From contig OX597825.1 of the NCBI GenBank assembly GCA_951406725.2, positions 4,154,001 to 4,218,000 of the forward strand: 64,000 bases of DNA. Reading direction: 5' to 3'. The DNA is from Octopus vulgaris (lineage: Eukaryota). A model generated the notes under the pieces. That model was not told the origin of the DNA, ran no database searches, and saw only the letters and a list, made by a program, of their open reading frames with translations. Positions 1 to 64,000 of the stretch are shown piece by piece; the first letter of the stretch is position 1; the number at the start of each line of letters is the position of its first letter. The position numbers and the translations under genes are program-made.

Positions 1-1976
1 ATAGACTACAGAATTTTGAATTTATTTTATTTGTCTTGCCTCTATCATTATTGAAGAGATATGAGAAATATTAATAAGTACACACTTATTAGTATTCTAA
101 TATCTCTTGAATAAGCACATACCGAACTTCTAAAGGAGTTTAGTATTTGCTTTGTCTGTAAAAGTTGTACTTGTAAGCAGCCATTTTATGAAGAAGCACA
201 TCGAGAACAGAATAGACATTTTAGTTGAGGAACCTAATATTTAGATTAGCTTTAGTTAATCTTGTGTAATGGTAAAGCAAGAGATAAGTTTCGTAGTTTC
301 GCCGGAAACCTGCCTCCCAGATACGTTAGGTGATCCCTCGTGAATATAAATCCTAAGTTTTGAGGCAGAGGCATTGCATGGCTCATACCACACATGGTGT
401 ATGAATTTGTGCGGATATCAATCGAATTCTCGCGAGCGAAACTCAATTAGAAACATGGAGTAACTCCAAGCCTGAACATATATATTACCCCATAGACAAA
501 AAGCGATTTTACAGCTACACAGAAACTTAGAAAAGTTTACCTGACAAATATGTTCTATTGAAGTAAATATGAAGCACTCAAATGGAGAAATTTGTTAAGA
601 ATTGCTCTGGGAAAATATATAGAAAATATCATCTGTAATTCACTATTCATTTGTTAACACATATTAGCGTGTTTTTTTGCTACATTCGATTTTCAATTTA
701 TAATCATTTTGCAAAACCAACGAAAAAGAAAATAAATAAACTGTATGGTATTTGACCTTTGTGTAGCCCTTCCCACGTGTACGCTTTTAGTTCTTAAACG
801 AATAATGCGAAGAGGTCTCATAGTAAAACGATTGCAAAGGACATTTGAAACTGATACTGGAGAATAGAGTCATAAATTATTTAATTCCATCATCTAAAAT
901 TCCATGTTTTTGTGGAGATGGTGTCTGAATTATGCAAACCGAGTGAGGTAGGTAGTCTTTACTTGATCGGATTTGGATGAAGATTTCTTCTATAAGCCAC
1001 TTCTTTTATCTCCAAAGAAACTGAGACACAGCAATTTCGATGAAACATTGCGAAAAATGTATAGAAGTACGATGCTTGTTAAAAGTTCAATAATGTACCC
1101 AGGTGGAGAAAAATCAAAGGTGATAGTAATATATATGATACTAAGGTGAGTAGATGAATGGAAATTAATAAGGTGTAACATGTTTTTAAACATATTAAAT
1201 CAGTTTTAGCTTAAACGGTAATGTAAAATGTTTTAACATTTCTGACATTTGTTCATTAAATGAACATAACGTAAGTAAAGAAAAGGAGGGATGTGACAGA
1301 AGAATTGATGTTGAGAAGAATAAAAACGGACGTGGATTAAATTTATAAGATGAGAGAGGGTGCGGAGGTAAGGTGAAATGAAAGGTGAAAGTGATATAGG
1401 GTGCTGGAAATGTCTGTAAAAGTAGGGGTAAGAAACGCTATAAAGCGGAACGAGGTTTTGAATATACGGGCGAATAGGAAAAAAATGGGTTATATCTCGT
1501 GAAAAACAAAATGTTTTTTAAAAATTATTCTGTATGGGAAGGAAAAAAGTGAGAAAAGTGGAGTGGTAAAATAAAGGATAGAATTGGAAACATGGCGTAT
1601 AATTGGAAAAGAAAACAAACAAGAAAATATGAGAAGATGCAAAGACGAAAATTAGGAACAATTAACAGAAGAAAGAGTAGGGAAGAAAACTTCAGAGATA
1701 CACGAGGAAAATGGGGGGGGGGGAGAAAAAATATAATTAAATAAAACACTGAGGACAGAATGAGGTAAAATGTACCTAAAAATAAATTTTTTTGTGAAAA
1801 GTCCAATCAAGTACACAAATAGCAGTGTCTGGGGAGATGGCAATGTCTATATTATCTTCAAGAGCTTATACATGAAAATTAAAAATGTCATGCACTAACA
1901 GAAGCAATCGATAAACATAGACATGAATTAAGGTGTTTATAACAGAAGTAATAGACATACACAAACACACACACAT

Positions 1977-2037
<61 letters not shown>

Positions 2038-2199
2038 TGTGTGTGTGTGTGTGTGCACATAAATGCGAAACAAGGTCGAAGAAATTGTACTCGAATACCA
2101 GAAGTAGAGTAATATGCTTTATTAAAAAGCATCAAAAATATCACAAAAACTTTTACTCGAGGTTCACCTACTTGTGTATTTTGGTGCGGATAAGCTTTG

Positions 2200-2640
2200 T
2201 CAGACATAGGGTCTTCCAGTAGCCACATTCTCTACCCAGGGTAGCGCACACCTCCTCCAGGCACTTGATGTAGGTCTCCGTATTAAGTCTGAAGCCGTGT
2301 GGGAAGATGAATGGAGGCATTACGTCATCACTGGTGATCACTCCAACCAGCATGATGTTGACTGGATGTATACATTTTATCACTCTTGGTACATGTCCTC
2401 ATATTGCAGTGAGCTCAGATTGAAACCCAGACATTCTGAAATATTCGTAATGGAGCTTCGGGCGTGAATGCCAAGCTGTATATCATGTCGCTTCCAAATT
2501 TCTAGCTGAGTGAATTGCGTCATGCTGCTCTCTTTTGCAGACGGTGGCCAACTGACCCTACCGTACTGTGTAGTCGCCAAATCAGAAACAAACAATAGAA
2601 GCATAAAATGGCAGCAAATTTTCAATCGCACTATCCCTTC
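2200..2640 (-). mobile_element. Tc1/mariner transposase relic (internally deleted, frameshifted)
   Basis: Minus-strand ORF pieces MTQFTQLEIWKRHDIQLGIHARSSITNISECLG (HTH-like N-terminus) and HPVNIMLVGVITSDDVMPPFIFPHGFRLNTETYIKCLEEV (resembles the Tc1/mariner catalytic-domain segment 'VMV.G.I...G..P..F......N...Y...L'). TIRs not resolved. Confidence 0.7.
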
Positions 2641-2789
2641 TGTCTGTGTGTCGGTGTGTCTGTCTGTTTTCTCTCTCTCCCTCCCTCTCTCTCTTTCTCT
2701 CTTTCTCTCTCTCTCTCTATGTATATATATATTACAGTTATGTTGAAACAGGTGCTACTGCAAAGTGCAGCATTGACGTCAAAACATTT

Positions 2790-3267
2790 GTAGAGTAAAT
2801 TTTAAAGCTTTGCAAAAACGCCAATTTTAGTTCAACGCACTAATTTGGATAGAGTTACCATTTTTATAAGAATGGGCTGGATCATATCTTCAAGCAGCTC
2901 CAGAAATTGTGAAGAATGAATTTGTGCGTGGTCTGTTTCTGACAGTAATTCTATTGGACCTCTGTGTAATCTGCTGTGTTTAACGTTGTTCTAATGATTC
3001 GGCATTAACTATTGCAACATGTCTTTGCTGTTCTTGAGAAAATCGTATCTTCCTTCTCTCTTGAGATTCCATCAGACGTGCATCAGCATGCCTTTTTGAT
3101 CTTGGGTAAGTCTCAACTCCCGTCTCTCTTGAGAATCTATCCGACCAACTTCAGCATGCCTTTGCTGATTTTGAGAAAGTCTCATCCCCCTTATCCCTGA
3201 TTTTCTGCAATCCTCCTTGCTTGATAGATATTTTTGGAGCTATTATGTTTTTTTTCTGTTTTGGCAT
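2790..3267 (-). mobile_element. Helitron RepHel N-terminal relic with STPR-like repeats
   Basis: Three ~69-nt repeats (anchors at 3015, 3084, 3152) translate on the minus strand as RLSQNQQRHAEVGRIDSQERRE / RLTQDQK-HADARLMESQERRK / RFSQEQQRHVAIVNAESLEQR. They are followed by AA*RYDPAHSY...FCKALKF, like Helitron N-terminal regions. ATG at 3267; stops and a frameshift are present. Confidence 0.62.
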
Positions 3268-3550
3268 ATAATTTTTCGATATTGTAATCAAAATGTATGA
3301 ACATGGAACAAATATACATTCACCTCTATTTTTGTAAGCAGTTGTATGTTCTACTATCTCGTACGTATCGAACGCGCAAATACAGGCAGAGGGACAGATT
3401 CATACACTCTCACACATACACTGACAGGCACACATCATTCTCATACAAAATGTGAAGAATATAGAAAGATTATATCTATAAAATGTTATATTATTTTAAT
3501 GGAAATCAAAAACATTAATTTAACGGTAAATGCCAAAATTATTATAGATA

Positions 3551-3619
<69 letters not shown>

Positions 3620-4046
3620 TAGGCACATGTATTAAATGATACTTTAGGGGTTAATATGTGATTGTAAATATCTTGCAAATGGAGCGATAGTTATTAACTG
3701 GTAATTGAACGATAAATGTGTATTTTAATATACCTTCGACTTAATGTTATCACATTAGAATTAAAAGTGAAAGAGTAAAAGTGAAACCGTATTATAGTCT
3801 TATAACATTGAACTTAAAGCTGGAAAAGTAAAGTGAAGCAACGTTCACTTTTGACACGTAATATCGAATCAGAATAAAGGGTTGCTCCGGGCAGGCATTA
3901 GGGGATACGTTAAAATTACTTTTGTGCCATGACACTCCAGGAATACTAAGTAATGCATTTGTAAAATGTGAATGAAAATTGTTGGGTAGTTCGCGAGTTT
4001 TATGTATTCTCACATACTGACAGGCAGACACACATTGCCAGTTATA

Positions 4047-4114
4047 TACTTTGATACTTTGATAGGTTTCGGCCATTATTGGCCCAGGCCATGTCTAACT
4101 TAATAGCACCACCT

Positions 4115-4116
<2 letters not shown>
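4047..4116 (-). mobile_element. 70-bp 3' end of the CR1-group LINE family found at 39107-42340
   Basis: Reverse complement CCAGGTGGTGCTATTAAGTTAGACATGGCCTGGGCCAATAATGGCCGAAACC is near-identical to 42266-42318. It ends in a (TCAAAGTA)x2 tail and abuts (TA)n. Confidence 0.85.
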
Positions 4117-4159
<43 letters not shown>

Positions 4160-4161
<2 letters not shown>

Positions 4162-4531
4162 ACAATTGAGGGTAAACATTAATTAATTAATCAATTTCAC
4201 CAAGTGTTCAGTTTGTAAAAGGACCATTTAAGGCGAATTCAAAATTTTACATTATATAATTAGGGCTTAGTAAAATAAATTACTTTGCCACATACTGAAC
4301 TTAGTAGAAATAGCAGCCAAAAAAAATTTTCTTAGCATTTCTACAACTTAAAGAAAATTTCTCTCAGATAATGTTTACTCCAAACCTTCGTGGGCTGTCT
4401 GGAGTAAACATTATCTGAGAGAAATTTTCTTTAAGTTGTAGAAATGCTAAGAAAAATTTTTTTTTTTTTTTGGCTGCTATTTCTACTAAGTTCAGTATGT
4501 GGCAAAGTAATTTATTTTACTAAGCCCTAAT

Positions 4532-4539
<8 letters not shown>
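4160..4539. repeat. Fold-back cassette in (TA)n: ~132-bp inverted repeat plus unique extension; probable Penelope-type inverted pseudo-LTR
   Basis: Arms 4251-4382 and 4400-4539 are near-perfect reverse complements (a T-run differs), with a 17-nt spacer. A unique 90-bp extension lies on the left and (TA)n lies on both sides. Confidence 0.85.
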
Positions 4540-4580
<41 letters not shown>

Positions 4581-4585
4581 ATATA

Positions 4586-4626
4586 TTGTTTCAGCTCAGA
4601 GCTGCGGCCATGCTGATGCACCGCCG

Positions 4627-4627
<1 letters not shown>
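4586..4627 (-). mobile_element. Isolated 3' tail of SINE family A in (TA)n
   Basis: Reverse complement CGGCGGTGCATCAGCATGGCCGCAGCTCTGAGCTGAAACAA matches the family-A tail (compare 35751-35778 GCATGGCCGCAGTCAAATGTCTGAAACA). Confidence 0.6.
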
Positions 4628-4670
<43 letters not shown>

Positions 4671-4744
4671 ATATGTGTGTGTGTGTATGTGTGTGTATGT
4701 ATGTATAAATATATATATATATGTATGTATTTATATCTATATGA

Positions 4745-4792
<48 letters not shown>

Positions 4793-6909
4793 CGAAATGA
4801 AAAGTGCCGGCACAGGATCTTCAAATATTCTTAAGTACAGAACCTGGAACTATACAGAATATTCAACTATTAAACCTGGAAATTTACAAGACAAACCTTA
4901 GAATATTGCTACGGAAGTAGAATAGTAATAAATTCTCTTTTATATATTTAAAAAAATACTTTACCTAACGATTTAAATTAAAATACACAAGAAGATATTT
5001 ATTTTCAATATCAGTGAAAAGGCTAATTGGCTGCTAGATTACACATTAACAATTTAATATTACAATTATATACATTTAAAAAATCGCATAATACCAATTT
5101 AAGCACAATTGCCAATTATAACCCGAAGTGTTTTTTTTTTCTTTTTTCTAAAGCTATCGTGCATTTCTACATTTTGCTTTCAATTTGTTCATTAGCGTCC
5201 ATTTTTTCGTATATTTTTCTCTCTGTAAATAGAAAATACTTTGTTATCTCATAATGCAACCTTTAAAGAAATTAATTCCTTTGTTTATCTGAAAGTAATT
5301 CTTTTAATTACTTTTTACTCTCTTGAACTATATATATTCAGCGACTTTAATTTCATAGCAATATCTGTAATTTAAAATTTTTGGATAATGAGTTTTGTTA
5401 AGAAAAAAAATATTTTAGCTTAATTCAAAGAAATATTTTAATTTTTAAAAAAGTGACTTGAATTTTGCAAAAATTGCCATAAAAACTAACAAATATGAAG
5501 AAAAGAAATAGTGTACAAACTATTTAATGAATTATTTCAGATTTTTTTTAGGAAAATTTTACTTCAGCAGCAATATTTTAAGTTTCTTGTTTTCTTCTTG
5601 TCTTGTATTTAGCAATGCTTATTTGCTGCTTGTTCTGTACAGTTCCAGGTTCACTACTTGAGAACACTGCTCTTGCACTTTTGATTCCAGTCCACATTTA
5701 TTCCAGGCAACGCCTACCTTATTATAATTTGCTATATTTATGTATATTATTGAAAGAATTACAACTGAAACTATTTTTTAATGCATATTGTGTTCGAAAT
5801 TGGAAATTGATTTTGTACCCGGACATTATACTCAGAATTTGTTTTCCCCTAGTGTTGGTGCCATTGGCTTCATCTGCCTGATTTCGATTGTTTAGAAATC
5901 ATGTTACCACTTTTCTAGTTTACATTTTATAAAGAGATCGTGCTGCTTACGACATAGCATGCCATGATGCTGTCTGACAAACACATGTCCAAAAGTCAAT
6001 ATTTACTACATCAATCTCTGAATGGCCGAGCATCTGCCCCCAAAAATGAACCATAGTAAATTTCACACCATTTGATTTTATGCATTTCACAAAAGGGAAA
6101 AAAATCATGGAGTTTTACTGTATTCAATTCAATTCGTATTGAACGTTTAACATTACACAACAAGATATAAGCTATTATTATTACAAATTAACCAAGTACA
6201 ACAATATTCGTTTCCTATTTCTTTCGTTTTTCTTTAAATGTATCCGTTGATCTTATATCATGTTATCTGATGATGTGTAATTACTCAGTAGTTTGAACAT
6301 ATCCTGTCTTTTACAACTACATGCACTAAACGGATCTGTTACTTTAATGTCTGAAAAGCACAGTCTAAGTTTAAATGATATCAACAGCTGGGGGCATGGC
6401 AAATGTTACTACTATCTCCACTCTTCTTTATCCGAATATGACATGTTTTCTTACCGAAAACATGCTTTTAGTATATATACATAATACTTGTTTCTTCAGT
6501 TCGCTTCACCCACCTTTATGAGGAAACACTTCGACAAAACGTGCATAAGACTGTCAACGTTTAGATTTGAATGTGCTGGAATTGATTCAATATCAATCAT
6601 CTAAATGCATATAGCTGGTATGTCAAAGGACAAAAGAATGCTTATGCAGCTCCCTTGTAGGAAGAGAATATAAAGAAAAATAAATATGGAACAAGTTTAA
6701 GTCTCCATTCTTCATTATCATGTCTTGATTATACAGTCTGTAAACCGAATCAGATCCACTGAAGCTAATTCATTATTTACCTATCGATTTTAGTACAATT
6801 TAATTCTTTATCTGAAGCATTGCTTGCGTTCCATATTATTTTAAGTGTTTAGACTGATCTGGAGAGTATCAGAAAAGTAGTAAAGTACCTACTCCTTATT
6901 CCTTTAGAT

Positions 6910-6976
<67 letters not shown>

Positions 6977-6980
6977 ATTG

Positions 6981-7466
<486 letters not shown>

Positions 7467-7512
7467 TATACATATATATATATATATATACATACATACA
7501 TGCATACATATA

Positions 7513-7548
<36 letters not shown>

Positions 7549-9059
7549 AATATATATATTCACACACACACTTTTTATTTATGCCGCAAAATTATCACAG
7601 AACGAACTGTCACTCAGATTTTCTCGCTTCCGTCCGTCAGACAGTTGCGAGAGCTTACGATGTCCTGCAAACTACCATTGAATTAAAATTATGCCTCCTT
7701 ATTATCATTCTGATTCAGGCGCTTTCTGCTTCTCGTAACTCCCATATTGCGCTGTAGAATACATGCTGTAATCTGTCGATCATGAGAGGCTGGATGAGAT
7801 CCATCAGTTCTTCTCTAATAGTTTTCTAATTTATTTTGTAGATTTGAATTTTTAGTAATAAGCATTACTATAAAATGACACATTTCTCTGTCTTTTGTCG
7901 TCCTCTTTTTCGTAACCGTTATTAGCTTCCGTAGGAAATGGGTCACGATTTAAAATATAATGCTCTTAAAATATAATCTACTATTCACTAGCTCTGTCAT
8001 TTCAAACGCAATATCGCCCCCAGGTAAAGCTCTCTATCTTATTTAAATTGAAATACTCTGAACATATTTGTACATATTTTTTTACGTTTGAATATTTTTG
8101 GTGCGTTTTATTCCAAATTATTTTTTGCATGTTACTTCTTTTTTGATTTTTATTTCATGAAAAATTTCGTAAAATTGACTGACAACGAAATGATTAAGAA
8201 CAGAAGAATATTTCGAAAGGAAACCAAATTTAAATGAGGTAAAATACAATGTAAAATTAAAGGAAGCCAACGAAAGCATTTTATTGACCAGGTGGTGAAG
8301 TTAAAAATTGAAAGGAAACACCATGTATTATAGAGAGTAATAGTTCATTTGGTTTCTTATTTAGATTTCTTCAGGGCATGCTCACAAGAATATTAAATCA
8401 GCTTGCTTCGTCACGAAATCTTTAAAAGGAAATAGGAATTGCTGGTTACTAAGAATTAAAGTTAAACTAACTGTGACATCATAATTATATTTTCTTTTCA
8501 GTGAAAAGAACATAATGTAAAAATCCTATTCTGCTAATCTGCATCAACACCGATGCTGCAGTTACCGCCATCATTGCTATTGACGCGTTCATTTTCCACA
8601 ATTCTTTCTGTTGTTCTTTCAAATATATATTCACAGCTCTTTAATTACTGAACATTTTAAAGATACTATCAAGTAGCTCGTTAACGAATTTAAATATACA
8701 TTAGCATATTTTGTGCAGAAAACAACATTTAGTGAATGAGTCACTGTGTTCGGCTTTCTATATCCAGCGACTTCTACATGTTGGGTCTGTTCACTTAGGA
8801 ATGCAAACTATTCTCAACTCAAGCCTGAAGTAGTTCAAAGCAGCATCTAACGTAACTCTAGATCCACATGAAGAATGATTCTCTGCACTTCCGAGTAGGT
8901 GCACTTAATATTCCAATAAAGAATAAACTTAGAATTTTCTTGCAAGAAATTTTGAGTTATGGCCATATTGTAAGACATGTACCCACGTAAACAGAATTAA
9001 GATCGTAAACCAAGGTACGACGTAAACAGTGTTGGTGTAGGTGCTGGTGCTTCATGAAA

Positions 9060-9270
9060 TACACTGTTGATGGGGCCACGTAAAATGCACCCAGTACTTT
9101 CTATAAAGTGTTTGACGTTAGGAAGGGCATCTAGACGTAGAAACCAATCTTAAAAACAAACTATGAAATCCTGGTGCGACGACTGGCCATGCCATTTCCA
9201 GTCAACACGTCGGAACCATGTAAACATGAATAAGAAGATTTAGATAGTGGTGATGATGATGACGATGATG
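9060..9270 (+). mobile_element. Degenerate SINE/LINE 3' tail ending in (GAT)n
   Basis: GTTAGGAAGGGCATCTAGACGTAGAAACC...CCATG followed by a (GAT)n tail; resembles RTE-associated SINE tails from recollection only. Confidence 0.45.
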
Positions 9271-9800
9271 ATAATGATATTTTAATCATCGTAATCGTCA
9301 TCATTGCTATTGCCATCTCTATCATGTCCAGCGCTAAAATCATTATGAAGCAACTCATCGAAAAACACAACATAAACATCCGTAGGTCGAAATGACAGAA
9401 AGGTTCACTGATATTTAACAGTTTGTTATTCTGTAAATGTACGTGCGTGTGTGTGAGTGTGTGGGTAAGCGTGGGTGTATATCTCTGTGTATCTCTATGT
9501 ATGCGAGCGCACATGCATAGATATATGTATGTATGTATATATACTAACCACGGGAGAGAAACTGAAAAGTGGATAGCAGCAAGTACACGCACACACACGT
9601 AACTTAGTGATGAATATTCATATAGATTTATAAATATTCCGATAAGTTTCTTGCCACCCGCAGATTTCCTGAACACTCCACCAGAGAAATAAATGTAATT
9701 TCTTATGAAAGCTGCTGATTCATCTACTTTCCAATTATATTACTGTCAGCGAATCTGCGAGCATGTGAGAGTGTGCTCAACTGCGTACAGATTGCTATGA

Positions 9801-10176
9801 GGAGGCGCAATGGCCCAGTGGTTAGGGCAGCAGACACGTGGTCGTGGCATCACGGTTTCGTTTTCCAGACCGTGTCTGAGTGTTTATTGATAGAAAACTC
9901 CTAAAGCTCCACTAAGCTCCGGCAGGGGTGGTGGCGAACCCTGCTGTACTCTTTCACCACACATTTCTCTAACGCTTTCTACCTGTTTCTGCTGTACATG
10001 TATTTCGAAGTGCCAACCTTGTCACACACTGTGTCACACTGTATGTACCCGAGATCTACGTTAATGTTACATGTGTCTATGGCATGCTCGGCCACTTATA
10101 CGTTAATATCACGAGCAGGCTGTTCCGTCGATAGGATCGATTTGAACCCTCGTCGACGTAACCGACGGAGTGCAAC
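9801..10176 (+). mobile_element. tRNA-derived SINE family C (tail type 1)
   Basis: Head GGAGGCGCAATGGCCCAGTGGTTAGGGCAGC...GGTTTCG; core CCGGCAGGGG...CCCTGCTGTACTCTTTCACCAC shared with 21607-21906. Confidence 0.85.
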
Positions 10177-10270
10177 TAGACAGGAAGCTATGTGAGTGCG
10201 TGTACATGTATTTAAATATTACGCAAATACGCACGGAAAATATTACTCGTGATTGAAACTTATCATGTTC

Positions 10271-10330
10271 GTAGATACTGGGACCCAGCGCCCCTAGTGG
10301 GTAATAAAGAAAGTAGATATTGGGACCCAG
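10271..10330 (+). mobile_element. 24-nt retro-insertion (terminal stem-loop of SINE-B tail A) with 18-bp TSD
   Basis: GTAGATACTGGGACCCAG (10271-10288) and GTAGATATTGGGACCCAG (10313-10330) flank CGCCCCTAGTGGGTAATAAAGAAA, which matches GCCCCTTGTGGGTAGTAAAGAAA at 48881-48903. Confidence 0.85.
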
Positions 10331-10592
10331 TTAATTTCTTAATCTATATTTTTGCTTCCGGTCAAACAGCTGCAAGGAGTAACGATTAGTTTTGTCACAT
10401 ACGCTTCTGTCCCTGTCACGTTCCTGTGCTCGTTACTTTGTGTAACATGTCTATGATTGAGATTATCATTTCAAATGCTAATGAAGACTCAGGTTACTCG
10501 AAATACCAAAAGAAAGCGTCGTATACGTAGAGGAATAACAATCGCTTTAGTGACATTCCAGTAATATTTACAACAGTTCCACATTTGTGGGA

Positions 10593-10962
10593 ACACATGG
10601 AATGTGATGTGTAAATCCGAGAAAATCTCGATTCTTCCCACGCCAATCTGTCTCCTTTTCTCTTTATGTGTAGTTTATCCTGAGCAGTGTTGCTGTAGTA
10701 TTGACATACCGGTGTATGATTTCCTCATTCGCGAGCAAGTAGACACAATAAATCCCAAATACACATAAATGTGCACACATGGAATGTGATGTGTAAATCC
10801 GAGAAAATTTGGATCTTCCCACGCCAATGTGTCTCCTTTTCTCTTTATATGTAGCTATATCCTGAGCAGTGTCGCTGTAGCATTGACATACCGGTGTATG
10901 ATTTCCTCATTCGCGAGCAAGTAGACACACTAAATCACAAATACACATACATGTGCACACAT
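10593..10962 (+). repeat. Two-copy tandem duplication, ~182-bp unit
   Basis: Unit ACACATGGAATGTGATGTGTAAATCCGAG...AATGTGC starts at 10593 and 10775, with scattered substitutions; ACACAT occurs at all three boundaries. Confidence 0.95.
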
Positions 10963-12051
10963 ATATACATTCATATATTTATATAGGTATGCGAGTTTGC
11001 ATAAATATACACTTACATTAGACGCATAAGAATACATATATCCACACATACGCACACTTATATATATATTATGTGCACATATATGAAAGGATATGTGTCA
11101 CTGAATTACATAGAGACAAGTATGTCTGTGCATATATTTCTACATGCGTTTCGCTTGTTTTAGGAAGATATTTACTTTCTGTATAAATTTCTGTATAATA
11201 TTACATGAAGATATTTTCTTAAATTGCGGAAGCTAATGTTTAATGCATATTTTGATAGATAATATAACATTTCCATGAGAAATATCTTGCATATATTGTA
11301 AGAATTACACAAAAACATAAGGGTTCTTTAAATTTGTATATTTAAGCTTAATAAAACAGAAATGCTACAAAATATATTTATGGATTGATTCTTTAAACTT
11401 TACCATCTTTGAATATTGTTCAGATTCTTGTAATTGAATTTAAGTCAATGAATATTTCACGAAATGAACAAACATAAAAATCCCTCATGCTTCGAAAACG
11501 CATTATGAAAGATAATTATATTTGCATATTCGTATCAATGCATCTAATGAAATATTTATCAGTACTTTTATTAAGGTATTTCTCTCTTTTTTCCTTTTTT
11601 TTTATAACGTTATTGCTGATAATAAAGATAGTGCCAATGATTCTACCAGAAACACTGATTGGATATCTTTTCCGTAGCGCAGAACGTTTAATACAGCATC
11701 GTGTACGCGAGAAAAAAAATCCTACAACAATGAAATTTCCGAGTATCTTGACACGAAAGTAAGTAACGAAACTCACTTTGAATATGGTACCCTTTATAAA
11801 AGGAGGTACGAAGGTATTTTAAGGTGATATAACGGAGTATACGATATGTATTATCTAGACAATTGATGATGAAGTGAGAAGGCTAGAAATAGAACACAAT
11901 CTAGGAGATTCTGTGAAACTCATAGAATTAGTTGGAAGTTTTATCTCCTATCTCTTTCTCACCAAATACTTTCGCTCCCATAAATAATTAGAAACACACG
12001 TTGGCACTTGCACACACATACACACCCGCTCGCAAGCACACACATACACTA

Positions 12052-12130
<79 letters not shown>

Positions 12131-12252
12131 CTCACACACATATACACATCTATATGTGGTTACATTCTACAATACTCTTCTGCTCCTTATTTTAATTTCC
12201 CAATTTTTCCGTATATCACGCTTACGCTGAATGAGGTAATAACATGAATATA

Positions 12253-12342
<90 letters not shown>

Positions 12343-12862
12343 GAATTAAAGTGAAATAACCGTAACAGAAGGGAAACTAACTGAGTATGGTAATTAGATA
12401 TTGATACAAATACCACTGAAAACCGATCCTTTAAAAAGCGAATACGGTACGTCTTGTAAACATAGATACTTGCAACACGATGGTGAGCTCATCAATGAAA
12501 TGCCAATTCTCAGCGATGCGCTCGATTAGATGTGTAACGAGGTTTCACAACAACGGTAAATATGGTAATGGTTAGGTAATGCAATTATATAAGTGATTCC
12601 GTATTTTCCCAATGACTCTATCTCTTCTACTAGGCAGAATCTGCTTTCACCTTAAGTCAAGTCATCCAAAAATCAAAGTCAAATCACTCGCCAATATTTT
12701 AGCAAATGCCATTTTGAACGTTTCGTTAATAACTTTGGTGTTACTGATAGAAATCCAGGAGAAAACTTAGTCAAAACATTTATCTGGTAATAATGTATCA
12801 CCATCGTTTTGTTTTATTTTATTTTACACCGAAAGTTACCAAAACGAGTTGTACTAAATTCT

Positions 12863-12865
<3 letters not shown>

Positions 12866-12932
<67 letters not shown>

Positions 12933-12969
12933 CATTATTATTATTATTATCATCATCATCATCATCATC

Positions 12970-13042
<73 letters not shown>
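12866..13042. repeat. (ATT)n/(ATC)n microsatellite
   Basis: Direct reading. Confidence 0.98.
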
Positions 13043-13045
<3 letters not shown>

Positions 13046-13760
13046 CCGATAGTAAAATGATAACGTGTAGAAACAGAATTGTTTCGATTAAGTCCATTTC
13101 TAGTCCATTTCAATCAAATCATTGTTTAGCACATTATATCGAGGGGAAAATCTACGTAAGAGGCATATCATTCAAACAATAAGTATTATGGAAGGACTGA
13201 TGAAATCAATGGTGGCAACTAGCGAATTACATTAGAGATGTAACCACTTCTTTATTAAAGCAACGAAATTGGATTTAGAGACAAAAATTAAGTCTCTTTT
13301 TTTTTTCTCAATTGATAATTCACTAATTTCTACATTGTGAAAATAATAGAGTTTTCTGAGACTCAACTTAACATCGAATTTTATTGCGGATACATTTCGA
13401 ATTGAGAATAGCCTTTGAACGTGCCAAGCGAAGCAAAGTTAATTTGGCGATAGTTACAAGAAAAAGGGAAATCGTGATAAAGCGAATTCTATTGAACACA
13501 GATACACAATTAAATTCAGGAAAACTCACGCTCTTGCAGGCATAATCAAGTACACACACACACGTACAGGAACACGCACACACGCATGTATACGCACACG
13601 AACACACACATAATATCAGCCGGCCGATATGGTGCTCCTGCTTGCTGTGGGAGTTTGCCTCTCTTATCAGTTATAGAATTATACTCTGTTCGTGGCTAAG
13701 AGTTATTTGACTCTTATTTCTAGCGACGGTTTGGTTTCAATTTGCATTTATCCACCTAAA

Positions 13761-14049
<289 letters not shown>

Positions 14050-14050
14050 C

Positions 14051-14127
<77 letters not shown>

Positions 14128-15921
14128 GTTCTGTGTGTGTTTGTGTGTGCGTGTTTATGTTAGAAAAAAGCGCTCTGTTAAAGCACATAATCTCATACAT
14201 ATATGCTGATGGGGTCTACAATCGGCTAAAGCATCGATTGAGAACTTCTCATACTGACCGATCAGTTTTGGCTATTTCCGTAGAATCATCAGTAGGTATT
14301 CCTTGCTCGGCTAATTCCAGGGTTAATTTTATATAAAATGTAATTCCCAATACAGTACATAATATAAAGGGATGGGACTACGTTCAGTTATGTATCATGG
14401 TTCATATCGTGATTTAGCCAGATATAGGTGATGCGTTTGCAAAACTTCATTCTCTTTCAATTTAAACGCGTCTTGAATCTGAGGTGTTATCTATTGAATA
14501 CTTGTAGACATTTCTCGAAATACATCATCCTGAATTTGTTGCCATATAACATGGATGTTTCTTGTTTGTACATAATTTTCAATTCTTTGTATTTCTTTCT
14601 GTCTGCGATAAAATATTACAAAACAGACAACTCAAGATTAATAAACATGGAATAGATATCATTGTAATGAGAGTTTAAGAACAAATGTAACCAACAAAAT
14701 TATTCCTTTTGAATTTAGTAAAGAATATATCAAAATTCTAATGCAGTGTTCTCAAAAATAAAAGATAAAAATTGCCTAATAGTGTCAAAGCAAATGTAAT
14801 TATAAAAACAATGATAGTAAAAGACTAGATAAACATCACCAGCGTGTTTACTCGCGACTTTGGTTTCAATTGTACTGTGCAGAAAATGAAGCAAAAGACT
14901 TAGAATATAGATATGGATCCTCTTTGCATTTTCCAAGAATTTCATAGGCACAAAATGTGTGGAAACATACATGTGTGCATGATGCATTTCTTTATATGTA
15001 CCTATGTATGCAGGTTAAACATGCATGTATACACACACATACGCACACATATGTATGTCTGCATGTGTGTTCGTGCCCGTCTCTCATCACTTGATAACTA
15101 ATGTTCTTCTTTTTGTGCTTCGTCCTTAACGAAATGCTCGCGGTTTGGCATGGATAAAAATAGACTGAGTACCATATATTGAATTAAGTTCTGTTGTGGA
15201 TTCCAGTCTCTAAAATCTTGATGGCAGTTCCCTATTGTGTCCGGGGTACAATAACTGTACCAAGTAAAGTATATAAAGAACAAAAAAAAGAAATAATGTA
15301 ATTAGACAAATCTCTGTAATTAATTACATTTTGCTCCCTTTCTTTCAATCATCCCAAGGAATTTTTACTTAGCTTGGGGCAGAAGTTCCTTCGTTGGTTT
15401 GTCAATAAAATAAATATTTTTTTCTACCAGAAAAAAGAAAAAGGAATGGAAATATCCCTCCATTTGAAAAATTAGATTTGAGTCCATAAATAAATAATAA
15501 ATCTGGAAGCAGCTATGGGAAATATTCGAAGATAAGCAGCGAGAACGGAAACAGTAAAAGCAGCAACGATTTTGTATCATTGCTCATATCAGCATGCTTT
15601 ATATACAAGGAGTAGAAGTGAAACTATGTTTCTCTTCATAAGCTAATTGGATTATGCTGTAATATAACACAACCTGAGATATATTGAAATATTAGATTCG
15701 CAGTGATAGAGAATATTTCGTTTCTAAAGTGTTTTGTCAGGTCCCGGCCTGCCGTATCTGATTATATTTTCGTAGGAATCTAATAAGTATATTGCATTTC
15801 CTAATATGGATATAAATGACATGGATTATATATGCATCACTATCAGAGTTTATACATTCAAATGTACATACACTTTTTTCTCTCTTCACTGAATTCAGTC
15901 ACTGGATCACGATTATCTATA

Positions 15922-16046
<125 letters not shown>

Positions 16047-16093
16047 ATCTATCTATCTACCTATCTATCTATCTATCTATATGTATCTATCTA

Positions 16094-16167
<74 letters not shown>

Positions 16168-16974
16168 AATTTGTGTTAGTGTCTATATCAGAAAATGCTA
16201 TCATACAATCCTATTCGTTTTAGTTGGTATGTTATACACAATTGAGTTAACTTCACATTATGCCGAATGTGTATACATTTTATCAATGTCCGGATATCTA
16301 GATATAAATCAAATGCTAAGTCACCGCCATCAACTGATATAGTAAGAAATGACGGGAAACAGTTCCCTCTCGTGTAAGCCTGGATTAAATATTGTACTCC
16401 ATTTCCGTATGATGTTAAACCATTTCTGAATCCAAAACTACAGTCATATATGTTAGAGTAAACTACATAAAACGGAAAAAAAACTATAATAATGAAATGA
16501 CCAATATTATCTATGTCGTAATTGTTTCCATTCTGTATGTATAAATAGCTTTGCTCGCATTTCCCTTTATTATTATGATCATAAATAAATATATATATAT
16601 ATATATATGCATAAAATTAAGTAAACACATGCAGATAAAGCTATCAATAAGAATGTTACACACTTATATAGGAACACAAATGGAAGAATTATCCTCATGA
16701 TCTTTGGCGGTATCCATACTGAGAAGGTTTTAGAATACGAAGCAAAATGACTTGTGTTCACATTTTATGGAAAAGGATCTGAAAAATTCCACCCAGCCAC
16801 AAAAAATTCATGTTGGCATTGAATCATAGAATCTGGATGCTTGTTCTATACGATATATTATATACGCACATGGAATATATCACACATATACGCGCTCACA
16901 CACACGCACAAAAGCCCGACGCAATATCACAGCAATATCACACACAAAGGCCCGGCGCGTACGCACAGATGTAG

Positions 16975-17220
16975 ACTTGGCTGTGTTGCAAGAAGCTTGC
17001 TTCCCAACCACCAATGTCTTCTATTATTACCTCGGCTCCAATGAAACGTTTTTGAATTTGGTAAACAGGAACTGAAAAAAAAAACACCTATATATATATA
17101 TATATATATATATATGAGTGACTGTTTGTGTGTATCACTGTGACTATGTCTGTCCCCCAACATCTCTAGACAACCAGTGTTCGTATTTACGTTTCCTAAA
17201 TATGCAACCTCGGCAAAAAT
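16975..17220 (+). mobile_element. Degenerate SINE family A
   Basis: TGGCTGTGTTGCAAGAAGCTTGCTTCCCAACCAC head, internal (TA)n, then a TGTCCCCCAACATC...GACAACC body. Confidence 0.5.
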
Positions 17221-19669
17221 TATATATAAAATATGTATATATAAATGCATATATATGTATACAAACATATTACTATGCCATACGCTTCTAACATTTTCTT
17301 CTTGACCTTATGTATATTGAGTTCTACTCCAAGTTATTACCCCCGCTATGTCTAAGCAGATAATTAACGTATGTGTGTGTGTGTATTATAAACTATATCT
17401 TGTGGGACGTGAGTTTGAATCGACCGCAGATACGACAGATATCACTATTGGATATAGTGATATCGTGATATCTCGTATTCCATCACGCCTTAGTTACTAT
17501 GTGTATAGAAGGATATCTTTATGCCATGGTATCTTACTAACCTGATGGATTGTTTGTCTTTCCTGTATTTTTCAGTCACCGCATAGATACTGAGTGACTG
17601 TCTCTATTTTGTAAGAAAGCAGTTCACGCTTTGTGTTTGTGATTACTCCAATAATAATAGTACAAGCTCTGGTTTAGTATTGATTGTTTGTATGTATAAC
17701 CAATTAAGTAAGCTATAGTTCCTTGGCGTGCTGGTTAAGCTATCAAACAATCAAGACTAACCATCACCTGATTGTTTAACCAGCGCATTAAGCAAACAGT
17801 AGTTGAGTTATTTGGTAAGGTAGTTAACGAATTCTCTAACAAAAAAAAAGTGGTATTGTACCAGTTTGTGTTTTGTTTTCAATGGCAAAATCGCCCTTCC
17901 AAGATCCAACTGGATTTGTTTCAACTCACAAATTCATATAAAAAATGTTGTCGAACCAAATACAAAACCGAATTAAAATCAAAATCACTGGTTCGATTTG
18001 TGCCACCAAGTGTTACCTCTTGATCTTGGAATTCATATGCCTTGCATCTGAGTTACATTTTTGCCCTCTTGGAATTTCTTCCAATTTAGTTTCGAAGGCT
18101 CTGAAATGTGTCATCTATATTATATATACTGATTTCTCCTTAATCCATCAGGGAATCAGTGTAAAAAAGCACATTCTACGAAACTGCTAATGGAGTTTTG
18201 ATTTCTCTGCGTTGTATTTTATGGGCTAACGCATTTTCTTATCGGCTTAATTCATGAATCTTTCCACGGGATTTCGTTTCATTGTCAGTTTTTCCTATAA
18301 TTTAACAAAGTGAGAAGCATATTGCTAAATTCACACTGTATATTGTATTCGATATTTCTTTAATCATTTTGTCGTGGATTATGATATAGAAAACAATTCA
18401 TTAACACTCGGCCAAATATTCATTAGGATACGAGTAAAATTAGATTTCGCAAGGCTCCTTGATCTTCCAGAATTTGATATTTAATTTCCTCACAGGTCAC
18501 ATAGTATATCTACAGGTGCTTATATCATCAGCCCAGGGCTAAATATAAAATGTTAGAATTAACAACCAAATCATCATATTCCGGCATAAAACTCTTTTCT
18601 TTGATAACGAAGACATATACTCAGGCATGTCACGACTGAGACTCCATTATTCCCACCATTTGTTTGCTACAGCTGTTTCATACACAAAACATTTGTTTAA
18701 CCACGTTAACTTCACAAACATTCACTTAACATGCCACAAAAGTATTCTCTGCACTTGGCACTCTCATGGAATTAGCGAATGAATTTCCAATTTTCTTCAT
18801 TCATTTTATTAGTTTTTATGTTATTTTTGTTATCTTTAACACACTGCAAGAACATTCTTCATTGGAACACGTGCGTTGTTGATTTTTTCTCGCCATTGAT
18901 ATTTCTTTATTCAACAGCATTAATTTGGTCCGTCTTCTAATATTTATAACAATAATGGAACTATCACGCTCTAAACAACATTTCATAAATACACATGCGT
19001 ATATACGCATGGATGTGCATGAAATACCGTATATACATATTGATACGCATTGATATCTAAAATTTGAAGTTTATTCTCATCAATACAAACCATTATATAA
19101 ACAAATTAACAAGATTTTGGATTAAAGACTGGGCCTAAATAAATTTGTCATTCATTTACTACGAGTAGTTGGAAAATGAAACAGTCAAAATAATACGTAA
19201 AGCCGTTTAATGTGTCCTTTGTGTATTTATCAACACACACACGCACACGCATATCAGCTACCTCATTTTTTTTTATATGGTATGACTATCCGTGTAGGAT
19301 AATTTGCAGCAGGAAATACTTAGTGAATGGTTTTCGTTTACTTTATTCTAACCACACGGTACAGTTTCAACAAACGAGTCTCTCTTCATTCCTCTCTCAC
19401 ATATCCATGTGCAAATATACTTGGATCTGTACATTCTGCTTGTGCGATTAATTCAATGAAATTTTAGCAAAATAACACATCTTCCGTGTTTGAGATTTTG
19501 AATAAATATGTCCATTTAGAAATAAGTTCTTTTCACGTTTAAGCTGCATCGTAAGAATACCAAATATGGTAGCGTAATTACACCTAGACTCATATATGGG
19601 GCAGCATATGTGATGGGAATGATAAAGTACATTTTTGTTGATTCTATATATATTGGATCTATAAACTAA

Positions 19670-19732
<63 letters not shown>

Positions 19733-19946
19733 ATGAGTGCTAAAATATAGACATGAATAAACGTATATGTTTTTATGTATATATGCTTATATGATTGTGT
19801 ATGTGCACGCGAATCTCAAGTGTGCTTATATATGCTCATTTAAGAACACACTTGTAATAAGGCGTCTATTCAGGCTTATTTCCATTCCTTTCGTTTCTCC
19901 TTATGTATGTGTTTTTTGTGTCCGTCTGATTGTGTGTGTACGCGTG

Positions 19947-19983
<37 letters not shown>

Positions 19984-20202
19984 TTGCTTGTGTGTAGCTT
20001 TGTTCCTATATGTGTGTGAATGTAAATGTGTTTCTGCCAATAGAGATTTGTAAATGTACGAAGAATTTTTCACCTCAGAAATATGTATACAAGTTCCCTT
20101 CAGATAGATGGTCTGTCATTTTACATAATTCCCATAGCCATAAACACACTCTCTATTTCCATGTATTTTTCTGTTCTTTCACTCAAACAATATCTCTTGA
20201 TT

Positions 20203-20275
<73 letters not shown>

Positions 20276-21606
20276 TACTCTCTTTCTTCAATTTATATTT
20301 CTCGTATATTCACTGTACAGCAATCACCGTCTCCTAATTCTTGTTTTGTTTCTCTCTTGTTTTGCTTTCTCTTTTCATACGAAACCAATGATACTTGTTT
20401 AATGAGAAGCATAGCTATCTCTTAGCATTGAGATATTGTAGAACAGAAAATCGCTTACGGGCAGAACACGAATACGAGGACAAACAAATTGACAATTCTG
20501 AGTAATATGGAAGAATTACCATTAATGCCTACACAAACATATCTCAACTGTCAATAATAGCACTCCATTACCATCCATTATAAAACAATTCCTTCATAGA
20601 AATTCCTCGCATTCATTTCTCTGTTCATCCTACATAATATATTGAAAATAGAGGGAAAAAGTGCATTGAATAAAGTCGAGAACTGAGCCTGGCAGTACAG
20701 CTTTTTGAAAGAATATATAATCTAAAAAAATGGTCTTAATAATAAAATATATGTATATTCTGAAGAAATAATCAATTATAATTCTTGTAGTGATTATATT
20801 AGTATTATTATCATTGCCGTTGTTGATGTTGTGTTGGAGGAGGAGGAGGTGGTGTTGGTGGTGGTAGTGGTATTGGCGGTGTTGGTGTTTGTTGTTATTG
20901 TTATTATTGATTTTATTGCTGAGGCGGTTGCTAGTTGCAGCATCTGTAACGTTCGTCAGTGTCACTGGTTTTACTGCAGCTAAAGCTGACATCGAATTGC
21001 AGTGTTGTTTTCCAACGTGATACAAGATGACAGGAAAAGGTTCATTCAACTTAAAACATTTTTACTTTTGATGCTAGAGCCACTAAAGTGCTCTTAAAGG
21101 TCGTGTAGTCCTGTCATTTCCATCCATTTACAGTTGGACATTTGAGTTTTTTTTCATTTTTTGTATGTCCTCAGAGAACGGCATGAAATATTTTGCCAAA
21201 TAATTTCTCTAACGCACGATGTAACGGTATTTGTTTCACAAAAGATATTTGTTTATCCTATGCTAAAATTCTTTAAAAATTAATGGAATCAGTTCCCTGT
21301 CAGATCACCAGATCTATGGAGGTAATTTATAAATATTGGTTTTAAAATATGATCGGGCGTATTAAGTTATGGTACGATTATTGGGCTGAGTAAAATGATG
21401 TGTTTATTTGGATGTGCTTATATACATATGTGTGTGTGTTTGTATATGCATGTGTGTGCATGTACATACAACGCATATATATGTGTATTTATCTGTATAT
21501 GTATTATACACACACAAACATATATATATATATGTGTGTGTGTGTGCATGTGCGTATGGGGTACGTGAGGATGTATCTATCTATCTATCTAACTACATAT
21601 ATATAT

Positions 21607-22258
<652 letters not shown>

Positions 22259-22882
22259 CTTTACGGGAGACGTATTGAATATGCAAATAAAACTGCTAAA
22301 CCAAGATGCCGACCACGGTCTGGTGATGCTGACTGGTGAACCAGTATTTGGGTGTGGCATCGACCTGCACCGATATAATTTCGGATAAATATTGTAACAA
22401 TAACAATAATCCTTAGATGGGATTTACAAACATATATTTTGTTGCTACGCGCGTTTCCATAATTTACGTGTAGATTACGATAGCAATGTGAATTACTGGG
22501 ATGATTATAGTGTAGTCCATTGTATCCGTTTGTGTATCTTCAAAAGCGGAGCTAACAAATATATTTAACCATGATGTTCATTATTAGCGACCTAAAATTA
22601 GTCGGAAATTCTACTCATGTCTCCGAAGCAATTTTGTTTTTTACCTGTGTTCTCATTTATTCTGCTGTCTTCAAAATCATTTGGACGAAAAGAAATATCA
22701 ATTCTGTAGACGAGGTACTGGGGGTGTACTTTTCTTCACGGACAAGTGAATTTTAGAAGCCTACCAGATACATGGAAATGAATTGTAGAAATTGAATAAG
22801 AGCATATTTTAGAGTAAAAAAGGATTTTGTTCATACAAATTTTCCAAATTAGAAGTATAAAAAACACATTATTTATGGGATG

Positions 22883-22954
<72 letters not shown>

Positions 22955-23110
22955 CTTAAAAATTGTATGATAGATTGCCGTTTGTGTCTGCCTTCCAATT
23001 GCTGTTTTTACTGAGATCTCCCTTTTTAGTAGAAGAAATAGCTATAACTCTTTGACTGCTATTTCTAAATTCGGTATGTGGTAAGGCAATTCGTTGCCAA
23101 ACCCTTTATG

Positions 23111-23158
<48 letters not shown>

Positions 23159-23199
23159 TGCGTTTGTGTATATGTGTTTATGTATATATATAAACTTGC

Positions 23200-23390
23200 A
23201 TATAAGGGACGAAAGTGTACGTACGACGCTATATATTTATATATAAAAATTACAATAATGGGACAAGAAGGCAAAATATCCAGGTAGACGATACAAAGCA
23301 AACAAGGATGGGTCATGCGGAGTATTCTTTCCTCAGTCGAGTACCAGATTATCTTTGCAATTTCGGCTAGTTATACTTGAAATTGCTCCA
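23200..23390 (-). repeat. Dispersed repeat, related to 63541-63660 (+)
   Basis: Both contain GGTACTYGACTGAGGAAAGAA...TTGTATCGTCTA...TTGTCC. Confidence 0.55.
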
Positions 23391-23420
23391 TACATATTTA
23401 TGTGTGTGTATGTATGTATA

Positions 23421-23468
<48 letters not shown>

Positions 23469-23477
<9 letters not shown>

Positions 23478-24111
23478 TCACAATAAAGGTGAAAAAAATT
23501 GAATATTAATTAATAACATCAATTTAGAACACAAAGTGGCCTAGCGAAAAAAACTAGGATACAGTAAAAATTATTAATACAAGTAATAAGAGAGAGACCA
23601 CAGGTGGTCACTCTAACGCTAGAAATAGATATATCAAAAATATAATTTGCTGAACCGAACGCCAAAATCCATACGAAGCCAAGCAAAGGCGAACGGCACA
23701 GCCGATTATATTTGCAGTTACGTTCAAATATCCTCATTCTCGGCGCGTTGAAAATACCGGATGTAAATACTACCCCAGTAATTTACTGCCGGTTTGAGAA
23801 CATATTAATTTATAATTAAAATCACAAAAAGGGTGAAAAAAATTAAATATTAATTAATAACATCAATTTAGAAGACCAAGTGGCCTAGCAAAAAAAACTG
23901 GGATACAGTAAAAATTATTAATACAAGTAATAAGAAAGAGACCACATGTGGTCACTCTAACGCTAGAAATAGATCGTTATTTTTCATTTGTCCTGCCCGC
24001 TTGTCCTGTCGTGTTGAATTAATGCTTGAGAACAATTCTTTAGTGGTGAATTCCCTTTGCGGATCTATTTCTAGCGTTAGAGTGACCACATGTGGTCTCT
24101 TTCTTATTACT

Positions 24112-24116
<5 letters not shown>
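23469..24116. repeat. Tandem plus inverted cassette in (TA)n; probable Penelope-type pseudo-LTR array
   Basis: ~162-bp direct repeats at 23469-23630 and 23813-23974; the last 55 bp (23921-23975) are perfectly inverted at 24062-24116. Confidence 0.85.
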
Positions 24117-24171
<55 letters not shown>

Positions 24172-24199
24172 TATGTATATATATATATATGTATACGTG

Positions 24200-24237
<38 letters not shown>

Positions 24238-24706
24238 TACATGTGTGCGTGTGTGTATGTCTGTGAGTTTTCAATATGCGATTAGTGTTGCCTCCTTTTG
24301 AACTAGAAATGTTTCAAACTGCACCGTTTAATTATCACAGATTACATGCACTGAAGCTGTGAATTACAGAAATTATTATAAGTTGATTTGAAATTCTTTC
24401 ATAAACTTCCATTATTGGGTTTCATTATTAAATCTTGAAAGCAACGCCACTCATCTGTCCACAAGACCCAGTAATAAACCCATAGTGTATTCTGTTAGTA
24501 TGTTTAATTCTCATTATATTATATGGCTTAAGTTAATATACTGCACTATTTAATATATACCAATAGCTGCTGAATATTGATTCATTTACCTCGCATAGTT
24601 CATGTAATACACGTTCTATCCCAGGATATAAAAGCGATATAAATGATAAATTAAAGATTTTTTAAATATTCGTTAGACCTAAGATTATAGATTCGCCTTT
24701 CTTTAA

Positions 24707-25455
24707 CCTACCGCAGGTGCATGGGATGCAGTACACGCAGTCTTTGTCATATTCTCTTCTATTGGTTGTTTTATCGAAGTAGATATTTGCGCAGTGTTGT
24801 ACTACTCTTGAATACCGTCCTTAAGTCATCTGGGCTGCATATCCTTCGTATCTTTTCGGAGAGGCTTTTCACATAGGGTAGACAAACTGTGGACAGTTTA
24901 TCAGTTTCATCCTCTCTCTTCTTCATAATTGGAGTGGAGAGTATGATTTTGGTATAGTTGGTCCTTAATAGATTGTTACTGAGTTTGATCATTTCTTAGT
25001 GGTGGGTATCACGATCGCTACTTATATTCGTTGGTCGATGTTTTAGGCACTTAGTAATCCCTCTCTTTACACCGTATGGATAGTGGGAGTTGAAGTTGAG
25101 GTATCGTCCAGTGAAGGTCGGCTGGCGGTATACACATGTCCTGAATCCATATTTGGTGCGTGTTATTAGTACGTCCAGAAATGCTAGCTGATTGTCTTTT
25201 TCTTCTTCATTGTGAACTGTATGGATGTATTTATTGAGTCCACGTGATCTATCAGCACTTGGACATCTTCCTTATGCGGCCAGGGTATGAAGGTGTCATC
25301 AACATATCGCAGCCATAGGGTTGGTTTTAGTAGTGTTGATCCTAAAGCCAAATTATCAAAGTATTCCATGTATATATTGGTTATTATCGGTGATAATGGC
25401 GAACCCACAGCTAAACCGTCTTCCTGTCGATATATATATCAGTGTCCAAATCTGA
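24707..25455 (-). pseudogene. Penelope-like element RT/thumb and start of GIY-YIG (disrupted)
   Basis: IYRQEDGLAVGSPLSPIITNIYME, WLRYVDDTF, IQFTM, LAFLDVLI, VYRQPTFTGRYLNFNSHYP, LPYVKSLSEKIRRI and DCVYCIPCTCGR are characteristic PLE motifs; frameshifts and stops present. Confidence 0.92.
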
Positions 25456-25479
25456 TCGAGATATATCAGTGTCCACATC

Positions 25480-26085
25480 CGAGGAGATCACAAAAGGGAC
25501 AGAGGGAACTGTTCTGACTGCCACAAGTTTTGTTGAAAATAAGAGTCAAAATAACTCTTTCTGATTTTGATGTAGACCATCTTCATTCTCATCGGCGGCT
25601 CTTAACGCCTAGGGTTAAACCCATCCACCGTTGTCAGTCTAATAAAAAAAAAACCATTGAAAATAAAACGCTAAAAAGTGTAAGCAATTAATTAAAATTA
25701 AACTAAAGAGAGTGGCTTATTAGTAATTAGAAACTAAAGGCAAAATTAATAGAGGTCACAGAGGCTACTGACAAATAAAGCACACCTTTGAATTGTTTTT
25801 ATTTGTTGTTTACACTTTTGCCGTTTTGAAAATCAGAACATATTATTGTACGGTTTTTCATACACGACTGACAGAGGCAGCTGAATTCAACTGTAGGCTT
25901 TAAGAGACGCTGATGAGGATTAAAAGATGCTCTACATGAAAATCCGAAATCATGAATTAGCTATGTACGATGGGGTCTCATGTCCCTTTGTCAGTCATTT
26001 AGACAATGATTTTGTGGCTGTTGAGATATTGTAACACGTAACTTTAGCAAAATCTAGTCAGTGCCCTCTGACACTTTTGTGAACC
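25480..26085. repeat. Diverged inverted pseudo-LTR pair next to the Penelope RT, each with a hammerhead-like core
   Basis: Reverse complement of 25557-25640 (GACTGACAACGG...TAGGCGTTAAGAGCCGCCGATGAGAATGAAGATGGTCTACATCAAAATCAGAAA) aligns with 25867-25949 (GACTGACAGAGG...TAGGCTTTAAGAGACGCTGATGAGGATTAAAAGATGCTCTACATGAAAATCCGAAA). The distal CAGTKCCCTCTGWCMCTTTTGTGA motif is also mirrored. Confidence 0.7.
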
Positions 26086-26099
26086 GTATTAATTTTGCC

Positions 26100-26168
<69 letters not shown>

Positions 26169-27486
26169 ATATATATATACTTATATATATATATACAGCA
26201 AAATTAACAACAAAATTAAGGGTAAATGGGTAAATGTTTTTTTAATTTTCTCCTTGTTTACGGAATTAATACATTTTTGCGGTTGAAGCCTTAGCTGCTA
26301 TTTCTAGTGGGTTGAACGGCCTATTATGGCCGTTCCTTAATTTTGCTGTTGAATTTATTAATAGTCTTTGACTATTTCCTTTTTCCCACTAGACCGCTGG
26401 TGGCAAATAATTTCTGCTGAATTTTTTGCTACCCTATATTGATTAATTATATATATATACATGTATATGTACATGTCGGTGTGTTTTAAACAAATATCAA
26501 CATGACTGGAACAAATATTGCAAATATTCCCAAAGAGTCTTGATATCACCCAAGGAGTGGAATAATGAATAACGTTATTCGTATTCTAAATGTAAATTGA
26601 ACAAGTTTCTGTTATTTTTGGGGTATTTTTCTAAGAAATGGTAACAATATTGCTTTTTAATTATCAATTTATATTTCGACCAATGGGAAGCATTTCCGTG
26701 TTGTACATGCACTAGATATCATTGTTGTAGGATTTCTCTGTACGATAATATTAATACATAAAATAGAATTGAAAGTACCGTCCTAAGATTATTTTAAAAG
26801 CACAGCGACGTAGCTTTTACAATTACTGTATAAATATATATTTAGGAAATGTACGCGGAAGCATACCGTGGATTTTATACTGTGTCATCTCTGAGCTGCT
26901 TACAGTTGCTGATAAATTCCACCCAAAACATATTCGGTTGTCTGAAAGCATTTAAGGACACCTTTTATTCAATTACAAAGTGTAGTCATAACACTGCCTG
27001 AACAAGGGTGACATGGGAATTATGGATAAAATGCTTTATATCTAAATTTGATGGAGATATGTCCGGCAAATAAATATTTGTTGAACTCAATGTAAAATGT
27101 TTCGCTAGATTAATTCATTGAAGAAACAAATTGAATATTCGCATGAATTAAAGTATAATATGAATCGTGATGCATGTAAATGTTGTGAAATTTGAATGAA
27201 TTAATGATCGACGAATGACGTGAAAGAAAATATTTAAAATATTTCTCGTGATTTCAAATGTGACCTAAATATTTTGTTTTATATTTGAGCACCAATATGT
27301 TAAATGTAGTAAACACACAAGTATGAAAAAAAATCATTAATAAAGATGTAACAAAAAATTGAAAAGATTCTCTATTAACTACCGCATAAAATACAAAAGA
27401 AAGCCGAACTGTACATCATGCAAATGAAAAAGCGTCTAAGCTGCAGACATACTAATTTTAATTACAAAAGATATCGAAGACTACAT

Positions 27487-27710
27487 TACGAGACGGTGAT
27501 GAAGAGTTCCTGGCTTTGGGTAAAAGAGAATACAGGAGGATGAATTAATTTCGATTTTATTCAACATCTCCCCCTCTTAGATTCACACACACATTGCAGC
27601 AGTGCTTCTGCTGTTCTAACGACTATAAAAGAACACAGAGGAGGTTTGGACTCTCACCAGGTGTTTCGTGATACGCTCAAAGCCAACATTTCCCAGCACC
27701 TTGCTCGTGT
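27487..27710. mobile_element. Mariner-type MITE, degenerate TIRs
   Basis: Left TACGAGACGGTGATGAAGAGTTCCTGGCTTTG and right CAAAGCCAACATTTCCCAGCACCTTGCTCGT are imperfect inverted termini starting TACGAG, typical of mariner. Confidence 0.65.
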
Positions 27711-28353
27711 ATGAAATTTCTTTTTATGACCACATATCAGTAGAGAAATTTATGTCAGATATCAGCACACATCAAGGCAAATGAATGAGTCCTGCCCAGT
27801 CGGTCCACTCTCAAAAATGCTCTCATTTAGAGAACATGTGGTTAATATTCACTCGCTACAAAATAAACTATCGCGTCTTATTTAAAATTACAAAATACTA
27901 ATGGTTAATATGTAAGGAAAACGATACACCGGTTTGTTGTTTTGTCGACAATATAAATAATTCGAGCATTGAAATGCATTTATTTCTCAGATTCAATAAT
28001 TTATAAGAGATGAATGCAGCATAATATGAACGTCTTTTTCCTTAAAACAAGGTGTCTAGTATAGACAGTAATACACTTCATCAATTATTTATTGAAATTT
28101 TGTGTAAAGTTTCAAAGTATGCTAATTCTGAGATTAAAAGAAAGCACTAGCGCAAGAAATGTGTCTGTAAGTACAAATAAAACTATATACATATATTTGC
28201 AGGTACGTATGTGTGTATATATATATGTGTGTATAGATGTGTGTGCATAAATATAAATATGTGTGTATGTATGCATAATGCGTAACTATAGATATATACA
28301 GACTACGAGAGAAACAGACAGATAAATAGACACGGGTAAAAGTAAACACATCA

Positions 28354-28468
<115 letters not shown>

Positions 28469-29070
28469 TATATATATGTACATATACACGCTCCACACCC
28501 GCAAAGAAGCATACACACACCTAAACGCAAAACCGACAATTAAACACATACACATACATACATATTACACATACATTAGCGATTTCACAATAGTAGTCAC
28601 TTTGAAGTGCAAAATATTTATACGAGCACGAATACATTTTGCATATAATTCGGTCATAAGTATGATGATTATGGCATTCTATAACAATCTTATCATGTTA
28701 GAATTTTTATTCTAGAGAATATATGAGCTTACGTGGAATTATATAGGAAATAATGGCTTCAGCACACTCAACTACATTTGACAGTTATATAAACAGAGAT
28801 ATTAAAATGGCCAATGATATTCATAGCTAATTGTAAATATTTATTATTCATGAAATATTGTAAAGCAGAGGAAATGTAGGCTCTATCGAATGATCGTTTC
28901 TGAGAGGTTTTCTTAATAATATGATTACGAGGCCAACACACACACACACATACACACACATCCACGCACACATACTTACACACACGCGCGCGCGCACACA
29001 TTATATAAATACACACATATATATATATACATATATATGTGTGTGTAGGAGGGTTGATATACACACACAT

Positions 29071-29133
<63 letters not shown>

Positions 29134-29151
29134 ATGTGTGTGTGTAGGAGT

Positions 29152-29770
29152 GTAGGAGGGTTGACTTCAAGGTTCATAGGCTGACCAAGATACTTTGAAG
29201 CAGTATGACCAAATATGTTTTGTTTCTAAACTTTGTCCTCCTTTCTGTTCCCACATTTCCTTCGTCGATGTAGCAGTGCTTGGATCTCATTGGTGAGGAA
29301 GTTCTTCATCGACAACAGATGGGTTACATTTATAACCGCAATACTTGTTTCAGCGATCTGTGTTCTTCATGACAATAGTGAGTCAAGGACCAAATCACGA
29401 TTAGAGGCAATTTGCTAAACCAGCGGCCTTGGAATCGAAGTATTTGTGTGGTGATTATCCTGAAGAATCAAGTCCACATCCCTCTGTTTTTCTGAATGTC
29501 TCTTCGCGACCGGAAAATGGCATGGTACATTCTGTTGGTATTGTGACTGTTTTGAAGATTGGCAACCAACACAATGCCTTTTGCATTCCCCCAAAAACTG
29601 AGAACATCAACTTCCGTTCAAATTCGAAAATTTTGCATTAGTTTCGTGTAGGTGAGGAAAGAGATTCCATTGCATCCATTGCCTCTTTGATTCAGGGTGA
29701 CGAATCCAACAATCATTCTACGTTAGGAAATTTTGTAGGAAACCATACGGATGTGTCTCAAACAATGTGA
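29152..29770 (-). mobile_element. Highly degraded mariner-like transposon relic
   Basis: Terminus GAGGGTTGACTTCAAGGTTCATAGGCTGACCAAGA resembles a mariner TIR; interior is moderately GC-rich with no intact frame. Confidence 0.45.
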
Positions 29771-29782
29771 AAGTTTTATATG

Positions 29783-29847
<65 letters not shown>

Positions 29848-32446
29848 TTATGATTACAAACTATCTCTCACACACACATAACCATTTAGCAGAAGTAGCA
29901 GAGTGATTCAAGGTCCGAGTGTTTCGTGAGTTGACACTTATGACGTGCCTTGAGGTATTTTTCCTTAATAGTAATAGACATATCTATATACTCATATTTT
30001 GAGATCTACTTTGCTTGTTTGCATTAAGACAAATGTGTATATACATATTTGTGTGTGTATGTGTATGTGTGTTTATACACACAAGATATAAGGCAATTTA
30101 GGCAATTTTCATGGGACTCTTTATTCTCGGTGATCAAATTTGTAATTTTCGAACGAATATCATGGATCTTTTTCCCTTTTACCCTTTTGCTCAAATCAGA
30201 AAAAAATACGAAAAGCGAAAATTGTGAGTACCATGCGAGTACCGACCAACCGTATAGATGTGCAAATTCTCGGGAAAATATTAAAAACATTTATAACAAA
30301 CTTTATTTACAGCATAAAAATAAATAAGTTGAAAATCAATTTTAAAGATATCCCGAAGCACATCTGCTCAGAATATGGCGATTTAATCATCGGCAGGTTG
30401 ACGCGCTCAATCTATTCTGTCAAATGAAAAATGAAAAGGGCAACTTCATGGGTGCTTAACTGATTACCATTACAGAACTAAATTACCATAATTTATCGCA
30501 TATTTTGGTATGTAAGGATATCGTGGTGTATAATATCAGTTTAAATTTTCATGGATTTCTCCGGCTAATTTCATTACATCGTATCAATAATAAAACTTTT
30601 GTATAAATATCGCATTTCTTTTTATCACAACGACAAAATAAATTATGGTTCTCTTTGCAACACCAAAGGAACATAATCCAATATAAGTAAGTGTGTATTA
30701 CAGTATAGTCTCCTAAGCTTTTATAATTCTATTATCTACTTTACAATATATTTCTCGTTTTAGAAAAGGAACGAATGTGTAAAAAATGAGAGGCGAAAAG
30801 CTTTGCCTCTATTATGACAATCTATCAGTTCAATTCGAAAAGATTTCCCTCATATGCAAATTTGTTGATTGCCTCTTTCGCTTTTATAGAAATCGGGTGT
30901 AGATATTAACAAACATCCGCTATTGAAATACCAATAATTAAAAGTGGCGTCAATGTTTTCTGGGATTTCGCTGTCAATTAAATATTGGTTTCATATTTTA
31001 GCAAAAGGCCGAAAATGTTTGACGAATCTTTCGACATTGAACGAATGAAAGCGATAACGATCTATTAAATTTGCTTAGTATCCTTGCATAATCTATTCCA
31101 TTTACAATCTCTGAGTATTCTAAAGCAAAGCGATAGAAATATACTCATCACAAAACAAGTTGCATTAAATTCAATATTGTATGCTGTATGTCATGATTAA
31201 TATCTTCGTATTTAAAAGTTATGAATTAACAAAAATTGGTTTAACACATGTTGCATACTTTGTTCGTGTGAAAACTCTGAATTAATTATAGTTATAGAAA
31301 TATGTGTAGAAAATTTCAAACATACAGATTTATTTTAGCACTTAGTGACAAATGGTTTTCTGCCCATCTACCTATAATCATCATTTGCCCACGTAAAAAG
31401 TTTATGTCTTTGTCTACAAGGAAAACGAGATCGAACAAACACTTGGAAATTAGAAAAAGAAAGGAATTTAAAAAAAAAATATATGTTGATTTTCTCTTGC
31501 AGAAAACGTTACCAGTGCTGTATCAAAGATCAGACATGTATACATCTAAATAAATAATAGTTCATTTCTTTAATCCTTAGATGAAATGAAACAGCTGGAC
31601 ATGTCAGAATTGAAATCTGAATTTTTTAAGTTAGTTGCAGATACCTTAGTTTTCACATCAAACGTTATAATTCTTACTTCAAACAATAATGAAGAAATGA
31701 ATAACAGTATCGTGTCATCCACATGATTCGATGTATGTTTCTCTTCCCAGATTTCATATGATACGTTGTATTTAAACATTTTTGTAGGATCGTTATTAAG
31801 TATTACTTTGATTGTATTATAATTTTCCCAGACAGTTGCTTGTTCAATGTTCTTTCATTTTCTGTCCACCATGGCGTCTTCACGAAAACAACACCGAGCT
31901 GGCGACACTTTGATATTTCCTTCTCCAAATGTTATAATTTTTCTACAACTTTTGTTTTTTCTTTGGCAGCAGAAAAAGCGGAAGACTAAATGAAAACTTT
32001 TCAAATGGTTTTTTAAAAGTTTCCATTCATTCTATGAACAACAACAAAATATTTAATCAGCTCTCTGCACTAAATATATATCTGAAGCCAAAATAAATAC
32101 ACAAAAATATATGATACAAGTTATATTCAATATAATACCTTACTAGAAATGGTGTAATTTTATGAATGATATCTAATTCCCACAACACTTGGAATTATTT
32201 TATAACGGGTGTTTTCTTTCTAACATTCATTAGTAGTGATTTGTGGTAGGAGTCACAAATCTATATGGAATCCATGATATTTTAAATGTTAAAGTCATAT
32301 CATAATGTATTCCTAGACAAACTTATACATGTACAGTCTTATGAATAGAGTATTTCCTTAACTTATATGTTAATGTAAAAAAAAACAAAAATTATGTTAG
32401 TAAGCGCAAAACAGAAAGCAAAAATCATGATCATAAATCATTACAT

Positions 32447-32478
32447 AGGCACAGAGGTGGCTGTGTGGTAAGTAGCTT
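32447..32478 (+). mobile_element. SINE family A, 5' part (A box), interrupted by the Tx1 element
   Basis: AGGCACAGAGGTGGCTGTGTGGTAAGTAGCTT; the SINE resumes at 35561. Confidence 0.85.
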
Positions 32479-35400
32479 TGCTAACCTCACTGACAGAAGA
32501 GTGACTTTGCCTACCGTACTACGGTTTGGACGCGTTTTTTTCCCGGTAAGAGTTTTGCTGTGTTGTTAATTGTTGAATTCCTACTACTGAAAATTTGCCT
32601 TTAAACGTTGCTGAACTGTCTTGTTCTCCGGTTTTACCGGGAAATAATTGAATAATTTCTTACCGTTGAACTGTTAGCCACTGTGGCTTTTTATTTACGT
32701 TACCATACATAGTCCTGCCAGACTATTTTCGTGCCCCTCCCCCGAATGGGGGTGGGAATTGGAATTTTTGAACTGCTTTTTTGAACTACTTTGGAAGAAA
32801 AACTTTCTATAGGTTTCCCAGTTTTGTGGGAAACCAATACTCGTAATTTTTGTGTTGTCTAATTTCAACAGAATAATGTCTGTTGAAATTATTCACGAAA
32901 GTAGTGCTCTTGAGGAGAGCAATGTTAAAAAATTTTCTGAGGTAGCCGCAGTGGCTACCGAGAAAATTGACATCGATGTCAACCAGCTCGTCGAGCTATT
33001 TAAAAAAAATGCAAGAGGAGGGTGGTGATGTTAAAATATCACCCTCCGCCAGTATCGTGGAGACCGAGAAGCGTTTAAAACTTTCTGTCCACAAAGCAGA
33101 AGGTTCAAACACTTTGAAAAAAGTACCATCGAGAAATGCCTGTCCCCGATTTGGAAGGACATCGTGTACGTCGCCAGGGGACGGGCATATGGCACTGTGG
33201 ATGTCCGCTTCTCGACACGAGAGGCTGAGTGCTGTGAAGGGCCAATCACAGCCGAGGAAGTAATCGAGGTGTTGGGCAAGTGCCCCGGGGAGAAGTCGCC
33301 GGGTCTCGATGGTTTGCCCTATGAATTTTATAGAAGTATGCCAGACTTGTTCGGGCACCTGCTCCCTAGCGTCTACGCCAACTGGCAGCAGAATGAGAGA
33401 ATTCCCAAGTCTGCGAGCCGGGGGGCGGTGACGTTGATCAGGAAGGACCCGAACAAGGGGGACGAGATAGGGAACTTCAGGCCCATAACTCTGTTAAACA
33501 CAGAGTTAAAGATTCTGGCCAAGGTGCTAGCAAAAAGGTTGGCGCGGGTCGTGGACAAACTTGTCGGGGAAGCGCAAACGTGCGCTATCCCCGGCAGAAC
33601 GATCCACGACAATCTCCACCTTATACGCTACTCCTTAGAGAGGGTGGGGAAGCTTTCTGGCGCAGGGGGAGCACTGGTACATTTAGACCAGTCCAAAGCA
33701 TTTGATAGGGTCGACCATCGGTACCTGGCGGCGGTCCTCGGAGAGGCTGGCCTAGGCCCGACCTTTCGAGGTTGGATCGCTGCTTTGTATAGCGACATCG
33801 AGTCTGTAGTCAAAGTGAACGGTTCCTTTTCGAAGCCGTTCAGGATCGAGCGTTCAGTTCGTCAAGGGTGTCCCCTGTCCTCGCTCCTGTACGTATTGGC
33901 TCTTGAGCCTTTGCTGCGGAAGTTGGAGGCACTAGGGGGCGTGCCGCATGATCTATGGTGTGGAAGAGGAGCTACGGCGTATGCGGATGACACCTCCATC
34001 ATCGTGGCAGACGAAGGCCAGATTCCAGTGGTGGAAGAGGCACTCAAAAGCTACGAGGCGGTGGCAGGAGCAAAGGTTAACAAGGAAAAGTCGGTCGGTT
34101 TGCAACTCGGCACCTGGAGGGGCAAGCCGATGCCGTCCAATAACGTCGTAGGGCGTTGGACGGAAGGTCCTGTTAAGCTGCTCGGAGTCTGGTTCGGGCC
34201 AGACCTCCAGATTGAGAAAAATTGGAGTGAGGTGGCCAACAAGGTGACCGCTCTAACCCAGACCTGGTCTGGGCGGGCGTTATCCCTGCTAGGGAAGGCG
34301 GAGGTGGTGCAGATGTTTATAGCATCAGTAATCACCTACCGTCTGACCGTGGTGCCTTGCCCCGATTTGTGGCTGAACAAGTTGGAGAGAATCCTTTTCC
34401 GATTTTTGTGGAAAGGAGGAAAGCCACTTGTAAAGCGCTCTGTCTGCTGCCAGAAACCGCTAAAGGGTGGGCTAGGGATGCCTTGGCTGAGGATGCGAAA
34501 ACTCGCGTTAAGGTTGAGGCACCTCTGGCTTTACCTGGATGGAGAGCAGGTATGGTCACCGCACGTCCGGTTCTACCTTCCCCAGTTAACATCCCTAACG
34601 GACATCGGTGCATGGATCAAGCGGAGACCTAAACTGAGTGAATGGCATTTGGAGTGCCGTCATGCGCTCCAGCTACTATCTCAGGTGGGCAACGCCGGCA
34701 ACAGGAGTTCCACCACGGATTTCTATAGCGGGTTAGTGGAGATTAAGTCCGAAGACGCCTTGGGGGAGACCCTGGGCTACGATGAAAATCAGCTGGTCAA
34801 CCTGTTCCGGAGGACGTTCGGGCCGGGGTATCTGGATAATTACCAGAAATCCCTGGCCTGGCAGTGTTTCCGTGCGGCTTTACCTGTTCGCGACAAGCTG
34901 TCAAGGCACGGTAGTGCCGTCTCGCCGACATGCCCGCGATGTGAGCAGGTAGGGAGACCGTCTTGCACGCATTCGTGGAGTGTCCGGAGTTATCGGGACT
35001 GATAGCTTTTGTTGAACAACTGTTGTCAGTGATGGGAAGAGTACAGCTATCAGCTGAGTCTATCATCGAGATTGTGCCGCCCCCTTTCCTTAACAGGGAA
35101 AGAAAGGCTTGTTTTTTTCTGTGTAGTAGCCATACTGAAAGAAACAGTATGGAAGACGCGTACGAAAGGTATAGTGACAGGCACCTTTGTCTCCGGCCAG
35201 GGGTTGATTAACTTTTTTAGGTACCACCTCAGTAGCAAAATCAGGCTGGAGAAGATGTGTCTGTCACGAGATATATTTGTGAAAAGATGGAAGCCTGTGG
35301 CATACAAGATGGGTATGTTTGGCACCAGGTAAGTTTGACCGGACCAGAAAGTAAAGGTTCTACCCGGATGGCTGGGTGTCCGTCCTTCGACATGATCATT

Positions 35401-35560
35401 AATATTTTTAAACATTGCCTTCGTAAAATTCATTGTTTATAATCTTATCCGTAATTTCATTCGAAAATTGTAACTGTGTTAAGCTACTTCACCCTTTATA
35501 TTTGTCTGTCCTTGTTTGTCCCCTCTTTGTAAATGCCTAAATGGCAAATTATATGAAATA
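32479..35560 (+). mobile_element. L1/Tx1-clade non-LTR retrotransposon with both termini, internal deletion and 9-bp TSD
   Basis: TSD AAGTAGCTT at 32470-32478 and 35561-35569. ~400-nt 5' UTR, RT ORF, C-terminal CPRC...H...C knuckle, ~230-nt 3' UTR ending GAAATA. Confidence 0.9.
32876..35332 (+). pseudogene. Putative ORF1 N-terminus fused in frame to ORF2 reverse transcriptase; no APE endonuclease; open frame 33035-35002
   Basis: RT motifs KSPGLDGLPYEFY, NFRPITLLNTELKIL, LDQSKAFDRVDH, VRQGCPLSSLLY, AYADD and KLLGVWF, plus Tx1-like PLKGGLGMP. ATG 32876 is in the same frame but has stops between two A-run indels (~33002, ~33033). C-terminal frameshifts near 34950 and 35115. Confidence 0.85.
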
Positions 35561-35797
35561 AAGTAGCTTACTTACCAATCACATGGTTCCGGGTTCAGTA
35601 CCACTGCGTGGTACCTTCGGCAAGTGTCTTCCACTATAGCCTCGGGCCGAGCAAAGCCTTGTGAGTGGATTTGGTAGACGGAAACTGAAAGAAGCCTGTC
35701 GTATATATGTATAAATATATGTGTGTGTGTATGTTTATGTGCTTGTGTTTGCATGGCCGCAGTCAAATGTCTGAAACAATTAAAAGAGTAAAAGAAT
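35561..35797 (+). mobile_element. SINE family A, 3' remainder (B box, core, tail)
   Basis: AAGTAGCTTACTTACCAATCACATGGTTCCGGGTTCAGTACC...GGATTTGGTAGACGGAAACTGAAAGAAGCC...GCATGGCCGCAGTCAAATGTCTGAAACAATTAAAAGAGTAAAAGA. Confidence 0.88.
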
Positions 35798-36061
35798 ATG
35801 AATATTTAATTTATACACGCAACTCATATACATCGATGCCTATACTGATGTAGAGTACACACCTAAACCTCGATCAGGAACTTATAATCGAAAGACTAAA
35901 TTCGAGTTTTCTTTTTTATTCCTTCTGATAGATTTATTGCCACAAAACCAGAATTTCAATTTCTGGGTGAAGCAGTTTAATTTCGTAGTTATACTTCGTG
36001 CTATCTAATCCTGATACAGCATCCCTACATCGAATCTGTTGGCATATATTACATATATTGA

Positions 36062-36263
36062 TTTCAACCGTTAGCACAAGGCGAGAAGCTGAAGAGAAGG
36101 GAGAAAGTGTATTACTTTGACACCAGTGATTATCTGGTACTTATTTGAACGACCCCGAAAAGAAGAAAGGCAATGGCAACATTAGCGGGCTTGAACTCAG
36201 AACGTAAGGCGGGACGCAACGCCGCTAATCATTTTACCTGGCGTGCTAAGAATTCTGCCACCT
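36062..36263 (-). mobile_element. Degenerate SINE family B monomer
   Basis: GACCCCGAAAAGAAGAAAGGCAA...TTGAACTCAGAACGTAA...GCGTGCTAAGAATTCTGCCA matches the family-B reverse complement. Confidence 0.75.
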
Positions 36264-36563
36264 TATTTATTATGTGTATGTAGATAGAGAAAATAAATAT
36301 ATAAACGATCCGAACAAATCAATTTAATGCTTACCAAAAATGAAATTTCTACTGATTTAGATGGGAATATTGAAACCCGGACACCAGGTGAAACACACTC
36401 GGAACTAGTGTCATTTACAAGGCCGCTGACCAAACAAAAGAGATACGTATTATGTTATTTTCCTCAACCTCCATGTCAAATCAGAAATACTTAAGTCCCT
36501 GCTATAATACGGTTTGTGTGTGTGTATGTGTGTGTGTGTGTGTGTGCGTGTGCGCGTGTGTGT

Positions 36564-36597
<34 letters not shown>

Positions 36598-37006
36598 CTA
36601 TGTGTGTGTTTGTGTGTGAAAAATAAACATTCTCTGTGTATCGTTACTGCTGATATAACTCATTATCACATTTTGAAATGTGCATCATTGTATACGTTCC
36701 AAACGTCGTCACGTCAAATCCTTTGTTCCCGAATTTCTATTCATCCGCTCCTGAATGAATTGAAATACAAACGTCAACAATTCTGATCTATGAAATCTTT
36801 AGGCAGTTGTTAATAAGCACTACCCATGCCTTGTTCATGAAATAACATTATTGTTGCATATTCATCAACGTGTATAGATGGCTTCAGCGATATATTTAGA
36901 GTGAGTTTTTGTACAATTTCTGATTTGAATGCAATGCAGATTTCTATTCATTTGACCACAATGACCTTGGAACTTAAATGACTAGCATTTAATACATAAA
37001 CATATG

Positions 37007-37215
37007 AAGGTGGCGGGCTGGCAGAAACGTTAGCACGCTGGGCGAAAAGCTGTATTTCGTCAGTCTTAAGGTTCTGAGTTCAAATTCCGCCGAGGTTGAC
37101 TTTGCCTTTCATTCTTTCGGGTTCGATAAATTAAGTATCAGTTGTGTACTGGGTTCTATCTAATAGACTAACCCACTCCCCTAAAATTTCGGGCCTTATG
37201 CCTAGTGTGTCAAAG
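37007..37215 (+). mobile_element. SINE family B monomer (tail B) with TSD
   Basis: AAGGTGGCGGGCTGGCAGAAACGTTAGCACG...GAGTTCAAATTCCGCC (B box); tail CCCCTAAAATTTCGGGCCTTATGCCTAG; TSD AATACATAAACATAT (36991-37005) / AATATATAAACTTAT (37216-37230). Confidence 0.88.
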
Positions 37216-39004
37216 AATATATAAACTTATTTACCCTTTTTACTATTATAAGTTTACATTTAATATGTTGTAGAATTCAATATATTGAATATGGTGATGG
37301 GCTTAGCATAATTGATGTCCTTACACAATTACTTTAATGATATTCTATATCTCATGAAAATTTGGCCATATGATTCCCATATAATTGTAAAATATTTAGT
37401 CAAACTTAATTCTAACCATACCTAATGACACCCAACGCACATTCACACCCACTGCGCATTCGCATGCACACACACATAGACACACATACACCTATGAGGC
37501 AGATTTATGTAACAGATGATCTATATGTTACACAAAGCCGAAACTTTAAATTACTTCAAAACATCACTACCTGGTTTGATTTCATTATTACTACTTTTGA
37601 AATATTTGGAGACGCATTTTACGCCTATTTGATTGAGAATTGTAGAAGATGACGGTCTATGTTAATGTGAGTTTAAGAAATATAAGAATTGTACAGATCA
37701 TAGCAATAAAAACATTGAATACACGATGCAATTTAACCAGAAGCAAACGATCATCTTTAGATATTTTAAACAAGAATAAATGTCAAATAATTGAAACAGA
37801 TAACGTATAAAAATCCTGATTCAAAACAGTACCTTCGTTTCATATACCATCCTCTTAAACACACAAAATCCGTTCATTTACTTGATAAAATTGGTATGCT
37901 CAATTATATAAAACATTATAAAATTTTGCCAACGAGAGAATTGGAAAGAATATTCTTTCAGTGTACTGAGTGTTCTGTATAGAATGATTTACCTATGGTT
38001 AAGCTGTTCCTCAATAATATCGGTTCAGGTAATGTTATCAACAGTTTAATTAAAGACTTGCATATGTCTTTTGTCCTTTTGTTGTTGTGTCCATTGTTTC
38101 TTCTCGTTGGACATTTACAGGTTTGTAAGCAAACAGGGCGGGGAAAGTAAAACCTAACCAGGTGGCCGCTTTTAAAAACAGCAGGAATGAGCCACAAGGA
38201 CGTAACGTAAAATAGTTGAATGTGTGCAGTAAAACAGTGCCCAGCACCTATTCATATAGAATTAATCTAAATTAATCTGAATTAATCTAAAGACGAGATG
38301 GTGAAGATGCCGACGACCGCTCGGTTCAAAATCTCACTTGACCTCAAGTGGCCTGAACTCTTTACATGAACAGCACCCTGTACATAACTCCATGTCCCCC
38401 TACATGACCTTGCATTTTGCTTTTTGAGCCAAAAAATTAACTAACTAACTAACTAACTAACTAAATCGATATTAATGAAATTGACCATTCACTGATTTGC
38501 TCTATTTCCCACCAAAACAATACAATTTATTTCAGTCTCTCTCTCTCTCTGTCTCTCTCTCTCTCTCTGTTTCTCTGTCACACTCTCTCTCTGTCTCTCT
38601 ATCAATTTTGTAAATTGTACGTGAGTATGTGAGCGTGTGTGTGTGTGTATAAGCTTGAGCATACGTAGATGTATATATTTATGAGCGATTGAAGGCGGAG
38701 AGGTGGGTGTAGGCTGGAAGGTCTAGTACAACAGAAGTTCTGAAATAATTGTAATTTTTCCAAATACTAATGGTGAGAAGAAACTATTTGAATGTTAACT
38801 CAAATCTCCAAGATTTCGATGTTCAGTAAAATAAAATTGAGAGAATCACCCGAGGGAATATCTAGAATCATTTTAACTAACTCAAAGGGAATACAAAACC
38901 CAAATTTCCTCCGGAAACGGTAGTGGAATATGTCAGAATCTGCATAATTAATGAGGAGTAGTTGTAGAGAATTGGCAGGCGCCATTAAATATGTCAGAGA
39001 CATA

Positions 39005-39098
<94 letters not shown>

Positions 39099-39114
39099 GT
39101 ATATATATCTAGCA

Positions 39115-39243
39115 ATGAATCTAGCAAAAGAACTAATGAATCTAGCAAAAGAACAAATGAATCTAGCAAAAGAACTGGAAAAAAACATCCGAGCTATCAC
39201 CCACCGCCATCCACCACTATTACCCCACTTCACATGCCATTAA
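39115..39243 (+). CDS. Probable C-terminal remnant of LINE ORF1 (with junctional 21-bp repeats), overlapping the ORF2 start
   Basis: MNLAKELMNLAKEQMNLAKELEKNIRAITHRHPPLLPHFTCH*; stop TAA 39241-39243 lies just after the ORF2 ATG at 39234. Confidence 0.5.
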   Translation: MNLAKELMNLAKEQMNLAKELEKNIRAITHRHPPLLPHFTCH

Positions 39244-42200
39244 AAAGCAATCAAATAAACAAATCACCAAAACAATTAAAACCATCCACTCTCGCCTCAA
39301 CATTTCTGCTTAATGCCCAAGGCATCAGCCCTTCCACCAATACACAAAAATGGAAGATAAGATTCCTGGAGGACTGGGTCGAGGCCCATCCAAACCACAT
39401 CCCTTTCTTCGTCCTCACTGAAACCCATCTTAGTGACCTCCACTTGGAAGCCGAGGTGAAAGTTAAAAATTTCAAAACCATTCGTGCTGATCGTGTTGGC
39501 AGAAGAAAGGGTGGGACTGCCATTTATGTCCATGATTCATTCTCAACAGAAGCCATGAACATATTTTCGAATGGATACTGCGAAGCAGTCGCTGTATTCA
39601 GTCAAACCAACAACTTAACAGTAGTTGGGCTCTACAGACCACCCCAAACGCCCCTACCATGCTTCAAGGAATGCCTCAACAGCATAAAGTGTTTCATTCA
39701 GCAGTGTCAACCTGACAACATTTTAATGATGGGAGATTTCAACCTTCCCGGTGTTGACTGGTCTACAAACAGTCTGCCGCCAGGTTCTTCTCTCTCAACC
39801 CCTGACAGGGAGGCAGTGGAATCGCTTCTTGACTTCATGGATGACTTCTTCTTGTCCCAACTGGTACTCGAACCAACGAGATGTCACAAAAACGTCTTAG
39901 ACTTAATTTTCAGCAATCACACTGATACTATCCACAATATTGCAGTGGAGAAAACCCTACTCTCCGACCATGACATGGTTCTCTGTGATCTGAGATTTCA
40001 CTGGCCAAAATGCAAAACAAATGTCATCCCTCCTGTTCATCCATTTGACACTATGGATTTCCACAATGCAAACTGGGAAGCGATCAATAATGATCTTGCA
40101 CAAGTCGATTGGTCCTTCACGCACACATACACACCCACTAACATCAAAAAGTCCTGGCAGTCACTTGTAGACACCATCACGAACATATGTGCAAGACACA
40201 CCCCATTAAGATCTGCAAACAAATCTAAGTGTCGAATCCCTAGAAATAGAAAATCTCTCATAAGGAAAATTAAAAGAATCAACAAAAAGATCAACATGCT
40301 GAAATACTGTCAACAGCAACACACCAACCTGACTGCCATCTCGTCGCTAGAGATTAAAAAACATAAACTCCAAAACAACATGATGTCTATCATCAATAGT
40401 CAGCGAAGAGCTGAAGAGGCCTGGGCCATTGAGAAGATCAAACTCAATCCCAAAGTGTTCTTTTCATTTGCAAAAAAACACAGAGTCACTGGTTCTACTG
40501 TTGGCCCTCTGATTGATGAAAATGATATTCTTCAAGACAATGCCAAAACCATGGGAGAAATATTGCAGAAACAATATTGCTCTGTTTTCAGCAATCCTGA
40601 TATGACTGATCTGGGCTGTATCAGTGATGTTACTCCCCAATACACTTTATCGGACATAACATTTGGCGCTCCTGATGTCTTAGCAGCAATAAAGGAAATG
40701 AAGCATAATTCAGCAGTAGGTCCCGATAGGTTCCCTGCTTGTGTCTTGAAGATGTGTCAAAACCAACTTGCACCCCCTCTAGCCAGTCTGTGGCGGAACT
40801 CATTGGATGCTGGATATATACCAGAAGACCTTCTATCCCAGTCTGTTGTCCCAGTTTTCAAAAAAGGAAACAAATCGCTTGCCGTGAATTACCGTCCAAT
40901 CTCACTCACCTCTCATATCATCAAGGTATTTGAGAGGGTGCTGAGATCGCGTATGACTTACTTCCTTGAGAGTCATAATATGCTGAACCCCAACCAGCAT
41001 GGATTCCGTAATGGGAGAGATTGCCTGACGCAGCTACTGCATCATTTTGATGACATTTTGAGAGCCTTGGGAGAGGGTTCCAACACTGATGTCATCTACC
41101 TTGATTTCAGCAAGGCCTTTGACAGGGTTGATCATAAGATCCTTCTGAGAAAGCTGTCCAATATTGGTGTCACTGGAAAGCTGCTGCAATGGATCAAGTG
41201 CTTCCTCTCTAACAGAACCCAACATGTTGTAGTCGAAGGAGTCAAATCCAGCCCAGCCAAAGTCAGCAGTGGTGTCCCACAAGGCACTGTGTTGGGCCCA
41301 CTTCTCTTCATCATCTACATAAATGATATTACTGACACCATCAAACACAGCAACATCAGAACCTTCGCTGATGATTCCAAGCTCCAGAAGGTCATCAATG
41401 GCGTGGATGACCGAATAAACCTTCAGTCAGACCTACTGGCTGTTGTCCAATGGGCGGAAAAGAATAACATGTTGCTAAATGAAGACAAATTCGAACTGAT
41501 CCACTTTGGAAGGGAGGACGCTCTGAAACTCCCATACTCTCTTCCTTCTGGAGAAATTCTCATGGCATCCAACAACATCAGAGACCTGGGAGTAACAGTG
41601 GACAACAACATAAGCTGGGCTACACATATAAGCAGCAAAGTTGACATGGCCCGCAGAATGTGTTCCTGGATTCTCAGAACCTTCCAGTCGAGAGATTCCC
41701 ACGCTATTATCCTTCTCTTCTCCACTTTTGCCCGACCCCACCTTGAATACTGCTGTCCACTGTGGTCTCCCTACACAAAACAAAATATTATGAGAATTGA
41801 AGCTCCCCAAACGTCAATCACAAAAAAGATAGATGGCATGTCAGACCTTGACTACTGGGGTAGACTAGAGAAGCTGAAATTGTATTCACTCCAACGACGC
41901 CGTGAACGCTACATTATCTGTATGATGTGGAAAATATTCCATCAGCACTGTCCGAATGATATTGGCATCACCTTCAAAATGCATCCAAGGCTTGGACCAC
42001 GTGCCATCCGTCCACAACAAAAATCTAAATCGCATCACATAACGACAATACGGCACAACTATTTCACCTCAATTGGACCCGCTCTCTTCAACATTACACC
42101 AGGACACGTCAAAAAAGAAACTGACCACACAAAATTCAAGAAGTCTTTGGACAAATTCCTTCAAACAGTACCGGACAAACCATCCACACCCGGATATGTC

Positions 42201-42251
42201 TCCGCAAACAATAACTCTCTGCTCGAATGGGCCTTGGTGCCCAAATCCTGA
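39234..42251 (+). CDS. LINE ORF2: AP-like endonuclease plus reverse transcriptase, 1005 aa, uninterrupted
   Basis: APE motifs LLNAQG, LTETHL, LYRPP, MGDFNLP, LDLIF, LSDH; RT motifs NYRPISLTS, QHGFR, YLDFSKAFDRVDH, GVPQGTVLGPLLF, FADD, RDLGV; C-terminal YSLQRRRERY. Confidence 0.96.
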   Translation: MPLKSNQINKSPKQLKPSTLASTFLLNAQGISPSTNTQKWKIRFLEDWVEAHPNHIPFFVLTETHLSDLHLEAEVKVKNFKTIRADRVGRRKGGTAIYVHDSFSTEAMNIFSNGYCEAVAVFSQTNNLTVVGLYRPPQTPLPCFKECLNSIKCFIQQCQPDNILMMGDFNLPGVDWSTNSLPPGSSLSTPDREAVESLLDFMDDFFLSQLVLEPTRCHKNVLDLIFSNHTDTIHNIAVEKTLLSDHDMVLCDLRFHWPKCKTNVIPPVHPFDTMDFHNANWEAINNDLAQVDWSFTHTYTPTNIKKSWQSLVDTITNICARHTPLRSANKSKCRIPRNRKSLIRKIKRINKKINMLKYCQQQHTNLTAISSLEIKKHKLQNNMMSIINSQRRAEEAWAIEKIKLNPKVFFSFAKKHRVTGSTVGPLIDENDILQDNAKTMGEILQKQYCSVFSNPDMTDLGCISDVTPQYTLSDITFGAPDVLAAIKEMKHNSAVGPDRFPACVLKMCQNQLAPPLASLWRNSLDAGYIPEDLLSQSVVPVFKKGNKSLAVNYRPISLTSHIIKVFERVLRSRMTYFLESHNMLNPNQHGFRNGRDCLTQLLHHFDDILRALGEGSNTDVIYLDFSKAFDRVDHKILLRKLSNIGVTGKLLQWIKCFLSNRTQHVVVEGVKSSPAKVSSGVPQGTVLGPLLFIIYINDITDTIKHSNIRTFADDSKLQKVINGVDDRINLQSDLLAVVQWAEKNNMLLNEDKFELIHFGREDALKLPYSLPSGEILMASNNIRDLGVTVDNNISWATHISSKVDMARRMCSWILRTFQSRDSHAIILLFSTFARPHLEYCCPLWSPYTKQNIMRIEAPQTSITKKIDGMSDLDYWGRLEKLKLYSLQRRRERYIICMMWKIFHQHCPNDIGITFKMHPRLGPRAIRPQQKSKSHHITTIRHNYFTSIGPALFNITPGHVKKETDHTKFKKSLDKFLQTVPDKPSTPGYVSANNNSLLEWALVPKS

Positions 42252-42337
42252 ACTGAAAGACTTCGCCAGGTGGTGCTATTAAGTTAGACATGGCCTGGGC
42301 CAATACTGGCCAAAAACCTTTCTAAGTTATTCTAAGT

Positions 42338-42340
<3 letters not shown>

Positions 42341-42390
<50 letters not shown>

Positions 42391-42434
42391 TATATATATA
42401 TATATATATATCATGTATATATATATATATATAT

Positions 42435-42498
<64 letters not shown>

Positions 42499-42518
42499 GT
42501 ATATATATATATATCATG

Positions 42519-42591
<73 letters not shown>

Positions 42592-42646
42592 ACATATATA
42601 TATGTATATATATATACATATATATGTATGTATGTATGTAAGTAGA

Positions 42647-42694
<48 letters not shown>

Positions 42695-42716
42695 TATAAT
42701 ATATATATATATATAT
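42341..42716. repeat. Long interrupted (TA)n microsatellite, representative of dozens of (TA)n/(CA)n/(TATC)n tracts in the window
   Basis: Direct reading. Confidence 0.98.
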
Positions 42717-42812
42717 GAATATGCGCTTTGTGTGAATTACTAATTTCTCTTTTATTATTTTTCTGGTTTCCAACAGAAAAATGTGTGTATATTAATATCT
42801 ATATCTATCTTC

Positions 42813-42877
<65 letters not shown>

Positions 42878-42896
42878 GATTATCTATATATCTGTC

Positions 42897-42964
<68 letters not shown>

Positions 42965-43960
42965 ATCTGTCTGTCTGTCTATCTATATGTGTGTGCGCGC
43001 GTGTCTACGTACGTATGTATGTGTGTGTACGTGTGTGGGTTGGTGAATGTATGTATATATAATTATATCTGTGTCACTACGAGTGTTTTTGTATCTACAT
43101 CTCCGAGCGTGCGTATGGCAAAACATTCGTTGGCTGGACTAAATGTTATCAATGAAACGCTGTGTTGATTTACGACAGACGATCGACGCATTTAATGTCT
43201 TTCTCTGAAAGATAAAATATAATTTGAGAAAGATTTCTTTTTATTTCAATCAGAAGCATTTAAAATCAAGTCACGCATTAAATATATGAGTAAAGTGTTT
43301 TGTTTAGTTGTATTTTGAGGATTTTTTTACTCACTGACTTATTGCCAACTATCTTAGTAGAAGTAATATTTTGATCTGATATTTTCTTTTAATGTTCTTA
43401 TACTATAACTGTGTGAACGTGTAAATCTTGCTTTTGAGAATAGAATTATCAAATAATGGCCAAATTACCTCAGTGGCTTAATCGTTATTATGTAGTATCT
43501 TCGATATCATTAACTAAGTATTAATTAATAAATATTTGATTGCTCACTCAATACGCTAATCTGCTCAACAACATCAATAATCTATTCTGAATACAGTCTC
43601 TCTTTATAATCAATGAACAATATTTTGCAACACATTTCGGTCAAAAGCTAATAAACGTAGATTTGCTCCATTCCAACTTCAATCTCATGGCCTGCTCCAT
43701 GTTTACTTTGCCACTATAAATTATGTATCTAGGCTGTCTTCCTTATTATGAAAGTAAAAAACCCATCGTGCATTCTATTGAAATTTAGTTCTGCTAGATC
43801 TGTTAAACTAGAGATGCAATGTAAAATATCGCTAAAATATCATTCTCAACTGGTGTATTTAACTTCAACTTTTCTATGTGGAAAATCCCTCATAGAAATA
43901 ATAAAGCGTTATTTGATGAAGATTTCATTCCATATTTCAATAATTAATTAACTATACATG

Positions 43961-44577
43961 CTCATTTCTACTCTAGGCACAAGGCTCGACATTTTGGGGG
44001 AAGGGGCCAATCGATTAGATCAACCCCAGTATGCAGCTGGTACTTAATTTATCGTCCTTGAACTGATGAAAAGCGAAGTCGACCTCGGCGGAATTCGAAC
44101 TGAGAACGTAAGGTCATACGAAATACCGCAAAGCATTTCTTCCGACGTGCTAACGTTTCTCATTCCTTTATTGCCCACAAGGGGATAAACATAGAGGAAG
44201 CAAACAAGGACAGGCAAACGGATTAAGTCGATTACATCGACCCCAGTGCGTAACTCGTACTTCATTTATCGACCGCAAAAGGATGAAAGGCAAAGTCGAC
44301 CTCGGCGGAATTTGAACTCAGAACATAACTACAGACGAAATACCTATTTCTTTATTACCCACAAGGGTCTAAACACAGAGGGGACAAGCAAGGACAGACA
44401 AACGCTTTAAGTCGATTACATCGATCCCAGTGCGTAACTGGTACTTGATTTATCGACCCCGAAAAGATGAAAGGCAAAATTGACGTCGGCGGAAATTGAA
44501 CTCAGAACGTAACGGCAGACGAAATACGGCTATGCATTTTGCCCGGCGTGCTAATGCTTCTGCCAGCTCGCCGCCTT
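43961..44577 (-). mobile_element. SINE family B trimer (tail A, tail A, tail B)
   Basis: Units 44577-44345, 44344-44161 and 44160-43961, each with the B box and core GAGTTCAAATTCCGCCGAGGTCGAC; candidate outer TSD TAACTATAC at 43949-43957 and 44581-44589. Confidence 0.9.
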
Positions 44578-47121
44578 AAATAACTATACGTATTATATTA
44601 TCACATGCTTTGTATTCACATTATATCTTTAGATAACCATATATTTAATACATTGCAGGAATAGAATTGTATTGTGTATATATTAGTATAAGATGAATCG
44701 ATTTAGTTTCATTGAAGTGATATGGCTTCACTCTGCGATTGATCGTAGTACACTATTAAAACAGATATCCAAACACGATTCTAAACGGAACAGCCATTCT
44801 AATAAATAACATACGAAAATCTCCATAAAATATCGTCGAAATTGTGTGGATAAGTTTCTATGGGCACGTTCCTGTTTTGCTTTTATATAAATATTAGGTA
44901 ATTGTCACTGGCTTTCCGAGTTAACACTTGTTCCCGGTATGAATGTTGGTCGAAACTATTTACACATCTATGAATAGGATACTTGATATCATTCCGATTT
45001 GAATACAATGGCAAATGTACACATTATTCTAAGTTCATATATAACATTTACTCAGGAGCTTACAATTTGTTTGAGAAGCGCCCATTAAAGGGATTGTAGA
45101 ACTTCACTGTGATGGTGCCGGTGGGGGGTCAAAGACAAGAATCGAACCTGGTGACAGTTGAAATCAGAACAGTGTGCGTACATACTTGGATGTATTTGTA
45201 TGATTTGCTAACATTTTGATGACTTCTTGGCACTCGAAGCATTACTGTTTCACCCAGTGGGTGTTGTGGTATAGGTGCATGTGCATATTATGTGTGGCGT
45301 CTGCGATAGATTATGTCAATACCGTAATTTCACTGTTTAAATTCAGACTCTCTTTTAACATTGATTCCTATCATTAGCTCAGTGAAGACATTTTGCCAGA
45401 AGAAAAAGTCGATAAATCGAATTCAGTATTTGGTTAGTAATCATTATAACATCCCCAATCCCACCCCGTGCACACATATACAATTTGATCATGGTGGGTA
45501 GGAATCGTAGCACAAATTAATAAATTGTAACAAACAAGTTATTTGATTAAATATAACACCTGCAGTTGAACAATATTATTGGAATGGCATACGTAATTAT
45601 GAAAAATTGGGTGACATTAGCAGAATTGAATATCTGCCGCCACGTTAAATAAAAAAAAGCAACTTTATCTACGAAGATGATTGTAATGGCCAAAAGTGAT
45701 ATAACAAGCAACAAAATGGCTGGTGACAGAATCGTTGGTGGATCGGAAATATATGCAACACGGTATTTGTAGCATCGATTTATGGTTTTAGCTCAAAACT
45801 TGCCGTGATCAACAGTGTATCAATCCTGCTGGGGGAGGGGTGATACAATAGACTAAATCACTCTCTCTCCACAATTGCTGGCCACGTGCCTACATCAAAA
45901 TTCATTATTACAAGCGACAACGTGTCTCATATAATACTGTACTCCGACTATAACACAGACTCGTGACATTTCTGCTCTTTTACGGTTACATTTGCTGATA
46001 TGGGCTGATATTTAATGAAGATCATTTTCAAACTGCCTGTTCAAGATGTTTCATGCCGTTTGGTGTTCAGTGATTGGCACAAAAGCATCAACATGTCTAA
46101 TTTTCTCTTCCCTAGAGCATTCACTAATTATGAATCCAATATTTACGTCCACGTAATGAGGATGGAGGAATAAGCTGTAGGCAAGTGAATTATTCACTGC
46201 GGCTTCTGATTTCGGTCAGAGACATTTCATTCCGTTTACGTCATCGATGCCTTCGGGAGATGCATTGCGTCAGAGCTGACCATCCTTCTTCCCGAACCAA
46301 GGCAGCATTTTATTTCTGGTTGCAAGGAAGGCGATATTTAATTTCATTAAATGTTTCCATGATATTCACATAAGTTGGTCTTTAGAATAGAATCTAGTTC
46401 ACCTTAGAACATTCAGCTGAGTTGTATCGTGTAATATTATTAATAACTAGCTATTTGTATCGAGCGAATTAATAGCATTAATTGTCTTTTAATATCATCG
46501 TATCGATTGAAGAGATCAGTCCGCTCTTTACTTGAGAATATCTCAATAAATTTGAAGAAATTAATTGTTTCATACGCTAATGGTAATCGATATCAACGGT
46601 ATATATAATTCGCTTAAGAAGATAAGGAATAAATCTTTGTATGAACTCCAGTGTCTATGTAGCTATTAATTATAAAAGTATATTGACCAAAAGAAGAAAG
46701 TATAAATCACTGACGATCTGTAACTGTGTTTTTAAGCCTCTTGAAAATTAACGAATTTTACCTGGAGAGACAACGTGATTTGTAATGCCCAGTCACGCAG
46801 TTAAATTGAGTAAAGTGTAGTCTCTCGGCCTAATTCTTGCTGACTTACATTTTTTCGTATTTTAAAAATATTCTAATTTAGGGACACGTTATTCTCTTTA
46901 ATATTACTTTATGTAAACTATGAAGTTGAACCCGATTACCCTGCACGTGCACGCACGCCCCCCCCCCACACACACAAACACACACACATACACACACACA
47001 TAGAGTATAACTGTAGAAGCTACATTTATTGTCAGTGATTTCTTCAATAGTTATGAATCACATAGTTTAGACGACCGATATCCCTGATTTTTCTCGCCAT
47101 ATCTCTTTTTCTAAATTTACA

Positions 47122-47187
47122 GGTTATTTCATCTCTGTATACAACATCGTGTGATACCACAATGCTATACACAGAGATGAATTAACC
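47122..47187 (-). other. Isolated 66-nt hairpin (30-bp stem, 6-nt loop), pre-miRNA-sized
   Basis: GGTTATTTCATCTCTGTATACAACATCGTG / CACAATGCTATACACAGAGATGAATTAACC: 25/30 Watson-Crick pairs; 4 of the 5 mismatches become G-U on the minus strand. Function unproven. Confidence 0.4.
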
Positions 47188-48168
47188 AATTGTTTTTACC
47201 ATGTTAGATGATTTTTTTTATCCAAACTTTTCTTTTCTTTTTCCACAATTTCTCCTGAGGTTGGTTGTTGCGTAATTCTTAACCCGGTATTTCAGTAATA
47301 ACTATAGAAATACTTGTCTGGTTTGTGCTATTGTTTATTTTCGTGTTGGCATACAACCCATGCTTTTTCCATGATACATTACACATGGTACCTACAAATA
47401 TTGACCCATTGCAACATGCTATATTTTATAAGAATATTCCACATAAGTATGACCGCAACAGACTTTTACCAATAGAACAAGTGAGTCCCAACGGCAGCTA
47501 ATGGCTAATACACCTGTACATACGATAACACACCTCTATTCTTTTGCATACTCACACACTTAGTTATAAACCTAAATATAAGCATAATCCAAATGATTGG
47601 TGCTCGCGCGTGCGTGTCCGTCTGTCTGTCTGTGTGTCTGCGTGAATGCCTATGTACAATGACGCCTATGCAATTTCCGTATACACTAAGCATAAAATGA
47701 ACTCATTCAATGAATTTGGTCCATTTTATTACTTACAGGTTCCAAACCAATTGCTACATTGTAAGTTACTGCTACTTATATATAACTAATGTGTTTATGG
47801 GGAACATGGCAAATCCATATTGCAGTATGTATCCTAAGCTTCTATGCCAAATGGCATTTACAAACAACTAAATATAAATACCTTGTTTCATATTTGATAT
47901 TTTATTTTACAAAGCTTTCACATAGTCACCGACTGCTATAATAGAGACCAGTATAATAGACTAGTATAATATAGTATACTCAAAAGATTACGTCAATTTA
48001 TCCACTTAAATAACATTTCCTCCTTCTGCCAAGTGAACGAGATGTCACGTTACATGTTTGCAGTCTCGTTGGCATTCTGAATTAGAGGACTATCATATTC
48101 TCGGAACCTTGACACATACATACATATAGGCATACATACATTCATAATAATCTCTCTCTCCTTCTCTG

Positions 48169-48268
<100 letters not shown>

Positions 48269-48346
48269 CATACATATGCATGCATATACATATAAACACA
48301 TGTGTGTGGGTCTGTGAGAGTGTGGGAGTGTGTGCATTTGTATATC

Positions 48347-48388
<42 letters not shown>

Positions 48389-48706
48389 CATACAAACATA
48401 TGCATGCATATACATATATATATATATGTGGGTGTTCTCTGCGGGAGTGTGGGAGTGTGTGTATTTGTACATATATGTGATTGTGTGAGTGTGCGTGTGC
48501 GTGTGCGAGTGTATGGAGAAACGGGTGAAGGAATTAATACTTTAATATATAAATATCCATTATTAAAATTTTGTATAACCCTCACAAGTTAATAATTGGA
48601 ACTTTGCGATATCTTGCTGTCAAATTCTTATTAATATAATCAGACTTATATTAAAAATAAACCATGTTAACAAACACGCGTCATCTGCTAATATTTATAA
48701 GCCTCA

Positions 48707-49260
48707 ACGAAATGCTTGGTGGTATTTCGTTTGTCTTTACGTTCTGAGTTCAAATTCCGCCGAGGTCGACCTTGCCTTTCGTCCTTTCGGGGTCGATAAA
48801 TTAAGTCCCAGTGACGCACTGGGGTCGATATAATCGGACTTAATCCATTTGTCTGTCCTTGTTTGTCCGCGGCGTGTTTAGCCCCTTGTGGGTAGTAAAG
48901 AAATATGTATTTCGTTTGTCTTTACGTTCTGAGTTCAAATTCCGCCGAGGTCGATTTTGCCTTTCATCCTTTCGGGGTCGATAAATTAAGTACCAGTGAC
49001 GCACTGGGGTCGATATAATCGGACTTAATCCATTTGTCTGTCCTTGTTTGTCCGCGGCGTGTTTAGCCCCTTGTGGGTAGTAAAGGAATAGGTATTTCGT
49101 TTGTCTTTACGTTCTGAGTTCAAATTCCGCCGAGGTCAACTTTCCCCTAAATACTCACGGGGTCGATAAAGTAAGTATCATTTGCGTACAGGGCTCGATC
49201 TAATCGACTGCCTCCTTCTCCCAATATTTCGGGCCTTTTGCCTAGAGTAGAAAAGAAAAA
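48707..49260 (+). mobile_element. SINE family B trimer (tail A, tail A, tail B), 185-bp period, with 17-bp TSD
   Basis: (G/T)GTATTTCGTTTGTCTTTACGTTCTGAGTTCAAATTCCGCCGAGGTC at 48721, 48906 and 49091; TSD AATATTTATAAGCCTCA (48690-48706) / AATATTTGTAAGCTTCA (49261-49277). Confidence 0.92.
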
Positions 49261-50167
49261 AATATTTGTAAGCTTCATTTATAATGCCGTAGAAGATACA
49301 ATCTATTCTACATTAAAATCGTTTCTGCGCATGTTAAAACCAGCCTTATACTAAATTTAACACAGAACATGTCACACAACTGCAGCCATATATTTTAAGA
49401 GAGATTTATCTAAATGCATATCTCAGTACTTTTTTCACAATATCAAGAAATCAACTACAGTAGTTCAACAATTCTAATTTTGTTCATAATTTCATTGCAT
49501 TTAATATAATATCATGCAAAGGAGATTCCATTTATAGTATCCAAGCCAGGTTTCCATACTAGACAATATACAATACTTGAGTTTCATTTTTCGTCAAATT
49601 CTGTCGCTCTTTTTCTCTCTGTGTTTCCTGTTTTAGAATTAAACATTTTATGCCACAAACCCCACCCACATTCTCATATTTTTACTTACCGTTATTTTAA
49701 TATTGTTTGTAAGGAAATTAATTTTATCAGCTTATCAACCAACATATAAACAATTGCATGGAAGTTAAGTTTCGATATAAAACAACACAACGAGATATAG
49801 ACTATAATTTCTCTATTTTAATTAACGTAATTCTGTACGACATTCTTTTATCACAAAATTGAGGTGCATTTTATCTTGCTAACATTCAACTATTCAACAC
49901 AAAGAGAAATACTAAGCCTCGACTCGTCTGGCAAGTATAACTGCCAGAAAAAGATCGACGAAAAATGTTTAACAATATTAAATCGAATCAATACAAATCG
50001 CGTACTCGAGGCAAACTAGCTTTCAACATTAATGTCACATTTTTTTCCAGTCCGATGCCTTTTCAATTGTTATATTTACATCACACCAAAATGGTAAAAA
50101 AAAAAAAGTGAATCTTCTCTGCATCTTCACATTCATATACGTCTCTGCTATTCATAATATGTAACCA

Positions 50168-50234
50168 GTTACCAACAGAGAGTTACCAGAGAGTTACCAA
50201 CAGAGAGTTACCAACAGAGAGTTACCAACAGAGA
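50168..50234 (+). repeat. 14-bp minisatellite (GTTACCAACAGAGA)x~5
   Basis: Direct reading; one unit is shortened. Confidence 0.95.
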
Positions 50235-50352
50235 ATGGCAACTATACGTAGTAAGGCATACATAAAAACTGCAATACACAGACATTCATTTCTCTCCTTT
50301 TCTAACTCTCTCCCTCACTACCTCTCTCTGTCTCTGTCACTCACACACACAC

Positions 50353-50403
<51 letters not shown>

Positions 50404-50522
50404 TAGACACCTACACTGACAGTCATATACCCATATACCTTAATAGATATAGTTGCGTGTGTGTTTGCTTACATCTATATATATATATATATATATATAT
50501 ATAGATAGATAGATATATATAT

Positions 50523-50561
<39 letters not shown>

Positions 50562-51837
50562 TGTAGTTACGTACACATAACTGTATCTATATATATATAC
50601 ACATACGCATACGTACACACGTATACGCACATACGTACACAAACACAAATACACATGCACACATCTATGAGGAGATGCTAAATGTCCCTCTCTTTAAGGG
50701 TCTTGCGGAGGGTTTTTCCAGGTCCAAATTTCAGAGTTAGTCTCACGGCTAAAGCACCCGAAGGGGTGCTTCAACAAGTGTGTGAATCTCGGAGGAGATT
50801 TGCTTGTGGATACGAAGAAAAAGAAAGAAAGAAGGATGGAACGAAAGAAAGCCAAAAGGAAAGAAAGAAAGAAAGAAGAAAAGGGAAGGAGAGGAAGAGA
50901 GCGAAGAGAGTGGAATACTGCAATATGTAAATCTTCTCAATCCATAAATCGGTTTCTTTCTTCTGCAGATAGTCTGTTGTGGCAATGTAATTTCTTTTGA
51001 TTCGGAATTATTAAGGACCAGTAAATGGAGATGGTTCTTGCATGATTAGATAACTTTCTATATTCTATGAATTGTTTTCTTAATCTTTATATTATAATCT
51101 CCTATCCACAGGAATAAATCTCGCATCAAATAGGAGGTTAAACGCCGTTGAAGACTGCCTTTCGTGTAATTGTTCACGATTTGGTATAATCGCAATTGCA
51201 AACATTCAATGGGCTCCGGTTCAAAGTTAGCGAATACATTTATTGCATTTCACATTTGTTATTTTTTTCGCCAGGTTATATTCTTTTTCACATTAACCTT
51301 GTTTTCAAGCGTTACAAGTTAAAAGGCGAACATAGAATAAACCATTCAAAGATAGATCAATACGAAACGTAAATTCCAAAGTCTATAGGAAAAAAAAAAA
51401 TAATCGATTTAAATATACAACATTTTTAGTGAAGACCTACTTTCAAAAATCTAGGGAAGTATTTTACCGATTTCCATGTGTAACATTGTTAGTAGAAACC
51501 TATTTTTAAATACATCCATGTTACTTATATCATTTCTGCGCTTACATTGCATTTCATATTCATATTCTAACACACTTTCTTCCATTTTTCGACTAAAATG
51601 TGCCAGTATGAAATTGTGAACGTATTCTCATATTCAACTTTTCTTACCGAAAAAAATGTCTGTACGCGCAGATACAAAGGAAAACACAAGCCCACTCTTT
51701 CAGTACTCACACTTTGCATACACACACACACATACACACACACATACGCACACATACACATAACCTCACACGCTCACACACACACTCCCCCACAGAACCA
51801 CATACAGAATCGCCCACACGCACACTGAGAAGGTCAC

Positions 51838-51911
<74 letters not shown>

Positions 51912-51970
51912 TTATATATATATATACATATATATATATATTTATATATATATATACATATATATATATA

Positions 51971-52048
51971 TCCAAGGCTTTGAGTACATCTTCAATGTGG
52001 TGTAAGAGCTGTGTTAGACAGTCCCTGCCACAGCGAAAGCCATGTTGA
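51971..52048 (-). mobile_element. 78-bp internal RT fragment of a LINE related to 39234-42251, inside (TA)n
   Basis: Translates [25 protein letters not shown] versus [25 protein letters not shown] in the intact ORF2. Confidence 0.88.
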
Positions 52049-52099
52049 TATATATATATATACACATATATATATATATATAAATATATATATATATAA

Positions 52100-52137
<38 letters not shown>

Positions 52138-52179
52138 GTGTGCGTGTGTGTAAACATGTATATATCTACATATATTTGA

Positions 52180-52480
52180 GGATGTTGAACAAAACACCCA
52201 TGTTTCCTAAGGTGAAGTATCTAAACACGCAAATAATACATCTCAACAGATGGCTACGATGCTCCCCAACTATTTCTACTTGTGCTCAGAGATGCATACA
52301 TGATCAGCCACTAAAGGAAATGCTCAACTGGTTAAGGTCAAGCAACTGGCAAGCAAATCTGTGGTATTGAGCACAATATTTGCTGAAGCCCATCTTTTAT
52401 ACGAAGTGAAAACTATGTGCATAATAACACTTCCAATCAGTTAAGATCAGAAGCCATGAGAACCACTGCCTGGTTCTGCA
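52180..52480. repeat. Unclassified dispersed repeat; second diverged copy at ~53790-53950
   Basis: Shared ATGGCTA...TCAGAGATGCA...ATGCTCAA...GGTCAA.CAACTG.CAAGCAAATCTGT.GTATT.AGCA.AATATTTGCTG. Confidence 0.75.
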
Positions 52481-52522
52481 TTTTCATTATAATTATTTAG
52501 CACGCCGGGCCAAATTCTTAGC

Positions 52523-52720
<198 letters not shown>

Positions 52721-54499
52721 CCTGCAGCTAGTCCGATCTATCAAAAGTCTCTGGTTTACCAAATTAAATATATTCCTTATAAATTCGATACATTATAATT
52801 TAGTGTGACACACATTTTCGTTGAAGTAGGGAACTTGATGAAGACTTCACTACAAATCCAAATTCAAAACTCTTATAGTATCTAAAGTAAATTTATTTTA
52901 AGAGGATGTTTATGACACGATATTCGTGCTATATTTACAATAATACGTGTATATACCTACGATCTGCATGCCTTCATCGAAGAGGAACTTTCCAGTCACA
53001 CCTAACACGTTGTGTTCGAATGTAATCCATAAGAAGTGAAATTATACGCATATAGCCACAAGAGTTTCTATTATATGAGTGTGTAAATGTGTGTATGAAT
53101 GCATGTGTATATATGAGCACATATATTGGTATGTATACATGGATTTATGTATGTGTGTGTGTATATATATATATATATGGAGAGAGAGAGACAAAGAAAT
53201 ATATATATGCGCGCTGGTGGTACACACATAATATACATGTATGTAAGCGTATATATATGTGCGTGTGTATGTGTGTGTTTGTGCATGTGCCTGTTTATAT
53301 ATGTATGTATGCGTATGCATGTATGTATGTGTACATATACGTGTGCGTACGTATGCATATATGTGTATATGTGTGCATGCGTATGTATGTGTATGCGTTT
53401 GTGCATGTGCCTGTTTATATATGTATGTATGCGTATACATATTTGTATACCTATATATGTATGTGTGTGCGTATATATGTATATATGTGTATGTGTGCAT
53501 GCGTATGCGTGTGTGTGTGTGTGTGCGTGTGCGTTTGTGCATGTTCCTGTTTGTGCGCACTTGTACGGGGGCGTGCCTGTATGGTTGGACCAATGCAAAC
53601 TGAATGGGAACAACTAGCTGTAAATCGGAACAATGACACATATACGGTCAAGAACATACTTCACCCCATTCCCAGAACAAAATTAAATAAGGCTCTGTAA
53701 GGCGTCTTTTTTCCTTGGGAAGCCTCAGCTATTTTCTGTTTGCTCAACCATAAAGTGCACTAAGAATGACTGATATTTGCTTCAAACAATGCATTTATAA
53801 CATTTATTCAAACCCCCAAACGCTCTAAACCCATGGCTATGTTCCTCCCCTAATACTCCTGCTCATGATCAGAGATGCACATGCTCAATTGGGTATGGTC
53901 AAACAACTGACAAGCAAATCTGTTGTATTTAGCAGAATATTTGCTGTAGCGATATTTTGGCTTCAGCACCTCAAAGCTAAATCTGAAATGTAAGGGGAAA
54001 TTAGACAGTTTCAAAATATATATATATATATATATATCCAGATCACAAAGTTTGAAGAGGATAGTAGTCATTTCCTTTGATTAAAATATAGAGAGGCAAA
54101 TGAACAAAGACAATAAAAAAAATTGGAATTTTGTTACACAGTGTATTTCTGGTGTTCTTGTTGCTATTGTATATGTTTCGCTGTTCAACCAAATATGAGT
54201 CGCTAATAAGAAACGACTCGATAGGTTTTCTGGAATTAAAAATTAGTTCCATGGAACTATAAAACCGTATCTTCTTACACTTTACAGTGCAACCAAAATA
54301 ATATACATAGCAGTAGAATAATTCCTACAAGAATACCAACACGCCCGCACACTCATACACACGCGCGCACGCACATACACGCAGACACACAAGCACACAC
54401 ACATACATACGCACACATGAAAAAAGATATATAGAAACACGCACATAAGCAAACACACACACACATATACACACACACACATATATATATATATATATG

Positions 54500-54690
54500 G
54501 TTGATCGCTAGCCACTAAACGCTATTGTGTTTTGTTCTCTCTCTGTTTAATTTCTCGTGTTTCTTACTGATGAAGAGCGTTGGCCCGAAACGTAAAAGGC
54601 TTTCTCACCTTCCCGAGCGATAAACAGATACATCTGTTTGTTTTTTATACACACGTCTTCGTTTTTGTTTGTTTTTTCGTTTTGTTTATT
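54500..54690 (+). mobile_element. Solo Penelope-type pseudo-LTR with minimal hammerhead motif (copy 2)
   Basis: CTTA-CTGATGA-AGAGCGTTGGCCC-GAAACGTA-AAAG at 54563-54598; canonical CUGAUGA/GAAA/GUA core with slightly eroded helices. Confidence 0.72.
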
Positions 54691-55020
54691 GCAACTATAC
54701 ACACACACACATATATATATATGCGCACATACATACAGTTATATATAACGTATAATTATAATTGGAAAATTTTAGCCATTCTTCTGCAAACAGTAAAAGC
54801 ATTTATGAACAAGCTTAATCAATTTTCGAATGTTGTTGGGTTCTCGTCAGAGGCGTCGACACCATTCTGACAGTCTCCAGAGAAAGAAGCAGCCAGATGA
54901 TTATACACTCAACAAATGCAGCAGTTACTCTATGAAGAAGTCCTAAATTTGCATACAGAAAATGTCTAACACTATAAATACCAGTGGCCTGTCAGTGGGA
55001 ATCTTAGTTCACACAGTTTC

Positions 55021-55084
<64 letters not shown>

Positions 55085-55672
55085 TATACACAGAGAGGGA
55101 AAGAGAGAGAGAGAGAGACTGACTGACAGAGAGAGAAAGAGAGGGAATGATAGATAGTTCTGTATACACAAACAGCATGTATTTATACATACACATACAC
55201 ACAGAGAGAAACAATAAAAGGAGAGTGTGATAGAATGAAAGAGAGAGAGAGAGATTTCGGAGAGTAATATGAATAGATATGCTTAAGCTTCTAACGCGAG
55301 AATATTACGTTAATCTCTTTGTCACCAATATTTATCTCTAGAATCGAAAATGTCAAAGAATTAAATTAATTCTGAAGAACTAAGCTAGGCGGAATTATAT
55401 GTCGATCACGTTATATTCAGTAATTAGAATTCCCTAATAAATCAATAATCAGAATGGCAATTGACAAGTGTTTGCATAAGAAAGAATAATAAGTGTATCT
55501 TAGTTAACATGCGATATAAATTCTTGATTTATTGAAATTATCTGTTGTTCCAGTGGGGGTAGAGCAGCGGTTTTATGCCATTTGTTAGTATCTCTTACAA
55601 AGTATGTATTTATATCGATGTGTATATGTATGCATACATTTGAATGGGCAGAGGGACAAGAGAGAGATATGC

Positions 55673-55712
<40 letters not shown>

Positions 55713-55994
55713 GATATCTAGAAATTAGTCTTCATCTTCTTCTTCTTCTTCTTCTTCTTCTTCTTCTTCTTCTTCTTCTTCTTCTTCTTCTTCTTCTTCT
55801 TCTTCTTCTTCTCCTCCTCCTCTTCCTTCTTCTCTTACGAGAATTCACAACGACCTCGAAACCGCAAGAGTAAAAAAGAGCGACAGAGACAGACAGAAAC
55901 AAGGAACAGACCCCTTGTATTTGAATGCTATGCAGATATTCTTTTTTACAGTCTTTTCATTTATTTTTTCCAAAATTTAATTATTTTCCGTACT

Positions 55995-56034
55995 TAAAGT
56001 TGAAAAAGTTTCAATGACTGAAACCGGTACTATA
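55995..56034 (+). ncRNA. Degenerate minimal hammerhead-like motif
   Basis: TAAAG-TTGAAAA-AGT TTCAATG ACT-GAAA-CCGGTA-CTATA: helix II AGT/ACT, palindromic ACCGGT, GUA triplet; core differs from CUGANGA at two positions. Confidence 0.4.
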
Positions 56035-56129
56035 GTTTTTTTTTGTATGATAAAATTGTTTTAGCATTTTCTACCAGGACTTATTCTTCTATAATATATA
56101 TATATATATATATATAGATAGATAGATAG

Positions 56130-56160
<31 letters not shown>

Positions 56161-56253
56161 CGTATAGATATATGTATAAATATACATATATATGTGTATA
56201 TACACATATATATGTATATATATATACATATATATACATGTATACACACACTG

Positions 56254-56317
<64 letters not shown>

Positions 56318-56387
56318 CAGTGTGTGTATAGTATATATATATATATATATATATATAGTGTATATGTATATATATATGTATATATAT

Positions 56388-56428
<41 letters not shown>

Positions 56429-56429
56429 A

Positions 56430-56519
<90 letters not shown>

Positions 56520-56642
56520 AGTGATGAATTGGTTCCGACCAAATGGTCTTATCTCCAACCGTGCTTTTTTCTGCTGTGATTTTTGCTACCCAGGTATCAA
56601 ACTTTTGAATAATCTGTAACAAGAAAATTCATCTTTCTATTT

Positions 56643-56728
<86 letters not shown>

Positions 56729-57019
56729 ATGTATATGAGGATTATTTAATACACTTTTAGAAGTGTAAAAGTGACTAATTTGTTTTTTATGTTATAAAAC
56801 CTTTTATGAGGATGTTACTAACGTTTTTGAGAACAGTCATTTTTCTTCCTTAGTATGTGAACACCTTCGTTAAACCTTTTGAGACTCACGGACTCTTTAA
56901 GAGGAAGCTGTTATTTTTGTGCTAGTGATAGTATTCTGTCTTATTTTTTTTTTCTAGATCTTAGTTTTTTTGTCATAAATATTATTTTACCATTGTTTGT
57001 TACATGAAGTGTTGGCTAC

Positions 57020-57560
57020 TTTCAGTTTGATTTCAGAATTCTTGTAATGCATTCTTCTCTTGCATTTCATAGTTGTAAACTTGCATCTTTTACTTTGTAA
57101 ATTGGGAATATTTTACATTTTCTGCCAGCAAAGACATCTAGATATTTACTGCCAATCGCTAAGGGAAGAATTACTAATTTATTGTTTATGGACATTTATA
57201 TGACTGGCCAATTTACTTCCTTTCTCTCCAGTGTAGTCTTCATTGCATTGTGATCATGGGATGCAGTAGATAATGTTTTTTTTTTCTTCTAATTCATGTT
57301 TGCGCTCGATTTTAATTCTTTCCTATTCTTAAATATTTGGTTGTCCCTTGCTCAATAAATTTGCATGTCTCACAACGGGGTCTCCACAGTTAGTTACTTG
57401 AATCGTTTCGTTTTCAAATGTGAATCTCGCTTTATCAGGAGTTCCTTGAAGTTAGCTGGTTGATTTTGACTGTTGATAATTTGTGAATTTGTTTTAATTA
57501 TTCGTTGGATATTTGATGATCGATATAGAATTTAGAAGTATCATTTAGCTTAGTTCAGGG
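57020..57560 (-). pseudogene. Penelope-like GIY-YIG endonuclease relic with upstream Cys motif
   Basis: Across frameshifts: IINSQNQPANFKELLIK, CGDP-RCETCKF, NIIYCIP*SQCNEDYTGE, YLDVFAGRKCKIFPIYKV...AREE, matching PLE linker, CxxxxCxxC and GIY-YIG patterns. Confidence 0.75.
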
Positions 57561-57699
57561 TGTTGTGGTTTCTAGGGTTGTGGCCGACTACAAATGAAAT
57601 ATTCGTCTTAGGATTAGACTCTATTCGAACAAATGAAATACTGTACGTACTTTGAAATTAGCTAACTTCCTTTGCACAATTACTATTTTACGCTGATAT

Positions 57700-57764
57700 A
57701 ACTAAGCCAACACTGGTAGTGAAGCGGTGGTGGAGGGCAAGCACACTATACCCACAAATGTAAT

Positions 57765-57846
<82 letters not shown>

Positions 57847-57985
57847 GTACAGCACGGACATCTTTCAGTATCACGTCAACGAAATCCATCCAAAAGGCTT
57901 TGATACACCACACCGTTTCCCTTAATGTGACACTGTGGAACTGAACCTGGAAATTGGACAGTCGCTTTATTACACAGCTACGCGC
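57700..57985 (-). mobile_element. Degenerate SINE family A with expanded internal (TA)n
   Basis: CTTTCAGTATCACGTCAACGAAATCC...AAGGCTTTG...GGAACTGAACC...ACACAGC is the family-A reverse complement; (TA)n at ~57770-57843 lies within it. Confidence 0.6.
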
Positions 57986-58870
57986 TTGTGTGTGTGCCTG
58001 CGTGTGTGTATCCGTGCGTCTATGTCTGCATCCATAATGTGTATACTTGCGTATAAAATTGAAAAAAAAATCTTTTTTTTTACTATAATGCGTTTTATGT
58101 TATCGTGCTTAGACGTTGATATGATTTTATTAGTTGTATGCAAGATATTTCATTACACGTTTTCCTGGCAAGATAATTTTATCTATAATTCGGAATGGCA
58201 GGTTTGTACTTTTAGCTTCTGGTCTACCATTTTATGGCTTGATTTTACCATGCATTTTTACATATTCTGCAGCTGCACCTCTTCATTAAAATATTTTTTG
58301 AATGACCTGTTTAATATGTCCGATGCTTAGAAATTATTTTGATACAGCAGAAGTTTTTATATTACCAGTATATTTCATATTGATTTTGTGTTGCATTTTA
58401 CACAAGTACGCGATTTTATTAGCAAATTTATAACAGGTATTAGGTATTACCCATGATTATCGACTTTAAGTATCGCATTGCAATTGGCAGAGCTGTATAA
58501 TATACCAGCTATAATGATTTCCATTTTAACTCTCAGATATATTTCAATGTAAACTTCGAAATTTTGGAAAACTTGTATTTCAGAGGGAACTGCACTCGCT
58601 TTCATAAATGTCCTATAGATATTAAAGTTAACACTTCAAAGAAGAATAACTCCTTTATATCTATGCAAATTTATCTTTCATCTGCGAGTGCTAGTTGTGT
58701 GCTTTTCCGCCGCAGAACACAATAGTATTCGATACTCACCCGTTGACGGATATATGGAATTAAACGTTCATTTCAAGTATATCTGTGCATGACAGCGCTT
58801 TCATTAAAATTGACATTTCCTTCCAATAAACAGAATTGGTTACAGATGACAATCAGGATGATACATGTGC

Positions 58871-58906
<36 letters not shown>

Positions 58907-58937
58907 CCATTTAGTGGTGTAGGTGGTAGAGTATATT

Positions 58938-59307
58938 AATCAAAATAAAAACATGATGCCAAGGATTCAGCGGTACATATGTTTCGGGCCTTTATTAGAC
59001 GGATTTATAACAATGCATAATGTGTGTCTATGGCCTTCTTCAGCCGCGTACAATTACTGCTTCAAGAACATGTATTACATTATAAGTTTTACGTTGGCGA
59101 TGCAAATCTTCACAGTCGAATACGACAGGGTGGGGCACCAGCACAAATACCAAGCGTCCATCTCGTCTTTCACTTGATGTAGAATCAGTAATTGTACGCG
59201 GTTGAAGAAGGCCATAGACACACATTATGCATTGTTATAAATCAGTCTAATAAAGGCCCGAAACATATGTACCGCTGAATCCTTGGCATCATGTTTTTAT
59301 TTTGATT
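58938..59307. repeat. 122-bp inverted repeat carrying two hammerhead copies; Penelope-type inverted pseudo-LTR near (TA)n
   Basis: Arms 58938-59059 and 59186-59307 differ at about 2 positions; ~126-bp spacer. Confidence 0.92.
58970..59047 (-). ncRNA. Type I hammerhead ribozyme, intact core
   Basis: GCGG-CUGAAGA-AGGCC[long loop]GGCCC-GAAA-CAUAUG-UA-CCGC: helix I GCGG/CCGC, helix II GGCC/GGCC, palindromic helix III ACAUAUGU, GUA cleavage triplet. The mirror copy at 59198-59275 (+) has UUGAAGA. Confidence 0.8.
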
Positions 59308-59425
59308 GATATATATATATAGATAGACAGATAGAGAGAGAGATACATACATACATACATATATATATATATATGTGTGTGTGTAAAATGTACATATAAG
59401 TATGTATACATATATATATATATAA

Positions 59426-59532
<107 letters not shown>

Positions 59533-60485
59533 TATATGAATGTGCACAGTAAGTTTTTGTGACTTATGTGGACAATGTACGATAAGAAGAGTGTTTTAAC
59601 TGTCGTGAGTGGCACACATGGTCCCATATTGAAATGAAAACAAATTTCGAAAACCTGACAGTCACCATACAGCCTGTAGTTTAGCAACTAAATTTACTAA
59701 AGATGCGGATAAATATCAGAGAATGCAATGAAAAGAAAATCTAAAGAAGACTATAAATGAATCATTGATTAAGCGATGTTTATTACATAACTTACAAACC
59801 CATAAACCTGCTAATCTTTAGTTCGTTTTACGTTGAAGTTGTTGATATTGAGGCGTGGAGATGAGTAAATAATTCATCAACTGAACTGCAACAAGATGGC
59901 CAGTCCAAAAAAAAAAAAAAAAGATTATCAAATGACCCAGGCAGTCGCCTTTAACTGAAGCAAGATGAGTTTGTTGTCAAATGACGTTTAGTCGAAGGCG
60001 CAATATGATAGATAGAGGGTGTAGTTTAGGAAGCGAAAGAAGCATAAGAGAATCTCAGGTGAGAAAATAAAATTCTTTTACATTTTGCGTCAGGAGTATA
60101 ACAGGAGACAAAACGCCAATAGCATATATGTTTTTGACAGGTAACATAAATGAAATATAGGAGCATCGGGACGAGGGAGGAACAAGCTATGCAAAGAGTA
60201 ATAAACGCCGCGTATAGAATTAATGTGAGCAAAACTATAGATAAAACGGTAAATGATCAAAGAATATCAAAATATTAAAAATTCAAAAGGCTTTAGAGTG
60301 CGACAGAATGATTATAAACAGCTAACAGCGAATGACTGCACCTACCCCAACGGAAAATATTTTCAAAGGGGTAAAATAGGCAAGATGAATATACGAAGAT
60401 CGCATACCGCAGTAAATAATTTATAAAATTTACTTTTTAAAATTTTGTGTACATACGTAAACCTGCTTTCTGCATTTAGAAACAC

Positions 60486-60542
<57 letters not shown>

Positions 60543-60666
60543 TAACTAGCTACGTTAATAAATGGAATGGTAGATAGATAGACAACGAGAGATATAGAGG
60601 TATACATAAATAATTTATAGACAGATGCACAGATAAGACAGATGAGTAGTTAGCTCGTCGATCGAT

Positions 60667-60793
<127 letters not shown>

Positions 60794-61502
60794 TAGATAG
60801 ATAAACAGACAGACAAGCAGACAGGCAGACTCTGGGATAGAGGGATAGATATGTAAATTGATTGAGAGATGGATAGGCAGACAGGAAGTTTGCTAGCTAG
60901 CTAGTTAGCTAGATAGGTCAGATATGAGATACAGAAATAACTTTCGATATATGTTTCTCGACGACAATTCCCACAACGGGATATTGGAGGTTGGCTTACG
61001 AACGTATATATCACTGCGGGTATTCAAAGTTTATACAAATTGATTGTTATAGCGGGAGCTTATCTATGTAATAATACATTTTGCTTTTACGATGCCTCTA
61101 TTCTTTGAACATTATACAGCAGCATATTAATACGTCTCATCTTCAAATACTCGATGAAGTTTGAGATATTTTAGCGTCGATATTACGATATTTCAGAATT
61201 TGTATTTGATTTAGAAAAGTTGAAATCTGTGATGTTCCATATAAAATGTAACGCGGAACAGAGCATGTTTTTGGCGATAACAAAAGACACATATGCAAAT
61301 GCGTATATAGGCATATAACTACACACACACACACATACACACACACACAAAGATACATATACACATATATATAGAGAGGGAGATAAATAAATAGAAAAAT
61401 ACGTAGATCTCGATTTCTCTATATACACAAACACACACACATATATATGCATATATATATATGTATATATATATATCTATATATATATATGTATATATTA
61501 TA

Positions 61503-61962
61503 TAAGGATATTATTTACAACAATATAAGTGGCTTACCATGCGTAAAAATCCATAAAGGTAAATGATAAGTAATTATTAGTGAAGCGTTGTAGAGACAGT
61601 ACCAGCATGCTAATATAGCAGTAAGAGAGCATTAAGATCACAATTTTTTTACTAAAACATAAAGATGAAATCGAGGGAATGGTAAAAGTAAGCTTAAGAC
61701 CTCATACAAACGACGAAAAAATAACAGTTATTTCAAACATTGAAAAAACGTCAGTTAATTATCCTCAGCGCGTCTTACTGTTCTTCTACCATAAAACTTT
61801 CCCATCTCAACAAATATGTGCGTTTCATAATGCCGCAGCAAAATTGAAAAGGTGATCCAAGTGAATAAAAAGTGTAAAAATCATAAGGATATTGTTTACA
61901 AGAATGTCAGTGGCTTAACATGCGTAAATAAACAAAGTTAAATCATTATTAATTATTAATGA
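61503..61962. repeat. Diverged ~80-bp direct repeats 381 bp apart (pseudo-LTR-like)
   Basis: TAAGGATATT.TTTACAA.AAT...AGTGGCTTA.CATGCGTAAA...AAAG.TAAAT.AT..TAATTATTA.TGAA at 61503 and 61884. Confidence 0.65.
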
Positions 61963-62171
61963 ACGTGTATATCTGGCTTTTCAATTTACGATTTGGATTT
62001 TTCCGTCATTTTTATGGGATCTTCAGGTTATTTTTGGCCATTCCCCAGATCTCACCTTTGTGTTTTAGTGGAACTTTATGGTCTTAATTCCCTTCTGACT
62101 ACTATTTTAGCATGCTGGTTGTGTCTCTACAACTCTTCATTAATAATTTAGATATATATGTATATATATAA

Positions 62172-62377
62172 CGGGAAGGTTTGCGAAAATAAGCAAAAGA
62201 CGAAGGCAGGTGGAGTACAAACAAGCAAATGTATTAGTAAGGCGCTCAGGAATAAAAATAGAACAAGTCTTTTACATTTCGAGCCTACGCTCTTCGACAG
62301 AAAGATACACAGAAGAGAAACAAGGAGAGAAACAAGGAGAGAAAAATGCGTGTAGGAGCTAATGGTCTATCATGGCG
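62172..62377 (-). mobile_element. Solo Penelope-type pseudo-LTR with minimal hammerhead-like motif (copy 3), in (TA)n
   Basis: Minus strand TCTTT-CTGTCGA-AGAGCGTAGGCTC-GAAATGTA-AAAGA; helix I TCTTT/AAAGA, helix II GAGC/GCTC. Confidence 0.72.
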
Positions 62378-63102
62378 TTATATATATATTCGTAATGAGA
62401 TAATAAAAAAAAACCAAGGCTGTATAGATTTTAGAACATTTGTAGATAGGAGGTCTTCTATCTGTTTCCACGATATTTATTATATCCCTTCAACAGAGAC
62501 GGTGTGAGAGGATGGTTAAGTAATAGTTAATTTAGATAAGATACAAAATAGACAGTGAGGTGGAGGAAAGAAAATAGATGTGAGATATGTAGGGATTTTG
62601 TGTAGATCCATTTTTAGGCAGAATGCTATACATATAGGGTTAACATTACCTTATGAGTAAAATCCAATAGTATTTAAATTGGTCATTCGAAGGATAGAGT
62701 TTATACACAGCTATTAAATCAAGGGCTTTATTTAAAGTGACCTAAAAATAGGGAGTGTATTAGTAGGGACAGATCAAAAACTGGAAGAGAAGGATAGAGA
62801 AAAAGAAAAGGAGAGAAAAAAAGAGAAAAAGAGAGAAGAAAGTAAGAAGAAAATTATAAAATAATAAAATGATAAAAGGTATAAAAAAAACAGGAAGAAA
62901 GAAAGGGAAGAAAGAAAACAATAAAGATATAGATAAGGAAAAGTGTACGAGTTAGTGGTCAGTGGAGATAATTTGAAAGCAGGAGTGGGGAGATAAAGGG
63001 TGATAGAGAGAGAAAGGTATTAAAGTGTTTAAAATGAAGGAATGTGGGGGTTATAAAAGGCAAAGGAGTGACAAATGTGTCACGATAGAGTCTAAGTGAT
63101 GG

Positions 63103-63156
<54 letters not shown>

Positions 63157-63690
63157 GTAGTAAGGAATGAAGAATTTAGGAATTTCGATGGTTTGGCTGG
63201 TCAGTGCTTAGTAATATAATAGAAAATATATATGTGAAAATGTATACAGATGTATATATTAGACATGTATATATATATATATAAAGTTAATCCAAACATG
63301 AAATATATATATATACAGATGTTTATCCATATCCATATCTACACATATAACTCTTACTCGTATCTCTGTGCACACGTGCGTACCCACCTGCATGTATTTT
63401 CGCCCCTGTATACGCAGTTATATATAAATTGTGTACATACGTACATTCGCACATACACACATACATACATATAAGAGCATATAGACGTTGGGGGTGGGGG
63501 GAACCAGAGCGACCTGTCTCAAGTGCAACTGCCCTTAAACGGTACTTGACTGAGGAAAGAACGCCTTTTTCTTTTACTTTCCTTTTAATTGTTGTTTCTC
63601 TCGTCTGCCCTTGTATCGTCTATCCATCCGAATGTTTTATTGTCCTCTATTGCGTTTTTGTTCCATATATGTGTGTGTGTGTGTGTGTGT

Positions 63691-63770
63691 GGAGGCGCAG
63701 TGGCCCAGTCACTAGGGCAGCGGACATCCGGTCGTAGGATCGCGGTTTCGATACCCAGATCGGGCGTTGT
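63691..63770 (+). mobile_element. SINE family C, tRNA-like head only
   Basis: GGAGGCGCAGTGGCCCAGTCACTAGGGCAGCGGACATCCGGTCGTAGGATCGCGGTTTCGATACCCAGA. Confidence 0.8.
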
Positions 63771-64000
63771 CAGTGTAATTACCAATCGTATGTATAACGT
63801 TTTTTTGTGTTTTCCTTAAATGGCTTATAAACACATTCCACGATGCAATTGTTTTCGTTCCAGCACCCGATCTCTGATCAGGTCATTTGCTATGGAAGTA
63901 CATCTCCGTAAGGTATATATATATATATATATTTAAAAATAAGGATAAAATCTTTATAAGAAATTATCAGTAGTTACCGTGAAAAACCTCGTAAGAGAAA

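What the first reader, a model, noticed from the sequence alone, without database searches (positions are those of the whole stretch)
35500..35560. SINE tail borrowed from the 3' end of the L1/Tx1 element: a candidate Tx1-SINE partner pair
Seen: Tx1 3' UTR TTTGTCTGTCCTTGTTTGTCCCCTCT (35501-35526) is 25/26 identical to SINE-B tail A (reverse complement of 44377-44402), and 35500-35521 is 22/22 identical to 48847-48868. Both continue into a small GC hairpin (GCC-TAAAT-GGC versus GCCC-CTTGT-GGGT) and an A-rich end finishing GAAATA. Established: SINEs commonly share 3' tails with partner LINEs of the CR1, L2 and RTE clades, whereas mammalian L1 relies on poly(A). Inference: this Tx1 lineage recognises a specific 3' sequence or structure and mobilises SINE-B/tail A.
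Basis: partly seen in the sequence, partly recalled or inferred. Interest (0 to 1): 0.78.

Follow-up and report, generated by a model that had tools for sequence, protein, structure and literature searches.

The report
SINE carries a Tx1 stem-loop tail
A very abundant short jumping element in this probably octopus genome ends in the same tail as a whole group of long Tx1-type jumping elements, and it is likely copied not by the family in this window but by sister families, one of which inserts inside the short element itself.

Summary
The match is real (25/26 and 22/22) and is family-wide: 29 of 30 copies of the window's LINE (family A) carry it. It is not specific to A. About a dozen related L1/Tx1-type families end in a pyrimidine run, a predicted stem-loop with compensatory changes, and AATAAA(GAAAT). 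The SINE tail matches A and K in its first ~30 nt, but matches a different clade (E/F/G/M, bootstrap 100) in the hairpin and end. Insertion sites point away from A. A lands at one site of another SINE (49 of 50 ends), yet tail A precedes that site only 17 times genome-wide, against 49,466 empty sites. Tail A precedes family M's site, which lies inside SINE-B itself, 29,036 times (inherited array junctions included). M sits there in 28 of 30 copies, and full-length tail-A SINEs show the same ~16-bp duplication. Verdict: Tx1-type tail and mobilisation well supported, wrong partner named, no functional test. My searches found no animal SINE with a Tx1 tail in print: new variant of a known kind.

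The parts
32448..32478 (+). 5' part of the host SINE-A, ending in the left copy of the target duplication (GTAGCTT, 32472-32478)
   Evidence: Sequence; same junction directly upstream in 17 of 20 long loci
32479..35562 (+). Family A L1/Tx1-type LINE copy: ORF1 start at 32876, about 2.35 kb missing at 33206-33214, RT and zf-RVT remnant ending at 35332, 230-nt 3' UTR
   Evidence: complete relatives are about 5.45 kb with a 1150-aa APE-RT-zf-RVT frame
35501..35526 (+). Pyrimidine run shared with SINE tail A and with K-type families
35524..35556 (+). Predicted two-part stem-loop; upper hairpin at 35534-35546
   Evidence: z -2.81; 2 of 200 shuffles fold as well
35563..35700 (+). Right copy of the target duplication and 3' part of the host SINE-A
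44405..44576 (-). SINE-B head and body, first unit of a three-unit array
44346..44402 (-). Tail A (run, stem-loop, AATAAAGAAAT), followed by SINE-B restarting at position about 50
43960..44343 (-). Second unit (from position 50, tail A) and third unit (from position about 16, tail B)
48710..49260 (+). SINE-B array: two tail-A units (48848, 49033), each followed by SINE-B from position 50, closed by tail B
10289..10312 (+). 24-nt insertion made only of a G-type hairpin and AATAAAGAAA, flanked by an 18-bp duplication (10271-10288 and 10313-10330, one mismatch); marks the end of the tail

Best explanation
SINE-B tail A shares its 3' end with a radiation of L1/Tx1-type LINEs in this genome, and is likely copied in trans by the E/M branch of that radiation, whose reverse transcriptase is predicted to bind the stem-loop tail, rather than by the window's family A. 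Shown: shared tail, family trees, target sites and target duplications. Inferred: the RNA folds as predicted; the LINE protein recognises it; the endonuclease of M-type families cuts inside SINE-B (positions 49-64) and that of the E1 subfamily before AGAA, which would give the SINE its observed junctions and arrays. The first 30 nt, identical in A and K, likely came from a K/A-type donor by tail exchange, or from an older family; they do not identify the mobiliser.
For: Tail group-wide: a hairpin plus A(A/G)TAA end is seen in 37 of 40 zf-RVT loci fetched (2 not read to the end, 1 lacks it), and in families B, C, D, K, M. Structure: 79.1% of cells paired against 72.0+/-1.5 shuffled (0 of 500) and at most 50.8% when slid; all 4 upper-stem pairs change on both sides. 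The three common SINE variants inside the stem-loop keep it: one bulge, two wobble pairs. Last 28 nt score E2 52, E1 46, M 39, G 38, A 14. E, F, G and M form one clade, UFBoot 100. Targets: M at SINE-B position 50 in 28 of 30, with host 1-64 | M | host 49 onward in 6 of 10 long loci. A full SINE-B head follows that same host end 40 times genome-wide, against 1 at a control position. Of 23 distinct such arrays, 22 carry tail A and 16 return to the M site, against 10 of 24 full-head SINE-B with tail A in background loci. E1 ends before AGAA in 8 of 9 copies (0 of 20 other E-type), 2 of them at SINE-B position 16. SINE target duplications: 25 of 50 against 0 of 250 controls, median 16 bp; E-type candidates 13-21 bp.
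Against: No LINE with the whole tail A was found. The best whole-tail score is a K-type copy (76), just above E2 (73), and M scores only 53. M has loop CCGGT, not CTTGT, and its young copies end GAAATT where the SINE ends GAAATA. Many of the 29,036 junctions are inherited, because dimers move as a unit inside one duplication. Three of the 23 arrays repeat head 1-64 in tandem, which local duplication could also give. Folding support is uneven: z is about 0 for M, O, N and C; the count of doubly changed pairs is not above shuffle (182 of 500); single hairpins mostly do not beat shuffles. About 9 of 12 examined tail-plus-A-site hits do lie in SINE-A, so rare use of A's site exists. Only 150 of 25,802 zf-RVT candidates were scored, 70 fetched.
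Confidence: 0.7

Rival explanations
1. An unsampled or extinct Tx1-type family (possibly K-related) carried the whole tail A and mobilised the SINE; E and M are only relatives.
For: Tail A joins an A/K-type run to an E/M-type hairpin. K-type copies match about 32 nt and give the best whole-tail score, 76. SINE bodies are a median 93.4% identical to their majority (31 units), so the main burst is not recent. The LINE sample favours intact copies.
Against: Four pattern searches for the whole tail behind non-SINE sequence gave no such LINE among the loci examined (30 of 258, 11 of 11, 22 of 22, 30 of 145, 46/48). None of the K-type LINE ends printed is followed by a SINE-B site. Older M copies (92-94% identical) use the GGTATTTCG form of the site seen after the SINE.
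Confidence: 0.15
2. One reading: family A recognises the shared motif and mobilises SINE-B/tail A.
For: 26-nt near-identity, fixed in the family; 17 tail ends precede A's target.
Against: A is site-specific for SINE-A (49 of 50 ends) with at least 49,466 empty sites, yet only 17 tail ends use it; 0 of 225 sampled tails do. The run is shared as well or better by K. A's hairpin and end differ.
Confidence: 0.07
3. The tail is Tx1-derived, but the SINE-B arrays arose once by duplication and spread as units; sharing position 50 with M is coincidence or came from one founder event.
For: Dimers are flanked by a single duplication; long 184-bp tandem runs exist; head 1-64 repeats occur.
Against: Full heads after host position 64 at many unlinked loci with varied spacers (40 against 1), nearly all with tail A. 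Single SINEs in unique DNA also start their duplications with GGTAT or AGAA.
Confidence: 0.12
4. A non-Tx1 LINE (RTE, Dong/R4, Hero, CR1) moves the SINE, and Tx1 families picked the motif up from it.
For: RTE, Dong/R4 and Hero 3' ends were not properly sampled; some M copies do carry the SINE-type end (L380, L389, L473, L474), so SINE-to-LINE exchange happens.
Against: The tail varies along the ORF2 tree across the whole group. Of 486 tail-end motifs in fetched DNA none had CR1-like coding upstream (sample enriched for Tx1). 12 other RT loci and the window's CR1-like element score 12-20.
Confidence: 0.04

Closest known systems
SINEU and Tx1-Mar of crocodilians (Kojima 2015, PMC4494074; abstract, sections 3 and 15 and search passages read)
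   Same: A SINE assigned to Tx1 machinery from shared target preference; Tx1 families that target other repeats, U2 genes and microsatellites.
   Different: SINEU ends in poly(A), no LINE sharing the SINEU-1 3' end was found, and the target is a Mariner element. Here the tail is shared, there is no poly(A), and the target is the SINE itself.
Maize ZmSINE2/3 with LINE1-1_ZM; Chlamydomonas SINEX-3_CR with L1-1_CR (Ohshima 2012, PMC3472496, first third read; Ohshima 2013, PMC3747384, passages and Table 1 read)
   Same: L1-clade LINEs with a conserved 3' end of about 45-50 nt, a hairpin with compensatory changes, shared with SINEs.
   Different: Those are plants and algae. The review counts only 3 SINEs with L1-clade tails, and its table of pairs has no Tx1 partner and no animal L1-clade tail.
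Classical stringent pairs such as eel UnaSINE/UnaL2 and CR1, L2, RTE or Nimb partners of mollusc SINEs (PMC3747384 Table 1; PMC11481361 and PMC4824008, passages read)
   Same: tRNA-type SINE with an exchangeable LINE-derived tail; SINE-B itself has two tails.
   Different: The partner clade here is L1/Tx1-type and site-specific; the term Tx1 does not occur in either mollusc paper.
Xenopus Tx1 in Tx1D; Keno, Kibi, Koshi (as described in PMC4494074 section 3)
   Same: Target-specific Tx1 families; here C sits at (ATT)n, D at (CT)n and one H copy at a U1 gene.
   Different: Families A, B and M target SINEs.

Membership tests
Tx1 / L1-clade non-LTR retrotransposon (families A-M) | ORF2 with APE endonuclease, RT and C-terminal zinc motif | tested here: met
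   Pfam Exo_endo_phos, RVT_1 and zf-RVT all over cut-off in L078
Tx1 / L1-clade non-LTR retrotransposon (families A-M) | Separate ORF1 with a CCHC zinc knuckle | tested here: met
   C-x2-C-x4-H-x4-C read directly in the ORF1 of L070; that this is typical of Tx1 is recalled
Tx1 / L1-clade non-LTR retrotransposon (families A-M) | Target-sequence preference with target duplication | tested here: met
   A 49 of 50, M 28 of 30; M duplication about 16 bp; A at least 7 bp, up to 14, junction ambiguous
Tx1 clade proper, as against other L1-clade lineages | RT groups with named Tx1 references | not testable with these tools
   No named reference was available; the tree has only unnamed homologues and one Argonauta protein. 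The label Tx1 rests on architecture, targeting and recall
tRNA-derived SINE (SINE-B) | Short, non-coding, high copy, target duplications | tested here: met
   About 230 nt; 28,000 exact matches of a 35-nt tail motif; duplications in 25 of 50
tRNA-derived SINE (SINE-B) | [quoted passage not shown] | tested here: inconclusive
   Box-like motifs visible by eye; ARAGORN finds no tRNA in the window; transcription not tested
Stringent SINE-LINE pair | Shared 3' tail sequence | tested here: met
   no single family matches the whole tail
Stringent SINE-LINE pair | Conserved stem-loop with compensatory changes | tested here: met
   predicted only, weak for some families
Stringent SINE-LINE pair | Tail required for trans-mobilisation | not testable with these tools
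   Needs an assay
Family A as the partner | SINE uses the LINE's target site | tested here: not met
   17 against 29,036; 0 of 225
MetaSINE, or octopus OK/OR1/OR2 | Central domain and named consensus | not tested
   Resemblance of the SINE-B body to the Meta domain is recalled only; the 1994 octopus paper is not held

The most novel reading that the evidence does not exclude
An animal Tx1 radiation uses stringent stem-loop recognition instead of poly(A), and one branch forms a closed loop with its SINE: the LINE copies the SINE through the shared tail and cuts inside that same SINE, so every new SINE copy is a landing site for both, which builds the SINE arrays.
Probability: 0.55. Interest if true: 0.74.

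Novelty: new variant of a known kind. Interest (0 to 1): 0.62.

Why it matters
Whether L1-clade elements were ancestrally stringent, and relaxed to poly(A) only in mammals and some plants, rests on plant and algal cases (PMC3472496). An animal Tx1 group with a conserved, co-varying tail and a high-copy SINE would fill that gap. About a dozen related families with natural tail and target variants, several with open ORF2 frames, allow RNA recognition and target choice to be swapped and tested separately. It would also name the driver for a major SINE of this genome (SINEs are 11.6% of the O. vulgaris assembly in PMC13282606) and explain its tandem arrays.

Tried and rejected
Local scrap of SINE in one LINE copy: rejected (29 of 30). 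All tail-A copies being self-insertions: rejected, many lie in unique DNA with their own duplication. A LINE carrying the entire tail: not found (only part of the hits of 18 and 46 examined). A shorter duplication as an argument against A: dropped, because A's 5' junction is ambiguous and only one informative short truncated copy turned up, without a readable duplication. The arm-shuffle test (79 of 80 paired) is circular and is not used. The bracket line printed was one column off; one search gives the corrected map. L036's distant RT fragment led to no family. P0004 returned family C again. Atlas search gave only unnamed RT clusters. Sequencing runs: no RNA holder listed; laying contigs says nothing on expression. 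Earlier scan notes: none for this genome or sequence. Tree: 5 of 41 genome rows dropped for under 300 columns; two rows labelled J fell elsewhere. Literature: searches found no Tx1-tailed SINE and no Tx1 that targets its own SINE. Repbase, Dfam, SINEBase entries, subscription papers and supplements were not seen and could hold such a pair.

Full report
Setting. The window lies in a 2.8-Gb genome of 227 contigs. I infer an octopus: the closest named ORF2 homologue is from Argonauta, and the SINEs resemble octopus families as I recall them. Family letters are my own labels.

Observation. The 21-nt core occurs 4 times in the window and never in 100 shuffles. Both hairpins are present.

The window's LINE (family A). 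It spans 32479-35562, lacks about 2.35 kb internally, and complete relatives are about 5.45 kb with ORF1 and a 1150-aa APE-RT-zf-RVT frame. A search with coding sequence only gave 2077 candidates, 40 scored at 98-100%. Of the 30 fetched, the window's own copy included, 29 carry the 26-mer within two mismatches and one has a 9-nt deletion. So the motif is part of the family. A is site-specific: 49 of 50 distinct 3' ends are followed by GTAGC(T/A)T, 47 continuing into SINE-A, and 17 of 20 long loci show the SINE-A head directly upstream (one follows another element, two were not read).

The tail belongs to a whole group. Searches with a homologue, with zf-RVT and with 3' UTRs gave further families: B (ORF1-only, same site as A), C at (ATT)n, D at (CT)n, E, F, G, H, I, J, K, M, N, O. 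In one search, 37 of 40 loci end in a T/C-rich run, a hairpin and A(A/G)TAA; two were not read to the end and one lacks it. None of these ends shows a poly(A) tail beyond a few A residues. ORF2 identities to A are about 55-69%. The ML tree (36 genome rows, 8 external; 5 short rows dropped) joins E, F, G and M at UFBoot 100, A with K at 91, and the whole group with the Argonauta protein at 100.

Structure. Folding mostly gives a two-part stem-loop: an upper 3-7-bp hairpin and, in many families, a lower stem from UCU-UGU to AAUA-AGA. Upper stems differ in sequence: GCC/GGC in A, B, C; GCCC/GGG(C/U) in E, F, G, M and the SINE; GAUU/AAUC in H, I; ACC/GGU in D. On an unguided alignment of 23 tails, 79.1% of cells pair (72.0+/-1.5 shuffled, 0 of 500; at most 50.8% when slid), and all four upper pairs change on both sides, although that count alone is not above shuffle (182 of 500) and H-K and N rows are out of register. 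Folding z is negative for 14 of 17 LINE tails, below -2 for 6, and about zero for M, O, N and C. Among 225 SINE tails, the three common variants inside the stem-loop fall in the bulge or make G-U pairs. The structure is predicted, not probed.

The SINE. A 35-nt tail-A motif has 28,000 exact matches. SINE-B has two tails; in loci fetched for LINEs, full-head copies split 10 A, 8 B, 6 other. Tail-A copies occur singly and in arrays restarting at position 50 or 16. Of 50 full-length arrays ending in tail A, 25 have a clear target duplication (0 of 250 mismatched controls), median 16 bp, often beginning GGTAT, AGAA or TATAT.

Which family matches. Against the 58-nt tail, the first 30 nt score K3 60, K 58, A 55; the last 28 score E2 52, E1 46, M 39, G 38, A 14; whole-tail best are K3 76 and E2 73, with A 55 and M 53. 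Twelve other RT loci and the window's CR1-like element score 12-20, but true 3' ends were visible only for CR1-like elements. No LINE with the entire tail was found.

Which family shares the target. Tail end plus A's site: 17 genome-wide, about 9 of 12 examined inside SINE-A, against at least 49,466 empty sites. Tail end plus GTATTTCG: 29,036, a number that includes junctions inherited within arrays. That second site is family M's target: 28 of 30 copies, and 6 of 10 long loci read host 1-64, M, host from 49. To separate new insertion from inheritance I counted full SINE heads directly after host position 64: 40, against 1 at a control position. Of 23 distinct arrays among the 25 loci fetched, 22 carry tail A, 1 tail B, and 16 return to the site; three show tandem head repeats that duplication could explain. 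Separately, the E1 subfamily ends before AGAA in 8 of 9 copies, twice at SINE-B position 16, against 0 of 20 other E-type copies.

Mechanism. Shown: shared tail, targets, duplications. Inferred from established TPRT and stringent SINE-LINE biology (PMC3747384): SINE-B RNA, probably a Pol III transcript, presents the stem-loop to an E/M-type ORF2, which nicks its preferred site and copies the SINE there. M-type cutting inside SINE-B would seed arrays, which then also move as units. The A/K-type upstream run likely records an earlier donor or a tail exchange; four M copies carrying the SINE-type end show that such exchange occurs. Family A shares ancestry and the run, and may move the SINE rarely.

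Comparison with what is known. SINEU/Tx1-Mar is a Tx1-SINE pair inferred from targets, without a shared tail (PMC4494074). L1-clade tails on SINEs were listed only for maize and Chlamydomonas, with no Tx1 entry in the table of pairs (PMC3747384; PMC3472496). Mollusc SINE papers name CR1, L2 and Nimb partners. An O. vulgaris annotation lists 13 recently active L1-Tx1 families and does not use the word target (PMC13282606, passages). Nine searches found nothing closer; repeat databases were not available. Two earlier scan notes describe SINE-targeting LINE fragments in other genomes; I did not test them.

Verdict. Real feature. Tx1-type origin of the tail and Tx1-type mobilisation about 0.9; E/M branch as mobiliser about 0.7; family A as the main partner under 0.1. 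New variant of a known kind; interest 0.62.

Noticed in passing
window 32472-35576; L001-L030, L061-L080, L400-L429: Family A is a young, high-copy LINE that inserts at one site of SINE-A (49 of 50 ends), sometimes in tandem.
   Followed up: yes
L092-L111: Family B: ORF1-only derivatives (ORF1 about 35-44% identical to A, no ORF2) that keep the tail and A's target and form tandem runs; resembles HAL1-type elements (recalled).
   Followed up: partly
L368:8796-8959: An H-group element ends directly at the 5' end of a full U1 snRNA sequence (Rfam 125 bits); one copy only.
   Followed up: partly
L112-L121: Family C: near-identical copies with open 1145-aa frames, at (ATT)n and in tandem arrays of about 5.87-kb period.
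   Followed up: partly
window 49210-49260 (+): SINE-B tail B also folds into a stem-loop, usually with the same CTTGT loop, and is often followed by ATT repeats; no partner LINE found.
   Followed up: partly
L380, L389, L473, L474: Family M copies or adjacent units whose last bases are of the SINE type while the loop is M type: tail exchange between LINE and SINE.
   Followed up: no
window 10271-10330: A 24-nt insertion consisting only of a G-type hairpin and end, with an 18-bp duplication.
   Followed up: partly
window 39006-42251 (+): Open 1081-aa stop-to-stop frame with endonuclease and RT, no zf-RVT, CR1/L2-like by recall; its 3' end is unlike tail A.
   Followed up: partly
L109, L177: Family D ends at (CT)n microsatellites in 2 of 2 copies seen.
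   Followed up: no

What the first reader, a model, noticed from the sequence alone, without database searches (positions are those of the whole stretch)
43949..44589. Self-nesting SINE trimer: tail-A copies inserted into the tRNA head of another copy
Seen (minus strand): a full head+core+tail A joins at GGTATTTCG to core+tail A, which joins at AGAAACGTTAGC to a near-complete head+core+tail B. Both junctions fall inside the head upstream of the B box, at two different sites. The three units are mutually diverged, and one candidate TSD (TAACTATAC) brackets everything. Established: many Tx1-clade elements are target-specific for multicopy small-RNA genes or repeats. Inference: tail-A SINEs preferentially integrate into their own family's head with a homologous 5' junction, regenerating one intact Pol III promoter in front of a growing array.
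Basis: partly seen in the sequence, partly recalled or inferred. Interest (0 to 1): 0.75.

Follow-up and report, generated by a model that had tools for sequence, protein, structure and literature searches.

The report
Composite multi-unit SINE, copied whole
This three-unit repeat is one copy of a very abundant composite SINE whose units are joined at the same two points all over the genome; it was likely inserted here ready-made, after rare landings of tail-A copies in a hot spot of the SINE's own head had likely created multi-unit source genes.

Summary
On the minus strand, 43958-44575 holds head+core+tail A, then core+tail A, then near-complete head+core+tail B. A 14-nt direct repeat (13 of 14) brackets the whole.

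The junctions are not local events. The exact tail A|GTATTTCG 24-mer occurs 26,764 times in the 2.8-Gb genome, and tail A|AGAAACGTTAGC 2,627 times. Tail A followed by a full head start occurs 4 times. The same A-A-B trimer recurs on other chromosomes, and a second A-A-B array lies in this window.

Arrays have 2-7 units and often end in tail A, so "(A)n-B always" fails. Whole arrays carry single target-site duplications (19 of 39, control 1.8%).

The proposed hot spot exists. 18 of 23 inspected loci show a tail-A element inserted exactly at G|GTATTTCG of a resident head. These leave a head remnant (1 to ~63) and an 11-17-nt duplication, so the 5' junction is not homologous. They are about 300 times rarer than remnant-less junctions.

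B units in arrays belong to one subfamily (B*). Repeat preservation fits the age of the A units.

Best reading (0.55): rare nested insertions made composite source genes, and their read-through transcripts spread as units. In-situ scarless self-nesting is not excluded (0.2).

The parts
44576..44589 (.). Upstream copy (in element orientation) of the target-site duplication, TTAAATAACTATAC on the plus strand
   Evidence: family D3: 14 nt, 13 of 14 identical to 43944-43957. It abuts the head start. Score 12 in the repeat test, where 1.8% of control pairs reach 10.
44344..44575 (-). Unit 1: full head (model 1-47), core, and tail A ending ...AAAGAAATAG
   Evidence: nhmmer gives monoA positions 1-232. 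This unit was one of the 8 seeds of that model.
44161..44343 (-). Unit 2: core plus tail A, starting at GTATTTCG (model 48/49). The junction with unit 1 is the genome-wide A|48 junction.
   Evidence: monoA 48-230. 86% identical to unit 1. A 100-nt query across the junction matches 51 places over nearly its whole length at 90-100%, the window's own included. A near-consensus exact 24-mer of this junction type occurs 26,764 times.
43958..44160 (-). Unit 3: head from model position 15 (AGAAACGTTAGC), core, and tail B of subfamily B*. The junction with unit 2 is the genome-wide A|15 junction.
   Evidence: monoB 15-212. B* score 7 of 7 diagnostic sites. An exact 24-mer of this junction type occurs 2,627 times. 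Best genomic relatives are 85-87% identical.
43944..43957 (.). Downstream copy of the target-site duplication, TTAATTAACTATAC on the plus strand
   Evidence: family D3.
48707..49256 (+). Second array of the same family: a 5'-truncated unit (from model ~34) with tail A, then core plus tail A, then core plus tail B*. Both junctions are at GTATTTCG.
   Evidence: Units 1 and 2 are 97% identical to each other but about 89% to units of other arrays. Unit 3 scores 6 of 7 for B*.
48690..48702 (.). Upstream copy of the duplication flanking the second array (AATATTTATAAGC)
   Evidence: score 11, 12 of 13 identical.
49261..49273 (.). Downstream copy of the duplication flanking the second array (AATATTTGTAAGC)
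37009..37216 (+). Monomeric head+core+tail B element (B* score 5 of 7), a free-standing relative of unit 3
36063..36263 (-). Older, diverged monomer of the generic B type (B* score 0 of 7)

Best explanation
The trimer is one TSD-flanked copy of a composite SINE (head, then core+tail A units of 184 nt, then core+tail B*) whose junctions are identical genome-wide, and it was likely reverse-transcribed and inserted here as one multi-unit cDNA rather than assembled at this locus.

Shown:
- The two junctions are fixed to the base and occur in thousands of copies.
- Whole arrays carry single target-site duplications.
- Tail A's last ~50 nt match the 3' end of an L1-like LINE (APE, RT, zf-RVT domains).
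- Tail-A elements do insert by ordinary target-primed reverse transcription at G|GTATTTCG of resident heads. These events leave a head remnant (1 to ~63) and an 11-17-nt duplication.

Inferred:
- A few such nested insertions hit source genes, one with a B* element and others with A elements.
- The inserted copy's intact head would then drive Pol III transcription through its own tail A into the remainder of the target. The majority sequences contain no run of four T.
- The partner enzyme would copy this composite RNA from the last tail, giving remnant-less arrays with fresh duplications.
- Unit number then changes by further nested hits in source genes and by local duplication or loss of units.
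For: 1. Fixed junctions.
- The A|48 24-mer occurs 26,764 times, the A|15 24-mer 2,627 times, and tail A plus 0-3 nt plus a head start 4 times. Reversed-pattern controls give 0.
- In an unbiased 1.264 Mb, 46 intact tail-A ends are followed by GTATTTCG in 21 (plus 2 degenerate forms), by GAAACGT in 2, and by non-SINE flank in 21.

2. The same A(1-232)-A(48-)-B(15-) trimer lies at L019, L020 and L141. A-B(15) dimers lie at C1:132038, L144 and L151.

3. Single flanking duplications. 19 of 39 A-containing arrays score 10 or more, against 1.8% of mismatched flank pairs, 8 of 25 A monomers and 33 of 138 B monomers. The window's second array is 5'-truncated at about position 34 and still has a 13-nt duplication.

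4. Array B units are subfamily B*.
- 19 of 22 A>B48 units score 5 or more of 7 diagnostic sites, against 7 of 94 B monomers.
- Among B copies that carry GTATTT, 6 of 11 B* have an upstream tail A, against 2 of 24 generic B (p 0.006).
- In remnant-bearing loci the direct B targets are generic in 4 of 5, against 3 of 22 in remnant-less arrays (p 0.009).

5. Rates.
- GTATT starts 4 of 44 non-SINE flanks, and 77 of 1,729 GTATTT sites lie in continuous heads.
- Motif preference alone therefore predicts about 0.4% of tail-A insertions in heads.
- Remnant-bearing events are 91 against 26,764, or 0.34%. By contrast, 50% of tail-A ends sit at junctions.

6. Repeat preservation.
- 9 of 21 arrays ending in B have a detectable duplication, like 6 of 12 full-length A monomers.
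- Simulation gives detection of 0.72 at 6% divergence and 0.28 at 12%.
- The outer event therefore looks as young as the A units.

7. L184 is a founder-like locus: [head 6-66][full A][B* 48-213, score 7 of 7].

8. Targets with deletions that remove the B-box region (L188), or lie just before it (L202), were hit. The nested events therefore act on DNA copies.
Against: - The terminal B* unit is about twice as far from its majority sequence as the A units of the same array are from theirs: 0.112 against 0.058, with B greater than A in 23 of 25 rows. All nine rows from the unbiased sample go the same way.
- The last A unit is slightly more diverged than the first: 0.061 against 0.051, in 31 of 45 arrays.
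- A star test shows no more substructure in B* than in A: ratio 0.873 against 0.861.
- This 5'-to-3' gradient is what in-situ growth predicts. I can explain it only by older lineage history of the 3' units in source genes, which is inferred and not shown.
- I found no sibling arrays sharing position-specific private variants. First and second A units are interchangeable across 45 arrays: 0.9058 against 0.9053.
- Junction types combine freely (48-48-15, 48-48-48-14, 48-15-48, 15 alone). That fits recurrent events as well as descent.
- No composite transcript was seen, because no RNA data could be used.
- The repeat-preservation argument rests on 21 arrays and a calibration from 12 monomers.
Confidence: 0.55

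Rival explanations
1. In-situ self-nesting. Each junction would be a separate insertion of a tail-A RNA at G|GTATTTCG, or at AGAAACG, of the head already present at that locus. The 5' end would be resolved by annealing of the new cDNA to the homologous head upstream, so no remnant or inner duplication is left and the array grows at its 5' side.
For: - The hot spot is real.
- There is a 5'-to-3' gradient of divergence: B* 0.112 against A 0.058 in 23 of 25 rows, and last A greater than first A in 31 of 45 arrays.
- L169 holds a 1.9%-diverged first unit in front of units at 9.1% and 7.4%.
- Junction types combine freely.
- B is never found upstream of a position-48 junction.
- The generic B majority sequence reads GGCATTTCG, so many B heads lack the site.
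Against: - All 18 demonstrable hits kept a remnant and a duplication, including hits on A-type heads, where homology was available.
- Half of all tail-A ends would have to be homing events, which is more than 100 times the rate predicted by the site motif.
- Generic B copies that carry GTATTT are rarely hit (2 of 24), against 6 of 11 B*.
- Outer duplications of A-B* arrays are preserved like those of A monomers: 9 of 21 against 6 of 12.
- Arrays truncated inside their first unit beyond position 48 show no head remnant upstream. I inspected five such arrays (C12:245298, C9:192713, L017, L151, L158). None has a clear duplication either.
Confidence: 0.2
2. Template switching during each retrotransposition. 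The reverse transcriptase would copy a B* or A RNA from its tail, leave it at position 48 or 15 of the head (a pause, or the 5' end of a cleaved RNA), and resume at the 3' end of a tail-A RNA. Arrays would then be made afresh from monomer RNAs, each under one duplication.
For: - Arrays have single duplications.
- Tail A is complete to its last base at every junction.
- Position 48/49 lies at the 3' edge of the loop of a predicted 13-bp hairpin in the head.
- Switching does occur in this family. L212, L217 and L218 carry a partial head (about 5-27) in front of a full element, inside one flanking repeat. L213 has four 27-nt head starts.
- Units within an array are more alike than between arrays: 0.926 against 0.902, in 36 of 45 arrays.
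Against: - End-to-end joins to a full head are almost absent: 4 against 26,764.
- No free-standing A monomer in the unbiased sample starts at position 48. The truncated starts listed are 15, 37, 110 and 125.
- It does not explain why the acceptor is always tail A, nor why B* jumps far more often than A.
- Remnant-bearing loci whose target carries deletions around the B-box region (L188, L202) need a DNA target.
Confidence: 0.12
3. Purely DNA-level tandem duplication. One old duplication of the 184-nt unit would be followed by unequal crossing-over or replication slippage at each locus, with no role for reverse transcription in making or spreading arrays.
For: - Local duplication clearly happens. 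Units 1 and 2 of the window's second array are 97% alike but about 89% to other arrays.
- L165 repeats flank plus units.
- L203 is a 20-copy satellite of a 68-nt head fragment.
- Within-array identity exceeds between-array identity in 36 of 45 arrays.
Against: - The junction sits exactly at the 3' terminus of tail A, as a retrotransposition end does.
- Tens of thousands of dispersed arrays each have their own duplication.
- Two different junction sites and A-B* chimeras cannot arise from duplicating one unit.
- Most arrays have units 4-15% apart.
Confidence: 0.05

Closest known systems
Tandem-like SINE arrays of the form TSD1-(SINE)n-TSD1 in the blood clam Scapharca broughtonii (Martelossi et al. 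2024, PMC11481361; I read passages only)
   Same: One duplication brackets the array. The first unit has a complete tRNA-related head, and inner units are truncated at one and the same head position. The host is also a mollusc-type genome rich in SINEs with conserved central domains.
   Different: In that description the first and inner units also have truncated 3' tails. Here tail A is complete to its terminal base at every junction. Here there are also two junction sites, a different tail (B*) on the last unit, tens of thousands of copies, and remnant-bearing loci that show how a junction can arise. The paper proposes unequal recombination between duplications. It does not propose nested insertion followed by spread as a unit.
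Complex (dimeric or trimeric) SINEs made by fusion of modules, as reviewed in the introduction of PMC4758252 (passages read). Examples such as Alu are from my recall.
   Same: A composite of SINE modules behaves as one retrotransposing unit under one promoter-bearing head. Template switching or recombination are the usual explanations for module exchange.
   Different: Known dimers and trimers have a fixed number of modules. Here the number of 184-nt units varies from 2 to 7, and each inner unit ends in a complete LINE-derived tail.
Target-specific non-LTR retrotransposons: Tx1-clade elements in small-RNA genes and microsatellites, R2 with homology-assisted 5' junctions, and Dictyostelium TRE elements near tRNA genes. 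All are from my recall and were not read here.
   Same: There is a preferred insertion point inside a Pol III-type repeat. The candidate partner LINE is L1-like (APE, RT, zf-RVT domains; best solved relatives are human L1 ORF2p) and sits in (ATCT)n repeats.
   Different: The head site takes only about 0.3% of events that can be shown. That is about what the short site motif and the SINE's abundance predict. Most tail-A insertions go to varied AT-rich sites with 11-18-nt duplications. Clade membership of the LINE was not tested by a tree.
SINE-derived satellites of squamates (Vassetzky et al. 2023, PMC10702118; abstract only)
   Same: Tandem repeats are built from a part of a SINE.
   Different: Those are satellite-like loci with many copies at few places. 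Here arrays are short (2-7 units), lie at roughly tens of thousands of dispersed places, and each has its own duplication. True satellite offshoots exist here only as rarities (L203, L213).
CORE-SINE superfamily, of which the octopus OR2 SINE is a listed member (passage in PMC4758252)
   Same: By my recall, the core (…GCCTTTCATCCTTTCGGGGTCGATAAATTAAGTACCAG…) resembles the MIR/CORE central domain.
   Different: This was not tested.

Membership tests
LINE-dependent SINE | Flanking target-site duplications of variable sequence | tested here: met
   8 of 25 A monomers, 33 of 138 B monomers and 19 of 39 A-containing arrays score 10 or more. Control pairs reach that score in 1.8%.
LINE-dependent SINE | 3' tail shared with an autonomous LINE | tested here: met
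   the last ~50 nt of tail A align with four LINE 3' ends. The copy at L105:3955-7358 (minus strand) has Exo_endo_phos, RVT_1 and zf-RVT domains.
LINE-dependent SINE | tRNA-derived head with A and B boxes | tested here: inconclusive
   ARAGORN finds no tRNA in the window or in four of five majority sequences even at a relaxed threshold. It makes one weak call, for generic B only, at an 80% threshold. Rfam gives no tRNA match. The B-box-like GAGTTCAAATTCC was seen by eye only.
LINE-dependent SINE | High copy number, dispersed | tested here: met
   283 units in 1.264 Mb. 26,764 exact junction 24-mers spread over the contigs.
TSD1-(SINE)n-TSD1 tandem-like arrays (PMC11481361) | One duplication pair around the whole array | tested here: met
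TSD1-(SINE)n-TSD1 tandem-like arrays (PMC11481361) | First unit with a full head, inner units cut at the same head position | tested here: met
   Inner units start at model 48/49, or less often at 15.
TSD1-(SINE)n-TSD1 tandem-like arrays (PMC11481361) | First and inner units with truncated 3' tails | tested here: not met
   Tail A reaches its terminal ...AAATAG at the junctions, the same end as in free-standing copies.
Site-specific (Tx1-like) retrotransposition | Most insertions at one defined target sequence | tested here: not met
   21 of 46 tail-A ends lie in varied non-SINE flanks. Demonstrable head hits number 91 against 26,764 junctions. The rate expected from the motif alone is about 0.4%.
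Site-specific (Tx1-like) retrotransposition | Partner LINE belongs to the Tx1 clade | not tested
   Only domain content and best solved relatives, human L1 ORF2p, are known. No tree was built.
SINE-derived satellite | Long arrays at few loci, without per-array duplications | tested here: not met
   Arrays have 2-7 units, lie at thousands of places, and carry duplications.
CORE-SINE superfamily | Conserved central CORE domain | not testable with these tools
   No reference sequence is held. The resemblance is from my recall only.

The most novel reading that the evidence does not exclude
A SINE that homes into its own promoter. Tail-A RNA would be reverse-transcribed at G|GTATTTCG of a resident head, and the new cDNA would anneal to the homologous head upstream. 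One 184-nt unit would thus be added without a scar, the Pol III promoter would be kept, and arrays would grow in place. This would be a retrohoming-like, homology-assisted cycle not described for SINEs.
Probability: 0.2. Interest if true: 0.8.

Novelty: new variant of a known kind. Interest (0 to 1): 0.45.

Why it matters
It explains a large share of one of the commonest repeats of this 2.8-Gb genome. About half of all tail-A ends lie inside arrays.

It also shows, with traceable intermediates, one way in which complex SINEs can arise. A monomer lands in the head of another copy. Its own promoter would then read through into the target, and the composite would become a new transposing unit.

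For annotation, arrays of this family should be counted as single insertions, not as nested events.

If in-situ scarless growth were shown instead, it would be a new self-targeting mode for non-autonomous retrotransposons.

Tried and rejected
**One fixed trimeric master with differentiated units.** Rejected.
- Unit number varies from 2 to 7 and junction types combine freely.
- First and second A units show no position-specific likeness across 45 arrays.
- The best genomic matches to the window's junction differ from it only by the window copy's private changes.

**A canonical nested signature at position 15.** Not found.
- The pattern gave 16 matches.
- Of the 11 distinct loci among the 14 fetched, none has a 15-start unit after the inserted tail.
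- Three loci instead have a partial head duplicated inside one insertion.

**Cross-species and resequencing check.**
- No RNA holder was listed.
- The contigs of four runs from coded organisms B-E reach from the flanks into the array's ends, but none bridges the units. Unit number in relatives therefore could not be read.
- A second lay at 93% likeness returned only short family-level pieces. The first try of that call did not complete.

**Literature.**
- Searches for octopus or mollusc SINE arrays and for SINE template switching gave analogues but no description of this family's arrays.
- I did not search beyond these four term sets. Supplements were not opened.

**Other.**
- The search of earlier findings returned nothing for this genome.
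- The tRNA call failed in ARAGORN and Rfam.
- Five arrays truncated inside their first unit gave no clear duplication, so they could not serve as proof of unit-wise insertion.
Full report
**What is there**

On the minus strand, 44575-43958 reads as three head-to-tail units.
- Unit 1 (44575-44344, 232 nt) has a full head, a core and a tail ending ...AAAGAAATAG ("tail A").
- Unit 2 (44343-44161) starts at GTATTTCG, 48 nt into the head, and again ends in tail A.
- Unit 3 (44160-43958) starts at AGAAACGTTAGC, 14 nt into the head, and ends in a different tail ("tail B").

The units are 86%, 78% and 80% alike pairwise. A 14-nt direct repeat, TTAA[A/T]TAACTATAC with 13 of 14 identical, abuts both ends.

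Two things were not in it. A second array of the same build, A-A-B, lies at 48707-49256 on the plus strand. Also, no tool recognises the head as a tRNA.

**The junctions are genome-wide**

The window is G000:C12:4154001-4218000 in a 2.8-Gb genome.
- A 100-nt query across the unit 1|unit 2 junction found 2,299 candidates. Forty were scored, giving 53 matches. Of these, 51 span nearly the whole query at 90-100% identity, and many lie 184 nt apart.
- The tail A|GTATTTCG 24-mer occurs 26,764 times.
- The tail A|AGAAACGTTAGC 24-mer occurs 2,627 times.
- Tail A followed within 0-3 nt by a full head start occurs 4 times.
- Reversed-pattern controls gave 0 in each case.

**An unbiased sample**

I took 1.264 Mb in six blocks: the window with 100 kb on each side, and 200 kb from each of five other contigs. 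I annotated it with two profile models built from monomers, which gave 283 units.

Of 46 intact tail-A ends:
- 21 are followed by GTATTTCG, plus 2 by degenerate forms of it.
- 2 are followed by GAAACGT.
- 21 are followed by non-SINE flank.

There are 19 arrays. The last unit carries tail B in 12 and tail A in 4, and is cut short in 3. The prediction "(A)n-B always" therefore fails.

In loci chosen by junction matches, arrays reach 7 units (L161). An A|15 junction also occurs inside an A array (L169). The exact architecture of the window's trimer recurs at L019, L020 and L141, and A-B(15) dimers lie at three further loci.

**Arrays behave as single insertions**

Flanking direct repeats scoring 10 or more were found for:
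- 19 of 39 A-containing arrays
- 8 of 25 A monomers
- 33 of 138 B monomers
- 1.8% of mismatched flank pairs (control)

The second array in the window starts at model position ~34 and still has a 13-nt repeat, 12 of 13 identical.

**The proposed hot spot exists but looks different**

A pattern for a head interrupted shortly after GTATTTCG by a new head start gave 91 matches. The 30 fetched loci are 23 distinct places.
- 18 read [head 1 to ~63][1-4 A][full tail-A element][unit starting at GTATTTCG].
- 2 have the remnant and the A element but no following unit.
- 2 have a B element inserted instead.
- 1 is a 20-copy satellite of a 68-nt head fragment.

In the 18, the stretch from position 49 to about 63 is present twice. 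In six of them it carries private features of the target:
- The same internal deletion appears on both sides of the insert in L188 and L202.
- Shared substitutions appear in L182, L192, L195 and L200. The script behind one search stopped with an index error at the last locus, L210.

These are ordinary target-primed insertions with 11-17-nt duplications at G|GTATTTCG. They also hit copies with deletions around the B-box region. The 5' junction is not homologous, however, and a head remnant stays behind.

**How often**

- Non-SINE flanks of tail A (n = 44) start with ATAT in 14, GAAA in 5 and GTAT in 5. GTATT starts 4 of 44, against 0.15% expected (p 7e-7).
- The two head sites, GTATTTCG and GAAACG, fit this general preference.
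- Of 1,729 GTATTT sites in the sample, 77 lie in continuous heads.
- Motif preference alone therefore predicts about 0.4% of tail-A insertions in heads.
- Remnant-bearing events make up 0.34% of junction counts (91 against 26,764).
- Yet 50% of tail-A ends lie at junctions. The remnant-less junctions are thus about 300 times too many to be ordinary hits.

**Which B units sit in arrays**

- The B units after tail A form a subfamily, B*, defined by 7 diagnostic sites.
- 19 of 22 position-48 units score 5 or more, against 7 of 94 B monomers.
- B* is B-like from a few bases after the junction onward, so it is not an A/B recombinant.
- The generic B majority sequence reads GGCATTTCG, so part of the bias could be a site effect.
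- Among copies that do carry GTATTT, however, 6 of 11 B* have an upstream tail A, against 2 of 24 generic B (p 0.006).
- In the remnant-bearing loci the direct B targets are generic in 4 of 5 (p 0.009 against remnant-less arrays).
- Unit 3 of the window's trimer scores 7 of 7. The last unit of the second array scores 6 of 7.

**Ages**

- Within arrays, B* is 0.112 from its majority sequence and the A units are 0.058 from theirs. B exceeds A in 23 of 25 rows, including all nine rows from the unbiased sample.
- The last A unit is slightly more diverged than the first: 0.061 against 0.051, in 31 of 45 arrays.
- Substructure does not obviously explain it.

Against it stands the preservation of the outer repeats.
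- 9 of 21 arrays ending in B have a detectable repeat, like 6 of 12 full-length A monomers.
- A simulation of my detector gives 0.72 at 6% divergence and 0.28 at 12%.
- The outer event therefore fits the age of the A units better than the divergence of B*.
- I conclude, with moderate confidence, that the excess divergence of the 3' units was inherited from source lineages.

**Other dynamics**

- Units within an array are more alike than between arrays: 0.926 against 0.902, in 36 of 45 arrays.
- In the window's second array, two units are 97% alike but about 89% to units elsewhere. Local duplication therefore also changes unit number.
- L165 shows a DNA-level duplication that includes flank.
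- Partial head duplications inside single insertions (L212, L217, L218) show that the reverse transcriptase can switch templates at 5' ends.

**Partner**

- Four LINE 3' ends in the sample share their last ~50 nt with tail A.
- One copy, at L105:3955-7358 on the minus strand, has Exo_endo_phos, RVT_1 and zf-RVT domains.
- Its endonuclease is closest to human L1 ORF2p among solved structures.
- It is followed by (ATCT)n, and the same repeat appears upstream of it.

**Relatives**

Short contigs of public runs from four coded related organisms run from the flanks into the ends of this array.
- Organism C has contigs at both ends.
- Organism E has a contig at the head end, with about 94% flank identity.

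The insertion therefore predates their split. No contig bridges the units.

**Verdict**

- The trimer is best read as one copy of a composite SINE family that spreads as a unit.
- The composites were probably founded by rare nested insertions at a preferred site in the head.
- The inserted copy's promoter would then read through into the target.
The homologous 5' junction and locus-by-locus growth are not supported for the bulk of arrays, though they are not excluded.
- The closest description in print that I found is the TSD1-(SINE)n-TSD1 arrays of a blood clam (PMC11481361, passages read). Those differ in having truncated inner tails.

Noticed in passing
L105:3955-7358 (minus strand); also block positions C3:97245, C3:97790 and C12:222521 (outside the window): The L1-like LINE that shares its 3' end with tail A is followed by (ATCT)n at all four 3' ends seen. 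In the L105 copy the same repeat also lies upstream. It may be specific for this microsatellite.
   Followed up: partly
L203 (G000:C5:87.874 Mb) and L213 (G000:C1:163.187 Mb): Small satellites made of head fragments: 20 tandem copies of head 1-68, and four copies of head 1-27, each in front of a full tail-A element.
   Followed up: partly
L212, L217, L218: The flanking repeat encloses a partial head (about positions 5-27, plus a few A) followed by a full tail-A element. This is a 5' partial duplication within one insertion, as expected from template switching at the RNA's 5' end.
   Followed up: partly
Unbiased blocks, for example C1:21823-22194, C9:139320-139736, C9:143113-143543: Tail-B elements often sit head-to-tail, with the next full head 16-23 nt behind the modelled end of tail B (9 such pairs in 1.264 Mb). 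Either tail B has a longer AT-rich end than modelled, or B elements tend to insert just upstream of a head.
   Followed up: no
Block C12:10236-10700 (L022, outside the window): A composite of [head 11-60][A 2-232][A 48-232] lies inside another tRNA-like sequence (GGCCTAGTGGTTAGGGTA ... GTGGTTTCGATTC) at a GTATT site. The tail-A preference for GTATT may therefore extend to other tRNA-like heads.
   Followed up: no
L165 (G000:C1:1.775 Mb): About 50 nt of the upstream flank, plus the start of the array, is repeated downstream of the array. This is a DNA-level duplication of flank and units together.
   Followed up: no
Family majority sequence, model positions 31-60: The head is predicted to fold into a 13-bp hairpin (31-43 with 48-60, loop 44-47). 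The common junction lies at the 3' edge of the loop. Relevance to nicking or pausing is unknown.
   Followed up: no
listing, for example G000:C1:28604027 and 28604244: A|15 junctions spaced 217 nt apart indicate arrays of a second period, with units spanning positions 15-232.
   Followed up: no
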